Below, one piece after another: positions 1 to 64,000 of a stretch of DNA of 64,000 nt. Each line of letters opens with the position of its first letter. Positions within the stretch are counted from its first letter, which is position 1. Origin of the DNA: an uncultured delta proteobacterium (GTDB lineage Bacteria > Myxococcota_A > Polyangia > Polyangiales > Polyangiaceae); the NCBI GenBank assembly GCA_963841435.1, contig CAWJCS010000006.1, positions 1,696,001 through 1,760,000 on the forward strand, given 5' to 3'. The translations under genes were made by a program, and so were the position numbers. Below the pieces are notes generated by a model, which searched no databases, was not told the origin of the DNA, and was given only the letters and a program-made list of their open reading frames with translations.

Positions 1-2
1 TG

Positions 3-302
3 TTGGTGCTTTAAGTGGTTGAGGATGAGTAGGTGTTGTTCGCGACGTGTGTGTGTTAGGTTGAGGTTGAGTGGGATGTGTGTTTCTATTCGTAGATTTG
101 TACGACAACTTGAGTAGTGTTTGATGTGGGAGGTTTGGTGTGTGAGGTTTTTGAGGGGTATTGGGTTGATGTATGGGAAGATTGGTTGTGGTGTTACGTG
201 ATTCGCGTAGTGTTGGTATGTGTGGTGTTTGATTTGGTTTTGGGGTATTTACGTGGGTGTTGTGGTGTGTGGGTTGTTGATGTTGGTGCATTGGGAGGTT
301 GA
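3..302 (+). pseudogene. C-to-T converted relic of a hypothetical protein (5' end outside window)
   Basis: Back-conversion of this frame gives natural-looking protein (approximately AEDEQALFATRVRQAEAERDARFYSQIRTTTRAALDAGG...) with mostly G/T(C) third positions. The 3' end is uncertain because TGA could have been CGA. Confidence 0.45.
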
Positions 303-382
303 TGTGTGTGTATGTCGTGAGAGTGACGTTTGATTGAGTGGTGTTGTTTGGGTTTGAGAGTGAGGACATTTGAGTTGGTGGT

Positions 383-913
383 ATGAAGGGGGTATGTGAA
401 GAATATGAGACGTTTGTTTGCTACTGTTGTAACTTTACTTGAGTTTGAGTTGATGAGTTTTTGTGGTGGGTTGATTGGTATTTCGTTATTTGAGTTGTTG
501 AGTTTGTTACGTTGTGATTGTGAGTTTCACTTGAGATTTGTGTGAACTGTGGGTAGGGGGTGTTGATGAGAAGTTCGTGATGTATACGTGTAGGTTTTCA
601 TTAGTGGGTGATGTTGTTTTGGTGTGTTTTTTACGTTGATGGTAAGTACTGGTTCGTTGATGTTTGGTATGCGTAGGGCACGAGTTGGTGTGTTGAGTTG
701 TAGTGTTTGTTGATGTGTGAGAGGGAGATTGTTGAGTGTTGCTTTTTTTTGTGTGGTTGTAACGTGAATTACGTGGTGAGGTGTATGTGTGACGATGTGA
801 AGTGTGTGATTTTTGTGTTGCTTGTGTATTTTGTATGGGAGATTAAGTTTGATGCTGGATTGTGTAGTATTGTGTTTTTGATTACAAGACGTTGTAAGGG
901 GTGTGTTTTTTAA
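383..913 (+). pseudogene. C-to-T converted relic of a hypothetical protein
   Basis: ATG at 383. Back-converted reading is approximately MKGAREEHETLARYCRNLTRARADELLRWVDWYF...FYADGKYWFADAWHAQG...; internal indels are possible and the end is uncertain. Confidence 0.35.
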
Positions 914-1193
914 TTTGGGATATTTTTTTATTGGTTAGGGTGTTAAGGATGTTAAGTTTGTTGAGTATGTTGTGGTGTTGTTGATGGTGGTATTACTTTG
1001 AGTGAGTGTGTTGTGTGTTTGTTGTTTTTGATGTTTGTGAAGTTTTTGTTTTTGTTGTTTTGTTTTGTGTTTGTTGACGTTTCATTAGTGGGTGTTGATG
1101 TGAAGGTTGTGTTTTGTGTTTGTGGTGTTGTTGATTGGTATGGATTAAGAATGTCTTTGTGACGACGTTGATTGTTTTGACTTTTTAAGGGGT

Positions 1194-2480
1194 ATGTTGA
1201 TTTGTGTTTTGTTTTGTAAGGTTTTTTTTTACTGGATTAAGTTGTTTGTTGTGTGTGTTTCATTGTTTATGTTTATGTTGTTTTTGTTTTTATAAGTTTT
1301 ATGATTTGAGACGTGTGACAAGTACGTGCGTGTGTTAAGTTTTGTATGTTGTGCGTTGAACATGTGTTTGATTTTGAGTAGGTTGTGTTTTTATTAACGT
1401 TGTTGAGTACGTTGAGTGTTGTTTTGAATGTGTGAGGTTTTTGGTATTGTGTTGTTGTTTTATGAGTGTTGTTATTTTGAGTGTTTGTGTAATTTTTTGA
1501 TTTGTTTTTATTTCTTGGTGACGTTATTAAGTTGTATGTTTAAGATGTGTTTGACGTGTTGTTAATTGGTGAGGTTTGATTGTAGTTGAGGAGTAAGGAT
1601 GATGAGTTTGAGTTTTACTTGTGGTATAGTATTGTGTATATGTGTGTGACGATTTTTTGTGTGTTTTTTTTATATGTTGTGGAAGGATGAGTTGTTTTTG
1701 TAGAATAAGGTTGTTAAGATTGAGGTTTTGTATATTGAGTTGAGTGGTATAGTGTGTGTTGTGTTGTTGGATGTGTATATTGTATTTTTTGTTGTGTATT
1801 TGTAGGTTGATTTGTAGATTTAGTTTTTTGTGTTGTTTTTTTGTATGGTTGTAGGTTTTTGAGTTGTTGATTTGAATGTGTTTGATTGGATGGTGTTTTT
1901 GTTTGGTTTTGTTATTTGTATGTTTGTTTGGTGTAAGATGTGTAAGTGTAAGTTGTGGTTGTAAATTTTGGTCGTCCCCCACTCTGTCCGAGCGTTCCTC
2001 AAGGTCTGGCACGAGAACCAGGGGCAGCTGGCAACCGGCCCCGTGTTCCCGGTCCGCCGCGGCGAGCGGGCCGGTAAGGCAAAGAAGCGCTCGAACATGA
2101 GCTACGCGGACCGGCTACGACGGGAGCTGCTCCGCGCCAGCGTCTCCCGCCACGAGCTGCACCACGAAACGGCGAGCACCCTGCCGGTGGATTTCGACAG
2201 CACTCGACGGGCGTACGCGACCGCGCTTGCCCGCGTCGGCGTCAACGAGCAGACGGCCATGGTGCTGACCGGCCACACGGACCCGAAGGTCCACATGCGC
2301 TACGTCGCGAGCCTCGTCGGGGAGCTACCGGCCGCCGCCCTCCCGAGTTTCAGCACCGACCATGCTGAAACCCTCCGTCGAACCGCCAACAAGAATCACG
2401 ATTTGGCGATTTTTTCGGAGCGGGACACGGGACTCGAACCCGTGACCCCGAGCTTGGGAAGCTCGTGCTCTACCAACTGA
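1194..2480 (+). pseudogene. int: Tyrosine recombinase/integrase; 5' part C-to-T converted and with indels, 3' part unconverted
   Basis: Unconverted part: FDSTRRAYATAL (HxxR box) and LTGHTDPKVHMRY (H...Y box). Back-converted 1830-1970: VLLSRTVAGLRAADLNALDWTAF...RRKTRKRKPRPQTLVVP (catalytic Arg box and Lys). Core-binding-like SIAHMRATIFRVF...LWKDEL...NKVAK at about 1628-1720. Putative start ATG at 1194 after AAGGGG. Confidence 0.85.
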
Positions 2481-2491
2481 GCTAGTCCCGC
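2419..2491 (-). tRNA. tRNA-Gly (anticodon CCC)
   Basis: Reverse complement GCGGGAC-TAGCTCAGTTGGTAGAGC-A-CGAGC-TTCCCAA-GCTCG-GGGTC-ACGGG-TTCGAGT-CCCGT-GTCCCGC-T forms a full cloverleaf. It is followed by CCG rather than CCA. Confidence 0.97.
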
Positions 2492-2501
2492 GAACAAACC
2501 G

Positions 2502-2530
2502 AGCTTACCTCTCCTCGCGTTGGAAGCCAA
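2502..2530 (-). promoter_or_regulatory. Putative sigma70-type promoter of tRNA-Gly
   Basis: TTGGCT-17 nt-TAAGCT on the minus strand, about 10 nt upstream of the tRNA 5' end. Confidence 0.45.
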
Positions 2531-2619
2531 GGCTCCCCGGTTCTCGGGGGGATGGGGCCGCTTCGAGCCGCGCTTGACCGCGGGACGAGCCCTCCGCTAG
2601 ACACGGGCGAGCCCGAGCC

Positions 2620-2892
2620 ATGAAGACCTGCGTCATCGACTCCGTTTGCGAGTGTCAGGCCAAGCTCTTCACCGCCGTTGACGAGCAGCGGCACGTCGTG
2701 CGCGGTTGGGCGCGCTTGCGAGGCCGTGAACTCCCGGCGCCCGCGAACGCGCTCGGCGGCAAAGACGACACGTTCCACGTCGGCTTCAGCTGCCCGTTCT
2801 GCACGCGGAACACGTTGCGCTCGTTCCACTCGAGCGCGCTCTCGTTCAGCGAGCCGACGCCGAGCAAGGCGCCGCCGCCTTTGTCTCGTTGA
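2620..2892 (+). CDS. Small hypothetical protein, possible Zn-binding (CxC...CPFC)
   Basis: 90 aa ORF with GC3-biased codons and Cys pairs. Confidence 0.7.
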   Translation: MKTCVIDSVCECQAKLFTAVDEQRHVVRGWARLRGRELPAPANALGGKDDTFHVGFSCPFCTRNTLRSFHSSALSFSEPTPSKAPPPLSR

Positions 2893-2967
2893 GGAGCGGG
2901 GCTCGGATGATCCGCGCGCTCGCGCGGCCGAGCCGCTCGCCCGCGCCCTGACACTGGCGAGCGAGCG

Positions 2968-4509
2968 CTACCGTTCTGCCCAGAGCTCGCGGCCGACGAG
3001 GACCAGGCCGGCGACGAACAAAAGGCCGGCGACGAGGCTCGTCTTGATGGGCCCGAGCGAGAACACCTCGCCCGTCGACGACGCGTAGATGCGATCGAGC
3101 GCGGTGAGCGCGATGCTCGCGACGACGGCGCCGAGACCGGGCGCGAGCCTTCGCGCGAGCGACGGCGGCACGCTGGGCGCCGGCGTCGAATGGCGCTGGA
3201 CCGCTTGCTGCTCGCCCGGGGGCGCCTGGCCCGCCGCAGGCGCCGGCGGGAAGGACACGGCGAGCGCCGGGCTGCGCGCGCCGGCCGGGGGCGCCCCGGA
3301 GGCCCCCGAGGGCACGAGCGGGACTCGCTGGGACGTTGGGCTCAGCTCGAGGCGGGCGGGCGGAAGGCTCCCTGCCCCCAGGGGTGCGAGCGACCCTCGC
3401 TTGACGAGCTCGTCGGGCGCCACGTCGAGCGCGAGCGCCGCGCCGTGCCCGTCGGCACCGTCGAAATCGAGCTGGTGCACTCCGGGAAGCTCGAGCTTGT
3501 GCGTGCCGCTCGGCCGGCGCACCACGGGCACGAGGTCCGGGATCTCCGCGACGTTTGCCGCGACGGCGGTTGCCGGACGCTGAACGGCGTCGCGGAGCGC
3601 CTGCCAGAAGGCGCCGGCATCCTGGTAGCGGTCGCGCGGCGACACCGCGAGAGCGCGAACGAACACCGCTTCCACGGCATCGCCGACGAGGGCGCCGTGG
3701 GTGCGGGGCGTTGGACGGCGCTTTCGGTCGAGAACCTGCTGCATCACGGCCTGATGGGTCCCGGAGATGACGGGACGCCCGACGAGAGCCTCCGAGAGCG
3801 TGAGCGCGAGCCCCCAGACGTTGGTGAACGGGCCCGTCGTGCCGAGCTCCTTCGGCATCCATTGCTCGGGTGCGCCGTAGGCGGGGGTAAAGAGCGCCAC
3901 CCCGCTCGAGTCGGCGCCGACGCGCGTCGCGGCGCGCTGCACCTGCGCGACGCCGAAATCGAGGATCTTTACCGTGCGCTCGCCCGCGACGATCGCGACG
4001 AACACGTTCTCCGGCTTGAGGTCGCAGTGCACGATGCATTCGTCCCCCGCGGGCCCCTGAAAGTGGTGGGCCCGCGAAAGCGCGTGCGCGACGGGGTCGA
4101 GCAGCTCGATGAGTTTCTCGAGCTCGAGCGGCGGCCTACGCTCTGCCGTCCGCTTCTGAATGATGGCGTCGAGCGTCTCACCCTCGAGCCACTCGAGCAC
4201 CATGAACGGGACGAAAGCTCCCGTCGGTGTCGTCATGGCATCGACGTGCAGCGGGCGCACCACCGTGGAAAGACTGGCCGAGAGCCGGAACATCACCTCG
4301 GCCTCGGCGCGGAACTGCTCGAGAAAGACCGTCTGTTGCTGGCGCGCGAGGTGCTGCGGCACCTTGAGGCACTTCAGCGCGACCGGCGCGCGAAAACCGC
4401 CGTGATGCGCGCGGTACACGACGCCGAAGCCGCCCTCGGCGACGACGGATTCCACCTGATAAGCGGAAGCGACGACATGCCCGACGATCCCGAACCGGTC
4501 CGCGGTCAT
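2968..4509 (-). CDS. Hanks-type Ser/Thr protein kinase with C-terminal membrane segments
   Basis: EGGFGVVY, VALK, HCDLKPEN, DFG and YGAPEQ motifs; two hydrophobic C-terminal helices. Confidence 0.95.
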   Translation of the reverse strand: MTADRFGIVGHVVASAYQVESVVAEGGFGVVYRAHHGGFRAPVALKCLKVPQHLARQQQTVFLEQFRAEAEVMFRLSASLSTVVRPLHVDAMTTPTGAFVPFMVLEWLEGETLDAIIQKRTAERRPPLELEKLIELLDPVAHALSRAHHFQGPAGDECIVHCDLKPENVFVAIVAGERTVKILDFGVAQVQRAATRVGADSSGVALFTPAYGAPEQWMPKELGTTGPFTNVWGLALTLSEALVGRPVISGTHQAVMQQVLDRKRRPTPRTHGALVGDAVEAVFVRALAVSPRDRYQDAGAFWQALRDAVQRPATAVAANVAEIPDLVPVVRRPSGTHKLELPGVHQLDFDGADGHGAALALDVAPDELVKRGSLAPLGAGSLPPARLELSPTSQRVPLVPSGASGAPPAGARSPALAVSFPPAPAAGQAPPGEQQAVQRHSTPAPSVPPSLARRLAPGLGAVVASIALTALDRIYASSTGEVFSLGPIKTSLVAGLLFVAGLVLVGRELWAER

Positions 4510-4528
4510 CGGCCCCGTGACCTCGCCG

Positions 4529-6046
4529 TCAGGCGATGCTGATCCCTAGTTGGCGGCGGAGCTGGAAGTAGCGCTCGCTGCTCGCGAAAGCGAAGAGGTC
4601 CTTGGCTAGCTCTCCCACCCCTCGCTCCTCGGATCCGAGCAGGCCGAGCGCCGTCCCGAGGTCGTTGCAGAGCAGGAGCCCGGCGCGGCACGCCGTTTTC
4701 TCGGTTGCGAGCGCCCAACGCTGCAGGTTCGTGCGCCCACCCTCCTCGACGAAGCGCAGGAAGCACCCACGCAGGATGTCGATCTGGCCGGGCTCGAGCA
4801 GCGGCTGGATGGCGTTCGCGATGGGGGTCACGCGCTGCTTCATGTCGTCGGCGATCGGCAGGCCAGGGTTGCCGATCACGAGCGCCGCGAGGAACAGGTC
4901 CTCGAGGTCCAGGATCCCACCGAAGAGCGTCTTGACGTAGTGCTCGTTGCGGTACCAGCTAAGGTGTCGCCCCGCGAAGAACGCGTGCTCGAGCTGCGTC
5001 CTGCCGCTCAGCACGCGCTTGCCGATCACGGTCACGGGCGGGACGCCCGGCACGTGCTCGAAGCCCACGTCGCGATCGCGCTCGACGTAGATCGGCGGCG
5101 CCGCCAGTCCCAGGATTGCCGCCGCCCACGGAATCGCCCGCACGGCGGTCACGGTGGCCTTGGCGACGTCCTGCTTTTCGGCGGGCGCCGGCTGGTGAAG
5201 CTTGCCGTCGCGGCGCAGCGTCGTGACGCGACCGATCAGCACGGCGGGCGCGATCACGCTGAAGATCTGACCCGTGAGGACCTCCTCCTCGGGGTGGAAG
5301 AGCTGGTCGTACCAGGCGGACTGGGCAAGGCCCGCGCGCGGCGCGATGAGGGTCTCACTCTTGTGAGCCGCAAATTCCTCGGTTTCGGCGGGCGTCGCTG
5401 CGCCGAGCGCGACGAGGCACTGCGCGAGACACCAGGCGCGATCCTTGTCGCCGCGCGCCGCGTAGATCGCGTGGAGCTGGCGGTGCGCGTCGGCGTCCAT
5501 CGGGTTGCGGCGCACGCGGCGCCAGGCCTCATCGGGATCCTCGGTCGCGCGCGCCGCCTCCGCCTCGAGGCCGCTGAGGTTGACCTCGACGTTGATGGCG
5601 GCCTGAGCGCGGCGAAGCTCGTCCTCGAGCGCTACGATGCGGGCCTCGAGCTGCTCGATGCGCTTGAGCAGAAGCGCGCGCCCTGCGTCACCTTCGGCAT
5701 CGACGCGCAGCGGCACGAGCGACGCCGCCGGCTCTTCGTAGTGCTCGACGATCTGCACGTGGTGCCGCGTTTGATACGCGGCCACCATCGCCTGCTCGAG
5801 CCGCGCGAGGCGCCCCCGGTCGAGGCCGAGGTTGTGTGCGGCCTTCTCGAGGCGAGCGCGCTCCTCGGCGGTGATGATGCCGTCTTCGAGCACCTCCGCG
5901 AAGAGCTCTTCGTATTGCAGCTCGAGAGGCCCGAGCGCGAATCCGCCCGCGACCTCCCCTGCGGCGAAGCCCGAAAGATGCTCGAAGCTGTCGCGCCCGT
6001 CGGCGCCCGATGCAGGAACCGACGGTCCCTCCGCTTGGGTCGTCAC
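4529..6046 (-). CDS. Hypothetical protein with coiled coil, TPR-like segment and myxobacterial C-terminal domain
   Basis: 505 aa GC3-biased ORF; GTGA overlap with the upstream gene; ends SERYFQLRRQLGI, resembling the tails of myxobacterial large TPR proteins. Confidence 0.8.
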   Translation of the reverse strand: MTTQAEGPSVPASGADGRDSFEHLSGFAAGEVAGGFALGPLELQYEELFAEVLEDGIITAEERARLEKAAHNLGLDRGRLARLEQAMVAAYQTRHHVQIVEHYEEPAASLVPLRVDAEGDAGRALLLKRIEQLEARIVALEDELRRAQAAINVEVNLSGLEAEAARATEDPDEAWRRVRRNPMDADAHRQLHAIYAARGDKDRAWCLAQCLVALGAATPAETEEFAAHKSETLIAPRAGLAQSAWYDQLFHPEEEVLTGQIFSVIAPAVLIGRVTTLRRDGKLHQPAPAEKQDVAKATVTAVRAIPWAAAILGLAAPPIYVERDRDVGFEHVPGVPPVTVIGKRVLSGRTQLEHAFFAGRHLSWYRNEHYVKTLFGGILDLEDLFLAALVIGNPGLPIADDMKQRVTPIANAIQPLLEPGQIDILRGCFLRFVEEGGRTNLQRWALATEKTACRAGLLLCNDLGTALGLLGSEERGVGELAKDLFAFASSERYFQLRRQLGISIA

Positions 6047-7311
6047 GCCCCGCCCTGGCCGCCGTTGCCACCGCTGCCGCTGCCACCCGTGCCCGTCATG
6101 TGGCCGGCCGGACAGGTCTCGAGCGTGTCGGCCGCCGTCTCGCCGCTCTGCAGCGGGCGGCAGTAACCCTCGCGTCCGAAGATGTTGAGGATCTCGCCGG
6201 CGGTGTCGTCGATGCAGCTCTCACTCGAGAGCACGCAGTCGGCGTTGCAGTCGCACAGCGACCCGCAGATGCCGACGTTGCCCGCGCCGAGATCGCCCGG
6301 CGGCGAGAGGATCGTCGGGAACAGGCAGCCGGCGTCGGGCAGGCCCGTGCCGTCCCAGCCGCAGCCCGTGAACGCGGAGGAGAAGCTGCAGAACGCGGCA
6401 CAGGAGCCCTCGTTGCCCGTGCTGTCGGAGGGGACGCAGAATCCGTTGCAGGGATCGGTCGCGGCGTTGGGATCGCAGGGCGCGCCGATGGGCAACCCAG
6501 ACGGCTCGGAGTCGGTGCAAAGCCCCGTCGAAAAGTCACAGAACTGGCCAGACCCGCAGTCGAAGTCCCCGCCGCAGGTCGGGAGGCAGCCCGTGACGAT
6601 ATCGCCGCAGACCCGCGGCGCGCTCGTGCTGCACAGCTGACCCGAGAGGCAGTCGTCCGTCGAGGCGCAGCTCGTGTTCGTGGGGAGCAGGCCGAGCAGC
6701 GTGCACGAGAGATCGGTACGGGACTGACACTTCGGGACGCCCGCGCCCCCGGTGATGCAACCCTGCACGCAGTACGAGGCATTGGTGTCGAAGTCGATGC
6801 AATAGGCGTCATTCGAAAGCTCGAGGCACTGCGTGTCGGAGGTGCAAGCGCGCGTACAGAGCCCGCCCGCCGGGCCGCCGCCCGACAAGCCGTCGTCCAT
6901 CAGACAGGTCAGCATCGGGTCGTCGCAATCGGCCGTGGTGCTGCACGAAGCCCCGAAATTCGGGGAGCCGACGCTACCGCCCGTGCCACTCGTGCCGCCG
7001 CGGCCCGAAGTGCCGCCCGCGCCGCTCGTACCGCCGCCACCGAGGAGCCCGCCGCCCGAGCCCCCCATCCTGCAGGTGCACGTTCCGTTCGACTGCATGA
7101 CGCCACCCGGCCCCGAGGTCTGCGTGAGATCGCAGAGCGGCGTCAGGCCGTCGCAGCAGGAGCCGCTGCTGGACGAGTTCTTGACAGCGTAGCTTTCGCC
7201 TTCCTTCTTGCACGACGAGCCGCCGCCGGTCGCTTCGTCGCTACCGCAACTCGCGGTCGACAGCACGAACCCCGTGAGCATCAAAACAAGCGAGGCAAGT
7301 CCATTTCTCAT
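6043..7311 (-). CDS. Cys-rich secreted lipoprotein with Gly-rich linker (paralog A)
   Basis: GGAG RBS, signal peptide with TASC lipobox, many Cys. Confidence 0.85.
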   Translation of the reverse strand: MRNGLASLVLMLTGFVLSTASCGSDEATGGGSSCKKEGESYAVKNSSSSGSCCDGLTPLCDLTQTSGPGGVMQSNGTCTCRMGGSGGGLLGGGGTSGAGGTSGRGGTSGTGGSVGSPNFGASCSTTADCDDPMLTCLMDDGLSGGGPAGGLCTRACTSDTQCLELSNDAYCIDFDTNASYCVQGCITGGAGVPKCQSRTDLSCTLLGLLPTNTSCASTDDCLSGQLCSTSAPRVCGDIVTGCLPTCGGDFDCGSGQFCDFSTGLCTDSEPSGLPIGAPCDPNAATDPCNGFCVPSDSTGNEGSCAAFCSFSSAFTGCGWDGTGLPDAGCLFPTILSPPGDLGAGNVGICGSLCDCNADCVLSSESCIDDTAGEILNIFGREGYCRPLQSGETAADTLETCPAGHMTGTGGSGSGGNGGQGGA

Positions 7312-7409
7312 CGTGAAATCTCCCGGGGCGCGGCCCGCCCTCCTAGTGTGGTCGTCCGACCTCCACCGAGGCAAGCGCTTTCGTGTGCCATTCGCCCCTG
7401 CCCCGCCCA

Positions 7410-8570
7410 TCACGGACACGCGCCAATCGCGTCAGCCTCGGACTCCCCGCCGAGGAGCGGGCGGCAATACCCCGCGCGGCCCCAGATCGCCAAGACCTCC
7501 CCACCGCTGTCGTCCACGCAACGGTCGTCCGCCGCTAGACAGTCGTCGTCGCAGTCGCACAACGCGCCGCACAAACCCACGTCGCCAACCCCAACGTCCT
7601 TCGACAGGCGCGTCGCAAACAAGCAGGCGGAGTCGGCCGGTAGCGAGCCGTCCCACCCGCAGCCGATGGCGCGCGGAGCGAGCGTGCAGAAGGCGGTGCA
7701 CAAACCTTCGTCACCGCCGTTGCTCGTTGGCAGGCAAAAACCGTTGCACTGATTGGCCATGGCGTGCGGATCGCAAAGCGCTCCCACGGGTCTTCCCGAG
7801 GGCGGTTCGGGGACGCACAGTCCACTCGCGAGGTCGCAGAAAGTTCCGGTGGCACAGGCTGCGTCGCCCCCGCAGCTCGGCAGGCAGCCGGTCACGGCCT
7901 CGCTGCAGCGGCGGGGCTCCATCCCCATCGAGCAGAGCTCGGCAGGTCCGCAGTCTTCGGGGCGCTCGCACGCGCGGTTCGTCGGGATCAACCCGAGCAA
8001 GCCGCACGCCATGTCGATGCGCTCGTGGCATTTGGGCTCTCCCGCGACACCCGTCGTGCAACCCTCGAGGCATACGGAGCTCCTGTGCTCGTGGTCGAAC
8101 GAGACGCAGCGGGCGCCCTCCGCCACGTTGCGACAGTCATCGTCGGTGCGGCACCCGAGCGTGCAGAGCCCGCCGCCGGGGCTCGCTCCCGCGAGCATGC
8201 GCCCAGAGCTAGTGACGCAGTCGAGCTCGGCCGCGCAGTCCTGTTCGTTCTGGCACGCGTCGCCGAGCCGTCCGTCACCCGCCATCGAGGGCGCGCCGCC
8301 CGCGTCACCCCCGCCCGCGGGCACGCCCGCCGCGTCGCCGGCAGCCGCCCCGTCCCCACCCGCACCCGCGCGCCCCCCAGGCTCCACACCCCCCACGGCG
8401 CTGGTGCCAGCCGTCCCGGACGGTGCGCCGGCGCCGGCCTGACCCCCGGCGCCCCCCAGGGCGACGCCGCCCGCCTTTTCCACAGGAACGTCGTCCGCCA
8501 TGCAGGCGCCCGCGAGCCAGACAGCAGCGAGCCCGGCAATCGCAAAGGCCTTCGAACCGGCGCGCTTCAT
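7410..8570 (-). CDS. Cys-rich secreted lipoprotein with Gly-rich linker (paralog B)
   Basis: Signal peptide with LAGAC lipobox; Cys-rich domain collinear with paralog A. Confidence 0.85.
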   Translation of the reverse strand: MKRAGSKAFAIAGLAAVWLAGACMADDVPVEKAGGVALGGAGGQAGAGAPSGTAGTSAVGGVEPGGRAGAGGDGAAAGDAAGVPAGGGDAGGAPSMAGDGRLGDACQNEQDCAAELDCVTSSGRMLAGASPGGGLCTLGCRTDDDCRNVAEGARCVSFDHEHRSSVCLEGCTTGVAGEPKCHERIDMACGLLGLIPTNRACERPEDCGPAELCSMGMEPRRCSEAVTGCLPSCGGDAACATGTFCDLASGLCVPEPPSGRPVGALCDPHAMANQCNGFCLPTSNGGDEGLCTAFCTLAPRAIGCGWDGSLPADSACLFATRLSKDVGVGDVGLCGALCDCDDDCLAADDRCVDDSGGEVLAIWGRAGYCRPLLGGESEADAIGACP

Positions 8571-8743
8571 ACGTAGCTCATGCCCCCAAATGCGTTGGTG
8601 CCGCGTTCGCAGCCAAACAAGGCCCCCTGACGCAGAGCGCCGGCGCAGCCCTCGAGCCGCCCGGCCCACGGAGAAAAGCCGGCGAAGAAACCGCCTTGCG
8701 GCCGGCGATCCCCTCGTGAGAAGAGTACGCGGACGAAAACGTC

Positions 8744-8816
8744 GGGTCGATAGCTCAGCCGGCAGAGCAGCGGATTTTTAATCCGTTGGTCCCGGGTTCG
8801 ATCCCCGGTCAACCCA
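8744..8816 (+). tRNA. tRNA-Lys (anticodon TTT)
   Basis: GGGTCGA-TAGCTCAGCCGGCAGAGC-A-GCGGA-TTTTTAA-TCCGT-TGGTC-CCGGG-TTCGATC-CCCGG-TCAACCC-A cloverleaf; one C:A mismatch in the acceptor stem; no encoded CCA. Confidence 0.9.
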
Positions 8817-8891
8817 CTTAGGCCTCTTCGCGAGCCCCGTCGGGCGTGGCGAGCGGCCCTAGAAACCTTGAGCGAGATCGGAAAGGCTCGC

Positions 8892-10148
8892 TCAAGCCTG
8901 GGGGCGGAGCGAGGCGAGCAGCGGGCCGATGCTACGGGCCACCTCGGCTTCGGCATCCGAGCCCAGCGCCGCGCCCACGCTGAAGAGCGCGAAACTCACG
9001 TACTCGTGCAGCATCTGCTTCAGCACGTTGTCGGGCTCCGCGCCCCCCGCCACGATCACGGCATTCTGCGCGACGCGCTCGGCGTCGAGCACACCTTGCG
9101 CATCCGGGCCGGCCCCGCGAAACAGCATCTCGTAAACGCCCGCGCCCACGGCGAAGCCCGAGAGACTCTCCCGCACCTCCGCTGCCTTGCCTGCGGCGTC
9201 CGCTGTCGCAAAGAGCGCACCGAGCGCGCCGTTGGCCGCGTTCACGAGCGACGTGGGTCCGCCCGAAACGCGCGGCGGGTGCATCACGACGTGGTGCGAC
9301 TGTACGAGCGCGTACAGGACCCTCGTCGTCTCAAACTCGCCGAGCCCCGTGGAGCGGCCGATCTCCTCGACGCTGCTCTTGCCGTCGACCCCCCCGAGCA
9401 CGCGCTCGAACCCTTCGGGGACGGCGCCGCTACCCGACGCGCGCAGTGGCACGTGCTCGGGCGACGGAACCTTTAGGCGAAAATAGCGCATCTCGTCGAG
9501 ACGCGTCACGCCATCCATCAAAAGCGCGGTCGCGCTCAGCGTGTGGTGCGAGACGAGGCGCGCGTCATCGAAGCCTTCGAGGAAGAAGAACGTGCCGTCG
9601 GACACGGTGAGCGTCGCGAACACGATCTCCTGAATCTGTTTCGAGATGTGCGCGTAGAGCACCTCCTGCGTGATGAGGCCGAGCTCGAGCGCCGTTTCGC
9701 CGAAGCGCCGGCCCTTGCTCTGCTCGAGCACGAGCGAGAGCTGATCCACGGTCAGCGCGCCGTAGCGATAGAGTACCGAACCGATGCGTTCGTCGTCCAC
9801 GCTCGTCGTCGCACCCACGACGTTGCCTTGATCGAAGAACACGGACCGAACGCGCTCGCGATCCTCGACGACGAGCTCACCCCGAAAGCCCGTCTGCGCC
9901 AAAAGCGCGAGCACGTCCGAGAGCGCACCCGGCGCGGTGACCTCGCCCGCCAGGCGCACGATGGCACCGTCGCCCACGTCGCGGCGCCCGTCTTCACCGG
10001 TGAAGCGCATGAAAACCACGTGCCGCGGTGACGGCAGCACGCGGTACGCGCCGGCGCGGGCACGCATGCGCCGCCCCGCGACGACGCCGATCGGGTGGGC
10101 CTCGCCGCGGGCGTCGATGCGCACGAGCTCATCGCGAGCCTCCGTCAT
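8892..10148 (-). CDS. DUF4388/PATAN-like domain protein
   Basis: LSDVLALLAQTGFRGELVV...VFFDQGNVVGA...RIGSVLYRYG pattern typical of myxobacterial DUF4388 proteins. Confidence 0.8.
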   Translation of the reverse strand: MTEARDELVRIDARGEAHPIGVVAGRRMRARAGAYRVLPSPRHVVFMRFTGEDGRRDVGDGAIVRLAGEVTAPGALSDVLALLAQTGFRGELVVEDRERVRSVFFDQGNVVGATTSVDDERIGSVLYRYGALTVDQLSLVLEQSKGRRFGETALELGLITQEVLYAHISKQIQEIVFATLTVSDGTFFFLEGFDDARLVSHHTLSATALLMDGVTRLDEMRYFRLKVPSPEHVPLRASGSGAVPEGFERVLGGVDGKSSVEEIGRSTGLGEFETTRVLYALVQSHHVVMHPPRVSGGPTSLVNAANGALGALFATADAAGKAAEVRESLSGFAVGAGVYEMLFRGAGPDAQGVLDAERVAQNAVIVAGGAEPDNVLKQMLHEYVSFALFSVGAALGSDAEAEVARSIGPLLASLRPQA

Positions 10149-10293
10149 CCTGACTCATCATTCTAACACGTCGCGCAACGCGCCGGGCGCTCGTTCGGGC
10201 CTCCGGCGCCGCGGCCCGCGTCTCCTTTTCAGGGCGCGTGGGGCGGGCCCCGCGTCCTTGCCAGGGCAGCAGCCACCGGGCAGGCTTTGGCGC

Positions 10294-11232
10294 ATGGTCG
10301 AAACGGAGCTCAACGCGGGGCGAGCCCGCGATCGCGAGTTCTGGCGGCGGCTATGCCCGGAGCTTGCGATTGAATCGGCGAAGCCAAGCCCGCGCTTCGC
10401 GCTCGGCGACGTCTCGGGGCTCGTCGAACGGCTCAAGTTCGAGGGATACGTCAACGTGCCCGCGGTGGTGCCGCCCGAAGCGTTCGAGCCACTTCAGCGA
10501 TGCATCGCCAAGCTTCACGAGCAAGAGATCCCGCTCGCGTTCGCGTTCGTCTACGACGAGCTCTGGCACGCGTTCCACGGTGTCGCCCGCTTCATCGAAG
10601 CGGTGCTCGGCAGGAGCTACCGTGCGCTGCCCGATTTCTGGGTCTGGCACGTCCTGCCTTCCGAACAAGCGGCCGGCTGGGGGCCCCATCGTGATCGCGT
10701 GCAGCCGACGCTCGAGCGCGATAACTCACCCCACTCGCTCACCGTGTGGCTACCGTTCAGCGACGCGACGCCGCTCAACGGCTGCATCTACGTGCTGCCG
10801 GCGCATCTCGACGAGCGGTTCCGGCGTCGCGTGTGGGACGGGCCCGATAACATCCTCGTCACGGATCCGCAGAACGTGCGAGCGCTGCCCGCGCCGGCCG
10901 GCAGTCTGCTCGCGTGGAACCAGGCCGTGCTCCACTGGGGCGGGCGCGCGAGCCGGCTCGCGGACGGCCCTCGCGCCAGCGCGGCTTTCGAGTTTCAGCG
11001 CGGCGACAGGCCCCCGTTCAACCAGCCGCTGCTCGACCCGCTGGCCGTTCCGTCCTTTTCCTTTCGCCTGGGGCTGATCGGCAAACAGGTCCTGCAGTAC
11101 CAGCACATGTATCCACTCACCGCCGACGTAGAAGCGATCGCCGCCGACCTGCGCAATCGCTACATGCCCGGTGCCGCGCCCGCGGGAATCGCTGAGCCGG
11201 GCGAGGTCGCAGGCGGCGGAGGGGGCGGCTGA
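10294..11232 (+). CDS. Phytanoyl-CoA dioxygenase (PhyH)-family Fe(II)/2OG oxygenase
   Basis: WGPHRD (HxD), LTVWLPFSDATPLNGCIYVLP, and distal H (VLHWGG) followed by R. Confidence 0.85.
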   Translation: MVETELNAGRARDREFWRRLCPELAIESAKPSPRFALGDVSGLVERLKFEGYVNVPAVVPPEAFEPLQRCIAKLHEQEIPLAFAFVYDELWHAFHGVARFIEAVLGRSYRALPDFWVWHVLPSEQAAGWGPHRDRVQPTLERDNSPHSLTVWLPFSDATPLNGCIYVLPAHLDERFRRRVWDGPDNILVTDPQNVRALPAPAGSLLAWNQAVLHWGGRASRLADGPRASAAFEFQRGDRPPFNQPLLDPLAVPSFSFRLGLIGKQVLQYQHMYPLTADVEAIAADLRNRYMPGAAPAGIAEPGEVAGGGGGG

Positions 11233-11299
11233 TCACGCACATGCGTGCGCGCTCGAGGCGCGGCGCCGGATCCGGAACGCTTCGCGGTACTCATCCCGC

Positions 11300-12868
11300 A
11301 TGATCCGAAAGGCTCGAGCCCAGCGGCTCGTAGCGGTCGCCGCGCTTGCGTGCACCGGTGCTTGCGCGTCGAACAACGATGACCCGTTCGCTGCGACGGA
11401 GGGCACCAGTGCGACGGGCGGTGGCGCGGGCGTCGGCGGATCGCTCGGGGGCGCGGCGGGAGCCGCGGGGACGAGCGCGGGCTCTGCGGGAGCGAGTGCG
11501 GGCTCCGCGGGAACGGCAGGAACAGCCGGCGATGCCGGCGCCGGGGCCGGTGGGACCGCAGCAGGGGCCGGCGGTTCCAGCGGAGGCTCGTCCGGCGCGG
11601 GAACGAGCGGCGAGCCCGGCAGCGGCACGGCCGGCGCGAGCGGGGCAGCCGGCGGGAGCGCAGGCGTGGCGCCCTTCGTGGTGAACGTGGAGCTCGCGAG
11701 CAACGTCAATCCGAGCGCCCCAGGCACGATTGGCATCGTCACCTGGTCGCTCGACGGGCCCACGCTCACCCAGGCGAACGTCGAGTTTGGCCTCGACGAG
11801 AGCTACGGCACGAGCGCGCCCGTGGACATGACGTCGCCGGACCATCGCACGCTGTTGCTCGGCATGAAGCCCGAGCGCACGTATCATTTTCGCGTCGTCG
11901 CGAGCGACGGCGTCGCGAGCTACGCGAGCAGCGACCACACCGTCGAAACCGGACCCCCCACGACGCTCGTCGAGCTTTCGAGCTTCCGCGTCGTCGATCC
12001 GGCCGCGCGCGAGCCCGGCTTCATCGTCACCGAGGAGCGCAACGGCGGCAACGTCGTCTTCGTGATGGACCCGGACGGGGAGATCGTCTGGTGGTTCGCG
12101 GGGGGGCCGGCCGACGGCATCGCGCGCGCGCGCCTCTCGGCCGACGGCAAGAACATGTGGCTCGTGTCGTCGGGCAACACGGGCGTGCCCGTGATGCGAG
12201 TGAGCATGGATACCCTCGATAGCCAGAGCTACGCGACGACGGGGGGAACGCACGACATCACCCCGGTCGAAGGTGCGACGATGGCCTACCTCGACTACGG
12301 CGAGAACGACTGCACGAGTATCTTCGAGATCGACCCGACGGGAAACGCGCACGAGGTGTTCGAGTCGCAGGGTGTCGTGGCGTCGGGCGGATGCCACGGC
12401 AACGCCGTGCGCTATTCCCTCGCCGAGGACGAATTTACGTACTCGGATCTGAGCCAGGACGTGCTCGTCTTGAACCGCGCAGGTGGGGTCCAGTGGCGGC
12501 TGTCGGAGCGCGTGAGCGGTGGGAACGGCGCCTGGGGCGGCGCGCAGCACGGCCACCAGCTGCTCGACGACGGTCTTTTGATCTTCGCGAACCGCGGCGA
12601 GGGCTCGAACGCCTCGGCCGCCATCGAGTACGACCTCGAGGGCAACGAGCGACGCCGCTTCCCGAGCGACGGCAACAGCGCGAACCTCGGTGACGTCCAG
12701 CGCCTACCCGGCGGCAACACCCTCATCACCTACTCGAACGAGGGCACGATCGAAGAGGTCAACGCGAGCGACGCCGTCGTGCTCGAAATTGCCGACTCCC
12801 GAGCGGCGTTTGGGTACTCCCTCTGGCTCGCGGATCTCTATCACCCCGTCCCCGACCAACTCGAGTAG
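11300..12868 (+). CDS. Lipoprotein with Gly-rich linker, FN3-like domain and arylsulfotransferase-like beta-propeller
   Basis: Lipobox-like ACTGAC; LLGMKPERTYHFRV; CHGNAV, AQHG and GDVQRLPGGNTLI motifs. Confidence 0.75.
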   Translation: MIRKARAQRLVAVAALACTGACASNNDDPFAATEGTSATGGGAGVGGSLGGAAGAAGTSAGSAGASAGSAGTAGTAGDAGAGAGGTAAGAGGSSGGSSGAGTSGEPGSGTAGASGAAGGSAGVAPFVVNVELASNVNPSAPGTIGIVTWSLDGPTLTQANVEFGLDESYGTSAPVDMTSPDHRTLLLGMKPERTYHFRVVASDGVASYASSDHTVETGPPTTLVELSSFRVVDPAAREPGFIVTEERNGGNVVFVMDPDGEIVWWFAGGPADGIARARLSADGKNMWLVSSGNTGVPVMRVSMDTLDSQSYATTGGTHDITPVEGATMAYLDYGENDCTSIFEIDPTGNAHEVFESQGVVASGGCHGNAVRYSLAEDEFTYSDLSQDVLVLNRAGGVQWRLSERVSGGNGAWGGAQHGHQLLDDGLLIFANRGEGSNASAAIEYDLEGNERRRFPSDGNSANLGDVQRLPGGNTLITYSNEGTIEEVNASDAVVLEIADSRAAFGYSLWLADLYHPVPDQLE

Positions 12869-12893
12869 CCGCCCCGCCGACGGACGCCGCCGC

Positions 12894-15800
12894 TCAACGA
12901 AGCTCGGCGACGCTGCCGCCGAAGGCTCGCTCGAGCCCTCCGAGCAGCGCGTCCGTCGGTGTCACGCGCGTCCCGTCGAGGTCGAGCACTGCTTCCGCAC
13001 CGTCCGGCATCTTGAGAACCAGCTCGACGGGACAGGGGCCGGGCGACCCACGCAAAAGGTCCCGGAGCGTCTCGAGGTCGCGCTTCACGGTGCGCTCGAC
13101 CTCGAGGCGAATCGACACGGCCCGGGTGCTCTTGAGCGCGGAATCCGAGAGGAGCTCGACCGAGTCGATCAAGAGCGTCGCCTCGCGCGTCGCCTCGAGG
13201 TCGTCGGCTTCGTCGGTGATCGGGAAGCTCACCTTGCCCGTGACGACCACGGGCTCGCCGCCGGTCAGCAAGTGCGCGTAGGTCTCGATGCGGTCGCCGC
13301 GGAGCTTCGCCTTCACCCGGCCCACGAGGTCCTCGAGCTCGAAGAACGCTGCTCGCCCGCCGGAGCCACCCTTGAACAGACGCTCCTGGTAGCCCTCGAC
13401 CATGCCCGCCACGCTCACGACCGCCCAGGGCTGCTCGGCGGAGATGCGCGTCGTCGGCGTGAGCCCGAGACGCGAGAACTTGCTGCCGTAGCGCGCGAGC
13501 GGATGACCGGAAACGTAGCAGCCGAGCGCCTCCTTCTCGCGCTTGAGCTGCTCCATCCGATCCCAGGATTCGGCTTTTGGGTAGTCGGAGAGCGCACCCG
13601 AGCTCGAGCCTTCGGGGCGCGCCTGCTCGAAACGCCCGAACAGCGACTCCTGGCCGCTCTCGCGCTCCCGACTCGCGCTGCGCGAGCGCTCGAGCGCGCG
13701 ATCGACGGCGGCGTAGGCGCGCGCTCGCGAGATGCCGATCGGCTCGAGCAAGGAGTCGAACGCGCCGCATTGCACGAGCGCCTCCAGGACGCCCTTGTTC
13801 AGCCGTTTGGCGTCAACGCGCGTCGCGAAGTCGAAGAGGTCGCCGAACGGGCCGCCGGCACGCCTGGCCTCGAACATCGTCTCGAGCGCCGCCCCGCCCA
13901 CGCCGCGCACGGCGCCGAGACCAAAGCGGAGCCGGGGGCCGAGGCGATCGCGCACCTTGCCCGAGACCCTCGGCGGGCCGCCACCGCCGGGATTCGCGTA
14001 AACCACGGTGAAATCGGTCTCGCTCGCGTTCACGTCGGGCGGTAGCACCTCGACGCCCCACGCGCGCGCCTCGGCCACGAGCCGCACGACCTTCTCGACC
14101 TTGTCCTTGTCGGTGGTGAGCGCCGCGGCGAAAAATTCCGTCGCATAGTGCGCCTTCAGCCACGCGCTCTGGTACGTGACGAGCGCGTACGCGACGGAGT
14201 GGCTCTTGTTGAAGCCGTACGACGCAAAGCCCTCGAGCTCGCGGAAGATCGCGACGGCCTTCTCCTCCGGGACTCCGTTCCTGACCGATCCATCGACGAA
14301 GCTCTGCTGCTGCTTCGCCATCTCCTCGGCCTTCTTCTTCCCCATCGCGCGGCGCAACAGATCCGCTTCGCCCAGCGTGTAGCCGGCGAGAAGCTGGGCG
14401 ATCTGCATCACCTGCTCCTGATAGACGGGCACGCCGTAGGTCGGCGCGAGCACCTCGTCGACGAGGGCGTGCAGCTTCCTCACCGGCTTTCTGCCGTGCT
14501 TGCTGCCGATGAAGTCCTCGATCATGCCCGTGCCGAGTGGTCCGGGGCGGTAGAGCGCCACGGCGGCCACGATGTCGTCGAAGCAGTCGGGCTTGAGCGG
14601 CCGGAGGATGCGATCCTGCATGCCGCTCGACTCGAGCTGAAAGACGCCGGTCGTCGTGCCGCTCGAGAGCAGCGCGTAGGTCTCCTGATCGTCGAGCGGC
14701 AAGTGGTTGATGACGAGAGGGTCCGCCTTGCGGTCTGGCCGGGCGTTGACGAGCCGGACGGCAACGTCGATGAGCGTCAGCGTCTTCAGGCCGAGAAAGT
14801 CGAACTTCACGAGGCCGACCGCCTCGATGTCGTCTTTGTCGTACTGGGTGACGATGCTGTCGTCGCTCTTGAAGCACGGCACGCGTTCGGCGAGCGGCCG
14901 CTCGCTGATGACGATGCCCGCGGCGTGCATGCCGGCGTGCCGCGTCAGCCCTTCGAGCTTGCGGCTGATGCCGATGAGCTCACCCACCTCCGGGCTTTCG
15001 TCGGCCAGCTTCTTCAACTTCGGCTCGACCTCGAGCGCCTCGTCGATGGTGCACATCTTGCCCTGCCCCTTGGGCGGCACGAGACTCGCGATGCGCTGCG
15101 CCTCGGGAGCGGCGATGCCCATGGCGCGCGCGACATCCTTGATGACGCTGCGTGCTTTCAGGTTCTGGAAGGTGCCGATCTGCCCGACGCACCTTTTGCC
15201 GTACTTGTCCGCAACGTACGCGATGACCTCGTCGCGCCGGCTCATGCAGAAGTCGATGTCGAAGTCCGGCATGCTGACGCGCTCGGGATTCAGAAAGCGC
15301 TCGAAGAGCAACCCGTAGCGGATGGGCTCGATTTCCGTGATGCCGAGCGCGTACGCCACGAGCGACCCCGCGCCCGAGCCACGGCCCGGCCCGACTGGAA
15401 TGCCGCGCGCCTTCGCCGCACGGATGAAGTCCCAGACGATCAGAAAGTAGCCCGGGTAGTTCATGCCCGAGATCACGTCGAGCTCGATCTCGAGCCGAGC
15501 CCGGTACGCGGCCTCGTCGACCGCCTCACCGCGGCGCCGGTGGTCCTCGAGGCGGGAGACGAGACCCTCGCGCGAGACGTGACGAAAGTAGGCGTCCGTG
15601 TCGTAACCCTCGGGCACGGGGAACTCGGGCAGCACCGCCTCGCCGAGCTCGAGCTTTAGGCCCGAGCACATCTCGGCGACGCGCATCGTGTTGGCGAGTG
15701 CCTCGGGCAGCGCGCGGAACGTCTCCGCCATCGCTTCGGGGCTCTTCAGGTACATCTCGGGGCTGCCGTGATGCAGCGGCTCCGCGTCGCGGTAGGTGCG

Positions 15801-16460
15801 GCCGAGCCGGATGCACTCGAGGTACACCTGGGCCACGGCATCGTCGCGATTCATGAAGTGCACGTCGTTGCTGGCGACGAGCGGCAGGTCGAGCTTGCGC
15901 GCTGCGGTGACGAGCAGGTCGTTCAGCACGGCTTGCTCGGGGAAACCGTGGTCTTGGAGCTCGACGAAGACGTGGCCCGGCTCGAACGCGTCGCGAAGCT
16001 CGGCGAGCGCGGCGGGCGCCCGCTCCGGCCCTAGCTCGAGCACGCTCTGCGGCACGTGGCCGCCCAGGCAACCGCTCAGCGCGATGAGCCCCCGGCTCTT
16101 GGACGCGAGCAGATCGAAGGTGATGCTCGGTGCGACGTCGCTCGCGGGCTCGACGTGCCCTGCCGACACGAGCGAGACGAGGTTCGCGTAGCCCTCTGCC
16201 GTCAACGCGAGCACGACGAGGTGGTTCACGGCACCGCCGGGCCGCGCAAGATTCAGCTCCGAACCGAGGATTGGCGAGATGCCAGCCGAGCGGCACGCCT
16301 TGTAGTGCCGGAGCGCGCCGTACATGTTCGCGTGATCGGTGAGCGCGACGGCGCGCATGCCGAGCTCGCGCACACGCGCCGGCAAGTCGTAGACTTTGAT
16401 CGCACCCGTGAGGAACGAGTACTGCGAGTGGAGATGGAGGTGGGCGAACTCGGTCGCCAT
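12894..16460 (-). CDS. dnaE: DNA polymerase III alpha subunit
   Basis: PHP domain (HLHLHS, TDH), GRGSGAGS, MPDFDIDF, KFDFLGL, YGFNKSHS; 1188 aa. Confidence 0.98.
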   Translation of the reverse strand: MATEFAHLHLHSQYSFLTGAIKVYDLPARVRELGMRAVALTDHANMYGALRHYKACRSAGISPILGSELNLARPGGAVNHLVVLALTAEGYANLVSLVSAGHVEPASDVAPSITFDLLASKSRGLIALSGCLGGHVPQSVLELGPERAPAALAELRDAFEPGHVFVELQDHGFPEQAVLNDLLVTAARKLDLPLVASNDVHFMNRDDAVAQVYLECIRLGRTYRDAEPLHHGSPEMYLKSPEAMAETFRALPEALANTMRVAEMCSGLKLELGEAVLPEFPVPEGYDTDAYFRHVSREGLVSRLEDHRRRGEAVDEAAYRARLEIELDVISGMNYPGYFLIVWDFIRAAKARGIPVGPGRGSGAGSLVAYALGITEIEPIRYGLLFERFLNPERVSMPDFDIDFCMSRRDEVIAYVADKYGKRCVGQIGTFQNLKARSVIKDVARAMGIAAPEAQRIASLVPPKGQGKMCTIDEALEVEPKLKKLADESPEVGELIGISRKLEGLTRHAGMHAAGIVISERPLAERVPCFKSDDSIVTQYDKDDIEAVGLVKFDFLGLKTLTLIDVAVRLVNARPDRKADPLVINHLPLDDQETYALLSSGTTTGVFQLESSGMQDRILRPLKPDCFDDIVAAVALYRPGPLGTGMIEDFIGSKHGRKPVRKLHALVDEVLAPTYGVPVYQEQVMQIAQLLAGYTLGEADLLRRAMGKKKAEEMAKQQQSFVDGSVRNGVPEEKAVAIFRELEGFASYGFNKSHSVAYALVTYQSAWLKAHYATEFFAAALTTDKDKVEKVVRLVAEARAWGVEVLPPDVNASETDFTVVYANPGGGGPPRVSGKVRDRLGPRLRFGLGAVRGVGGAALETMFEARRAGGPFGDLFDFATRVDAKRLNKGVLEALVQCGAFDSLLEPIGISRARAYAAVDRALERSRSASRERESGQESLFGRFEQARPEGSSSGALSDYPKAESWDRMEQLKREKEALGCYVSGHPLARYGSKFSRLGLTPTTRISAEQPWAVVSVAGMVEGYQERLFKGGSGGRAAFFELEDLVGRVKAKLRGDRIETYAHLLTGGEPVVVTGKVSFPITDEADDLEATREATLLIDSVELLSDSALKSTRAVSIRLEVERTVKRDLETLRDLLRGSPGPCPVELVLKMPDGAEAVLDLDGTRVTPTDALLGGLERAFGGSVAELR

Positions 16461-16712
16461 ACGAAGAGCAGCCTAGTACCGACCCTCGGCGCGGGCTCGG
16501 CCTCGCATCGCGCTTCTGCCCGGTCCCCGGGCCGCTGGGGGTCTCGCGGCCCGGCGCGTGAAGATTTCGCGCTGGAGCTCCGTCGATCCGGCTGCCCAGG
16601 TGCTTCGGGGGACTCCGCTCCCTTGCGGAGCTCTGGGCTTTTGGATTACCGCTTGGGTGCATCGCGCCGAAACGGCTCGGCGCGGCTGGCTTGCCTGGAG
16701 GACCTCGGAATC

Positions 16713-17396
16713 ATGATGCGGACGAGAAGCGTCGCGTGGTTGTTGTTGGGATCGGCCCTCGTGCTGCCCGCCCTCGTGGGCTGCGCTGCTCAGGCCTCGT
16801 TCACTGCCGGCGGCGCGGACGCGCCACCGCCGCCCCCTCCACCGCCGCCGCCGCCCCCACCGCCGCCACCGCCCGAAGAGCCGGCGGCGCCACCAGCGAC
16901 GACCGAGCCCGCAAAGACGGAGCCCTCACCGGAGCCCCCGAAGGCCGAGGCCAACCCGACGACGAAAAGCGCGGCCAAGGTCGCGGGCGACAAGGTCACC
17001 GTCCCCGGCAAGATCGACTTCGAGCTCGGCAAGGCGACGCTCCTCGGTGGCGACGACACGAAGAACGCGCTCGACCAGATCAAGCTCTACCTCGACGACA
17101 ACCCGCGGGTGACCAAGCTCCGCGTCGAGGGGCACACCGACAACGTCGGCACGGCGGACGCGAACCTCGAGCTCTCGGGGCAGCGCGCGCTCGCGGTCAT
17201 CGGCGCCGTCGTCGCGAAGGGGATCGCCAAAGAGCGCTTCCTTGCGGTCGGGTGCGGGCAAACGAGGCCCGTCGCCGACAACACCACGGACGACGGCAAG
17301 GCCAAGAACCGGCGCATCGAATTTCACATCGCCGAGCTCAACGGCAAAAAATACATGGGGCGCGACCCCACGGGTCGGTGCAAGCCGTTCGAATGA
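16713..17396 (+). CDS. OmpA-family lipoprotein with poly-Pro linker
   Basis: LVGC lipobox; VEGHTDNVG, NLELSGQRA and NRRIEF motifs. Confidence 0.93.
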   Translation: MMRTRSVAWLLLGSALVLPALVGCAAQASFTAGGADAPPPPPPPPPPPPPPPPPEEPAAPPATTEPAKTEPSPEPPKAEANPTTKSAAKVAGDKVTVPGKIDFELGKATLLGGDDTKNALDQIKLYLDDNPRVTKLRVEGHTDNVGTADANLELSGQRALAVIGAVVAKGIAKERFLAVGCGQTRPVADNTTDDGKAKNRRIEFHIAELNGKKYMGRDPTGRCKPFE

Positions 17397-17463
17397 ACGA
17401 GCGCCGGCCAGCACCGCGCTCCGCTGGCCGTGCTCGCGAGCGAGAGTCCCGTCGCGTCGTGCT

Positions 17464-18108
17464 ATGACGCGGGCCGTGCGTTCACGCCTCGCCCTCCTCG
17501 CTCTCGTGGCCGTGGCCTGCAACAACACGCCCCCCGATCGGCGCGAGTGGCGACCGTCCGACCACGACCACACCGACAACCCCGGCGCCGATCAAGTGGT
17601 GGGTGGGCCCGATGCAGGCACCGACCCGGAGCTCGCGCAGCACGGGCTCAACGAGGTCACGATCGTCGCGTGGTCGCAGAACTGCGTGCGCTGCCACGGA
17701 CGTCTCGGGCGTGGTGACGGGCCACAGGGCCCGATGGTCCACGCGACCGATCTTTCTAACCCCGAGTGGCAGAAGTCGGTGACCGACGACGACATTCTAA
17801 AGACGCTCAGGCAGGGCCGCGGGCTCATGCCGGCGTTCCCGCTCCCCGAGCCCACGCTCGAAGCGCTCGTGCATCTCGTGAGGTTGATCGGGCAGGCGAC
17901 GGCCGAGGACCACGCAGCCCCCGACGGCAGCGCCGCGGCGGCACCGAGCGGCTCGGCGCCTCGCGTCGCATCGCCGCACGGGAGCGCGACGGCACGCCTG
18001 CCGGCGACCGCCGCGAGCGAAAACTCGCAAGCTGGCGGCGCGGGTACGGCAGCCTCTGCACCGGCGAGCTCCGCGCACCCCATCGCACCTTCCCCTACCA
18101 CCCCATGA
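17464..18108 (+). CDS. Monoheme cytochrome c lipoprotein
   Basis: AVAC lipobox, CVRCH heme motif, distal MPAF. Confidence 0.88.
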   Translation: MTRAVRSRLALLALVAVACNNTPPDRREWRPSDHDHTDNPGADQVVGGPDAGTDPELAQHGLNEVTIVAWSQNCVRCHGRLGRGDGPQGPMVHATDLSNPEWQKSVTDDDILKTLRQGRGLMPAFPLPEPTLEALVHLVRLIGQATAEDHAAPDGSAAAAPSGSAPRVASPHGSATARLPATAASENSQAGGAGTAASAPASSAHPIAPSPTTP

Positions 18109-18529
18109 CCCTGCTGCCGGGGACTCCGGCGTTGCGGCGACGCGCGGCCCTCGCGCTCCTGGCACTCGGCAGCGTGCTCGCCTACCGCGCGCTCGAGCGG
18201 GACGTTCCGCGCGAGCACACGCTGATCTTCAGACTGGGCGACGAGTTACGTCACAAGCCGCTGCGGCTCCGCGCAACGCTCACGCGCGCGGGCGAAAGTG
18301 AGGCGCACAGTGGTTTCACACTCGAAAGAAGCGGTGACGAGGTGGGTGACCCGAAAACTACACTTCGTGCTCCGAGCGGCACCTACATGCTCTCCGTGGA
18401 TTGTGAGCAGCAGGTTCGACCGGACGCCGGCGACAGGGCGCCCACGGAGAAACGGGAGACATCGAGCGTGCATCGCGTTACGCTTCAAGGCGGCGACATC
18501 GTCGTCCCGATCGGCCAGAGGGTTCCCGA

Positions 18530-18533
<4 letters not shown>
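18105..18533 (+). CDS. Hypothetical protein with N-terminal membrane anchor
   Basis: ATGA and GTGA overlaps with both neighbours; hydrophobic N-terminus. Confidence 0.65.
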
Positions 18534-19894
<1,361 letters not shown>

Positions 19895-19903
19895 GGCGGC
19901 CCT

Positions 19904-21142
19904 TCAGAACTCGCCGCGCAGCGCGAACGAGAAGATGAGCGACGTCGTGTCGTCCGGCTTCTGGCCGCCCCACGTGAAGTCGCGCAGCTGTGTCTTGAGG
20001 AGGTCGAACCCAGCGCTCCCCTGCAGGAGCAGGAGCGCGCCGATGATGCGCGCGTCGGGCGCTCCCCGGAGCGCCGCGAGCACCCGCCCGCCGAGCGTGA
20101 CGCTCGACAGGGGTGAGAGCTCCCGATCACCCGTCCAGTACTGACCGCGGGGCCCGTAACGTGGCTCGCCGCCCGTGTAGTCGTTGCTGTAAAAGAGCGC
20201 ACCGCTCTGGGAGTAGTAGCGGCCGTGCACGAGCACCCGCAGTACCGGACCGAGATACTTCTCGGCTTCGAGCTCGTAGGTCTGTCCGAAGATGTCCCAG
20301 GTGTCGCGGTACAGGCGGATGGCGGCGGTGACGGCGCCCGTGAGGGGGCGCACGAAGTACTTTCCGCGTAGCGCGACCGCTCCGCGCGCGCGGTTGTCGG
20401 GTTGGTTCTCGAGCGCGTCGAGCCCCGCCGGCGTGATCACGACACCGCGGTACGGATTCTCCAAAAAGCCGTGCTGCAGCGAGCCCGTGACCACGAGCTG
20501 CGTCGCGACGGTCGGCGTCCATGCCTGGGTCCAGCCCGCCTGAAACACGTCGAGATCGATGGGGCGCTTTGCGCGGTCGGGCGCCTGCGTGAAGCAGCCA
20601 TCCGAGCTGTCGAGACGCGTCCGTGCCGAGGGGCTCGTCGCATCCGAGTACGCGGTCGTGCACACAGTGTCGAATCCGCGCGAGTAGGAAATTTCGAGCT
20701 CGGTGTCCCGCTGGAAGAAGTCGGTGCCCGCCGAAACCGTCACACTCTGCGACCGGTAGTCGCTTTCAGTGCCGTACGAGTAGTCCGCAGCGAGGCGCGT
20801 CGTGGACCGGGTGAACGTGAAGCCGCCGTGAACGGCATGGCGCACGTCGTCGAACGGGGTCGCCGACGACACGATGTCCGCCAGCGGCCCGCTCTTCACG
20901 GCCTCCGTGGCACCGCTGACGATGTCGGCCTCGTAGCTTGCATGAAGCTCGAGGAAATCGGCGGGGCTCACGGCGAGCGTCGCGGCGGGCGTGACGACCG
21001 TGAGGTGGCTTTCCTTCGACGGCTCGAGCAGCACCGTGCCGCGCAGATCGGCGCTCGCGACTTGCCCGCGCGCCTCGTTGCCCACGAACAGCGCGGCGAG
21101 CCCCAGCGCGAACGCCGGGAAGGCCCGAGCCCTCAATTGCAC
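19904..21142 (-). CDS. DUF3570-family outer-membrane protein
   Basis: DIVSGAT, ESDYRS, GFLENPYR and YRDTWDI motifs; C-terminal Phe; adjacent to a DUF4266-like gene. Confidence 0.8.
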   Translation of the reverse strand: MQLRARAFPAFALGLAALFVGNEARGQVASADLRGTVLLEPSKESHLTVVTPAATLAVSPADFLELHASYEADIVSGATEAVKSGPLADIVSSATPFDDVRHAVHGGFTFTRSTTRLAADYSYGTESDYRSQSVTVSAGTDFFQRDTELEISYSRGFDTVCTTAYSDATSPSARTRLDSSDGCFTQAPDRAKRPIDLDVFQAGWTQAWTPTVATQLVVTGSLQHGFLENPYRGVVITPAGLDALENQPDNRARGAVALRGKYFVRPLTGAVTAAIRLYRDTWDIFGQTYELEAEKYLGPVLRVLVHGRYYSQSGALFYSNDYTGGEPRYGPRGQYWTGDRELSPLSSVTLGGRVLAALRGAPDARIIGALLLLQGSAGFDLLKTQLRDFTWGGQKPDDTTSLIFSFALRGEF

Positions 21143-21405
21143 CCGCAGCCGCCTCCGCGGACGGACCCGCCTCCGAACGAAGACTCCCGATTCTCGAACA
21201 CGTGCTCGAGCGCCGCCTTCTCGCCCGGCTCGCCTTCGAAGTGCATCGTCGGATCGGCCAGCACGGCGCGCTGCTCCGGCCGCACGGTGACGCAGGCGGA
21301 GCTCGCGAGCGCGAGCACCACGACGACGGGAAACCAAGCGCTCGGTGCCCGCGGGCGCGGGCGGGTGAGCGTCGAGGTGGAGAGTCGGGGTCGGTGCTGT
21401 CGCAT
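21133..21405 (-). CDS. DUF4266-family small lipoprotein
   Basis: SSAC lipobox, VRPEQRAVLADPTM, C-terminal GGGCGCN. Confidence 0.85.
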   Translation of the reverse strand: MRQHRPRLSTSTLTRPRPRAPSAWFPVVVVLALASSACVTVRPEQRAVLADPTMHFEGEPGEKAALEHVFENRESSFGGGSVRGGGCGCN

Positions 21406-21415
21406 GGTCACTCTC

Positions 21416-22171
21416 TCAAAAGTACGAGCCGAGCCCCCCCGCGTAACACTGAACGTTCCGGTAGCGGTCCTCGGCGAACAGCACGAAGTCCGTGACCTCG
21501 AGCCGAAGCAGCAGGCGGAAGCGCAGCGACACGAGCAGCCCGCCTCCCACGCGCGCGCTGAACCAGGAGCGCTTCTGGCGGATGCGCTCCTCCTTGGGCT
21601 GTTCGCGCACGCCGCCGACGCCGAGCGTGAAGAACGGCGCGAGCGCCCAATCGGGCGCGATGTTGAGCGCAAAAGCGCCCCCGTAGAAGATTCTGCGACT
21701 GTCCGACTGTAGCGCGAGGCCCGCATACGGCTCGAACGCGATGGCCGGCGCGATCACGAGGGCGGGCCGGATCTCGGCGAAGCCCGACCCGTCGTAGGCA
21801 CCCGCCATGAGGGCGAGACCGCCACGCGCGTCCTCGAGCGCGGGCGGCGCGAACACGCCCGGCTTTTCGGGAGCGTTCGGCGCGTCCGCGTCGAACGCCA
21901 CGGCCTGCACGGTGTCGCCGAGCACGAAGGCGCGGCGGCCGTCCGGCAACAGGACTTCCATCCAGAAACCCGACGTTTCACGCGTCTCGACGAGGAAGGC
22001 GTCGCCGCGGTACGCGCGATGAATCACCCGGTACGAGATGCCGGGCCCCGCTCGCAGCTCCGTTTCGGCGACGACGACACGTGCGAACACGTCGCTGTCC
22101 GCCGCGGATGCGACGGCAGCGCGCATCAGCCACAACGAGGCGACGAGGAAGCAGAATGAAATTCGATTCAT
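21416..22171 (-). CDS. SH3b-domain protein with C-terminal beta-barrel-like region
   Basis: Signal peptide; ELRAGPGISYRVI SH3b motif; alternating strands ending GSYF. Confidence 0.78.
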   Translation of the reverse strand: MNRISFCFLVASLWLMRAAVASAADSDVFARVVVAETELRAGPGISYRVIHRAYRGDAFLVETRETSGFWMEVLLPDGRRAFVLGDTVQAVAFDADAPNAPEKPGVFAPPALEDARGGLALMAGAYDGSGFAEIRPALVIAPAIAFEPYAGLALQSDSRRIFYGGAFALNIAPDWALAPFFTLGVGGVREQPKEERIRQKRSWFSARVGGGLLVSLRFRLLLRLEVTDFVLFAEDRYRNVQCYAGGLGSYF

Positions 22172-22671
22172 TGCGTGGAGATACGCGTTGCCCATTCACG
22201 GATCGCCGCGGCGGCGTCGCTGTTCTCGTCGAAGATCTTGCGCGGGTGCTTGAGCACCGCGAGTGGCCGCAGCATGAGCGGCGCCGAATCCGGGTCGCGC
22301 CGCATCTTTACTTGCGCCGACTGGTAGTTGTCTCGCGCTTCGGTCGGAATGGGACCGCCCGGGACGTTGCCCTGACACGTGTCGGACACGTGGTTCGGAT
22401 AATCGAGAAAGCGAAACGACGTGACCGCAGCATGACACCCGCCCGTACCGTCCCCCTTGGTGGGGTCGCCCCCGCTACAGCTGTTCGGGAGCAGCGTCCG
22501 CGGCTCGACCTGGCAGTAGTAAAAGCCCTCGTCGAACACGATGTTCGCCACCTCGAAATCGGGACCAGGATCGACCGTCGTCGGCAGCAGGCCTTCCTCG
22601 CCGCAACCCCCGAGGGCCATCGCGAGCGCGAGCAGACCGAGGCCGGCGCCGACGCGGAGGGTGGTGCTCAC
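22168..22671 (-). CDS. Lipoprotein, possible atypical c-type cytochrome
   Basis: LGGC lipobox; C-x13-CH motif; later His and a ...IREW ending. Confidence 0.7.
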   Translation of the reverse strand: MSTTLRVGAGLGLLALAMALGGCGEEGLLPTTVDPGPDFEVANIVFDEGFYYCQVEPRTLLPNSCSGGDPTKGDGTGGCHAAVTSFRFLDYPNHVSDTCQGNVPGGPIPTEARDNYQSAQVKMRRDPDSAPLMLRPLAVLKHPRKIFDENSDAAAAIREWATRISTQ

Positions 22672-22968
22672 CACGACCTCACGGTAACAAAAAACCAGCG
22701 ACCACCGGCCCATCAAATCCGACAACGAACGCGCGCCTGCGCTCTGCATGTGAGACGAAGGGCGATCGGCCGGTGGGCAGGTGCGCGTATAAGTGAGCCT
22801 GGGTCCCACCTAAATAATCAGATCGCGAACTAGCGCTTGCTCTCGATCGCGAAGCTCCGCTAACTCTTTGCGCCCGGCCATGAAGTTGTGGCAGGCTTCC
22901 CTACACAGACCTACACCGCGCGCCTGCCCACGAGGGGTCGGCCGACACCCCCCGATGGAGATGCGAGC

Positions 22969-23136
22969 ATGAAGTTGAACCCGTACCTGTTCGCCGTGAT
23001 CCCCGCTGCGTTGCTCGCCTCGCGGGGAGCGTTCGGGGCGCAGCTCGCGGTGCTCGGCGTTACTCTCGGGATCTTCTTCGGCACGCTGTCGCTGCGCCGG
23101 CCCGCCGAAGGCGACGCCACCACGACCCAACACTGA
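22969..23136 (+). CDS. Small membrane protein (55 aa)
   Basis: GGAG RBS, two hydrophobic stretches, GC3 bias. Confidence 0.55.
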   Translation: MKLNPYLFAVIPAALLASRGAFGAQLAVLGVTLGIFFGTLSLRRPAEGDATTTQH

Positions 23137-24224
23137 CCGCCTCGTCGAGCGACCAACCGCCCCCGTCGGCGGATCCCGCGCGGGGCTCGCGGCTCAAGCG
23201 CTTCGAAGAGTTCTCGGTTCATGACGTTCAGGCGCTGCGCCTGATCCTGACCGGGGGGTCGGTGATCGACTGGCACCGGCTCAATCTGAAGGATATCGAG
23301 CACGCGCGCCGGCTGCTCTCGAACCACGAGCTGTCGTCCACGGAGCCGCGTGACGTCGCGTTCACGGAGCACGTGAAGCGTGAGGCCATCAGCTACCTCC
23401 GGCGCCATTTCAACTTCTCGATCCCGAAGCCCGTCGAGGAATCCTCCATCGTCGAGCTCCTGGTGATGGCCTCGGGCAAGGGTCATCGCCAGCTCTGCGC
23501 CTGTACGATCCTCAAGGCGGTGCAGATCATCAACCACATGGCGGGCCGCGAGCTCCTGTTTCGCCTGCCCGTCAGCGACCGCGATCTGTTCCATCTCGTC
23601 GAGGAGAAGGTCTACCGAGTCGTCGGCACGATGCTGAGCGAGGGCTTTCCCATCACGGAATTCATCGGCGGTCGCAAGAACCTCGATTCGACGTACGCGA
23701 AGCTATTGTCCAAACCGGAGGCCACCGCGGCCGCGCTCTACGACAAGCTGCGCTTTCGCATCGTGACCCGCACCCAGGAGGACATACTGCCCGTGGTGCT
23801 TTACCTCACCGAGCGGCTTTTCCCCTTCAACTTCGTGGTCCCGAAGCAGAGCACCAACACGATTTTCCATTTCAGGAGCTATTGCGAGCGGCATCCCCAG
23901 CTGGCGCCCATGATTCCCGAGTTCCAGGGGGCCCTCGACGACGACCTCACCCCCGGCGACAACCGCTTCAGCTCCCCCACCTACCGCGTCATCCAGTTCG
24001 TGACCGACGTCCCGGTGCGCGTCCCCCCCCACCTGATGGAGCTTGCGCCGCTCGGCTCCGAGCTGCTCGGACCCCTCGTGTACATGCTCTGCGAGTTTCA
24101 GGTGCTCGACGCCGAGAGCGAGGCGAAAAACGAGACCGGCGAGGCCAGCCACGAGGCTTACAAACGCCGCCAGCGCGAAGCGGTGTTCCGCCGGCTGAGG
24201 CTGGGGAGCCGCGGGGACGGCTGA
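23133..24224 (+). CDS. TIGR04552-like myxobacterial protein with RelA/SpoT synthetase-like motifs
   Basis: LRLILTGGSVIDWHRL N-terminus; GRKNLDSTYAKL, YDKLRFRIV, EFQV and ASHEAYK motifs. The frame is open upstream of the GTG at 23262 to a CTG at 23133. Confidence 0.8.
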   Translation: MTASSSDQPPPSADPARGSRLKRFEEFSVHDVQALRLILTGGSVIDWHRLNLKDIEHARRLLSNHELSSTEPRDVAFTEHVKREAISYLRRHFNFSIPKPVEESSIVELLVMASGKGHRQLCACTILKAVQIINHMAGRELLFRLPVSDRDLFHLVEEKVYRVVGTMLSEGFPITEFIGGRKNLDSTYAKLLSKPEATAAALYDKLRFRIVTRTQEDILPVVLYLTERLFPFNFVVPKQSTNTIFHFRSYCERHPQLAPMIPEFQGALDDDLTPGDNRFSSPTYRVIQFVTDVPVRVPPHLMELAPLGSELLGPLVYMLCEFQVLDAESEAKNETGEASHEAYKRRQREAVFRRLRLGSRGDG

Positions 24225-24290
24225 TCGCCACGGCGATTTTCCGCCGAGACTGCTGACTTTCCCAGGAAAGTGGTGGTAGGACGGTTCGGC

Positions 24291-24800
24291 ATGAGGCTCC
24301 ACGCGGCGAAAGTCGGCCAGATCGCCCAGGAGATGGTGAGTGCCCTCACCAAGAGCCGCGACATCGAGACCGAGTCGCCCGCCGAGGTGCGGGCCGATGT
24401 CGAAGCCGTCCTCAACCAGTACATTCGGGACGAGCAGTCCGTTTCCGAGCGCGCCAAGGACATGATCAGCGCGCGCGGGCTGTCGCAGACCGAGTACCCA
24501 CGGCTGCGCAAGCTCGTGGCCGACGAGAAACACATCAAGATCGGCGAGGACGCGGTCGACTACCTGCTCGACCAGCTCGTGGAGATGTTGATGCATTCGG
24601 CGAACGTCGACGAGGTGTTCGCCGAGGACTTCGAGCTCCGGCGCAAGATGCGCGACCCGCTTCGCAAGCAGCTGGCCGACGAGCAAGCGCTCGAGGCCGA
24701 GGTCAGAAAACAGCTGGGGCACGTGCAGGAGGGCACGGGACTCTGGGAGATCGAGTACCGGCGCATGATGGAGGACATCAAGCGCCGTAAGGGGCTGTGA
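24291..24800 (+). CDS. DUF507-family protein
   Basis: MRL...QIAQEMV start, helical, ends KRRKGL; upstream of yicC. Confidence 0.78.
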   Translation: MRLHAAKVGQIAQEMVSALTKSRDIETESPAEVRADVEAVLNQYIRDEQSVSERAKDMISARGLSQTEYPRLRKLVADEKHIKIGEDAVDYLLDQLVEMLMHSANVDEVFAEDFELRRKMRDPLRKQLADEQALEAEVRKQLGHVQEGTGLWEIEYRRMMEDIKRRKGL

Positions 24801-24810
24801 GCCGGCCGCG

Positions 24811-25680
24811 ATGCGGAGCATGACGGGCTACGGCTCCGCCGAGGCAACGCTCGGAGGGGGCGCCCTAACGCTCGAGCTTCGCACCCTGAATCATCGCTTC
24901 GTGGACGTGCGCGTGCGTCTGCCCGCCGAAATCGCAGACCAGGCCTCGTTCCTGGAGCTTTTGGTCCGCGACCGGCTCGACCGCGGTCGCATCGACGTAA
25001 CGGTGCGACTGAGCGGCGCGGCTCTGCCACCGGCACGCTTCTCGAGCGAACGCGCGCGCTCCCTACACGCGGCGCTCTGCACCCTGCGCGACGAGCTCGC
25101 GCCGGGGTCGGACGTGACGCTCGGCACGCTCTCGAGCTTCGCCGCGGCGCTGCTCGAGCCCTCCGCTCCCGAGCCGACGAGCGTGCGCGAGGCGCTCGGG
25201 GCGGCCCTCGACGACGCCCATCGGCTGCTCATCGAGATGCGCACGACCGAGGGCGAGTCGCTCGGGCGCGAGATCGGGTCACGCCTCGGGCGCCTGCGCG
25301 AGCTCGTCTCGGCCATCCGCGCCCGGGCAGGCGGCCTCGCCTCCGTCCAGCGCAACCGCTTGCGCGAACGGCTGGAACGGCTGCTCGCCGGCGGCGCTCC
25401 GCTCGATCAGAGCCGGCTCGAGAACGAGGTCGCCCTGATGGCGGATCGGGCCGACATCAGCGAGGAGCTCGCGCGGCTCGACAGCCATTTCGGCCAGCTC
25501 GAAGCGCTATTGGACACGCCGGGGCCTGTTGGGAGAAAATTCGACTTTCTGCTGCAGGAGATCGCCCGCGAGCTCAATACGGCCGGCGCCAAGTGCCAGG
25601 ACGCGCCGGTCGCCCAGCTCGTGGTGGATGCCAAGGTCGAGGTCGAACGCATGCGGGAGCAGGTGCAAAATGTCGAGTGA
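24811..25680 (+). CDS. yicC: YicC/YloC family endoribonuclease
   Basis: MRSMTGYG, ADISEELARL, GRKFDFLLQE and REQVQNVE motifs. Confidence 0.95.
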   Translation: MRSMTGYGSAEATLGGGALTLELRTLNHRFVDVRVRLPAEIADQASFLELLVRDRLDRGRIDVTVRLSGAALPPARFSSERARSLHAALCTLRDELAPGSDVTLGTLSSFAAALLEPSAPEPTSVREALGAALDDAHRLLIEMRTTEGESLGREIGSRLGRLRELVSAIRARAGGLASVQRNRLRERLERLLAGGAPLDQSRLENEVALMADRADISEELARLDSHFGQLEALLDTPGPVGRKFDFLLQEIARELNTAGAKCQDAPVAQLVVDAKVEVERMREQVQNVE

Positions 25681-26320
25681 CGGCCCGCTGCTCCTGATCG
25701 TGTCATCGCCCTCGGGTGCCGGGAAGACGACGCTCGCCAATCGCCTCCTCACGGTGGTCGACGGACTGAGGTTCAGCGTCTCCCACACGACGCGCAAGCC
25801 CCGCCCGGGCGAGTCGCCGGGACGCGAGTACCACTTCGTCGAGCGCGAGCGCTTCACCGAGCTAATCCGCGCCGACGCGTTTCTCGAGTGGGCCGAGGTG
25901 CACGAGAACCTCTACGGGACGAGCCGCTCCGAGGTCGAGCGCGCCACCGACGCGCGCGGCATCCTTTTCGACGTGGATCACCAGGGCGCCCGGCAAATCA
26001 AGAGCGTGCGTCCGGATGCCGTCGCCGTTTTCATCCTGCCCCCCAGCATGCCGGCGCTGCTCGACCGGCTGCGTGGGCGGGCCAGCGAAGACGACGCCAC
26101 GGTGATGAAGCGTTTCCGCGTGGCGAGAAACGAGATCGCCCACTATGGCCTCTTCGACTACGTGGTCGTGAACGAGGATCTCGAGCGCGCGCTCGACCAG
26201 CTAATCGCCATCTTCCGCGCGGAAGAATGCCGCCGCGCGCGCGCCGCCCGCCTGGCGGAGCACCTGCTCGACGAAACACGGGGCTTCGGTGGCACCGTCC
26301 CCCCAGGCCCGAAGGAGTGA
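25670..26320 (+). CDS. gmk: Guanylate kinase
   Basis: SSPSGAGKTT, SHTTRKPRPGE and FLEWAEVHENLYGT motifs. Confidence 0.97.
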   Translation: MSSDGPLLLIVSSPSGAGKTTLANRLLTVVDGLRFSVSHTTRKPRPGESPGREYHFVERERFTELIRADAFLEWAEVHENLYGTSRSEVERATDARGILFDVDHQGARQIKSVRPDAVAVFILPPSMPALLDRLRGRASEDDATVMKRFRVARNEIAHYGLFDYVVVNEDLERALDQLIAIFRAEECRRARAARLAEHLLDETRGFGGTVPPGPKE

Positions 26321-26330
26321 CCATATCCCA

Positions 26331-27245
26331 ATGAAAGCCGAGCCCTTGCTGATCGTCGGTTCGATGGCATTCGACGACCTCGACCTGCCGAGCGGCTCCG
26401 CCCGCGACGTCGTGGGCGGGTCCGCCACCTACGCGGCCTTCGCCGCCAGCCAGTTCGCCGCCGTCCGCATCGTCGCCGTCGTGGGCGAGGACTTTCCCGA
26501 GGAGACCCTCGCGGAGCTCGGAAGGCGGGGCGTCGACGTGAGCGGCGTGGAACGAGCCCCCGGCAAGACCTTTCGCTGGTGGGGCCGCTACGCCGACAAC
26601 CTCGCGAGCCGCACGACACTCGACACGCAGCTCAACGTGTTCGCGGACTTCAAACCCAAGCTGCCCGACTCGTTTCGCGGCACACCCTACGTCTTTCTCG
26701 GCAACATCCACCCCGCGCTGCAGCTCGACGTGCTCGAGCAGGTCGCTTCGCCTCGCTTCGTGGCGGCGGACACCATGAATTTCTGGATCGACGGGGAGCC
26801 GAAGCTGCTCGCCCGCGTGCTCGAGCGGCTCGACCTTTTCGTCATCAACGACGAGGAGCTCCGACAGCTCGCCGGCATCCACAACGTACGGCTCGCCGCG
26901 CGCGCCGTGCTCGGGATGGGTCCCAAGCGGCTCATCGTGAAGCGCGGGGAGTACGGCGCACTGCTCTTCGACGCCGACGGCAGCTTTTTCGTGCCAGCCT
27001 TCCCGCTCGAGGACGAGGTCGATCCGACAGGCGCGGGCGATACCTTCGCGGGGGCCCTGCTCGGCTGCCTCGCGCAGAGCAATGCGACCGACCGGCCCGC
27101 GCTCCGCCAGGCGCTTCACCTGGCGGCGACCGTCGCTTCCTTTTGCGTCGAGGACGTGGGCACCCGCCGGCTCGCCGTGATCGACCGCGACGCCATCCGC
27201 CGGCGTCAGCTCGAGCTGCGCGAGCTCGTGCATCCCGGCGACTAG
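26331..27245 (+). CDS. PfkB-family sugar/nucleoside kinase
   Basis: VGGSATY and DPTGAGDTFAG motifs. Confidence 0.92.
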   Translation: MKAEPLLIVGSMAFDDLDLPSGSARDVVGGSATYAAFAASQFAAVRIVAVVGEDFPEETLAELGRRGVDVSGVERAPGKTFRWWGRYADNLASRTTLDTQLNVFADFKPKLPDSFRGTPYVFLGNIHPALQLDVLEQVASPRFVAADTMNFWIDGEPKLLARVLERLDLFVINDEELRQLAGIHNVRLAARAVLGMGPKRLIVKRGEYGALLFDADGSFFVPAFPLEDEVDPTGAGDTFAGALLGCLAQSNATDRPALRQALHLAATVASFCVEDVGTRRLAVIDRDAIRRRQLELRELVHPGD

Positions 27246-27258
27246 CGCGGGCCAGGGC

Positions 27259-27522
27259 TCAGGCGGCCGCTTTGGCGGGGTCGTTCGCGAGCACGGTCGT
27301 CGGCGCCCCGTTCCGTTCGGCGCGCACCTCCCGCACCACCTTGAGCAAGGTCACGTGATCGGCGATGCCGCCCTCGAGCAGGGCGCGGACGAATCCGTCC
27401 ACGTAACCGATGGCCTGGCCGAGGCGGGGCTGCGTGGCGCCCTCGCTCTGAAGCCTCAGCGATTCGCGAAGCAGGGAGCGCAAGATGTCGAGCAGCTCGG
27501 CCTGGGACTTGGTCGCGTTCAT
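27259..27522 (-). CDS. Small hypothetical protein
   Basis: GGAGG RBS before ATG; helical 87 aa product (GYVDGFVRALL). Confidence 0.7.
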   Translation of the reverse strand: MNATKSQAELLDILRSLLRESLRLQSEGATQPRLGQAIGYVDGFVRALLEGGIADHVTLLKVVREVRAERNGAPTTVLANDPAKAAA

Positions 27523-27635
27523 GGGTGCCTCCGGGGCTATGTCGCGACGGTTATCGAAGCACGCGACATCGGGCCAAGTTTGTGGACCGCACCCCTCGGT
27601 TCCAGCGCACAAAACCCTCTGATTTCTCGCGGGGA

Positions 27636-27663
27636 TTGACCCGCTCCCCGTGCGTCTTATCTT
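27636..27663 (+). promoter_or_regulatory. Putative sigma70 promoter of panD
   Basis: TTGACC-16 nt-TATCTT in the divergent intergenic region. Confidence 0.4.
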
Positions 27664-27725
27664 AAGTAGGTCCGCTGGGTGGACCGGCAACTGCGCCGGC
27701 CGCCACGGTAGGGCCCATTTTCGCC

Positions 27726-28133
27726 ATGCGTCTCAACGTCTTCAAGTCGAAGATCCACCGCGCCACGGTCACTCACGCCGACGTGGCCTACGAGGGCAGC
27801 GTCACCATCGACCGCGATTTGCTGGATGCCGCCCAGATCCTCCCGTACGAGGCCGTCCACATCTGGAACGCCACGCGGGGGACGCGCCTCGTCACCTACG
27901 CGCTCGAGGGGCCGCGCGGCAGCGGGGCCATCTGCGTCAACGGTGCCGCCGCCCATCTCAACAAGCCGGGCGACATCGTGATCCTCGCCACCTTCGCCGA
28001 GATGAGCCCCGAAGAGGCGCGCGCGTACAAGCCCCGTGTCGTGCGCGTCGACGAGCACAACCGCCAGATCCCGGGCGGCGACGCCCCGGAAACGCCGGGG
28101 CCCGTCCTGGATTCGCTGCGCCTCTCGTCCTGA
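27726..28133 (+). CDS. panD: Aspartate 1-decarboxylase
   Basis: [14 protein letters not shown] cleavage site and NGAAAH motifs. Confidence 0.97.
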
Positions 28134-28242
28134 GGACACCGGGGCCGCCCCGAGCCCCCAACCCCCCACCCGACGAGCCCCCGGCCCGCAGAACTGGCGT
28201 CCGCGGCCTGGCATCGGCTAGACGTGGAACCCGAGCCAAGGC

Positions 28243-29460
28243 ATGCCCGACGCGCCGACTCCCACGGAGGTCGTCGAAACGCTGGGTCACCACCCGGCGC
28301 TCGACGAGCTTGCTGCCCTCGTGCGGCGCGCCGCGCTCTCGGCTGCGGCCGCGCGGCGTTACGGGTTCTGCTCACGCCACGCGGGGCCCAGCGACGAGCC
28401 GGTCGCGCTCCCGGAGGAATACACGCGGCCGGACGCCGACACGGCATACGGTAACGTGGTCGAGGTGCTCGAGCGCGGGGTCACGACGCCTGCGGAAGGG
28501 GCGCTCGTCTCGACGCTGCTCGCGCTCTCGGCAGCCCACGAGCCCGAAGCCGAAATCGAGGAGCAGGCCTTCGTCGCTCACGTGACATGGCTCGCCGCGC
28601 ACACGCCGTGCGACGCCCTCGCCGCGCTCGACGCGACCGTGGGCGAAAGCGCAGCCGTCTATCGCACGCTCGCTCGCATCGCCGTCGAGCCAGCCGACGT
28701 GGCGTCGGATTTCGGACGCACCGAGGCGCTCGTCGCGGCGGCCGCGCTGGGAGCGAGCCACACCGCGGCGGCGGCGCGCGAGCGCAGCGACGCCATGCCG
28801 CGCGCCAAGGATCCGGCGGTTCACGCGCTGCTCGGCTACGGGGGCCTCGGCGAGGCACCACTCGACGGCGAGCTCGTGCCAGCCCCGCGTGGCCCGCTTT
28901 TGACGGCGGCGCTCGCCGTGACCCTGCTGCTGTTCGTCATCGAGCTCGGGCGCCTGCTCGGGCGCCTGGCGTTCGCCTACCGGCGGCCGGCGACCTTTCG
29001 TCTCACCGAGCGAGGCCTCGAGCTCACGCATCGGGTGGAGCTGCTCGGCAAGGTGCTCCGCCAGCGCTCGACGCTGATCCCCTTCGGGAACATCGCGCGC
29101 GTCACCCGCGAGGAGAAGTACGCGCGCGCCGGGCTCTATGCGGGGCTCGCGGCGCTCGTGCTCGGGACGTATTTCGGCACGGGGCTCTTCGTCAACGGCA
29201 TGCGGGTACCGGGCGGGTCCGGGTCCTTGTTCGGGCTCGCGGCGGCGTTCGTCGTGGCGGGCCTCCTACTCGACTTCGTGTTGGCGGGTGCCGAGGACAC
29301 GTTTCGCGGGCAGTGCCGGCTCATCGTCGTGCCGCACCGCGGTCGTGCGCTGTGCCTCGGCCGGGTGGACCCGAGCCGCGCCGACGCGATGTTGAGCTTC
29401 GTCACCGAGGTGGCTCGCGGCACCGCGACCATCCCGCCCCCTGCCCCGGCGCCCGCCTGA
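28243..29460 (+). CDS. Hypothetical membrane protein
   Basis: 405 aa with three hydrophobic segments in the C-terminal half; GC3 bias. Confidence 0.75.
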   Translation: MPDAPTPTEVVETLGHHPALDELAALVRRAALSAAAARRYGFCSRHAGPSDEPVALPEEYTRPDADTAYGNVVEVLERGVTTPAEGALVSTLLALSAAHEPEAEIEEQAFVAHVTWLAAHTPCDALAALDATVGESAAVYRTLARIAVEPADVASDFGRTEALVAAAALGASHTAAAARERSDAMPRAKDPAVHALLGYGGLGEAPLDGELVPAPRGPLLTAALAVTLLLFVIELGRLLGRLAFAYRRPATFRLTERGLELTHRVELLGKVLRQRSTLIPFGNIARVTREEKYARAGLYAGLAALVLGTYFGTGLFVNGMRVPGGSGSLFGLAAAFVVAGLLLDFVLAGAEDTFRGQCRLIVVPHRGRALCLGRVDPSRADAMLSFVTEVARGTATIPPPAPAPA

Positions 29461-29509
29461 GCCGCGGCGCAACGAGCACGAAAGGCCCCGGCGCCGGTCG
29501 CCCCCCCGG

Positions 29510-30916
29510 TCAGCGAGGCAACGCCGAGGGGCTCGCGGATGGGCTGCCCGCATCGGCCGGCGTGCGCGGCCGTCGGGGCTCGACGAGGAACGCCTCGCCG
29601 AGCGCGAGGAGCGCGTCTATGTGCCCCGGGCTCAGCGTGAGCGTGCCGACGATGCGCGCGCCGTCGGCGCTGAGATCGGCGCGCGACACGAGGCGCTGAC
29701 TCGGAAAGCCGAGCGCCCAGAGCCTCAGGTCCTGCGTCATCAGCTGGCGAGCGAAGGCTCGAGCGTGCTCGATGGCAAGCTCGGGAGTCTCGTCTTCGGC
29801 TTCCAGATCGACGAGCGCGCCGCCACCTTCCGTGGGCGTGAGGCGCGCCCGTGCCCAGCGCAGGGACTTCGGGACGTCCAAAAGCGGCAGCCCGCGCGCG
29901 AGCCGCCAGGGCGTGACGGCATAAGCGCTGGCGATCTCGTCTCCCTTCGCGGGCGCAATGCCGGTCTTCTTGCCGAGCGAGAGGGCGGCCTTCTCGGCGC
30001 TCGGCGGCGTGACGACGACGATGCCGGGCGCTGGCAGCACGAAGACGCGCGGCGCACGGTCCGCAAAGGCGTGCGCCGCCGGAATGCCGGCATCGAGCCA
30101 TTTTCCGTGCTCGGTGTCGGCCTTGACGATGGCGTCGATCGCCGCGAGCAGGCGTTTCTTCGACACGTTCACCTTGAGCACCGCCACGACGTTGCTCGAA
30201 TCGCGAAACTGCGGACCCACGAGCAGCAGACGGTCAACGTCGCGGATGGGATCGAGCGCCGCGGGGCCGAAGAAGTCTCGCCACTGGTAGACCGAGCCGA
30301 GCAGGCGCCCCACGCGTGCACCGAGCGGGAGTGCGCGGATCTTTTCGGTGTAGACCACGACCCGCACGTTCGCCTCGGCGTCGACGACCTTCTTCGCGTC
30401 GCCCGTCACCGCCACGGGTTCGCCGAGACCCCCGTCAACTCCGCCGTCGGGGCCTCCGCCCCCGTCGAGTCCGGCGTCGCTCGACGCCGCAGCTCCCGCG
30501 TCCGAGGGTGCGCCGGCGTCCGCGAGCCCGGCGTCGACCGCGGCCCCCGCGTCCGGCGCTCCGGCGTCGGGGAGCTCCTTCTTGGGCTCCTCCGGAGCCT
30601 TTGCCGAGGGTGCGGGCCGGGGCAGCACCGCGACCGGTGAAAGCTCGGTGCCGGTCTCGGTGGCGGCCGGAGCGGGAGGGTCCGGGGGTCCCGGCGCCTG
30701 GTCCTCGATGAGATCGACGGGGATGGCCGTGATGGGGGGCTCGTCCGGGAGCGGCTCCGCCGGGCGAGCGAGCATTCCGAGCACTCCCAGGAGGGCGACG
30801 AGCGGTGTCAGGGGCGCGTGCACCAGCAGGGACAAAAGCAAAAGCCAGCGGACCCGGCGGTCCGATGTGTCGGGCTGGCCGCGCCACTGCGTCACGAGTC
30901 CCACGGTTTTGACCAT
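29510..30916 (-). CDS. Membrane-anchored hypothetical protein with Pro-rich and DAG-repeat linker
   Basis: SLLVH-containing TM segment, Pro-rich and DAG repeats, globular C-terminus; start uncertain. Confidence 0.72.
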   Translation of the reverse strand: MVKTVGLVTQWRGQPDTSDRRVRWLLLLSLLVHAPLTPLVALLGVLGMLARPAEPLPDEPPITAIPVDLIEDQAPGPPDPPAPAATETGTELSPVAVLPRPAPSAKAPEEPKKELPDAGAPDAGAAVDAGLADAGAPSDAGAAASSDAGLDGGGGPDGGVDGGLGEPVAVTGDAKKVVDAEANVRVVVYTEKIRALPLGARVGRLLGSVYQWRDFFGPAALDPIRDVDRLLLVGPQFRDSSNVVAVLKVNVSKKRLLAAIDAIVKADTEHGKWLDAGIPAAHAFADRAPRVFVLPAPGIVVVTPPSAEKAALSLGKKTGIAPAKGDEIASAYAVTPWRLARGLPLLDVPKSLRWARARLTPTEGGGALVDLEAEDETPELAIEHARAFARQLMTQDLRLWALGFPSQRLVSRADLSADGARIVGTLTLSPGHIDALLALGEAFLVEPRRPRTPADAGSPSASPSALPR

Positions 30917-30976
30917 AGCCTTGCCCCGCAGGGCCGGCGAACGCCGCCCTGGCGCTCGGCGAGCGGGCTTTTTATG

Positions 30977-30991
30977 TGGCACACCGCTTGA
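30977..30991 (+). promoter_or_regulatory. Putative sigma54 promoter upstream of the L,D-transpeptidase
   Basis: TGGCAC-N5-TTGA (consensus TGGCAC-N5-TTGC with one mismatch). Confidence 0.4.
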
Positions 30992-31047
30992 AAAGCCAAG
31001 AACTGGCTACCTGGCCCGCCCTCATGGAACAACTTTGCCGTCCCGCG

Positions 31048-32796
31048 ATGCTCCGACACCTGCCTCCCCTGTCCACGCCGCTTTGCTTGCTGCTGCTAGC
31101 CACCGCCGTGGCCTGCGACCGGCATGCTGACGAAGGCGACAAAACCGCCGGTGGGCGGGTCGAGACCGGCCCGGCCGCCGTCCAGCCCGGCGCCCCTACC
31201 CTCCCCTCCGAGGTGGTGCCGCCGCTCGCACCGCCCGCCTCGGCCGCTCCGGTCGAGACGGTGCCGCTCAGCCACTTCCCCGAGCCTCCCGACCACGCCG
31301 GGCCCTGGTTCGTCGTCACTTCTCCCGCCGCGGGCGTGTACGCGGAGCCCTCGTTCGAACAGAAGCAGAAGATCGGCTGGGTGCGGAGCGGCGGCAGGCT
31401 CGCCGTGAAGCCCGAGCCGGTGTCCCACAAGGCCTGCACCCCGGGTTGGTACGAGCTCGTCGACGGCGGCTACATCTGCGGCAACTTCGGCACGACGAAC
31501 CTCTCGAGCGCCGACGTGAAGTTCGCGCTCACGGCGCCGAAGCTCGAGGACGTGTTGCCGTACACCTACGTGCGCAACGCGAAGCACGGCACGCCGCTCT
31601 ACCACTCGGTGCCGTCGCGCGAGCAGATGCTCCACTACGAGCCTTACCTCGCCGAGAACGACAAGAAGAGTGAAAAGGCCACCAGCGATTCCAAGAAGAG
31701 CGCCGACGCCGACGTGAAGAACGCGAGCGACCCGAAGCCCGCGAGCACGGGGCCGACCGTCGTGAGCGGCGCGACGCGGGTCGCTCCCATCACGATGGAC
31801 GGCGGAGTTCCCATCCTCGACCCGGGTCTCGCCGACGCGGGCATCGAGGTGGAGAAGCCCGAAAAGCCCTGGTGGCAGCAAGACGACATCAAGGAGCACC
31901 TGCACGAGCTCAAGCTCGAGCACCTCGAGAACGAGGCGGACGACATCCTGGCCAAGCGCATGGTGCGCGGCTTCTTCGTCGCCGTAGATCGCACGTTCCG
32001 CTGGAACGATCGGACCTGGTACAAGACCACCAAGGGGCTGGTCGCGCCCGCCGAGCGCTTCTGGCAAACCCCCGGTCCGAAGTTCCAGGGGGTGGAGCTC
32101 GACGGTGAGAAGCTCACCCTGCCCGTCGCGTGGGGCTATGGCGGCCGCAAGGAGGTTGCCACTTACAACATCGATCCCGAAAAGAAGCAGCCGACCAATG
32201 CGAAATCGATTGCTCGCCACACGGCGATCAAGCTCGTCGACGGCGCGCTCGACATCGGCAAGACGCACTATTTGAAGACGGCCGATGGCACCTGGCTCAA
32301 GGCGAACCAAGTGCGCGTGACCGAGCCCGGACCACCCCCCGAGGGGCTCGGTGCCGACGAACGCTGGATCGACGTCGACCTTTCCTCACAGACGCTGGTC
32401 GCTTTCGTGGGAACGCGCCCCGTGTACGCGACGTTGATCTCGAGCGGCAAGGAATCCAGGGACAAGGACAAAGACCACCGCACGCCGACCGGCGAGTTTC
32501 GCATCCGCGAGAAGCACCTCACGACGACCATGGACGGCGACGGCTCCGCGGCGGGCGATCTGCCCTACAGCATCGAGGACGTACCGTACGTGATGTACTT
32601 TCATCGGGCCTACGCGCTGCACGGCGCATTCTGGCACTCGAACTACGGCGTCCAGATGAGCCACGGCTGCGTGAATCTCGCGCCGCTCGACGCCAAGTGG
32701 CTCTACTTTTTCTCCGCCCCCGAGGCGCGCGCCGGCTTCCACGGCCTGTGGGCGCGACCCGAAGGTTCCGGCACGCGCGTCGTCGTCCACGACTGA
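31048..32796 (+). CDS. L,D-transpeptidase (YkuD) lipoprotein
   Basis: AVAC lipobox; IDVDLSSQTL, TPTGEF and ALHGAFWHSNYGVQMSHGCVNL motifs. Confidence 0.93.
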   Translation: MLRHLPPLSTPLCLLLLATAVACDRHADEGDKTAGGRVETGPAAVQPGAPTLPSEVVPPLAPPASAAPVETVPLSHFPEPPDHAGPWFVVTSPAAGVYAEPSFEQKQKIGWVRSGGRLAVKPEPVSHKACTPGWYELVDGGYICGNFGTTNLSSADVKFALTAPKLEDVLPYTYVRNAKHGTPLYHSVPSREQMLHYEPYLAENDKKSEKATSDSKKSADADVKNASDPKPASTGPTVVSGATRVAPITMDGGVPILDPGLADAGIEVEKPEKPWWQQDDIKEHLHELKLEHLENEADDILAKRMVRGFFVAVDRTFRWNDRTWYKTTKGLVAPAERFWQTPGPKFQGVELDGEKLTLPVAWGYGGRKEVATYNIDPEKKQPTNAKSIARHTAIKLVDGALDIGKTHYLKTADGTWLKANQVRVTEPGPPPEGLGADERWIDVDLSSQTLVAFVGTRPVYATLISSGKESRDKDKDHRTPTGEFRIREKHLTTTMDGDGSAAGDLPYSIEDVPYVMYFHRAYALHGAFWHSNYGVQMSHGCVNLAPLDAKWLYFFSAPEARAGFHGLWARPEGSGTRVVVHD

Positions 32797-32944
32797 GCGC
32801 GCGCCGGCCGGGGAAAAAAGAAGCTCGGCTCGGCGCCGTTCGGCAAGGCGACTTCGCGCGGCGCCGCGCGGGGAAGCCTCGCCGCCCGGTTCGTCCTGCG
32901 GCGCTTGACGCGCTGCCGGCCGCGTTCCATCAAGGGGGCGACCC

Positions 32945-33949
32945 ATGGATCAGTTCTCGGCGCACCTCGACCGCGGTTGGGATCTCGTGCAGCGAGGCGA
33001 TCCTCGGGGCGCCGAGCAGAGCGCCCGGCGCGCCCTCGAGCTCGATAGCCAGTCCCCGGAAGCGCACAATCTGCTCGGCTACGTGTCGGCCCTCAAGGGC
33101 GAGTACGAGGAAGCCATCGAGGCGTATCGCCAGGCGATCGCGCTCGACGACACCTACCTCGAGGCGATGCTCAACGCGGCCGAGGTGTACATCCACCCGC
33201 TCGGCGAGTTCGACGAGGCCATCTCTATGTGCGACCAAGCGCTCGAGCTCGCCGAGACCGACGACGAGGTGGTCGACGGCCTCCTGCTCAAATTCGACGC
33301 CCTGCTCGGCAAGGGGGAGATCGACGGCGCCCGCGTCGTCTGCGAGCGCTTTCCGGCGGGGCCGTTCGAGAATCCGAGCCACCTGTTCCTGGTCGGGCGC
33401 GCCTACTACGAGGTCGGCGACGTCGAGCGTGCGTTCCCGCTCGTCGAGGAGGCCGTGAAGAAAAACTCCCGCAACGCCGAGGCCTGGTACTACCTTGGGC
33501 TGGTGCGTGACGAGCGGGGAGATGCCGAAACGGCCACGACCGCTTTCCTGCGTTCGCGCGAGCTCGATCTCGAGCTGTTGCCGCCGCCCTGGTCGCTCTC
33601 GCGCGAGACGTTCGAGGTAGCCGCGCGTCGCGCCATCGACGGACTGCCCGAATCCCTGCGTGTCTACGTGCGTGAGGGCGAGGTGTACGTCGCGGACGTG
33701 CCGGGCGTCGAGGTCGTGGTCGACGGCGTGGATCCGCGCGCGCTGCTCCTGCTCGACGGCATCAACACCGAGGACAAGTCGCTGCCCCTGACGGCGCGCG
33801 TCTTCGTCTACCAGAGGAACGTCGAGCGCATCGCGGGGTCGCTCGAGCAGGTGGAGCCCGAAATCTCGGCGGCGCTCGAGCGCGAAATCACCGCGACGTT
33901 CGTCGATCCCGAGCCGGATCACTCGGTGCCTCCCGGGCACCTGAACTGA
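32945..33949 (+). CDS. TPR protein with C-terminal zincin-like domain lacking HExxH
   Basis: Multiple TPRs; ARVFVYQRNVER...ALEREI zincin-like segment. Confidence 0.82.
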   Translation: MDQFSAHLDRGWDLVQRGDPRGAEQSARRALELDSQSPEAHNLLGYVSALKGEYEEAIEAYRQAIALDDTYLEAMLNAAEVYIHPLGEFDEAISMCDQALELAETDDEVVDGLLLKFDALLGKGEIDGARVVCERFPAGPFENPSHLFLVGRAYYEVGDVERAFPLVEEAVKKNSRNAEAWYYLGLVRDERGDAETATTAFLRSRELDLELLPPPWSLSRETFEVAARRAIDGLPESLRVYVREGEVYVADVPGVEVVVDGVDPRALLLLDGINTEDKSLPLTARVFVYQRNVERIAGSLEQVEPEISAALEREITATFVDPEPDHSVPPGHLN

Positions 33950-33981
33950 GCCGAGGAGCACTGGGCTCGGGATCCGCCGGC

Positions 33982-35040
33982 CTACATCGCCCGGGCGGCG
34001 AGCTCCTCGGCGACGCTCGCGAGCAGCGCCCGGGCGGGGCTCTTGGCAACGACGGCGAGCGCGGCAATCGCCCGCGCGGTGTGCTCGCGGGCGCGGCTCC
34101 GGACCTCGTCGCAGGCGCCGCTCTCGAGCACGAGACGGCTCACTGTCGGCACCGGCTCGCGATCGCCGCCGAAGATGCGACCGAGGGGCGCGGCAAGCTC
34201 GGGGTTTTTGGCGACCGCGAGCACGAGGGGCAGCGTGAGCTTGCCCTCGCGAAGATCGCTGAACAGGCTCTTGCCGGTCGATTCGGCGCCGTAGTCGAGC
34301 ACGTCGTCGACGAGCTGGAAAGCCACGCCGAGCTCTTCGCCGAAGCTGGCCATCGCGGCTTGGCCGGCGGCGTCCGCACCGGCGATGCGCGCGCCCGAGC
34401 GCGTCGCGAACGAAAACAGGGACGCGGTCTTGTCGTGCAAGATCCGCTCGTAGGTCGCGAGCGACACGTCGAGCTCGACGCGCCCGCGCAGCTGGATGAT
34501 CTCGCCCTCCACGAGCCGTCGCAATGTGGCGACCAGGTCCGGCATCAGCTCGGGGGCATGGTGGCTGGTGCGGTCGAGCGCATGCACGAGCAGGAGATCG
34601 CCGCCCAGCACGCTCACCGCATTCGACCAGACGACGCGGGCGGCGGGCGCCCCGCGCCGCTCCGTGCCGTCATCGATGACATCGTCGTGCAGGAGCGTTG
34701 CCGAGTGGACGAGCTCGGCGACGACCGAAAGCTCGCGCGCCGCAGGCGGAATGCGGCCGAAGCACGCTGCGCTGAGCAAGAGCGCCATCGGTCGCAACCG
34801 TTTGCCGCCACGCCCCACGAGGTGACCGGCGGCATCACTCGCGGGCCACGGCCCGTCCGCAGCCGCTTTCGCGAGCTCGGCCTCGACCCACGCCAAATCG
34901 TCCGCGAAGAGCGCGGTGACCTCCGAGAGGCGCTGTTCGGCGCGTCCCTCCGGAGCCTGGGAGGCCGCCGCACCCCGCAGAACCTCGACGGCGGCGCCCA
35001 AACCGAGCTGGGGAACCTCTGCGACTTTCTGAGCTTTCAA
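33982..35040 (-). CDS. ispB: Polyprenyl diphosphate synthase (IspB/HepT-like)
   Basis: GGKRLRP, LLHDDVID, FQLVDDVLD and DLREGKLTLP motifs. Confidence 0.93.
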   Translation of the reverse strand: MKAQKVAEVPQLGLGAAVEVLRGAAASQAPEGRAEQRLSEVTALFADDLAWVEAELAKAAADGPWPASDAAGHLVGRGGKRLRPMALLLSAACFGRIPPAARELSVVAELVHSATLLHDDVIDDGTERRGAPAARVVWSNAVSVLGGDLLLVHALDRTSHHAPELMPDLVATLRRLVEGEIIQLRGRVELDVSLATYERILHDKTASLFSFATRSGARIAGADAAGQAAMASFGEELGVAFQLVDDVLDYGAESTGKSLFSDLREGKLTLPLVLAVAKNPELAAPLGRIFGGDREPVPTVSRLVLESGACDEVRSRAREHTARAIAALAVVAKSPARALLASVAEELAARAM

Positions 35041-35054
35041 ATTCTTGTGAAAGA

Positions 35055-35083
35055 ATTATGGGGTCGGGCCCCGGGGGGGTCAA
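35055..35083 (-). promoter_or_regulatory. Putative sigma70 promoter of the polyprenyl synthase gene
   Basis: TTGACC-17 nt-CATAAT on the minus strand just upstream of the ORF. Confidence 0.55.
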
Positions 35084-35155
35084 CGGCAGACCGCGTCCGG
35101 CCGCACGGCCGGCATTTGACCGCTCCCGGCCATGCGTGCTGAAACAGCGCTCCGC

Positions 35156-35620
35156 ATGACCCGCTCCAGCCGGCCCCGGGCGCGACGGCTCGGACGCCGC
35201 GTCGGCATCATCGTGTTCGGCGTGCTCGTCGCCGTGCCCACGGCGCTCTGGTCAACCCAAATCATGCGGGCAGTCTGGGCCCCGGACGACGGCCCGGCCC
35301 CGCCGAGCTGCCGGGCCGGCCTGCGTCAGCTGCTCGTGGCCATCGAACGGGCCAAGCAGCAAAGCCTGAGGACCGAGGGAGGCGAGCTTCCGAGCGTTGC
35401 CCGCTTTCGCGCGGCTTTGCTGCCCGAATGGGCCTCCAGAGGCGCTCTCACCAGCCTCTGCCAACGAGGCGAAGAATCCAAGATGTTGAAGACGGTCATC
35501 GGACTTCGGTATGCGGAGGAGCACGCGGTGCGGTATGAGGCGACGGCCCTATCCGAGCAGCGTGCCGCGGCGCGAGCCCTCGAGGCACGACTTTCGGCGG
35601 GCGAGCCGACCGAGCGCTGA
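35156..35620 (+). CDS. Hypothetical membrane-anchored protein
   Basis: N-terminal TM segment, LRYAEEHAVRYE; TGATG coupling to the helicase gene. Confidence 0.7.
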   Translation: MTRSSRPRARRLGRRVGIIVFGVLVAVPTALWSTQIMRAVWAPDDGPAPPSCRAGLRQLLVAIERAKQQSLRTEGGELPSVARFRAALLPEWASRGALTSLCQRGEESKMLKTVIGLRYAEEHAVRYEATALSEQRAAARALEARLSAGEPTER

Positions 35621-37557
35621 TGGAAGTCGAGACCCCGAACCTACCCACCTTCGACGCACTACCGCTGAGCCCCGAGGTGCGGCGAGCCGTCGACGAGCTG
35701 GGTTACGTCCACCCGACACCCGTGCAGATGGCGGTGTTCGAGCCCGCCGCGCGCGGCAAGGACCTCGTCGTGCAGGCGCGCACGGGCACGGGCAAGACGG
35801 CCGCGTTTGGCTTGCCGCTCGTCGACGGCATGGTGAAGCGCGGCGTGGCGGCCGTTCAGGCGCTCGTGCTGTGCCCGACGCGCGAGCTCGCGCTGCAGGT
35901 CACGCGCGAGGTCGACGCGCTCTCGAAGCACCGCGGCGTGCGCTGCACGGCGGTGTACGGGGGCGCTCCGATGCCGCGCCAGGTCGCCGAGATCAAGGCG
36001 GGCGCTCAGATCGTCGTGGGGACGCCCGGCCGGGTCCTCGACCACTTGCGCCGCCAGACCATGGATCCGTCAACGATTCGCTGCCTCGTGCTCGACGAGA
36101 GCGACGAGATGCTTTCGATGGGTTTTTTGCCGCAGATCACCGACATTCTGTCGTTCTTGCCCGAGTCGCGGCAGACGCTCTTGTTCAGCGCGACACTGCC
36201 GGCCGACATCCGACGCGTTGCCGAAACGCGCCTCAAGTCGCCGCAGTTTTTGACGCTGAGCGGTGACCATATCGGCGCGCTCGAAATCAATCACTACGTT
36301 TACGTCGTGCCGAGCGACAAGCTCGCCGCGCTGATCCAGGTCATCGAAGTCGACAACCCCGAGAGCGCGATCGTCTTTTGCAACACGAAGGACGAAACGA
36401 AGCGCGTCGCTGCGGCGCTCGAGCAGCAGGGATTTGCCGCCGACTGGTTGAACGCCGATCTTCCGCAGAACGACCGTGAGCGGGTGATGGCGGCGACGCG
36501 CAAGGGCGAGCTTCGTTTCCTCGTGGCGACCGACGTCGCTGCGCGCGGCATCGACATCTCGCATCTGACGCACGTCATCAACTACGACTTTCCAGAGGGC
36601 GCCGAGGCGTACGTGCACCGCACGGGACGCACGGGGCGCGCGGGTCGCACGGGCACGGCCATCTCGCTCATCGGCCCTCGCGACGTGGGAAACCTCTATC
36701 TTTTGAGGCTCACCTACAAGCTTCGGCCCATCGAGCGCCAGCTGCCGAGCGCTCGCGACAAGAAGACGCGCGAGGAGGCGGACCTCGTGCGCATGTTCAG
36801 CGAAGCGTTCGCGAACCACACGCCGCATCCGAGCGATCTGGCGCTCGCCCGGCGGCTCCTCAGCCACGAGCAGGCCGAATCGATCGTCGCGGGTCTCTTG
36901 CGCGACCACCTCGGCGCACGCCCCGACGCGCTCGACGACGCGACGGCGGCACGCCGGGCCCGCGCTCCGCGTGCCGTGACCAGCGACCCGACGCTCGCCA
37001 GCGTGAAAGCGCCTGCTGCGCCTGCCGTGCCCGCCGTGCCCGCCCCCCCACCACCCGCGCTGCCTCCTGTCGCGAGGCTAAACAGCGAGCGCGGCGCCAA
37101 GGCAGCGAGTGACCGGGGCACCCCCAAACGCACGGAGACGAACGCAAGCCCCGCGCCGCGCGGCGACGACGCCGACGCAGTGACGCTTGCGCCGCGGCCG
37201 CTCGCCGCGGTGAGCGTCCCGTTCGCGGAACCGCCGCGCACCGAGCGCTCCGGCGCGCCTGCCTCGTCGCCGACGAACGGCGAGCCCGTCGCCGATGACG
37301 ACGATGACGACGCCGAGCGAAGCTCGACGGAGCTCTACGTGAGCGTGGGCCGGCGCGACGGAGCGAAGCCGAGCGACTACCACACCTTGCTCGAGGCGGC
37401 CGGGATCGGGCCCGAAAGCCTCGAGTACGTGCGCGTCCGGCACCGGCACGCTTTCGTCGGCGTTCGACCGGATGCGTTCAATCGCGCGCTCGCGGTGCTC
37501 AACGGGGCCACGATCGCGGGCCGTCGAGCGACCGCCGAGCGCGCTCGGCGCGACTGA
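35620..37557 (+). CDS. deaD: DEAD-box RNA helicase (DeaD/CsdA-like) with DbpA-type RNA-binding domain
   Basis: Q motif, ARTGTGKT, PTRELA, DESD, SAT, ARGID and HRTGRTGR; C-terminal LYVSVGRRDG. Confidence 0.93.
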   Translation: MEVETPNLPTFDALPLSPEVRRAVDELGYVHPTPVQMAVFEPAARGKDLVVQARTGTGKTAAFGLPLVDGMVKRGVAAVQALVLCPTRELALQVTREVDALSKHRGVRCTAVYGGAPMPRQVAEIKAGAQIVVGTPGRVLDHLRRQTMDPSTIRCLVLDESDEMLSMGFLPQITDILSFLPESRQTLLFSATLPADIRRVAETRLKSPQFLTLSGDHIGALEINHYVYVVPSDKLAALIQVIEVDNPESAIVFCNTKDETKRVAAALEQQGFAADWLNADLPQNDRERVMAATRKGELRFLVATDVAARGIDISHLTHVINYDFPEGAEAYVHRTGRTGRAGRTGTAISLIGPRDVGNLYLLRLTYKLRPIERQLPSARDKKTREEADLVRMFSEAFANHTPHPSDLALARRLLSHEQAESIVAGLLRDHLGARPDALDDATAARRARAPRAVTSDPTLASVKAPAAPAVPAVPAPPPPALPPVARLNSERGAKAASDRGTPKRTETNASPAPRGDDADAVTLAPRPLAAVSVPFAEPPRTERSGAPASSPTNGEPVADDDDDDAERSSTELYVSVGRRDGAKPSDYHTLLEAAGIGPESLEYVRVRHRHAFVGVRPDAFNRALAVLNGATIAGRRATAERARRD

Positions 37558-37589
37558 CCGGCGTTGCCGGAACGGGCCGCTCAAGCTAA

Positions 37590-38192
37590 GTGACGGAGCG
37601 GATGCCGGATCGCGCAGTCGAAGAGCTGGTCTCGAACGTTACCTCGGCCCTCTCCCAGGGACTGCCGAAGCGTGACCTTTTCGCGATGCTCGCCCGGCTG
37701 GTGAAGAGCGCGACGCCCGGCTCGCCAGAAGAGCTCTTCGCGAAGCTCGAGCTCGCCGAGCTCGTGGTCCGGGAGGACCCATTTCGCGCGGCGCGCCTCG
37801 CGCTGGACGTGCTGCGCGCTGGACCGGACGCTCGGGCGTACGGTGTGCTCGGCATCGCGCACAGCCTGCTCGGCGCCTTCCGCGCCGCGCGGCGAGCCCA
37901 CGAGCAGGCCGTCGCGCTCGCGCCCGAGCACCCCGGCTACCGACACAACCTCGGCCATTTGCTCAACGTCGCGTTCGACCAGCCCGCCCAGGCGCTGGTC
38001 CACCTCCTTTTTGCCTACGAGGGCGCGCCCGAAGAGCCCGAGATCGGCAGCTCCTACGCCCATGCGCTCGTCCGGGCTGGCCAGGCGGCCAAGGCGGTTT
38101 TCGTCCTCGAGAAGGCGCTCGGCTGGTCGCACGAAGCCGCCGAGGAGCTGGTCGGTGCCTGGCGCGAGGGCCGGACGCTACGGACCCCGTGA
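37590..38192 (+). CDS. TPR protein
   Basis: TPR-like helices (AYGVLGIAHSLLG, YRHNLGHLL). Confidence 0.75.
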   Translation: MTERMPDRAVEELVSNVTSALSQGLPKRDLFAMLARLVKSATPGSPEELFAKLELAELVVREDPFRAARLALDVLRAGPDARAYGVLGIAHSLLGAFRAARRAHEQAVALAPEHPGYRHNLGHLLNVAFDQPAQALVHLLFAYEGAPEEPEIGSSYAHALVRAGQAAKAVFVLEKALGWSHEAAEELVGAWREGRTLRTP

Positions 38193-38245
38193 GGATCTCG
38201 GCGGCACCCCTTTGCGAAGTACCCCTGAGGAACTATCGAAGAGCA

Positions 38246-39658
38246 ATGAAGAAGGCCTTCTTAGCGCTCGCCCTCGGGACCTGGACCCTTTCGGGCTGGG
38301 CTCACGCGCAGCCGGCGCCCGCGTCGGCGCCTGCGGCGCCCACGAGCTCGGCCGAGGCGCCGAGCTCGCCCGCGCTGCCGGACATCGCAGATCCAATGCT
38401 CGTCCCGCCGCCAGCCGCCTCGCACGTGCTCAGGTCGTGGCGTGACGCCGTCGCGCTGGTCAGGAGGTCGTCCAGCTCCCTGAAGAGCGCGCTCGCGCGC
38501 ATTCAGCAAGCTGCCGCACGCGCGCGACAGAGCCACTCGGGTGCGCTGCCGACGCTCACTGCGAGCGCCGATCTCAAGCAGTACCTTCTGCTCAGCCGCG
38601 AACGAAACCCGATCACGGGCCAGAACGAGCTCGTCCCCGACCCCTCCACGACGTTTTACGCCGGCCTCACCGCGCGCATGCCGATCTTCGCGCCACGCGT
38701 CTGGTACGACGAGAAGACGGCCGCCCTCTCCATCGACGCCGCCAAGCTCGACGAAGACGAGGCGGAGCGCCAGGTCATCGCCGTGCTCGCCGACGCGATC
38801 GTCCAGACCGTGACGGCCGAGCGGCTCGCCGAGGTCAGCCGTGTCTCGCTCGGCAGCGCGCTCTCGACGCTCGATTTGAACAAGCGACGGGCCGCGCTCG
38901 GAGCCTCGAGCACGCTCGACGTGCTGCGCGCCGAGCAGAACGTCGAGCTCGCTCGCGCCCAGGTGGTGACGACCAACGAGGCCGTGCTGCGCTCGCGCGA
39001 GGCTCTGGGACTCGCGCTGGGCTCCACCGATGCTTACGGGGTCACGCCCGATATTCGCCTCAGCAGCCTCGGGCAGGACGCCCGCACCACCTGCAAGCGC
39101 AACGGCGATCTCTCGACGCGCCCCGACCTCAAGGCCGCGCAGGCCCAGGTCGCGATTGCCGAACGCGACGTCAACGCGGTCAACTGGTCTTACTGGCCGC
39201 GCGTCGATGCCGTCTCGAACCTCGGCTACGTACCCATCGAGCGCGCGTCACCCAATCACCTCCACTACACCTGGGACATCGGCGCGACGCTCAGCTGGAC
39301 GCTCTACGACGGCAGCCTCAGAGCCGGCCAAAAGGCGGAGAAGGTCGCCACGGTGGACCTCGCCCGCGAGACGCTGACCGATGCGCGCCGCCGCGCCACC
39401 GTCGAGGTGGTCCAAACCGAGCGCAGCGTGAACGTGGCCGAAGCGAATCTCAAGGTGAGCACGCGAGCCCGCGAGATTGCCGCCGAAACGGCCCGGCTCG
39501 CCAAGGTGGCATTCATCAATGGCAGCGGCACGAGCTTCGACCTCGTCGATACCGCGCGGCGGCAGCGCGAGGCCGAGCTCGACCTGGCGGTCAAGGAGTT
39601 CAACGTCGTGCGCGCGCGCATCGCCGCGTACCTCGCCCTCGCGAGCTGCACGCTCTAG
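38246..39658 (+). CDS. TolC-family outer membrane efflux protein
   Basis: Signal peptide and two OEP-like repeats (LPTL, RPDL, SWTLYDG). Confidence 0.9.
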   Translation: MKKAFLALALGTWTLSGWAHAQPAPASAPAAPTSSAEAPSSPALPDIADPMLVPPPAASHVLRSWRDAVALVRRSSSSLKSALARIQQAAARARQSHSGALPTLTASADLKQYLLLSRERNPITGQNELVPDPSTTFYAGLTARMPIFAPRVWYDEKTAALSIDAAKLDEDEAERQVIAVLADAIVQTVTAERLAEVSRVSLGSALSTLDLNKRRAALGASSTLDVLRAEQNVELARAQVVTTNEAVLRSREALGLALGSTDAYGVTPDIRLSSLGQDARTTCKRNGDLSTRPDLKAAQAQVAIAERDVNAVNWSYWPRVDAVSNLGYVPIERASPNHLHYTWDIGATLSWTLYDGSLRAGQKAEKVATVDLARETLTDARRRATVEVVQTERSVNVAEANLKVSTRAREIAAETARLAKVAFINGSGTSFDLVDTARRQREAELDLAVKEFNVVRARIAAYLALASCTL

Positions 39659-39669
39659 GGGCGACTGGG

Positions 39670-40143
39670 ATGGCGGGCTACTCGGGCACACCGCTCGTCA
39701 AGAAGCTCGGCATCGGCCCCGGGCACCGCGTGGCGCTCGTCGGCGCGCCGCGCGGCATTTCGCAGGTGCTCGGCGCGCTCCCCGAAGGAGCGCACGCCGC
39801 CGAAGGGCTCGACGGCCGCTCGAACTTCAACGTCATCGTGGTCTTCGCCGTCACGGCGAAGGAACTCGGGCGCTGGCTCGACCGGGCGCGGCGGCGGCTC
39901 GACGAGCGCGGCGGACTGTGGCTCGCATGGCCGAAACGCGCATCGGGCGTGCCGACGGAGCTCGGCGAGGCTCTCGTGCGATCGGCCATCCTCGAGAGCG
40001 GGCTGGTCAACAACAAGGTGTGCGCCATCGACGAGACGTGGTCCGGCCTGCGCGCCGTCGTGCGGGTGAAGGACCGAAAGGGTGCCGCGAAGGCGCCCGG
40101 CAGGCGCGCAGCTGCCATTGTGGGGGGGACTGAACGGCGCTAG
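39670..40143 (+). CDS. DUF3052-family protein
   Basis: GYSGTPLVKKLGI, LWLAWPKRASG and KVCAIDETWSGL motifs. Confidence 0.85.
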   Translation: MAGYSGTPLVKKLGIGPGHRVALVGAPRGISQVLGALPEGAHAAEGLDGRSNFNVIVVFAVTAKELGRWLDRARRRLDERGGLWLAWPKRASGVPTELGEALVRSAILESGLVNNKVCAIDETWSGLRAVVRVKDRKGAAKAPGRRAAAIVGGTERR

Positions 40144-40153
40144 CTTTGGGCCG

Positions 40154-40867
40154 GTGACTCGCACGAGCGACCGTGTCTTTTGGGCTCTGAGCGCGCTCTC
40201 CGCGCTCACGTTCACCGTCCTCATCGCCTTCGTCTTCCTGCGCGTGCCAACCGCGCAGCCGCAGGCGGGAGGCCTCACGCAGAAGATCTTCTATTTCCAC
40301 GTGCCCGCCGCGTACGCGATGTACCTCTCGGCGGTCGTCGGTTTCGTGGCGAGTGCCTTTTACCTCTACGGCGCGACCGACGAGCGCGACGCCTGGGCCA
40401 AGGCAGGCGCCGAGTGCGCCGTCGCCTTCGGAGCTCTCGTGCTGACGAGCGGGCCGATCTGGGCGAAGAAGGCCTGGGGCGTGTACTGGACCTGGGATCC
40501 ACGGCTGACCACGCTCCTACTCACGGTGCTCATCTACGCCGCGGTCGTCGTTTTGCGCGCCTTCGGCGGCGGTGGCGACTCCGAACGGCGTTTCGCGGCG
40601 GCGCTCACGGTGCTCGGCACCGTCACGCTGCCAATCGTCCACTACTCCGTCCAGAAATGGGGCGGCAACCACCCGACGGTGATCAGCAAGGGAGGCGGGG
40701 GGCTCGGCGATCCGGACATGAAGCGCGCCCTCCTGCTCGGGTTCGTGGCGATGACCGAGCTCGCGGCCCTCCTGCTCTGGACACGTGCCCGCCTCGCGCT
40801 CGCGGGCACTCGGCTGACGGCGCTCGAGGATCGGGCGGCCGCGCTCGAGATCGAGGGGGCTGCATGA
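40154..40867 (+). CDS. ccmC: Heme exporter protein C (cytochrome c biogenesis)
   Basis: IFYFHVP, WAKKAWGVYWTWDPRLT (WWD domain) and a C-terminal HP. Confidence 0.92.
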   Translation: MTRTSDRVFWALSALSALTFTVLIAFVFLRVPTAQPQAGGLTQKIFYFHVPAAYAMYLSAVVGFVASAFYLYGATDERDAWAKAGAECAVAFGALVLTSGPIWAKKAWGVYWTWDPRLTTLLLTVLIYAAVVVLRAFGGGGDSERRFAAALTVLGTVTLPIVHYSVQKWGGNHPTVISKGGGGLGDPDMKRALLLGFVAMTELAALLLWTRARLALAGTRLTALEDRAAALEIEGAA

Positions 40868-41097
40868 GCGCGCAGGCGGCCGCTCCGGAGCCCGGCGAGC
40901 GCGCCATGGAGTTCGTGCCCACCCAGGGAGGGAAGGAGACCACGAGCGCCGAGACGCTGCTCGTCACGGCCTACGTCGTGATGTGGGCGCTCCTGTTCGT
41001 CTTTCTCGTGTTCGGATGGCGGCGGCAGCGGCATCTCGAGTCGCGTCTCTCGGAGCTCGAGACCTCGCTCGATCGGGGGAAGGCTCCGCGCTCGTGA
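40864..41097 (+). CDS. ccmD: CcmD-family small membrane protein
   Basis: AYVVMWALLFVFL TM segment plus coiled coil; ATGA-coupled to ccmC. Confidence 0.75.
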   Translation: MSAQAAAPEPGERAMEFVPTQGGKETTSAETLLVTAYVVMWALLFVFLVFGWRRQRHLESRLSELETSLDRGKAPRS

Positions 41098-41219
41098 CGC
41101 CAGAGCACGTGCTCTTCATTCCCGGTGTCCTTTTGATCGGCGTCACGCTCGGATACGTTCTCGGCGCGCGTGCCGCTCGCGCCGACGTGGCCCGCGCCAG
41201 AAAGCGGCTCAAGGAGTAG
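41094..41219 (+). CDS. Small single-TM protein (41 aa)
   Basis: GTGA-coupled to ccm[21 protein letters not shown]. Confidence 0.6.
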
Positions 41220-41221
41220 AC

Positions 41222-42363
41222 ATGCTCGATTTTTCGCTTTCGGACGAGCAGAAGGCCCTGACCGACGCCGCGCGGCGCTTCGCGCGAGAGCGCATCGCGC
41301 CCGTGGCGGCCGAATGCGATCGCGAGGCACGCTTCCCCAAGGAGGTGTTCGTCGCGGCCCACGAGCTCGGCCTGGTGAACGCCACCGTGACCCCCGAGTA
41401 CGGCGGCCCTGGTTTGCACGAGCTCGACAACGCGCTGATCGCCGAGGAGCTGGCCTGGGCCTGTACCGGCATCCAGACGAGCCTTCTCGCGAACACCCTC
41501 GCGCTCACGCCCATCGTGCTCGCGGGCAACGAGGCCCAGAAGAAGAAGTACCTCGGCATGCTCACCGCCGAGCCGCTCTTCGCGAGCTACTGCACCACGG
41601 AGCCGAGTGGCGGCAGCGACGTAGCGGGGCTCAGAACAGCGTTCAAGAGCGTCGGCGGCGACTACGTGCTCAACGGGGAAAAGTGCTGGATTACCAACGC
41701 CAGCCTCGCAAGCTTCTACGTCGTGTTCGCAACGAGCGAATCCCGAGAAGCGCCACAAGGGCATCGCGGCGTTCATCGTCGATCGAGACACCCCGGGCCT
41801 CAAGCGTCGGCAAGCACGAGGACAAGATGGGGCAGCGCGCGAGCGACACGGCGGCGGTGCACTTCGAGGACGTGAAGGTGCCGAAGGAGAACTTGCTCGC
41901 ACCGGAGGGCGAAGGGTTCAAGCTCGCCATGGAAACGTTCAACCAGACGCGGCCGGACATCGGCGCCATGGCGACGGGCCTCATGCAGCGCTGTCTCGAC
42001 GAGTGCATGGCCTACGCCAAGGAGCGCAAGACTTTCGGCGTCCCCATCGCCGAGCACCAGCTGGTCCAGGCCATGCTCGCCGAGATGGCCATCGGCGCGG
42101 AGGCGACCCGCCTGCTCTACCAAAAGGCCGCCTGGAACCTCGACCACGGGGTGCGCGACCCCATCGTTTCGAGCTTCGCCAAGGCCTTCGGGGCCGACCG
42201 CGCCATGCAGACGGCCGTCGATGCGGTCCAGGTCTTCGGCGGGAATGGCTACGTCCGGGACTACCCCGTCGAGAAGCTCATGCGGGACGCCAAGGTGCTG
42301 CAAATCTACGAGGGGACGAGCCAGATCCAAAGGCTCGTGATCGGCCGCAGTCTGACGCGCTGA
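41222..42363 (+). CDS. Acyl-CoA dehydrogenase (two +1 frameshifts near 41739 and 41802, probably sequencing errors)
   Basis: TEPSGGSD and NGEKCWITN in one frame; KGIAAFIV in a second; [14 protein letters not shown] and IYEGTSQIQ in a third. Confidence 0.9.
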
Positions 42364-42399
42364 ATTGCCCGGCCGCCAGAGCGATCGTAGCGTTGCCCC

Positions 42400-43308
42400 G
42401 TGTTCGGTTTCTCGTTTAGCGAGGTCGTCTTGATCGGGATCGTGGCGCTGGTCGCCGTCGGCCCGCAGCGCTTGCCGGGCATGCTGAGAAACTTCGGTCA
42501 GTGGATGCGCAAGCTCCGCAAGATGACCACCGAGGTGCGCGCCCAGACGGGCATCGATGATCTCTTGCGCGCGGAGGGGCTGCACGGCGGCCTGCACGAG
42601 CTCAGATCGCTCATGCGCGGGCACGGGCCCGTGGCGCAGCCGCCGCCGTATCGGGTCCCCGAAGATCCGTATCGCTCGATGGAAATCAACGTCTCGCGCG
42701 AGTATCCGCCCGAGGGAGTCGATGCGGGCGGCGCGCTCCCCGACGACCTCGCAGCCAGTGACGACGACGAGCCGGAAGAAGAACCCGCCAGCGCCTCGGT
42801 GGCGCCCGCCGCACCCGCCGCACCCGCGTCGCCGCCCGCCACCGCTTCGACACCACCGGCGCCCGCGCTACCGCCCACGAGCGCGCGGCCGAGCGCGCGG
42901 CCGAGCGCTCCACCGCGGCCCACCCCAACCACTGCCCGGGACTCCGCCGCTCCGCCACGTCCTGCGCCCACCCCGAAGGGCTCTGCTCCCCCGCCCCGGC
43001 CCGCGCCGACACCTTTGCCCGCCGCCCCGAAGCCCGCTCGGGCACCCGGCGCGCCTTCGCCCGCAGAGCTCAAGGATCCGTCGGCTTCCGCGCCGTCGGC
43101 CAAGTCCGGTGCACCCCTCCCCGCGCCGACCGCCAAGTCGGGCCCACCGCTCCCCACGCCGACCGCCAAGTCGGGCCTACCTCTCCCTGCGCCCACCGCC
43201 AAGTACGACGACGCATCGAAGCTCGGCGCTCCGACGACCACCCCCACCACCTCCACACCAGAGCCTGCAGCGGCCCCGCGTGCCGACGAACCGGAGGACG
43301 AGTCTTGA
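42400..43308 (+). CDS. tatB: Twin-arginine translocase subunit TatB with long Pro-rich tail
   Basis: FGFSFSEVVLIGIVALVAVGPQRLP; upstream of tatC. Confidence 0.9.
   Translation: MFGFSFSEVVLIGIVALVAVGPQRLPGMLRNFGQWMRKLRKMTTEVRAQTGIDDLLRAEGLHGGLHELRSLMRGHGPVAQPPPYRVPEDPYRSMEINVSREYPPEGVDAGGALPDDLAASDDDEPEEEPASASVAPAAPAAPASPPATASTPPAPALPPTSARPSARPSAPPRPTPTTARDSAAPPRPAPTPKGSAPPPRPAPTPLPAAPKPARAPGAPSPAELKDPSASAPSAKSGAPLPAPTAKSGPPLPTPTAKSGLPLPAPTAKYDDASKLGAPTTTPTTSTPEPAAAPRADEPEDES
43090..43206 (+). repeat. 33-bp (11 aa) tandem repeat, about 3.5 copies, in the TatB tail
   Basis: APSAKSGAPLP / APTAKSGPPLP / TPTAKSGLPLP / APTAKY. Confidence 0.85.
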
Positions 43309-44138
43309 GCGACGGCGATCCGAAGAAAGAGGAGCCCCCGGAGCAGAAGGGCTCACGGAGCGAAGACGACGGGATGACCATCTGGGAGCATCTCGATGAG
43401 CTCCGCTCGCGCTTGATCAAGATGATCATCGCGTTTCTGATCGGCGGCATCGCGGCGTGGTCGAAGAAGGAAGACCTGCTGAAGATCCTCTCGCGGCCAT
43501 TCGTTCATGCGTGGAACGAAGGCTCTCACTCGGGCGCCGCCGCGCTGAACTTCCCTGCGCCCGCGGCGCTCTTCCTCGCCTACATCCGGCTATCGGCGCT
43601 CGCGGGATTCGTGTTCGCGCTGCCGTTCATGCTCTGGCAAGTGTGGTCGTTCATCGCGCCGGGGCTTTACTCGAAGGAGAAGCGCTACGCGATCCCCTTC
43701 GTGCTCACGTCGTGCCTCCTGTTCGCGGGGGGCGGCTATTTCGGCTGGCGCGTCGCCTTCCCGCTCGCGTTTCGCTTCCTGCTCGGAATGGGGACGCAGC
43801 TCGGCGAGCTCGAAGTGAAGCCCACCATCATGATCAGCGAGTACATCGACTTCGTGACGCGCATGGGGCTCGCGTTCGGGCTGGCGGCCGAGCTGCCCGT
43901 GCTCGTGTTCTTCCTGAGCATCGCGGGGCTCGTGACGCCGCGCCAGCTGCTCAAGTTCTTCCGCTACTTCCTCGTCCTCGACTTCGTCATCGCCGCCGTC
44001 ATCACGCCACCCGACGTGATGAGCCAGCTCTTGCTCGCGATTCCGCTCGCCCTGCTCTACCTGCTCTCGATCGGCGTCGCGGTCATCTTTGCCAAAAAAC
44101 GCCCACCGCCCGACGCCGACGTCGACGCGGCTGCCTGA
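43305..44138 (+). CDS. tatC: Twin-arginine translocase subunit TatC
   Basis: EHLDELRSRL, FIAPGLYSKEK and AAVITPPD motifs. Confidence 0.96.
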   Translation: MSDGDPKKEEPPEQKGSRSEDDGMTIWEHLDELRSRLIKMIIAFLIGGIAAWSKKEDLLKILSRPFVHAWNEGSHSGAAALNFPAPAALFLAYIRLSALAGFVFALPFMLWQVWSFIAPGLYSKEKRYAIPFVLTSCLLFAGGGYFGWRVAFPLAFRFLLGMGTQLGELEVKPTIMISEYIDFVTRMGLAFGLAAELPVLVFFLSIAGLVTPRQLLKFFRYFLVLDFVIAAVITPPDVMSQLLLAIPLALLYLLSIGVAVIFAKKRPPPDADVDAAA

Positions 44139-44174
44139 GCGCCGCGCTCGTCGAGTAGAGCCCGCACGGCGGAC

Positions 44175-44222
44175 GCCGCGTGAATCGGCCGCGCGAATCG
44201 GCCGCGTGAATCGGCCGCGCGA
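44175..44222. repeat. 13-bp intergenic tandem repeat GCCGCGYGAATCG, about 3.7 copies
   Basis: Units start at 44175, 44188, 44201 and 44214, between the convergent tatC and rlmH genes. Confidence 0.9.
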
Positions 44223-44227
44223 GCAGG

Positions 44228-44656
44228 CTAGTCCTCGCGCGCGTACGGCTCGCCGCGCAGGATCGTGAACGCGCGGTAGAGCTGTTCGAAGAGCAGCACG
44301 CGCGCGAGGCGGTGCGGCAGCGTGAGCGTGGAGAGGCTCAGGCAGACCGCCGCGCGCTCACCGAGTGCCGCGGGAACGCCGTCTGCGCCGCCCAGCACGA
44401 ACGAGACGTCGCCCTTTCCGTGCTCCGCCCAGCGACCGAGCCGTCGCGCGAGCTCGCGGCTCGTGAGCGCTTCCCCGTCGGGCGAAAGCACGACCTCGAG
44501 CGTCCCTTCGGGCACCACGCGCTCGAGGTCGGCTGCCGTCTTCACCTCGATCTCCTCGCAGCGTGCATAGCGCCGGATGCGCGCCAAGTAGTCGTCGGCA
44601 ACACGGCGCAGCGCCTTGTCGCGGATGCGACCCGCGGCGACGACGTAGAGCCTCAC
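44228..44656 (-). CDS. rlmH: 23S rRNA m3-pseudouridine1915 methyltransferase
   Basis: FVLGGADG and LSLSTLTLPHRLARVLLFEQLYRA...GEPY motifs. Confidence 0.95.
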   Translation of the reverse strand: MRLYVVAAGRIRDKALRRVADDYLARIRRYARCEEIEVKTAADLERVVPEGTLEVVLSPDGEALTSRELARRLGRWAEHGKGDVSFVLGGADGVPAALGERAAVCLSLSTLTLPHRLARVLLFEQLYRAFTILRGEPYARED

Positions 44657-45102
44657 GCCTGGCCGGGAGCCGGGTCGGAAACCCGCACGCGACGCGCGTC
44701 CATCCAGAGGCCATCGAGATCGTAGAGCGCCCGCGTGTCTTCCTGGAAGACGTGGACGACGACGTCGACGAAATCGATGAGCACCCATTTGCCGCGCGGC
44801 AGCCCCTCGACCGAGATCGCTCGCCAACCGTCGTTCGCGAGTGCCTCCTCGACGGCGTCGGCGATGGCAGCGACGTGCCGGTCGCTCTGACCGGTCATCA
44901 GCACGAGGTAGTCGGCGTAGTCGACCTTGCCGGTGACATCCAAGATCTCGACTTCACCGGCCTTTTTGTCGAGCGCTGCCTCGGCCGCCACGAGCGCGAT
45001 GCGCCGCGCCGCGGCCGATGCGCCGCCGCGCTCCAGGGGCTTTTGCGGAGCGGTCGTCGCGCGCGCCGCGCGCTTCGGTGGTTTGGTAAGTTTCTTCTTC
45101 AA
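44653..45102 (-). CDS. rsfS: Ribosome silencing factor
   Basis: DKKA, WVLIDFVDVVVHVF and RALYDLDGLW motifs; TTG start overlapping the proA stop. Confidence 0.94.
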   Translation of the reverse strand: MKKKLTKPPKRAARATTAPQKPLERGGASAAARRIALVAAEAALDKKAGEVEILDVTGKVDYADYLVLMTGQSDRHVAAIADAVEEALANDGWRAISVEGLPRGKWVLIDFVDVVVHVFQEDTRALYDLDGLWMDARRVRVSDPAPGQA

Positions 45103-46360
45103 CCGCGAGTCTGCCCTTCCCCGAGCACGATCCATTTTCCGCCGTGAGGCTCTCGAGCCCCATGGGACCATAGGCGTGCAGCTTGGTCGTCGAGATGCCG
45201 ATCTCCGCGCCGAGGCCGAGCTCGCCCCCGTCATTGAAGCGGGTCGACGCATTCACGAGCACGCAGCTCGCGTCGACCTCGCGCAGCCAGCGCTCCGCGC
45301 TCGTGACGCGATCGGTGCAGATGGCCTCGGTGTGGTTCGAGCCGTAGCGGGCCACGTGCTGGAGCGCACCGTCGAGGTCATCGACGACACGCACCGCCAG
45401 GATCTTCGCCAGGAACTCGGTGCCGAAGTCGTCGTCGCCCGCGGGTGTGACGCTCGGCACGATGGCGCGCGTGCGCGGGCAGCCTCTGAGCTCCACGCCC
45501 TCGCCGGCCAGGGCCGCGAGCACCAGAGGGAGTAAGCGCTCGGCGTCCGCAGCGTGAACCAGCAGGCATTCGAGCGCGTTGCACACGCCGGGCTTTTGCA
45601 CCTTGCTGTCGACCGCGAGGCGCCGGGCCATCTCAACGTCGGCCCCGGCGTCCAAGAACAGGTGGCAAACACCCTTGAAATGCTGGACGACGGGCACGCG
45701 CGCGTTGTCGACGACGAAGCGGATGAGCCCCTCGCCGCCGCGTGGAATGGCGAGGTCGACGAGACCCGTCAGTGTCACGAGCTCGCGCACTCCCTCGCGA
45801 TCGCCGGCCGGCACGATCTGCACGGATTCGGGAGACACACCCGAGCCCTCGAGAGCGCGGGCGATGACGGCGCCGAGCGCACGGTTCGAATGAGCCGCCT
45901 CCTTGCCCCCGCGCAAGAGGCACGCGTTGCCCGACTTCAGACAGAGCGCCGCCGCGTCCACCGTGACGTTGGGGCGGGACTCGTAGACGATGGCAATCAC
46001 GCCGAGCGGCAGGCGCTGCTTGCCGACGCGGATGCCGCTCGGCAAGGGCTGCATGGGCCCACGGCTGCCCACCGGATCGGGCAGCGTGATGACGTGCTCG
46101 ACGCCGAGTGCCGTCGCCTCGATGGCTCGAGCGTCGAGCCTGAGCCGGTCGAGCATCGCCTGGGCCATGCCGCCCTCTCGCGCCTGTGCGAGGTCCTTCT
46201 CGTTCTCGGCCTGGAGCTCGGCGGCCGAGGCACGGAGCCCCTTGGCCACGGCGGCAAGCGCGCGATCCTTCGCTCCGCGATCGAGGGCCCCGAGCCGTGC
46301 GGCGGCGGCTTTCGCCCGCAGGGCAAGCTCACGTATTTTACTCAAGCTTTCAGGCTCCAC
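45099..46360 (-). CDS. proA: Gamma-glutamyl phosphate reductase (one-base homopolymer frameshift near 45136)
   Basis: YESRPNVT, LRGGKEA and NASTRFNDGGELGLGAEIGISTTKLHAYGPMGL motifs. The expected end KWIVLGEGQTRG lies in the shifted frame. Confidence 0.95.
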
Positions 46361-46368
46361 GCGTCATT

Positions 46369-46674
46369 CTACCTGACGCCGCCATCGAGGGAAGGCCCGC
46401 CCCCGTCCGGGGCACCCTCCGAGCCGGGCGTGGAAGGCGTGGGGGCCGCGGGCTCGGGCCCCGCCGGGACCTCCGCCGAGCGACTCGCGGGGCTCGATGC
46501 CGCCGAGGGCGATGACGCGTCGGGGGCCTCGGCTCCGGCATCCACCGCGAACGGCCACGGCGGCAGCGCGCGGACCTCGTACTCGGGAGGCGGGGTGCCG
46601 GGCGGCAAGCGCTTGCTCGCGCAGGCGCTCGCCATGAGCACGCCCGAGACGACGAACGCGGCGCGCAAGCTCAT
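46369..46674 (-). CDS. Small Pro-rich lipoprotein
   Basis: ASAC lipobox; ATGA-coupled to the upstream gene. Confidence 0.65.
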   Translation of the reverse strand: MSLRAAFVVSGVLMASACASKRLPPGTPPPEYEVRALPPWPFAVDAGAEAPDASSPSAASSPASRSAEVPAGPEPAAPTPSTPGSEGAPDGGGPSLDGGVR

Positions 46675-46970
46675 AGCGGGACGTTCTCCGGCTCCGCTGC
46701 CGGGGGCTGTACCTCGGGCACCCCTCCGTCGGTTGGCCCTGGCTCGTCGCCGGTGTCGTCCGGGTCGAGCAAATCCGGGTCTGAAAGCGGCGCACCGGGC
46801 GCCGCGTCGGTGCCGCCCGCGAGCGCGCCGAGCGCACCGGGCGCCGCCGAGGCGATCTCGTACGATTCCGCGGGCAGGGGCGCGTCGTGTTGCCGGTCGG
46901 GGCAACCCGTTGCCGAAAGCCCGAGCACGAGCGCCGGCGCGAGAAAGCGAACGTGCGTCAGCCGAGCCAT
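46671..46970 (-). CDS. Small acidic lipoprotein
   Basis: ATGC lipobox after a hydrophobic stretch. Confidence 0.65.
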   Translation of the reverse strand: MARLTHVRFLAPALVLGLSATGCPDRQHDAPLPAESYEIASAAPGALGALAGGTDAAPGAPLSDPDLLDPDDTGDEPGPTDGGVPEVQPPAAEPENVPL

Positions 46971-47911
46971 CGTTCTTCGTCCACGGCCGAAAGCGTCGCC
47001 ACGAGCCCGTGGCGAGGAGCGTACCCGAGATCGCGCCGCGCACGCGAGTCGTCGATCATGCAAACGTAGCGAATGAAATCGAGCTCGGGCGCCGGGAAGG
47101 TCGTGGCGCGCCAGCGGAACAGTCGCTCCACGCCGAGCCGAGCGATGGCGTGAGGGATCGCGACCGTTTTTCTGCCGAGCAGCTCGAGCGCTCGCGAAAG
47201 CGCGACGGGCGGGGGCCCGGCCAGGTTGTAGATACCCCTCGCGCCCGGGGCGAGCGCAAGCTCGAGCGCGTGCACGAGGTCCTCCTCGTGAATCGCCTGA
47301 ATCATGGGGTCGAAGCCGAGCAGCGTCGGGACGGTGGCGAGGCGGAGGTAGTTGCTCGGCGCATTCCGCACGGTGCCGAGGATGTGCGCCGGCCGCAAAA
47401 TCACCGTTTCGATCTTCGGCTGCTTCCAGAAAAACGCCTGGAACGCCATGTCGACCTCGACCAGATCGCGCATCGCGCCGAAGGCCCCGGCACCGAGCAG
47501 GGGGGCCTCCTCGGGCAAGAACTGCGGGTTGTCGGGGCGCGGGCCGTAGACGTTCGCGCTCGAGAGCAGGATCACTTTCTCGACGCCGAATTGCTCCGCG
47601 TGCTCGAGCAAGCGTTGGGCGGCGGTCACGTTCCACACCAGGTGCTCATCCGGGTCGCGACGCGGGTCATGCATCAGTCCGAGGTGGACGAGCACCGAAA
47701 CGTCGGCGCGAAAGATCTCCTTGACGCGGCCGCTGCGCAGATCGAGCTGATGGTGCTCCACGTCGAAAGGGCGCTCGGGAAAGGGACGGCGGTCGATGCC
47801 GATGACGCGGCGCTGCCGGTGCAGCAAGCGCGCGACGCGCCGTCCGAAGCGTCCGCAGATGCCCGTGACGACGACGCCCGGCTCGTGACCCCCGCGCGCC
47901 GGCGTGGTCAT
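46958..47911 (-). CDS. NAD-dependent epimerase/dehydratase family protein
   Basis: VVTGICGRFG, LSSANVYG and ILRP motifs. Confidence 0.9.
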   Translation of the reverse strand: MTTPARGGHEPGVVVTGICGRFGRRVARLLHRQRRVIGIDRRPFPERPFDVEHHQLDLRSGRVKEIFRADVSVLVHLGLMHDPRRDPDEHLVWNVTAAQRLLEHAEQFGVEKVILLSSANVYGPRPDNPQFLPEEAPLLGAGAFGAMRDLVEVDMAFQAFFWKQPKIETVILRPAHILGTVRNAPSNYLRLATVPTLLGFDPMIQAIHEEDLVHALELALAPGARGIYNLAGPPPVALSRALELLGRKTVAIPHAIARLGVERLFRWRATTFPAPELDFIRYVCMIDDSRARRDLGYAPRHGLVATLSAVDEERWLG

Positions 47912-48831
47912 AAGAACACGCCCCGGCGCTGCGCGAGGCCACGCCGCAGAATGTCGGAAATGGCCTGCTTCACGAGGTAAACGTTCTCGGCGAGGGTTGC
48001 GGGATCTTCGGCATCCCCGCCGAAACGCATCGGTTCGCCGAACAGGAGGCGGTACTTGGTCGGCAGGGGCAGCACGCCACCGGGCACGGCAAGCTGCGGT
48101 ACCACCGGGAACACCGGCAGCTTGAGCGCCCGCGCCGCCCAGCCGAGCGTCCCCACGCTCACGTACTGCTCCTCCGCTCCGACGACGCCCACGGGCACGA
48201 TCGGCGTTCCCGTCGCGATCGCCAGGCGCATGAAGCCCGTGCCGAACGCCTTGAGCTGGTAGCGCTCACGAAACGGCTTGCTGATCCCACGGATGCCCTC
48301 CGGGAAGACCAGCAACGCTTCTTCCATTTCGAGCAACCGCCGCGCGTTCTCGGGCACGCCGACGACCTGGCCCATGCGGCTGAAGAACGTCGAGACGAAC
48401 GGCAGCGTGGCCGCCCATTTGTCAACCATCGCGCGCACGATACGCGGCGGGTTCGCGTCGAAGAACAACGCGCAGCCGATGATGGCCGCGTCGATGGGGA
48501 TCTGGCCCGAATGGTTGGCGACGAGCATGACGCGCCCCGGCGGGATGCGATCGATGTCGTACACGTCCGTGCGAAAGTAGCTGCGATGGAAGAACGCCGA
48601 GGCGAGCGCCGCCTGACGAACCGCGGCGGGGTCGAAGCCGAACGGGTCGCCGCCCAGCCGCTCGTAGCGGCGCGCGAGCGCGGCCAGCCGATCCTCGAAA
48701 TCGCTGCCGAGCAATCGCTCGGTGACCTGGTCGGCGGCGCGCTGCACGCGGCCCGCTACCCGGCGAAGCAGCGGGACGCCGCGTTCGACCGCAACGTCCG
48801 CCAGGCGGGCCAAGGTCGGCTTGGAGTCCAC
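47908..48831 (-). CDS. Lysophospholipid acyltransferase family protein
   Basis: NHSGQIPID (HxxxxxD) and FPEG motifs. Confidence 0.92.
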   Translation of the reverse strand: MDSKPTLARLADVAVERGVPLLRRVAGRVQRAADQVTERLLGSDFEDRLAALARRYERLGGDPFGFDPAAVRQAALASAFFHRSYFRTDVYDIDRIPPGRVMLVANHSGQIPIDAAIIGCALFFDANPPRIVRAMVDKWAATLPFVSTFFSRMGQVVGVPENARRLLEMEEALLVFPEGIRGISKPFRERYQLKAFGTGFMRLAIATGTPIVPVGVVGAEEQYVSVGTLGWAARALKLPVFPVVPQLAVPGGVLPLPTKYRLLFGEPMRFGGDAEDPATLAENVYLVKQAISDILRRGLAQRRGVFL

Positions 48832-48893
48832 GGCGAAGCTCTATCACAACGCTCGGGAGGGCCGCCCCGTGGTACGAAAACGGAGCGCACGCC

Positions 48894-49793
48894 ATGCTGA
48901 CGGGGATAGCTCCAATCGTCCCGCCGCCCCTCGGCAAGGGCGCGAGCGTCGCCGTCGTGGCGCCCTCGAGCCCGTTCGACCGGTCGCTCGTTCTGCGCGG
49001 CATGGCGTTCCTCGGGGAGCATTTCCGGGTGCAGTTCGACCGCGGCATGTTCGCGCGCGAAGGCTACCTCGCGGGCTCGGACGAGCGGCGTCTCGAGGAG
49101 CTGCAGCGCTGGCTCGACGACGCTTCGGTGGGCGCCGTGTTCTGCGCCCGCGGAGGCTACGGCCTCTTGCGCATCGCGCACCGCCTCGACTTCACGGGGC
49201 TCAGGCGGCGACCCAAGTGGCTCGTGGGTTTCTCCGACACGACGACACTCCACCTCGAGGCGCTCGGCGCCGGCGTCGCAACACTGCACGCCGACAACGT
49301 CGGCGCGCTCGGTCGTGCCAACGAGCGAGCACGGCTCGCCTTGCTCCGCGCGCTCGCCCGACCGACCGAGCAGCGCACGCTCGCGGGCCTCGAGTGTGCG
49401 GCGCCGGGAGTCGCAAGCGGGCCGCTCGTCGGCGGCAACCTGTCGCTGCTTGCCACGGCCGCCACCGCCGGGCGCCTCAGGCTCCCGTCAGGCGCGTTGC
49501 TCGCGCTCGAGGACGTGACCGAGCAGGCCTACCGCATCGACCGCATGCTCACCGCGCTCACGCTCGGCGGGCACCTCGACCGCGTTGCCGGCGTCGTGGC
49601 CGGAGACTTTACGGACTGTCCGGCGTCGAGCGGCATCGAGGCGGCGCACGTCGTTCGCGCCTGGCTGGCAACGCTGCGCGTGCCCGCCGCCTCGGGGTTG
49701 CTCTTCGGCCACGGACTCGTGAACGAGCCCCTGCCGTTCGGCGTGCCCGCGCGCCTCGACGCCGGCGCGGGCACGCTCACGCTCTGGCCCTAG
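48894..49793 (+). CDS. ldcA: LD-carboxypeptidase (peptidase S66)
   Basis: ARGGYG, GFSD, GGNLS, LEDV and FGHG motifs. Confidence 0.93.
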   Translation: MLTGIAPIVPPPLGKGASVAVVAPSSPFDRSLVLRGMAFLGEHFRVQFDRGMFAREGYLAGSDERRLEELQRWLDDASVGAVFCARGGYGLLRIAHRLDFTGLRRRPKWLVGFSDTTTLHLEALGAGVATLHADNVGALGRANERARLALLRALARPTEQRTLAGLECAAPGVASGPLVGGNLSLLATAATAGRLRLPSGALLALEDVTEQAYRIDRMLTALTLGGHLDRVAGVVAGDFTDCPASSGIEAAHVVRAWLATLRVPAASGLLFGHGLVNEPLPFGVPARLDAGAGTLTLWP

Positions 49794-49798
49794 CCCCG

Positions 49799-50545
49799 CT
49801 ACCTCGCGGCCCCGCCCGCCCACGCGATGGCCGCGTCGAGCTCGGCGTAGCCGTACTGCTTGAGCTCGGCCTGCACGAAGTGATCGGCAAGGTGGGGCAC
49901 CAGGCTCGCAAGCTTGGCATCCGTGACGAGGGCGATGCGCTTCACCTGACGCTGGTGGTCGCGGACGAAGCGCACGTGACGGATCAGACCCTGCAGATTC
50001 TCCCAGCCCGGGAAGTGGTGCGCATGCAGCACGATCCCGTTCAACGTTCCCTGCGCTTGGATCCACTGATCGGCCGTGGCGGCGAGGGCATCGAAATCTT
50101 GGGCACGAAGCGCTTCCTTGATCTCGACCACGATGACGCCCGTCTCGGGCAGGATCTGGTGCGAGACTCCGGCCTGCTCCGGCAAGGCGCGCAGGTACTC
50201 GACCGCCTTCTTAAGCTCGCTCGCCCCGAAAACGCGCACGGGGCACGGCAACCAGAAGCCGACGAATTTGGCCGACTCGCGCACCCAGGCGATGTCGCTC
50301 ACGATCGCGCAGCCGGCGAGAAGTCGGAGGGCGCCAACGCCGAAGCGCGCGTCTTCCCAGGCAGCCCCGGGCGCATAGCCTTCGAAATCGGAGCCGAGCT
50401 CGTAGAGAAAGCGCACCTTCTCTCCTTTCTTGCGCGCCTCATCGAAGAGCGGCTCGAGGACTCGTTCGTAGTCCTCTTTCGTCACTCGACCGACCGCCTT
50501 CACCCCGTCGATACCCGACGGAAGATTCGCCAGTTTTTCGAGCAT
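49799..50545 (-). CDS. Tandem STAS/SEC14 (SpoIIAA-like) domain protein
   Basis: Two similar modules (GRVTKEDY / EALRAQDF; CAIVSD / IALVTD); AGGAGG RBS. Confidence 0.85.
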   Translation of the reverse strand: MLEKLANLPSGIDGVKAVGRVTKEDYERVLEPLFDEARKKGEKVRFLYELGSDFEGYAPGAAWEDARFGVGALRLLAGCAIVSDIAWVRESAKFVGFWLPCPVRVFGASELKKAVEYLRALPEQAGVSHQILPETGVIVVEIKEALRAQDFDALAATADQWIQAQGTLNGIVLHAHHFPGWENLQGLIRHVRFVRDHQRQVKRIALVTDAKLASLVPHLADHFVQAELKQYGYAELDAAIAWAGGAAR

Positions 50546-50608
50546 CGGAACCTCCTTTCCGCTCCCGCGCCGACCGACGACGGAAGGAGCGTCACACCCG
50601 GTCTAGTC

Positions 50609-50623
50609 GCAAGCTTCGTGCCG
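50609..50623 (-). promoter_or_regulatory. Sigma54 (-24/-12) promoter of the STAS/SEC14 gene
   Basis: CGGCAC-GAAGC-TTGC on the minus strand with exact consensus spacing, 64 nt upstream of the start codon. Confidence 0.7.
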
Positions 50624-50805
50624 ACTCGGTTCCCCGGCCATGGCTGGCCCCCGCGGGGGCAACCTTGCGCGAGCGGCCCCATGACGCGCACGACTTGCCG
50701 GCGGGTGTGCCCCCGCCGCCGCGCTCATCCGCCACGCCGTGGCACGATGGCGCGATCCGTCGCCCCAAGAAGGCAAGCGACGGGGGCGCCGGAGCGCCCC
50801 GCCAC

Positions 50806-53800
50806 TCAGACCTTGCTGTCCTCGAAGAGCTCTTCGTCGCTCACGTCCTCACCGTCGTCGTCGTCGTCGTCGAGCAGGGAATCGAGCGCTGACGCCGCCA
50901 TGGCGGGCGACGGTGGCCTCGAGGGCGGCGGTGGGGGCGGCAGGCGCTGAGCAGCACCGGGCGGCGGTAGCGGCCGGGCGGAGGGCGTGGGCGGGGGGCG
51001 ACTGCCGCGTGGCGGCGGAGGCGGCGGCGGACGGCTCACGCCGCTACCGGGCACCGGCGGCGGCGGACGGCTCATGCCAGCCGACGGTGGCGGAGGCGGC
51101 GCAACGCGGGGCCTCGCCGCGTCGCCCACGGGCGGCGGAGGCGGCGAGCCCGTCCCGGTCGGAGCCAGAGGAGGCGGCGGCACCGGCTCGGGCGCCGGCG
51201 CTTCGGAAGCCAGCCCCTCGGGGCGGCGCGTCGCGAGATCGTCGTCGGAAAGTGGCGAGCCGCCGAGGAGCTCGTCGATGCCATCGGAGGCCGGCGGGGC
51301 GGGCTCTGGTATCGCGGCCGCTGCGGCTGGCAGCGGCTCCACCTCGCTCACCGCGGGAGCCGGAGCGGAAGCGTCCTCCGGGGCAGGAGGCGCCTCCTTG
51401 AGCTCCTTGAGCTCCTTGGGCTCCTTCGCCTCCTTGGCTTCCTTGTCCTTGTCCTTCTTCTTCTTCTTCTTGGTGTCCTTGGCCTCGGGCTCCGGCTTGG
51501 GGGCGGGGGGCTCGGCGTCACCCCCGACTTCGGACAGGGGCTCGTCCTTGGGCTTCCTGAGCATGCCCGCCTTGGCACGATCGAGGCCCTCGGTAGCCTC
51601 CGGATCACCCTGCTTCATGCGAAGGACGCGGCGCCAGGCGTCGGCCGCCTCACGTGGATCGTCGAGACGCTCCTCCCAAAGCCGCGCCACCTTGCGCGCG
51701 AGCTCGGCGCGCGCGGCCGGGTCCTTGCCGCGCAGGATCTGGTCTTCGTAGAGCTGGACCATGCCTCGCCAGTCCGAAAGCTCCGTGAACAGACCGAGCA
51801 GCTGATCGACGATGTCGGTGTCCGAGGGAGAGAGGTCGTGCAGGCGCCGGAGGTCGGTCGCGGCACCCTGCGGATCGTCGAGCTGGTCGCGCCGAATCGA
51901 GGCACGCCGCGCGAGCAGCTTGCGCACGAGCGGCCCATCGAACACTTCCTCGAGCGCGCGGCTCAAGACGTGCTCCGCGCGTTTCGGGTCACCGACCTCC
52001 TGCGCGAAGAGCTCGAGCTGCTCGAGCCGCTCGTCCTCGACATGGGCGATGATCGCGTCCCCGATCCAAACGAACGCTTGCTCGCGGTCGCCCAGATCTT
52101 CGAAGGCGAGCCGCGCGGCGCGCCCCAACATGGCGCTGCGCGTCCGACCGCCGTCCCGCGCTCCCTGCCCCCCCGCGGCGAGCGATTCGGCGAGGGTCCG
52201 GCGCAGGCGATCGGTGTCCTTGTCGGCGTCGCTCGTGCGAGCCGCCGTTTCGAGCGACTCGATGGCGTCCTCCTGGACTCCGCTGCCGAGGACGATGTCG
52301 AAGAACCCGCGCGCGCGCTCGAAGTCGCCGTGCTCTGCCGCCACGCGCGCCGCGCGCGCGAGCGCCAAGAGCTTGTCCTGCGGGTTCTTGCAGCGCGTCA
52401 CCTGGCGTTCGTAAATTTCGATGATGCGCGCGGGATCCGTGCAGAGCTGGGCCAGCCGGACCAAGAGCGGCTCCACCTCGGCCGGAGGCACGCTCGTGAG
52501 CGCCTGCTCGCCGTGCTGGATGCTGGTCTCGCCATCGACGCCGCAGTCGACGAGCACCTCGGCCTGACGCACGAACTCCTCGGCACGCGCCGGACCCGTG
52601 AGGTCCTGCACGAGCAGATCGTGCGAGACGGCGAGCACGTCGAGATCCGTGAGCTCCACGGCGAGCTTCTCGAGCCGCTTGGCGAACTCGGGGTCCGTGC
52701 CCTTGGCTCGGGCGACTTCCTTGCCCACGGCGGCGGCATCCTGCTTGCGCTCGACCTCGAGGAAGCGATCGAACGCCCCACGCAGCGCCTCGGTGCGCGT
52801 CGGGCCCGACGGCGAGGCGAGGTTCCACTCGACGAGCTTCACGGCGACGACGCCCTTCCAGCCGAGCTCGTCGCCGAGCCGCACGTACTCCTCACGGCAG
52901 GGCTCGTCGCCGCGGTCGGCCACTTCGAGCAGCGCGGCGAGCGCCTCGTCTCCCTTGCCCACCTTTTCGTGGAGGATCTCGGCGCGGCGCCGCGTCATGC
53001 GGCTGACTTCTTCCTCGTCGCCTTCGACCTCCATGAGCTCCTCGAGGTGCTCCGCCACGCGCGGCCAGTCCTCGATGCGCTCGCAAAGCTCGGCGAGGCG
53101 CTGAATGGCGCCGAAATCCTCCGCGTCGAGCCCGCGCACGACGTCGAGCACGCGAACCGCCGCCTTCGGGTCGTCGAGCGGCCCCTCGTACAGATCGGCG
53201 AGCTTGTTCGCGACCTCGAGCTTGACCTCGTCGTTCGTCGTGGCCTTGAGGCGACGCTCGAGCACCGACGCCGCCGAACCGTGGTCGTCCGTTCCCTGGT
53301 AAAGCTCCGCGACCTTTTCGAGGGCCTCGTCGTGCGTGGGATCGAGGTCCTCGAGGATGCGCTCGTAGCGCGCGATGGCGTCCTCGGGATTCGAGAGCGC
53401 GCCGGCGTAGAGCGCCGCTTCGCGGAGCAGCACGGCGACCTTCTGTGCGGGCTCCGTCGCGGCCTTCGCGAGTCGATCGAGGAACTCCGCAGCCGCGGCC
53501 GCGTCGTCACGTTGTTCGGCGTCGTCGGCGAGCCAGCCGAGCGCGTCGAGATCCTCGCCATCCTCGAGTAGCGCGAGCAGCGTCTCGCGGGCGGCATCGC
53601 CGTCGCCCATTCGGTCGCGCTGCATGTCCGCCGCGCGCCGCCTGAGACCCGAGCGCACGGGGCCTCCGGGCAGCTGCTCGGCGCGCCGCAAGAGGAACGC
53701 GACGAGATCGCCGAGACGATTTGCTTCCTCGAGTCGATCCTCGAGCTCGTCGGCGAGCTCGTCGTCGACCGGGTCGAGCTCGGTCGCCTGCTCGAGACGC

Positions 53801-55926
53801 TCGATCGCGCCCGCCTCGTCGCCCGAACGAGTGAGGTAGTCGGCCTCGAGCGCGTAGAGCTTGGCCTTGTCGCGGGGGGCATCGGCGAGCTCGGCGCGCT
53901 CGTCCGCCGCGGAAGCGGCTTGGTCCCAGGCTTCCGCCGTCGCGAACGCGCGTTCGGCCTTGTGCCACACGGCCGCGCTCTTGGTCACGGCCGCCGATTC
54001 GGCGAAGGCGTCACCGGCCGCCTGCGGGTCGCCCGCCGCAAGGCGCAGCTCACCGAGCTTGTCGAGCAACCGAGCCCGAACCTCGTCGTCCGCGACGCTC
54101 GGCAACGACTCGGAGATGGCCTGGGCAGCGCGATCCTGTCGTCCGCCCTTTTCGAACAGCTCGACGGCGGTATCCAGCGCGGACTCGTCCTCGGGCACGA
54201 GCGAGGCGATGCGCGTCCACGCCTCGCCGGCGCCAACCGGATCCTTTCTCTTTTGTTCGTGGACGCGAGCAATGGCCTTTTCGGCCGTGATGCGCGCTTC
54301 CACGTCATCGATGAGCTCGGCTTCTTGTTCGAGCACGCGTGCGAGATCGTCCCAGCGCCCGGCGCGCTCGAGCAAGCGCTTCAGGCTGGAACGCGCATCC
54401 TCGCTCTCGGGATCGATCGCAAGCAGCTCCTCGTAAGCGGCGACGGCGCCATTCGGATCGCGAAGCTGCGTCTCCGAAAGCCCGGCCGCTTCCCGCAGCC
54501 AGGTGATGCGCTGCTCGACGTCGATGCCGTCGTCGGCGGCGGCACGCCGCAGGACGTCACGCAGCTCGCCGAACTTGCGCAGCTGCTTCAGGTACGGCTC
54601 CAGGAAGCCGATGGCGTCGAGGTTGGCGGGCTCGATGTTGAGGACCTCGCGGTAGCGCTGGGCGGCGTCGTTCTTGCGCGCTTTGCGGGCCAGGGCGTGC
54701 GCCTGTTCGATGAGCGCCGCCACTTCGTCGGCGCTTTCGGCGCTCGGCGCCGACGTCAGGGGCGCGCCCGCCATGGGAGCACCCGACGGGCTCGCCGCCG
54801 GCCCGCTCCCCGTCGTGCGCCGACCGGTCGTCGACGGGCTACGCTGCGGCCGCGCGGGCGGCGCGCCGGGGATGGGCTGGGCGAAACGCTGCGCGAGGTC
54901 CCGAGCCTCGTCGGCAAGCGGGCCACCCGGATTGGCGCCGACATAGCCGGCCGCGCGTGCCGCTGCCTCTTCGGAGCGGCCGAGCTCGTTTGCGTAGTAC
55001 ATCGCAAGCTGCACGGCACGGTCGCTAGCCGGCTCGAGCTCGAGCGCGCAGAGCGAGTAGCTGAGCCCGTGCTCGCCTGGAAACTCCTCGGCGAGCGAGA
55101 CGAAGAGCTGCGCGCCTTCCGTCGCCTCCGCGGCCCCGACACGTTGACCCGACTGCTCCCATTCGAGGATCACCGTGCCGAGCAGCTGGCGGAGGCTCGC
55201 GTCGGCACCGCCTTCGAGCGCGCGCGCCTCACGCAGCGCCTGGGCCGCGCCTGCAAAATCACGCGCGCTTCGGCGGACTTCGCCTTCGTCCTGCTTGAGC
55301 GAGATGCGCCGGTCTCGATCCTCGACGAGCGCGAGCTCCATTTCGAAGTAGGGAATCGCTTCCGCCCACTGGCCCTGCCCCTTCAAGAGCTCGCGCAAGG
55401 AATAAATCGCGAACTGATTCCGCGGATCAAGCTCGACGGCACGGCGGTAATTCTCGACGGCCTTCTTCGGCTGCAGGAGTGGCTCGCCCGACCACAGGCG
55501 CCCGAGCTCCTCGTGGATGGCGCCAAGCTGCTGCGCCACCGCGAGATCCTGCGGGGCGATTGGCGAAAGCGCCTTGGCCCGACGCTCGAGCAGCGCGACG
55601 AGGGCCTTGGTATCGCCCTTCTCGCGATAGAGATCTGCCAGGCGCTCGGCGGGGTTCTGCTGCGTGGGGTCGCGGTCGATGGCGATCATCAGCGCCCGCG
55701 CGGCGCGATGGGCGTCACCGAGCGTGACGGACCAGACGTTGGCGGCCTCGGTGAGCCAATGGCACGCGAACGCGGGATCCGCCGTGGCCGTCCCCACCTT
55801 CTCGAGCAGCATTGCATACGATTTTGGGTCGCGCTGACCCGCCGCGTGCGCCAGCCGGATCGCGTCCTGGTCGTGTGGGTTCGTGACCAGACGCTGAACC
55901 AGCGTCTCCATCTCCCTGGAGTCCAT
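50806..55926 (-). CDS. Giant TPR-repeat protein with Lys/Pro/acidic disordered tail
   Basis: 1706 aa of TPR-like repeats, typical of myxobacterial large TPR proteins. Confidence 0.9.
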   Translation of the reverse strand: MDSREMETLVQRLVTNPHDQDAIRLAHAAGQRDPKSYAMLLEKVGTATADPAFACHWLTEAANVWSVTLGDAHRAARALMIAIDRDPTQQNPAERLADLYREKGDTKALVALLERRAKALSPIAPQDLAVAQQLGAIHEELGRLWSGEPLLQPKKAVENYRRAVELDPRNQFAIYSLRELLKGQGQWAEAIPYFEMELALVEDRDRRISLKQDEGEVRRSARDFAGAAQALREARALEGGADASLRQLLGTVILEWEQSGQRVGAAEATEGAQLFVSLAEEFPGEHGLSYSLCALELEPASDRAVQLAMYYANELGRSEEAAARAAGYVGANPGGPLADEARDLAQRFAQPIPGAPPARPQRSPSTTGRRTTGSGPAASPSGAPMAGAPLTSAPSAESADEVAALIEQAHALARKARKNDAAQRYREVLNIEPANLDAIGFLEPYLKQLRKFGELRDVLRRAAADDGIDVEQRITWLREAAGLSETQLRDPNGAVAAYEELLAIDPESEDARSSLKRLLERAGRWDDLARVLEQEAELIDDVEARITAEKAIARVHEQKRKDPVGAGEAWTRIASLVPEDESALDTAVELFEKGGRQDRAAQAISESLPSVADDEVRARLLDKLGELRLAAGDPQAAGDAFAESAAVTKSAAVWHKAERAFATAEAWDQAASAADERAELADAPRDKAKLYALEADYLTRSGDEAGAIERLEQATELDPVDDELADELEDRLEEANRLGDLVAFLLRRAEQLPGGPVRSGLRRRAADMQRDRMGDGDAARETLLALLEDGEDLDALGWLADDAEQRDDAAAAAEFLDRLAKAATEPAQKVAVLLREAALYAGALSNPEDAIARYERILEDLDPTHDEALEKVAELYQGTDDHGSAASVLERRLKATTNDEVKLEVANKLADLYEGPLDDPKAAVRVLDVVRGLDAEDFGAIQRLAELCERIEDWPRVAEHLEELMEVEGDEEEVSRMTRRRAEILHEKVGKGDEALAALLEVADRGDEPCREEYVRLGDELGWKGVVAVKLVEWNLASPSGPTRTEALRGAFDRFLEVERKQDAAAVGKEVARAKGTDPEFAKRLEKLAVELTDLDVLAVSHDLLVQDLTGPARAEEFVRQAEVLVDCGVDGETSIQHGEQALTSVPPAEVEPLLVRLAQLCTDPARIIEIYERQVTRCKNPQDKLLALARAARVAAEHGDFERARGFFDIVLGSGVQEDAIESLETAARTSDADKDTDRLRRTLAESLAAGGQGARDGGRTRSAMLGRAARLAFEDLGDREQAFVWIGDAIIAHVEDERLEQLELFAQEVGDPKRAEHVLSRALEEVFDGPLVRKLLARRASIRRDQLDDPQGAATDLRRLHDLSPSDTDIVDQLLGLFTELSDWRGMVQLYEDQILRGKDPAARAELARKVARLWEERLDDPREAADAWRRVLRMKQGDPEATEGLDRAKAGMLRKPKDEPLSEVGGDAEPPAPKPEPEAKDTKKKKKKDKDKEAKEAKEPKELKELKEAPPAPEDASAPAPAVSEVEPLPAAAAAIPEPAPPASDGIDELLGGSPLSDDDLATRRPEGLASEAPAPEPVPPPPLAPTGTGSPPPPPVGDAARPRVAPPPPPSAGMSRPPPPVPGSGVSRPPPPPPPRGSRPPPTPSARPLPPPGAAQRLPPPPPPSRPPSPAMAASALDSLLDDDDDDGEDVSDEELFEDSKV

Positions 55927-56015
55927 CGTAGGGCGACGCTAACACGCGCACTTCCGCACCCGCAACGCACCGAGACCCCGCAATTTTCCGACGGCAGCAG
56001 AGTCGTCGCGCCGCC

Positions 56016-57089
56016 CTACGACGCGAGCGCCCGGGCGGCCCGAAGCGCGGATCGGAGCGCTGCGTCAATCCCCGCTCCGTGAAAGGCCGAGCCCGCCAGC
56101 AACACGCGGCGGCCGGCGAGCTCCGCCTCAATCGATGCCACGAGCGCTGTGTGGTGCTCGTCGTGAACGGGAAGTGCACGGACCCAGCGTGCCACCCACG
56201 TACGCAACGGCTGCGCCCGGATCCCGAGCACTCGCTCGATTGCGACGCGCGCCCGCTCCGACCAGGCCGCGTCGTCGAGTGCCTCGAGATCGGCTTCGCT
56301 CGGTCGGAAGAAGAGCCGCAGGAGCGCGGCGTCGTCCGGCGAGCGCGCGGGCAGCTTCGATGACGTGAACGTGCAGGCACGCAGGCCGTCGCGCTGCGCT
56401 CGCTCCGCGACGACGAAGCCCGTCGCGTCGAGGTCGTGGGGCACATCCGACGCCCCAAACGCGAGAGAGACGGTGACGCTCGACAGCGTCGCTGCCGAAC
56501 CGAGTGCTCGCGCCGAAGGCGCGAGCGACGCGAGGATGGGCGCTGCGGCGCGCGCCCCTGTCGCCACGACGACCGCGTCGAACGGCTCCGACGGCCCCTC
56601 GGCGAGCTCGACCGACAGCCCCGAGCTCGCGGGCACCACGCGTTCGACCGCCGCGCCGAGGTGCAGCCCGACCTCGGCCGGCATCTCGGCGACGAGCGCG
56701 TCGGCGAGCCGCCCCATGCCCGGGCGCAGCGAGCGAATGCCGCGACCGAGCTCACCCGGTGGCACCTGAAAGCCCAGGAAGCGGGCCGCTTCGCCCGGCG
56801 CGAGCGCGACGAGTCGCTCACCGTCGAAGCCCAGCGAGCGCTCGAGCCGCTGCGCAACAATCTCGTCGCTCACGCCGACCTCGGCCGCGAGCTCGGGGAC
56901 GGATGCACTCGACGCCACGTATCCTTCGGCGCCTTGCTCGACGACGAAACCGCCCTCACGAATCGTGTGAAGCTGCCCCCCGGCCCGCGCGTCGGCCTCG
57001 AAGATCGACACGCGGTCCCCCGCCCTGCCGCGACGCAAGGCCACGGCAAGGCCGGTGAGCCCGGCGCCAATCACCGCGAGCCGACGCAC
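56016..57089 (-). CDS. Protoporphyrinogen/coproporphyrinogen oxidase-like FAD oxidoreductase (short form)
   Basis: VIGAGLTGL, RAGG, VEQGAEG, CTFTSSKLPARSP and LAGSAFHGAGI motifs. Confidence 0.8.
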   Translation of the reverse strand: MRRLAVIGAGLTGLAVALRRGRAGDRVSIFEADARAGGQLHTIREGGFVVEQGAEGYVASSASVPELAAEVGVSDEIVAQRLERSLGFDGERLVALAPGEAARFLGFQVPPGELGRGIRSLRPGMGRLADALVAEMPAEVGLHLGAAVERVVPASSGLSVELAEGPSEPFDAVVVATGARAAAPILASLAPSARALGSAATLSSVTVSLAFGASDVPHDLDATGFVVAERAQRDGLRACTFTSSKLPARSPDDAALLRLFFRPSEADLEALDDAAWSERARVAIERVLGIRAQPLRTWVARWVRALPVHDEHHTALVASIEAELAGRRVLLAGSAFHGAGIDAALRSALRAARALAS

Positions 57090-57152
57090 GACGTGCTTTT
57101 TCTACCACGTGGCCGGTGAGCCACTCCGCCCGGCTCCGCCCACCGAGGCAAA

Positions 57153-57524
57153 ATGCTGGATTTGTGGGGCCCGTTCGTGCGGTTGAGCCTTCTCGTCGTG
57201 CTCTTTACCGGGTGCGGCGGCAGGTCGGTTTCGACCGACACGAAGACCGACGAGCTCGAGCACTGCGACCGCCTCTGCGGCGAAGTGCGCGCGTGCAACG
57301 GCTTCAGCGACGAATGCGTCAACGACTGCGGCGAGCTCGTCACCGACGCCGACGCCGCAGGTTGCGCGGGGGCGCTCGATGCGTTCCTCGGCTGCGCCGA
57401 GAGCGCACCCGACGTCTGCAACCCGAGCCGATCCTGCGAACGGAGCGCCAATGCCTACGCCGCGTGCATCACGGATTTTTGCTACGTAAACCAGGCCTCC
57501 AAGGCCTGCAGCGGCTCGTTCTGA
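57153..57524 (+). CDS. Small Cys-rich lipoprotein
   Basis: FTGC lipobox and multiple CxxxC motifs. Confidence 0.75.
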   Translation: MLDLWGPFVRLSLLVVLFTGCGGRSVSTDTKTDELEHCDRLCGEVRACNGFSDECVNDCGELVTDADAAGCAGALDAFLGCAESAPDVCNPSRSCERSANAYAACITDFCYVNQASKACSGSF

Positions 57525-57525
57525 G

Positions 57526-58743
57526 TCAGCCGCGCGCCGCGGGGCGGGCATCCGCGAGCGCGGCGGCACGCCTCAGCAGCGCCGAAGCGCTCGCGCGGGT
57601 CTTGTAGACGTAAAGCCCAGCGGCCGACCCCTCCTCGATGGCCTCCTCGCTCACGCGCAGGCGCCCGTTGACCACGAAAAGCACCGGTGCCGGAAGGCCG
57701 TGCTCGGCAAGCTCCACGCGGCGCCACACGCTTTCACGGCTCCAGAAACCGAGCAGCTCCACGAGGACCTCGGCGCCGTCCCGCTCCCGTCTGAGCACCA
57801 GATCGGGCACGCAGACGCCGTGGCCGGGCACGTCGAGCACGCGGTCCGCCCTGGCGACGCTCCAGCCGGCCTCGAGCGCAGCGAGCTGTTCGGCGAGCTC
57901 GCGCACGTCGTCGCGCACCGCGGGAGCCTCGCCGGGCGCTCGCGCGTTGGACACGTGGTGGCGAAACTCGAGCGTTTCGGCGCGCTCCCCCCAGCGCACT
58001 TCGGCGACGAGATCCAAGGATTCGCAAGCCTCGAGCGTCGGTAGGAGGAGCGCGAGCTCGAGGCCGTACTTTCCGACGCTCTGGAAAAGGCTGAACGGCC
58101 CGTCGATTTCCAGCCGGTAGCCGCCGCCCGAAAGCGGAGCGATCCTGTGCATGAGGCGTCGGAACTTGAGCTTGTTGAAGAGCTCCCGGTAGTGGTCCGC
58201 GCTCGCGCAGCGAACGTCGCAGACGACCTTGACGGCGCGCAAGAGCACGGCCTGGACCTGCGCGCGCACGTAACTCTCGACGAGCACGGCTGGCGCGGGC
58301 ACCTCGCACCGGACCAGACGCTGCGCGCCCCTGAGATCGGCATAAAGGCCGGCGTCCAGGGCTTCGACGGTGAGACCGCGCTCCGCCGCGACCTCCTCGA
58401 GCAGCCGCGCCCGATCGAAGGAGCCCGTGGCACGGGCAGCCGCCGCGCGAAGGAACACGCCGACCCTGAGCTCGCTCGCTTCGACGCCTTCGGGGATCGC
58501 GAACTCGCAGGCGTCCTCCACGAGCTTGCGCAACCCCGAGAGCAACCGTCGCTCGCGGGGTGCGACCTCGACCGTGGCCCAGAGCGAAAAAAGGTCGTCG
58601 CGACTTTCGCCGACGGAACCGCGCGCCATCGCGGCGACGATCTCGGCGAGTGCGTGCGCCCGCTCCAGAAGCGCGCCGCTCAGGGGCAGGAGCTTGAGCT
58701 CGCGGCCGCGCCGGCGCGCCCGCACGTGCTCGGGGCTCAGCAT
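57526..58743 (-). CDS. DUF790/Bax1-family endonuclease
   Basis: LYADL, KFRRLMH, IDGPFSLF, VPD...VELLGFW (PD-(D/E)xK-like); coupled to an XPB-like helicase. Confidence 0.88.
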   Translation of the reverse strand: MLSPEHVRARRRGRELKLLPLSGALLERAHALAEIVAAMARGSVGESRDDLFSLWATVEVAPRERRLLSGLRKLVEDACEFAIPEGVEASELRVGVFLRAAAARATGSFDRARLLEEVAAERGLTVEALDAGLYADLRGAQRLVRCEVPAPAVLVESYVRAQVQAVLLRAVKVVCDVRCASADHYRELFNKLKFRRLMHRIAPLSGGGYRLEIDGPFSLFQSVGKYGLELALLLPTLEACESLDLVAEVRWGERAETLEFRHHVSNARAPGEAPAVRDDVRELAEQLAALEAGWSVARADRVLDVPGHGVCVPDLVLRRERDGAEVLVELLGFWSRESVWRRVELAEHGLPAPVLFVVNGRLRVSEEAIEEGSAAGLYVYKTRASASALLRRAAALADARPAARG

Positions 58744-60104
58744 TGATACGCCGAATGGGCGCGGCGCCGCTCGCTCGTACCGACCTCACCGGTTCCTGCG
58801 GAGACGAGCTCGTAGAGCACGGCCTGCTTGTCGCCGCGTCGCCGCAGCACGCGACCGAGGCGCTGCACGTGCTCGCGCACGGACCCGCTGCCGCTGATGA
58901 CGATCGCCACGCTGGCATCGGGCACGTCGACGCCTTCGTTTAGCACCTTGGACGTCGCCACGACGTCGAACGTGCCCGCGGCGAACCGCTCGAGGATCTG
59001 ACTACGCTCTTTGACCTTGGTCTGGTGCGTGATGACCGGCACCAAGAAGCGCCGCGAAACGGCGTACGCCGTGCGGTTTTCCTCGGTGAAGACGAGCACG
59101 CGTTCGCCGCGGTGCTGGGCGAGCAGGCGTTCGAGGTGCTCGAGCTTCTGCGCCGGTGCGAGCGCGAGCGCGCGCTGACGGCGGTAAGCGGCGAGCGCCC
59201 GGAGGCCTTCGGCCGTGCGGGCCGAGCGCATCAAAAAGTCGTTCCAACCCGAGGGCGAGCCCATCCGGACGCCCGACGAGCGCGAAAATGCGAGGTAGAT
59301 CGCGCGCTCTGTTTCGTACTCGGCGCGCTCCTCGGGGCTGAGCTCGACGTCCACGCGAACGGTCTCGTACTCGGCGAGGTACTCGCCGGCCAGCTCGACG
59401 ATGTCCTTGCGATAGAGCGTGGGGCCGATCAGCCGCTCGAGCTCGATTTCTCGGCCGTCGGGGCGCTCGGGCGTGGCCGTGAGGCCGAGGCGGTAGGGCG
59501 CGAGGCAGAGCTCCGCCGCAAGCTCGTACGTCCCTCCGACGAGGTGGTGGCATTCGTCGAACACGACGAGGCCGAAGCGCGCGCCGAAATGCTGCATGTG
59601 GAGATAGGCCGAGTCGTACGTCGTGACCGTGAGCGGGCGCACCTCGTGCGAGCCGCCACCGACGATGCCGACCTCGGTGGCAAAGCTCGCGCGGAGCAGG
59701 TCGTACCACTGGCGCACGAGGTCCAGCGTGGGTACGACGACGAGCGCGCTACGGCGGCGATCGTCGATGGCGAGCACGGCGAGGTGGCTCTTGCCCGCGC
59801 CCGTCGGCAACACGACGACGCCGCGCCCATTTCCCTTGCGGAACGCTGCCAAGGCCTCGTCCTGAAACGGGCGCGCCGCGCGCTTTAGCACGAGGTGCGC
59901 CGCGAGCTCCTCGTAGGCGCGCGCCTGGTCGTCGAGCTCGACGCCCTCGCGCCGCAGGGCGAGCACGAGCGGGGCGTAGGCGCGCGCCGGAGCACGATGG
60001 CAGCGACTGCGAGGGTCCCAGCGGCAACCGGGCGGCGGGGGTGCATCGGGAGCGAGACCCGAGAGCTCGAGCGTCCCGGCGACGAACCGGAGCGAAAGCG
60101 TCAA
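58737..60104 (-). CDS. XPB/Ssl2-like SF2 DNA helicase
   Basis: LPTGAGKS, DECHH, LGLTATPERPDG, LNEGVDVP and QRLGRVLR motifs; TTG start overlaps the upstream stop. Confidence 0.92.
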   Translation of the reverse strand: MTLSLRFVAGTLELSGLAPDAPPPPGCRWDPRSRCHRAPARAYAPLVLALRREGVELDDQARAYEELAAHLVLKRAARPFQDEALAAFRKGNGRGVVVLPTGAGKSHLAVLAIDDRRRSALVVVPTLDLVRQWYDLLRASFATEVGIVGGGSHEVRPLTVTTYDSAYLHMQHFGARFGLVVFDECHHLVGGTYELAAELCLAPYRLGLTATPERPDGREIELERLIGPTLYRKDIVELAGEYLAEYETVRVDVELSPEERAEYETERAIYLAFSRSSGVRMGSPSGWNDFLMRSARTAEGLRALAAYRRQRALALAPAQKLEHLERLLAQHRGERVLVFTEENRTAYAVSRRFLVPVITHQTKVKERSQILERFAAGTFDVVATSKVLNEGVDVPDASVAIVISGSGSVREHVQRLGRVLRRRGDKQAVLYELVSAGTGEVGTSERRRAHSAYQC

Positions 60105-60757
60105 AGCGGCGTGTCCTCGCGGGCGGAGCCGCCCATGAGCTCGAGCGGAACGTGGAACACCAGCTCGCCGATGAAGGTGCCGCGGCGCTCCCGCAAGCGC
60201 ACCTTCGTGACGGAGCAGTTGCCCATCTTGACGATGCAGACGCGCGGTACGGGCTCGCACACGAGGTGCTTGAGCAGCTGGTAGTTGAAACCTCCGTGCC
60301 CCACGAGCAGCACGCGCTCGCCGCTCTCGCGATGGCGCGCCTCGAGCTTTCCTCGCACCGAAACAACGCGCGCTTGCACGTCGGCGTAGCTCTCGCCGCC
60401 GAACTCGGAGAAGTCGCCGAGCTGGTCGATGCGGCGGCGCGCGAAGGCGGGGAAGCGCAGCGCGATCTCGCTGAAGGTGAGGCCCTCGAGCGCGCCCGCG
60501 GCTAGCTCGGCGAGCTCGGGCTCCGGTACCGGTGCGGGACCTCGTGTCGATCCGGCCAGCACCTCGGCGGTTTGCGCGGCGCGTAGCAGGGGCGACGCGT
60601 AGTGACGATCCCAGCCGAGCCCGTGTGAAGCGAGGAACCCCGCGAGGCGGCGGGTCTGCTCGCGGCCCCGCTCCGTGAGAGGAAAGTCGCTGCGGCCCTG
60701 CATTCGATCCTGCGCGTTCCCTTCGCTTTCGCCATGGCGCACGATGAGGATCTCCAC
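60101..60757 (-). CDS. Histidine phosphatase (phosphoglycerate mutase family)
   Basis: VRHGES, SPLLRAAQTA, GGES and VGHGG motifs. Confidence 0.93.
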   Translation of the reverse strand: MEILIVRHGESEGNAQDRMQGRSDFPLTERGREQTRRLAGFLASHGLGWDRHYASPLLRAAQTAEVLAGSTRGPAPVPEPELAELAAGALEGLTFSEIALRFPAFARRRIDQLGDFSEFGGESYADVQARVVSVRGKLEARHRESGERVLLVGHGGFNYQLLKHLVCEPVPRVCIVKMGNCSVTKVRLRERRGTFIGELVFHVPLELMGGSAREDTPL

Positions 60758-60819
60758 GCTGTGAGCCTTGTCTGCTAGATCCCGCTGACGCCGGCGGCCG
60801 AGCCGTCGGCTGCGTAGTC

Positions 60820-61924
60820 TTGTCCCGGGTGCTCTTCGTCAGCAAGCCAGTCGAGCCGCCCTGGAACGACTCGAGCAAGAACTTGGTCCGCGACCTCGCG
60901 CTCGGACTCGTTCGCTACGACGCGCTCGCCTTCGGGCGTGCGGGCGGCACGGAACGGATCGGCCGCGCCCGCCTCGAGCCCGTCTACGGCGCCGCTGGCG
61001 CCCGTTTCGCACCGGGTTTGCGTGAACAGTCTCGGGTGGCGCTGCGGCTGCTCACCGGGCAGCGGGCCGACCTCTGGCACTTCTTCTTCGCACCGAACCC
61101 CAGAAGCTCGAGCGTCGCTCGGGCCGTGGTACGGCTTCGGCGCGTGGCCACGGTCCAGACCGTGTGCAGCGTGCCCCGCGACGACGCCCCCCTTGACCGG
61201 GTGCTCTTCGCCAATCGCGTGGTCGTGCTCTCGGAGCACACCCGAAGCCGCTTTCTGGCCGCGGGCGTTGGCGCGGAGCGCGTCGTGCGCATTCCCCCCG
61301 CCGTACCACGGCTGACCCCGAGCACGCCGGCGGAGCGCTCGGGGGCGCGGCGCGCCTTCGGCGTACCCGACGCGGCGGAGCTCGTGGTTTACCCGGGTGA
61401 CCTGGAGTTCGGCGGCGGTGCACGACGCACGGTGGAAGCCCACGCGCGGCTGCCGTCAACGACGTGGCTCGTGCTTGCCTGCCGCCCGAAGACTCGGCGC
61501 GCGGCCGAAAGCGAGCGCGAGCTAAGGGCCCTCTCAGGGCGCCTCGAGAACGTCGCCGCGCGTGCTATTTGCCGGCGAGACCCCGCGTATCCTCGAGCTG
61601 CTCGCTGCCTGCGACGTGGTGTGCCTTCCGTCGGAAGTGGCGTACGCGAAAATGGACTACCCGCTCGTGCTGCTCGAGGCGATGGTACTGGCGCGCTCGG
61701 TGGTCGTCTGCGCGGGCACGCCGGCCGCCGAGCTCGCGACTGGGGGCGCGGCGCTCGCCGTAGCACCCGAGACCGAGGCGCTGGCCCGCACGCTCGGGGG
61801 CCTCTTGGGCGACGAGAGCGCCCGGCACGCGCTCGGCGAGCGAGCGCGGCAGCGCGCCACCGTCGAGCACGACCCCGCTCGCATGGCCGCGGCCTACGAG
61901 GCGCTCTACGACGAGCTCATCTGA
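60820..61924 (+). CDS. GT4-family glycosyltransferase (frameshift near 61545-61562)
   Basis: N-terminal half in the 60820 frame; C-terminal LAACDVVCLPS...PLVLLEAM...YEALY in the 61562 frame. Confidence 0.85.
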
Positions 61925-61999
61925 GCGGCGGAGCGGACGAAGCAAGAGCGCTTGGTGAGCGGGGACGAGACAACGCCGGGCGTCGTCGCCGGGCGAGCC

Positions 62000-62758
62000 T
62001 CATCGGGCCGCGGAATCGCGCTCGGGGTCACGCTCGGACGCGGCGAGCGTGCCGAAGCAGAACGCCTCGTCCTCCGTCGAGCCGCACCCCACTTCGGCCA
62101 GATCGCTCGCGCAGAGGGCGCCCGCGGCGACGCGCAGCGCCGCCCGCAGAGCGCGGGGCTCGCATCGACCCGCGTCGCAACGCACGCGCAAAGACCCGAG
62201 CACCCGGTGGCTGACGGGGACCGGACCGGGCTCACCAATCTCCGAGGCGCCGCGCGCGCGCCTCCCGACGGCCGCCACAAACGGGGCGAGGTCCACGCGC
62301 ACGGCCGAAGCCGTTTCGTAGTCGATGTCACCGTAGGCGAGCTCGGGAGCGAGACGGGCCGGCTCGCGCGAGGCCGTCGCGCCGGCGCTGGAAGAGGTGG
62401 GGGCCTCCTCGCGTGCGGCCGTCCCCGAGCACGCCACCGTGCCAGGCTCCGGCGCGCGACAGACCGCCCCCGCGACGAGCGCCGCGCCGAGCGCCCGCGC
62501 GCGCTCGTCGAGCGCCCGCTGCATCGTCCTTGCGTTGCAGCCGAATTCAGTGAGCGGCTCGCCGTCGAAGGGACCCCAGGCAGGCGTCTTGCCACAGGCC
62601 ACATGAAGCGCGCCGACGCTCACGAAGCCGTCGGGCACGACCTCCGCGCGCATCACCGGCGCCGTCGGTGCGAGCGGGGCGGGTGCAGCAGCGCAGCCCG
62701 CGGCGAGGACCGCCCAGCTCGCGACGCACGGCGCTAGAGGTCGGGCTAGGCGTCGCAT
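62000..62758 (-). CDS. Hypothetical lipoprotein with two Cys-containing repeats
   Basis: LAAGC lipobox; VGALHVAC / LGSLRVRC repeat. Confidence 0.65.
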   Translation of the reverse strand: MRRLARPLAPCVASWAVLAAGCAAAPAPLAPTAPVMRAEVVPDGFVSVGALHVACGKTPAWGPFDGEPLTEFGCNARTMQRALDERARALGAALVAGAVCRAPEPGTVACSGTAAREEAPTSSSAGATASREPARLAPELAYGDIDYETASAVRVDLAPFVAAVGRRARGASEIGEPGPVPVSHRVLGSLRVRCDAGRCEPRALRAALRVAAGALCASDLAEVGCGSTEDEAFCFGTLAASERDPERDSAAR

Positions 62759-62956
62759 CGGGGCATTCTGTTCCGACGGCGAGCGGCCGCCAAGCGGCGT
62801 CGTCCGTCTCGCGCTCCCGCGAGACGCTCGGACGACCGGAACGCGCGCCTTCCGAACGAGGGGCGAACATACAAAAAGAAGAGGCGCGACCGTCGTCGCG
62901 CCTCTTCGAGGTTTGGCTTCCGTGCGCGCTCGAGCACGCACGGGCCAGGGTTGGCT

Positions 62957-63313
62957 TTATGCGCCGCCCTGACCGCCCATGGCGCCGCCTTCACCAGATG
63001 CGCCGGCGTTGCCAGCCTCACCCGGTTCGCCGCCTGCGCCAAACGTCGTGCCCGCGGAGCCGCCCTTGCCGCTGGTGCCGGCCGAGCCGCCCTTGCCGCT
63101 GGTGCCGCCGGTGCCGCCCTTGCCGCTGGTGCCGCCGGTCGAGCCGCCGGTACCACCGCCGCCTTTGCCGCCCGAGCCGCCGCCGGCTTTGCCGCCGGTG
63201 CTGGAGCCAGCCTTACCTGCGGCCGCGGCGTCGTCATCGTCGCCTCCGCATCCCACCGCCGCAACGCTCGCACTAAGCGCGACCGTCGCGAGTAGGGTAG
63301 TCAGCTTATTCAT
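62957..63313 (-). CDS. Small Gly-rich lipoprotein
   Basis: GGAGG RBS, AVGC lipobox, GGTSGKGG repeats. Confidence 0.8.
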   Translation of the reverse strand: MNKLTTLLATVALSASVAAVGCGGDDDDAAAAGKAGSSTGGKAGGGSGGKGGGGTGGSTGGTSGKGGTGGTSGKGGSAGTSGKGGSAGTTFGAGGEPGEAGNAGASGEGGAMGGQGGA

Positions 63314-63602
63314 ATGAAATATCCTCCGAAACCTAGGTTAACCATGGTGGGCCTATTGCCCGGTGCCGACCGATGCACCTTCCGTGCCTCTCGACGCGGC
63401 CCGCATGGGAGACAAGAATAAGTGGATGTAATTACACAGAAAAATGTCCGGTGCCGGGCAGGCTCGCGCGCAGCGTCGAGGTCTGACCACGACAATGGTG
63501 TCATGGGCGCGTCATACATCGGACTACCCTGCCCCACCAAGCGAAAAACCGCGGGTACGGGGCGCCGGCCCACCGGCGGGCCGCCCAGATGCCACGTGGC
63601 CG

Positions 63603-64000
63603 TCACACCGGGCCGGTGGCACTCAGCTCGGAATCGGTAAACTCAAGGGCCCCGAGCCAAGCCTCGAGAGGGACAGCGCCGGTCGGACCAAAACGGTTCT
63701 TCGACACCCGGAGCTCGAGCGGGACCCGGGGCCCTGACGCCCCCGGCTCCGGAACGATGCGGGCGAGCAGCGTCGCCCCGTGCGACACCGAAGCCTCGTG
63801 GCAATCGAGGGCCGTGAACACGACCGTGACCCCGCTTTCGGCGAGCTCGCGAAGCTCGAACGACAGCGCCGTGAGCTGAGCGTCGAGGGCCCCGCGCTCC
63901 GGCACCACGAACCCCTCTAGGTCGTCGATGTAGACGAGCACCCGCTCATGGCGCGCCCACAGCGGCGCGACGCGTTGCGCGAGCCCCTGCAGGGGCTCTC
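63603..64000 (-). CDS. DnaB/RecA-fold ATPase-like protein, C-terminal part (5' end outside window), degenerate
   Basis: LVYIDDL (Walker B-like), LRELAE...VVF and LRVSKNRFGPTG motifs. Confidence 0.55.
   Translation of the reverse strand, partial: EPLQGLAQRVAPLWARHERVLVYIDDLEGFVVPERGALDAQLTALSFELRELAESGVTVVFTALDCHEASVSHGATLLARIVPEPGASGPRVPLELRVSKNRFGPTGAVPLEAWLGALEFTDSELSATGPV

Follow-up and report, generated by a model that had tools for sequence, protein, structure and literature searches.

A cytosine-depleted tract in a tRNA-adjacent island of a Polyangiaceae genome is most likely a sequencing artefact

The DNA analysed here (a stretch of 64,000 nt from an uncultured soil member of the Polyangiaceae, called the window below) opens with nearly two kilobases that are almost devoid of C on one strand, and raises the question of whether a mobile element has been rewritten by a cytidine deaminase or whether the sequence is an error of its reading. 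The original prediction inclined to the first answer. If true, this would give a first indication that bacterial mobile DNA undergoes APOBEC-like hypermutation close to saturation, a bacterial counterpart of the APOBEC restriction of mobile DNA; it would also suggest an ssDNA deaminase, as yet unknown and with hardly any context requirement, that would be interesting for base editing. We conclude that the tract is most likely a sequencing artefact and not a real feature of the genome.

A C-to-T image of native coding DNA in a variable island

The depletion itself is as first described: 66 C were counted at positions 1-1972, where ~676 would be expected because C makes up 34.3% of the genome. 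The tract is larger than had been noted, starting 526 nt before the window, and the suspicion that window position 1 is a contig end was mistaken, since the window begins at C6:1696001, inside the contig, and the tract continues upstream to C6:1695474. The features around it are as follows (window positions unless marked C6, for the contig):

C6:1695474-1697972 (window -526 to 1972), + strand: main C-depleted right arm, delimited by composition
1972..1973: sharp change from converted to normal sequence; it falls within the integrase gene, with 445 nt left to the tRNA end, and away from the attachment site
1182..2480, + strand: tyrosine-recombinase (integrase) gene; relatives' proteins align from residue 1 at 1182
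2417..2491, - strand: tRNA-Gly gene (anticodon CCC, ARAGORN), the integration target
2418..2462: attR, 45 nt that exactly repeat the 3' half of the tRNA in direct orientation
C6:1686623-1686667 (window -9377 to -9333): attL, the partner of attR, 100% identical over 45 nt

The right arm retains 75 C in 2499 nt, 9 of the 75 upstream of the window, with G held at 0.328 and T raised to 0.476. Only the + strand has been converted, and the spectrum of T-run lengths is that of native DNA after conversion of C to T in silico. At 1972/1973 normal composition is regained within ~10 nt. No second region of the same kind was detected when the whole 7.78 Mb genome was scanned for composition in 300-nt and 200-nt windows; the remaining matches were short, with an absolute GC skew of 0.4-0.67.

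What the tract encodes can be read from the integrase gene, which from ~1182 to 1972 is interrupted by stops and legible only when each T may stand for T or C; from 1973 to 2399 it is intact, its open frame continuing into the tRNA gene with a stop that ends at 2480. The in-frame decoding of the catalytic Arg box that had been proposed holds up, as 36 of the 45 codons before the junction fit the closest relative with T read as T or C (only 16 of the same 45 are identical as read), and the TGA at 1860, interpreted earlier as a former Arg codon, is aligned with an Arg of that relative. In alignment columns a relative's C corresponds to T in the window in 207 of 244 cases, while the purines are conserved in the converted and unconverted parts at 97/128 and 58/74 positions for A and at 185/290 and 100/142 for G. 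The tract is a C-to-T image of native coding DNA: the view that it represents GC-rich coding sequence with C read as T on one strand is upheld, and foreign AT-rich DNA is ruled out.

The intact 142 aa of the integrase score 23.9 bits with PF00589, under the Pfam cut-off of 27.1, and the domain is present in 81/81 of the integrase homologues (E<=1e-20). This homology, the adjoining tRNA gene and the direct repeat, at the distal end, of the 3' part of the tRNA mark the gene as the tyrosine recombinase of a tRNA-integrated island. Its best matches reach 71% among metagenome contigs (4 loci), 62% among genome contigs (2 loci), 75% in genome G176 and 82% in a protein collection (81 matches); no near-identical copy of the element was found in these public collections of metagenome contigs, genome contigs and proteins.

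The tRNA gene lies 17 nt from the end of the integrase homology, and attL and attR bound an island of 11.8 kb that holds all of the C-poor blocks. A sister genome (G018) has the same site empty and genome G013 carries a different 5.5 kb insert there, which together with the att repeat identifies a structurally variable site. The site is an integration hot spot, at which the island forms a variable insert; in its genome the island is unique, with no paralogue found in either normal or three-letter space. That every aberrant block lies within the mobile island, and that the integrase gene appears as a clean one-strand C-to-T image with its purines intact, speak for a heritable hypermutation, in which a strand exposed as ssDNA would have been attacked by a nearly context-blind cytidine deaminase and copied into duplex, leaving a dead chromosomal element. 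We consider such an origin quite unlikely, and attach equally little weight to its elaboration, in which transfer or rolling-circle replication, for example, would have exposed the strand and the mosaic would have arisen by recombination with an intact copy. The conversion stops within the integrase gene instead of at an attachment site, and the genome is without another converted tract, both of which count against it.

Homopolymers, frameshifts and the surviving cytosines

Further blocks of aberrant sequence lie upstream of the right arm:

C6:1694929-1695473: homopolymers T191 then A354, which split the C-poor tract
C6:1694385-1694900: C-poor left arm, 516 nt
C6:1691300-1692600: partly C-poor block upstream of the left arm

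Every C-poor block is inside the right 7 kb of the island, and 1.7 kb of normal DNA separates the partly C-poor block from the left arm. G remains at 0.31-0.34 in all aberrant blocks. Within C6:1691300-1691700, which is GA-rich and of low complexity, C is reduced by 0.181 as A rises by 0.136 and T by 0.048, so that C has been lost mainly to A; this counts against a deaminase, because deamination cannot turn C into A. The C-poor tract is, in addition, fused to homopolymer junk. The only other A/T homopolymer longer than 15 nt in the genome is a block of A1573 and T445 on contig C2 and, with just two such blocks in 7.8 Mb, it is unlikely (~0.002 by arithmetic) that one would fall in the 6.7 kb tract by chance. 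Stretches of at least 100 nt that are free of C or G occur in 32/251 assemblies of the family; the 12 loci fetched from these assemblies consisted of poly-A, poly-G/C, (CA)n, (AT)n, GA- or CT-rich repeats and two short complex blocks. In five other assemblies the counts of such stretches are large and asymmetric. The fusion with homopolymers and the loss of C to A in one block are both awkward for a heritable process.

The integrase gene provides a second class of evidence. Its converted 0.8 kb shows 2-7 frameshifts relative to four relatives and 6-8 relative to four closer ones, an indel load of ~0.8%, and its unconverted part of 430 nt shows 0. The sites recur as follows:

1249..1682, + strand: recurrent frameshift sites at ~1249, 1296-1324, 1389-1407, 1433, 1504-1522 and 1655-1682

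Judged from the proteins of eight relatives, most are deletions of 1-2 nt, several of them beside T runs, and 0 frameshifts were found in eight control alignments to genes of relatives that had been converted in silico. The tract carries read-level indels, and their restriction to the converted part of one and the same dead gene is a further point against heritable mutation. In an unconverted part of the island, an AAA_25 primase/helicase-like gene is split by the loss of 1 nt at a short run of C. Long coding-like ORFs cover 71-80% of the flanking chromosome and 0-20% of the unconverted island parts, a low cover that could also reflect the short genes of mobile elements.

The C residues that survive show an effect of context. 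C is kept at 22% of A-Y sites, 2.7% of G-Y sites and 2.4% of Y-Y sites, with ~97% conversion outside ApC, and the purine G behaves as the pyrimidines do when it is the 5' neighbour. Retention is graded by context and is highest (7/13) in TA-Y-GTG; a methyl-protected motif was considered and rejected, as no motif is fully protected. Neither TC nor CC is favoured for conversion, the dinucleotide preferences of the known enzymes being replaced here by the mere sparing of ApC. A3G prefers 5'-CC. In the accessible text of the sources consulted a preference for 5'-TC is given for DddA and A3A/B and a weak one for a pyrimidine for SsdA (PMC7901873, PMC12494967).

A context effect that spares ApC is what an enzyme might leave behind. 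One can accordingly picture a small integrative element deaminated near-completely on one ssDNA strand by a processive, ApC-sparing cytidine deaminase and persisting in some or all of the population, an account to which we give only a slender chance; its corollary, that the homopolymers and indels arose secondarily, from difficulties in sequencing an abnormal T-rich template, seems just as doubtful. The extent of the conversion is far above the mutagenesis known for bacterial deaminases, as far as the accessible text on it extends (PMC7901873).

Origins of the tract

An enzymatic source was sought in the genome. The original prediction had seen no deaminase gene in the window, and this extends to the 95% complete genome, in which no toxin-type gene (DddA-like, Toxin-deaminase or DYW-type) was found by searches that had no positive control, which may count against a heritable event. 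PF14428, PF14424 and PF14432 gave 0 matches in the genome and were silent in the controls too; PF14437 gave four, and the same model also matches in 12/14 control genomes. A deaminase toxin could originate in another organism.

When the three C-poor blocks were compared by BLAST with both genome strands in three-letter (C=T) space, neither an unconverted copy nor a fold-back partner was found. The absence of a second, unconverted copy from the assembly is in keeping with a heritable change. When relatives' elements were compared in the same three-letter space with loose scoring, homopolymer and low-complexity matches dominated. Three soil short-read runs of one study were also compared with window positions 1-6000 at 80% likeness; one of them held the organism at a depth of 2-3, with contigs identical to the flank at 2809-2976, 4618-5047 and 5181-5331, and at that depth 1-2400 was left uncovered in its converted and unconverted forms alike.

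A purine/pyrimidine 48-mer search detected no G>A twin of the tract elsewhere in the assembly. This one-sidedness, the read-level indels, which are consistent with a single molecule, and the accuracy of A, G and the T-run lengths, which suggests bases that are truly T-like, would all suit a real molecule that is not inherited: one strand of soil DNA deaminated from C to uracil, faithfully read by a strand-resolved long-read platform and then assembled. The deamination could have been chemical or enzymatic, as in a dying intoxicated cell or in extracellular single-stranded DNA. Both this origin and these circumstances appear unlikely to us. The C-to-A block and the T191/A354 homopolymers are left unexplained, and the uracil-DNA glycosylase of the repair mix used in common ligation library preparations would destroy a strand in which uracil occurs hundreds of times. 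In their context, too, the bacterial deaminases compared are different, as far as the accessible text of their descriptions goes.

The sequence might instead have been made by the assembler or polisher and be present in no read, for instance through a corrupted base encoding or a consensus called where there was no coverage. The accessible text of a preprint reports that long-read metagenome contigs from metaMDBG and metaFlye contain regions of >5 kb to which none of the input reads is homologous, and also variable regions backed by one read (10.1101/2025.04.22.649783); the read-less regions, and the resemblance of the pure A and pure T runs to filler, lend software-made sequence some support. 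We nevertheless hold it to be very unlikely, as the tract retains the full information of a real integrase gene, and a graded context effect and read-like deletions come more easily from a read. The flip of a bit in a 2-bit base code was rejected by reasoning, since setting or clearing one bit would alter A or T, both of which are unaltered.

We favour, as the probable explanation, an aberrant read that was kept unpolished and lies outside the inherited genome of the organism. A faulty, uncorrected read is preferred because the tract wraps homopolymer T and A and carries read-level errors; the error load and the junk lie in and beside the tract, unlike the rest of the contig. The assembly, with 6 contigs, 7.8 Mb and 95% completeness, looks like one of the long-read metagenome type. 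A strain-variable island of 11.8 kb next to the tRNA-Gly gene would have left few reads available, and a single aberrant read, or a very small number of them, might then have served the assembler as the path of the contig. Such a read would contain episodes in which C went uncalled and was replaced mostly by T, in one block mostly by A, and would also hold the stall-like run of T191 and A354. Normal reads would differ from the converted stretch at ~31% of positions and for that reason could not be aligned to it, so that polishing would have left the stretch at raw-read accuracy; its sharp edges would be the points at which alignment of reads becomes possible again. Platform, low coverage and the origin in a single read are inferences, as would be any physical cause for the dropout of C. 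Polishing assisted by a paralogue, as a source of the normal segments of the island, was rejected on the ground that the island lacks a paralogue.

Several observations do not sit easily with an aberrant read. It would have to be otherwise accurate, because A and G are as conserved as in the unconverted part and T-run lengths match converted native DNA, and a generic failure of signal does not obviously predict such accuracy; all of the aberrant blocks lie within a mobile element, which is what a biological origin predicts; and the context effect among surviving C is enzyme-like. In the literature searched, to the extent of its accessible text, no description was found of a read artefact in which C>T is near-total and limited to one strand. 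The natural APOBEC- or RIP-like hypermutation that had been inferred is nonetheless countered by the homopolymer fusion, the C-to-A block and indels confined to the converted part of the gene, and further by the second homopolymer block and the frequency of similar junk in assemblies of the family. A better fit is the artefact that had been offered as its alternative, in which a single aberrant read stands at a poorly covered place, with the correction that this place is a variable island and not a contig end.

As an artefact, the tract would mean that public long-read MAGs can hold three-letter sequence that is kilobases long and still bears information, as well as giant homopolymers, inside contigs of several megabases and with a preference for variable islands. 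A simple scan of composition can flag three-letter tracts before biology is built on them.

Comparison with known systems

The footprints of APOBEC3, DddA and SsdA resemble the tract in a strand-coordinated C>T confined to a mobile element and in new stop codons, including that at the catalytic Arg codon; the purines are untouched. In C6:1691300-1691700, however, C is lost mainly to A. The tract differs from them in that ~97% of its C is converted, against a minority there, and in its homopolymer junk, its C-to-A block and the absence of a TC or CC preference. For survivors of DddA, the accessible text gives few and unclustered SNPs (51 SNPs across 11 isolates, and 88 across 7; PMC7901873), in contrast to the near-saturation here.

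Bisulfite and enzymatic methyl-seq share with the tract a near-complete conversion of one strand and the T-run spectrum of DNA converted in silico. The tract differs in lacking a discrete protected motif, its surviving C being graded, and in having no G>A twin in the assembly by the 48-mer search. Libraries of these kinds are not normally assembled into genomes. RIP of fungi likewise inactivates mobile elements through C>T transitions. It depends on a duplication and mutates the two strands at CpA sites, whereas the tract has no duplicate, is converted on one strand only and has another context.

The remaining comparison is with the zero-coverage or single-read regions of long-read metagenome assemblies, for which the accessible text of the preprint gives no composition of its examples and no three-letter C>T image (10.1101/2025.04.22.649783); in our case it is low coverage that we infer. 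Within the compass of that text, the tract is like these regions in its variable site, its kilobase size and its sharp bounds, and also in the assembly junk that accompanies it and the indels in its genes.

Composition and decoding of the C-depleted tract

The original prediction of a C-poor stretch in a GC-rich genome is confirmed: window positions 1-1972 hold 66 C against ~676 expected from the 34.3% C of the genome (7.78 Mb in 6 contigs, 69% GC, rated 95% complete), with G unchanged at 0.328 and T at 0.476, and normal composition is regained within ~10 nt of the 1972/1973 boundary. The tract does not lie at a contig end, the setting that had been supposed for an artefact, since the depletion extends upstream to C6:1695474 on its contig, C6 (the window is C6:1696001-1760000; negative positions lie upstream).

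The intact frame at 1974-2399 encodes the C-terminal part of a tyrosine recombinase, of which full-length relatives measure 430-495 aa; within window 1965-2480 this integrase frame stays open up to the tRNA gene, which it overlaps by 60 nt on the opposite strand, and ends at 2478-2480. In an alignment of the closest relative's gene with the window that treated C and T as equal, a C of the relative corresponded to a T of the window in 207/244 columns of the converted zone, and A and G were conserved about as well there as in the unconverted zone. The last 45 codons before the junction fit the relative's residues at 36 positions if T may be C, compared with 16 as read, and the TGA at 1860 lies opposite an Arg of the relative, so that the earlier decoding of the integrase Arg box was right. 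In its T-run lengths the tract has the same spectrum as in-silico-converted native DNA. Taken together, the C-to-T columns, the conserved purines, the codon fit and the T-run spectrum show the tract to be coding DNA of native type in C>T image.

The island at tRNA-Gly(CCC)

Every C-poor block lies in the right 7 kb of an 11.8 kb island that is delimited by two 45-nt repeats and is unique within the genome.

Features of the island
C6:1686623-1686667, exact 45-nt copy of the tRNA-Gly 3' half
C6:1691300-1692600, partly C-poor block
C6:1694385-1694900, left arm, C-poor, 516 nt, C 0.068
C6:1694929-1695473, T191 then A354, upstream of the right arm
C6:1695474-1697972 (window -526 to 1972), right arm, 2499 nt, 75 C
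Window 2417-2491, minus strand, tRNA-Gly(CCC)

In the sister genome G018 the phosphofructokinase gene of the left flank lies ~0.9 kb from the tRNA, an empty site, and another relative, G013, carries a different, unrelated ~5.5 kb insert at the same tRNA-Gly(CCC); within this genus the site is therefore a hot spot of integration, and the island is an accessory insertion. In G176, of the same genus, tRNA-Gly(CCC) harbours a related element of 15 kb that has the closest integrase (75%) and, in the first lines of a three-letter comparison, both ends in common with the island. Neither a converted nor an unconverted near-identical copy of the element turned up in the metagenome-contig, genome-contig and protein collections searched.

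Besides the integrase, the island contains an AAA_25 primase/helicase-type gene (Pfam 8.8e-19; PHROGs primase/helicase families) at C6:1688415-1689445 (window -7586 to -6555), in its unconverted left part; compared with five homologues, this gene has lost 1 nt at a short C run and is thereby divided between two frames. The share of sequence covered by long coding-like ORFs is 71-80% in the flanking chromosome as against 0-20% in the unconverted island segments, a difference that short mobile-element genes could also explain. Both observations count against an inherited tract.

Homopolymers, missing C and frame shifts

The T191/A354 run is joined to the C-depleted tract on either side, and such runs are not plausible as bacterial DNA. 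Genome-wide, the only other giant homopolymer, and the sole region comparable to the tract, is a second block on contig C2:

C2:851351-853368 (6351-8368 of the locus L002), A1573 then T445, inside a 1.2 Mb contig

With two such blocks in 7.8 Mb, a 6.7 kb tract would rarely contain one by coincidence. The C2 block directly follows a tandem array (L002 5833-6326) of 3.3 copies of a 148-nt unit, and its flanks are of normal composition. By eye, the repeat unit contains a tRNA T-arm-like string; ARAGORN and Rfam called no tRNA there.

Separated from the left arm by 1.7 kb of normal DNA, the partly C-poor block differs in kind. At C6:1691300-1691700 (window -4700 to -4300) C changes by -0.181, A by +0.136 and T by +0.048, a loss of C more to A than to T, and the sequence is GA-rich and of low complexity, with (AG)n of at least 4 units or A runs of at least 6 at 7.5 per kb vs 0.05 per kb genome-wide. 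G remains at 0.31-0.34 in every aberrant block. The common feature of these blocks is missing C, not C turned T, which deamination does not explain.

In a frameshift-aware protein-to-DNA alignment with T read as T or C, the converted part of the integrase needs 2-7 frame shifts against four relatives and 6-8 against four closer ones, at recurrent sites (~1249, 1296-1324, 1389-1407, 1433, 1504-1522 and 1655-1682); these are mostly 1-2 nt deletions, several beside T runs. The 430 unconverted nt of the same gene need none, nor did the relatives' genes converted in silico in 8 alignments by the same method. The load in the converted part, ~0.8% indels, is at the level of a single modern long read, not of a consensus.

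The prediction of one-strand C>T conversion of a mobile element thus stands as to the image and is not supported as to heritable hypermutation, given the homopolymer fusion, the C-to-A block and the indels. A heritable hypermutated element seems to us quite improbable on these grounds, together with the AAA_25 split, the island ORF coverage and a conversion of ~97% outside ApC (complete over the last 320 nt), compared with the few, unclustered SNPs of DddA survivors (51 in 11 isolates and 88 in 7, in the excerpts consulted of PMC7901873).

Of 251 assemblies sampled from the family, 32 have stretches of 100 nt or more that lack C or lack G; this genome is one of them (others are G102, G166, G209, G185, G257, G081 and G154). 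On inspection, twelve such loci contained poly-A (~300 and ~250 nt, well within a contig >5.6 Mb), homopolymers of G or C (115-505 nt), (CA)n and (AT)n, repeats rich in GA or CT, and two short blocks of complex sequence. A fragmented assembly of the family has, at L039 1501-1622 (G108:C438), a sharply delimited stretch of 122 nt that lacks G yet is complex in sequence (A 55, C 45, T 22); the start of a Ser/Thr-kinase-like gene follows directly, and the surroundings are 65% GC. Either G>A conversion of a short patch or a natural leader rich in A and C could account for this stretch. In some family assemblies the matching positions run into the thousands and are divided very unequally between the strands (3139 vs 438 in G166); these may hide further converted tracts.

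Origin of the tract and known deaminases

We consider it most likely, and probable overall, that an aberrant long read remained unpolished where the island, a variable region, had thin coverage; the sequencing platform, this coverage and what physically caused the C dropout are our inferences. In long-read metagenome assemblies, according to excerpts of a preprint (10.1101/2025.04.22.649783), some variable regions are represented by one read, and regions >5 kb lack homology to any input read; zero-coverage regions are an error class in excerpts of the nanoMDBG paper (PMC13087279). Sequence made by the assembler itself would be very unlikely here. The one public run with this organism, a soil metagenome of short reads at shallow depth, has contigs that leave window 1-2400 uncovered.

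A truly deaminated single molecule is unlikely, even though purines and T-run lengths are accurate, as in an otherwise good read, for which T-like bases in the molecule would be the simplest account. The surviving C also has a graded context that spares ApC, being retained at 48/216 A-Y, 13/476 G-Y and 14/572 Y-Y sites (Y, C or T) and most often in A-C-G, for which base calling that depends on the k-mer is as good an explanation as an enzyme preference. The surviving C form no discrete protected motif, which argues against methyl-protected bisulfite-type chemistry. Searches of this genome, run without a positive control, found no DddA-like, Toxin-deaminase or DYW-type genes, and its MafB19-deam matches are of a kind that also appears in 12/14 control genomes. 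The retained-C context of the tract differs, moreover, from what excerpts of PMC7901873 and PMC12494967 describe for the known enzymes, namely the 5'-TC context of DddA and the slight -1 pyrimidine preference of SsdA.
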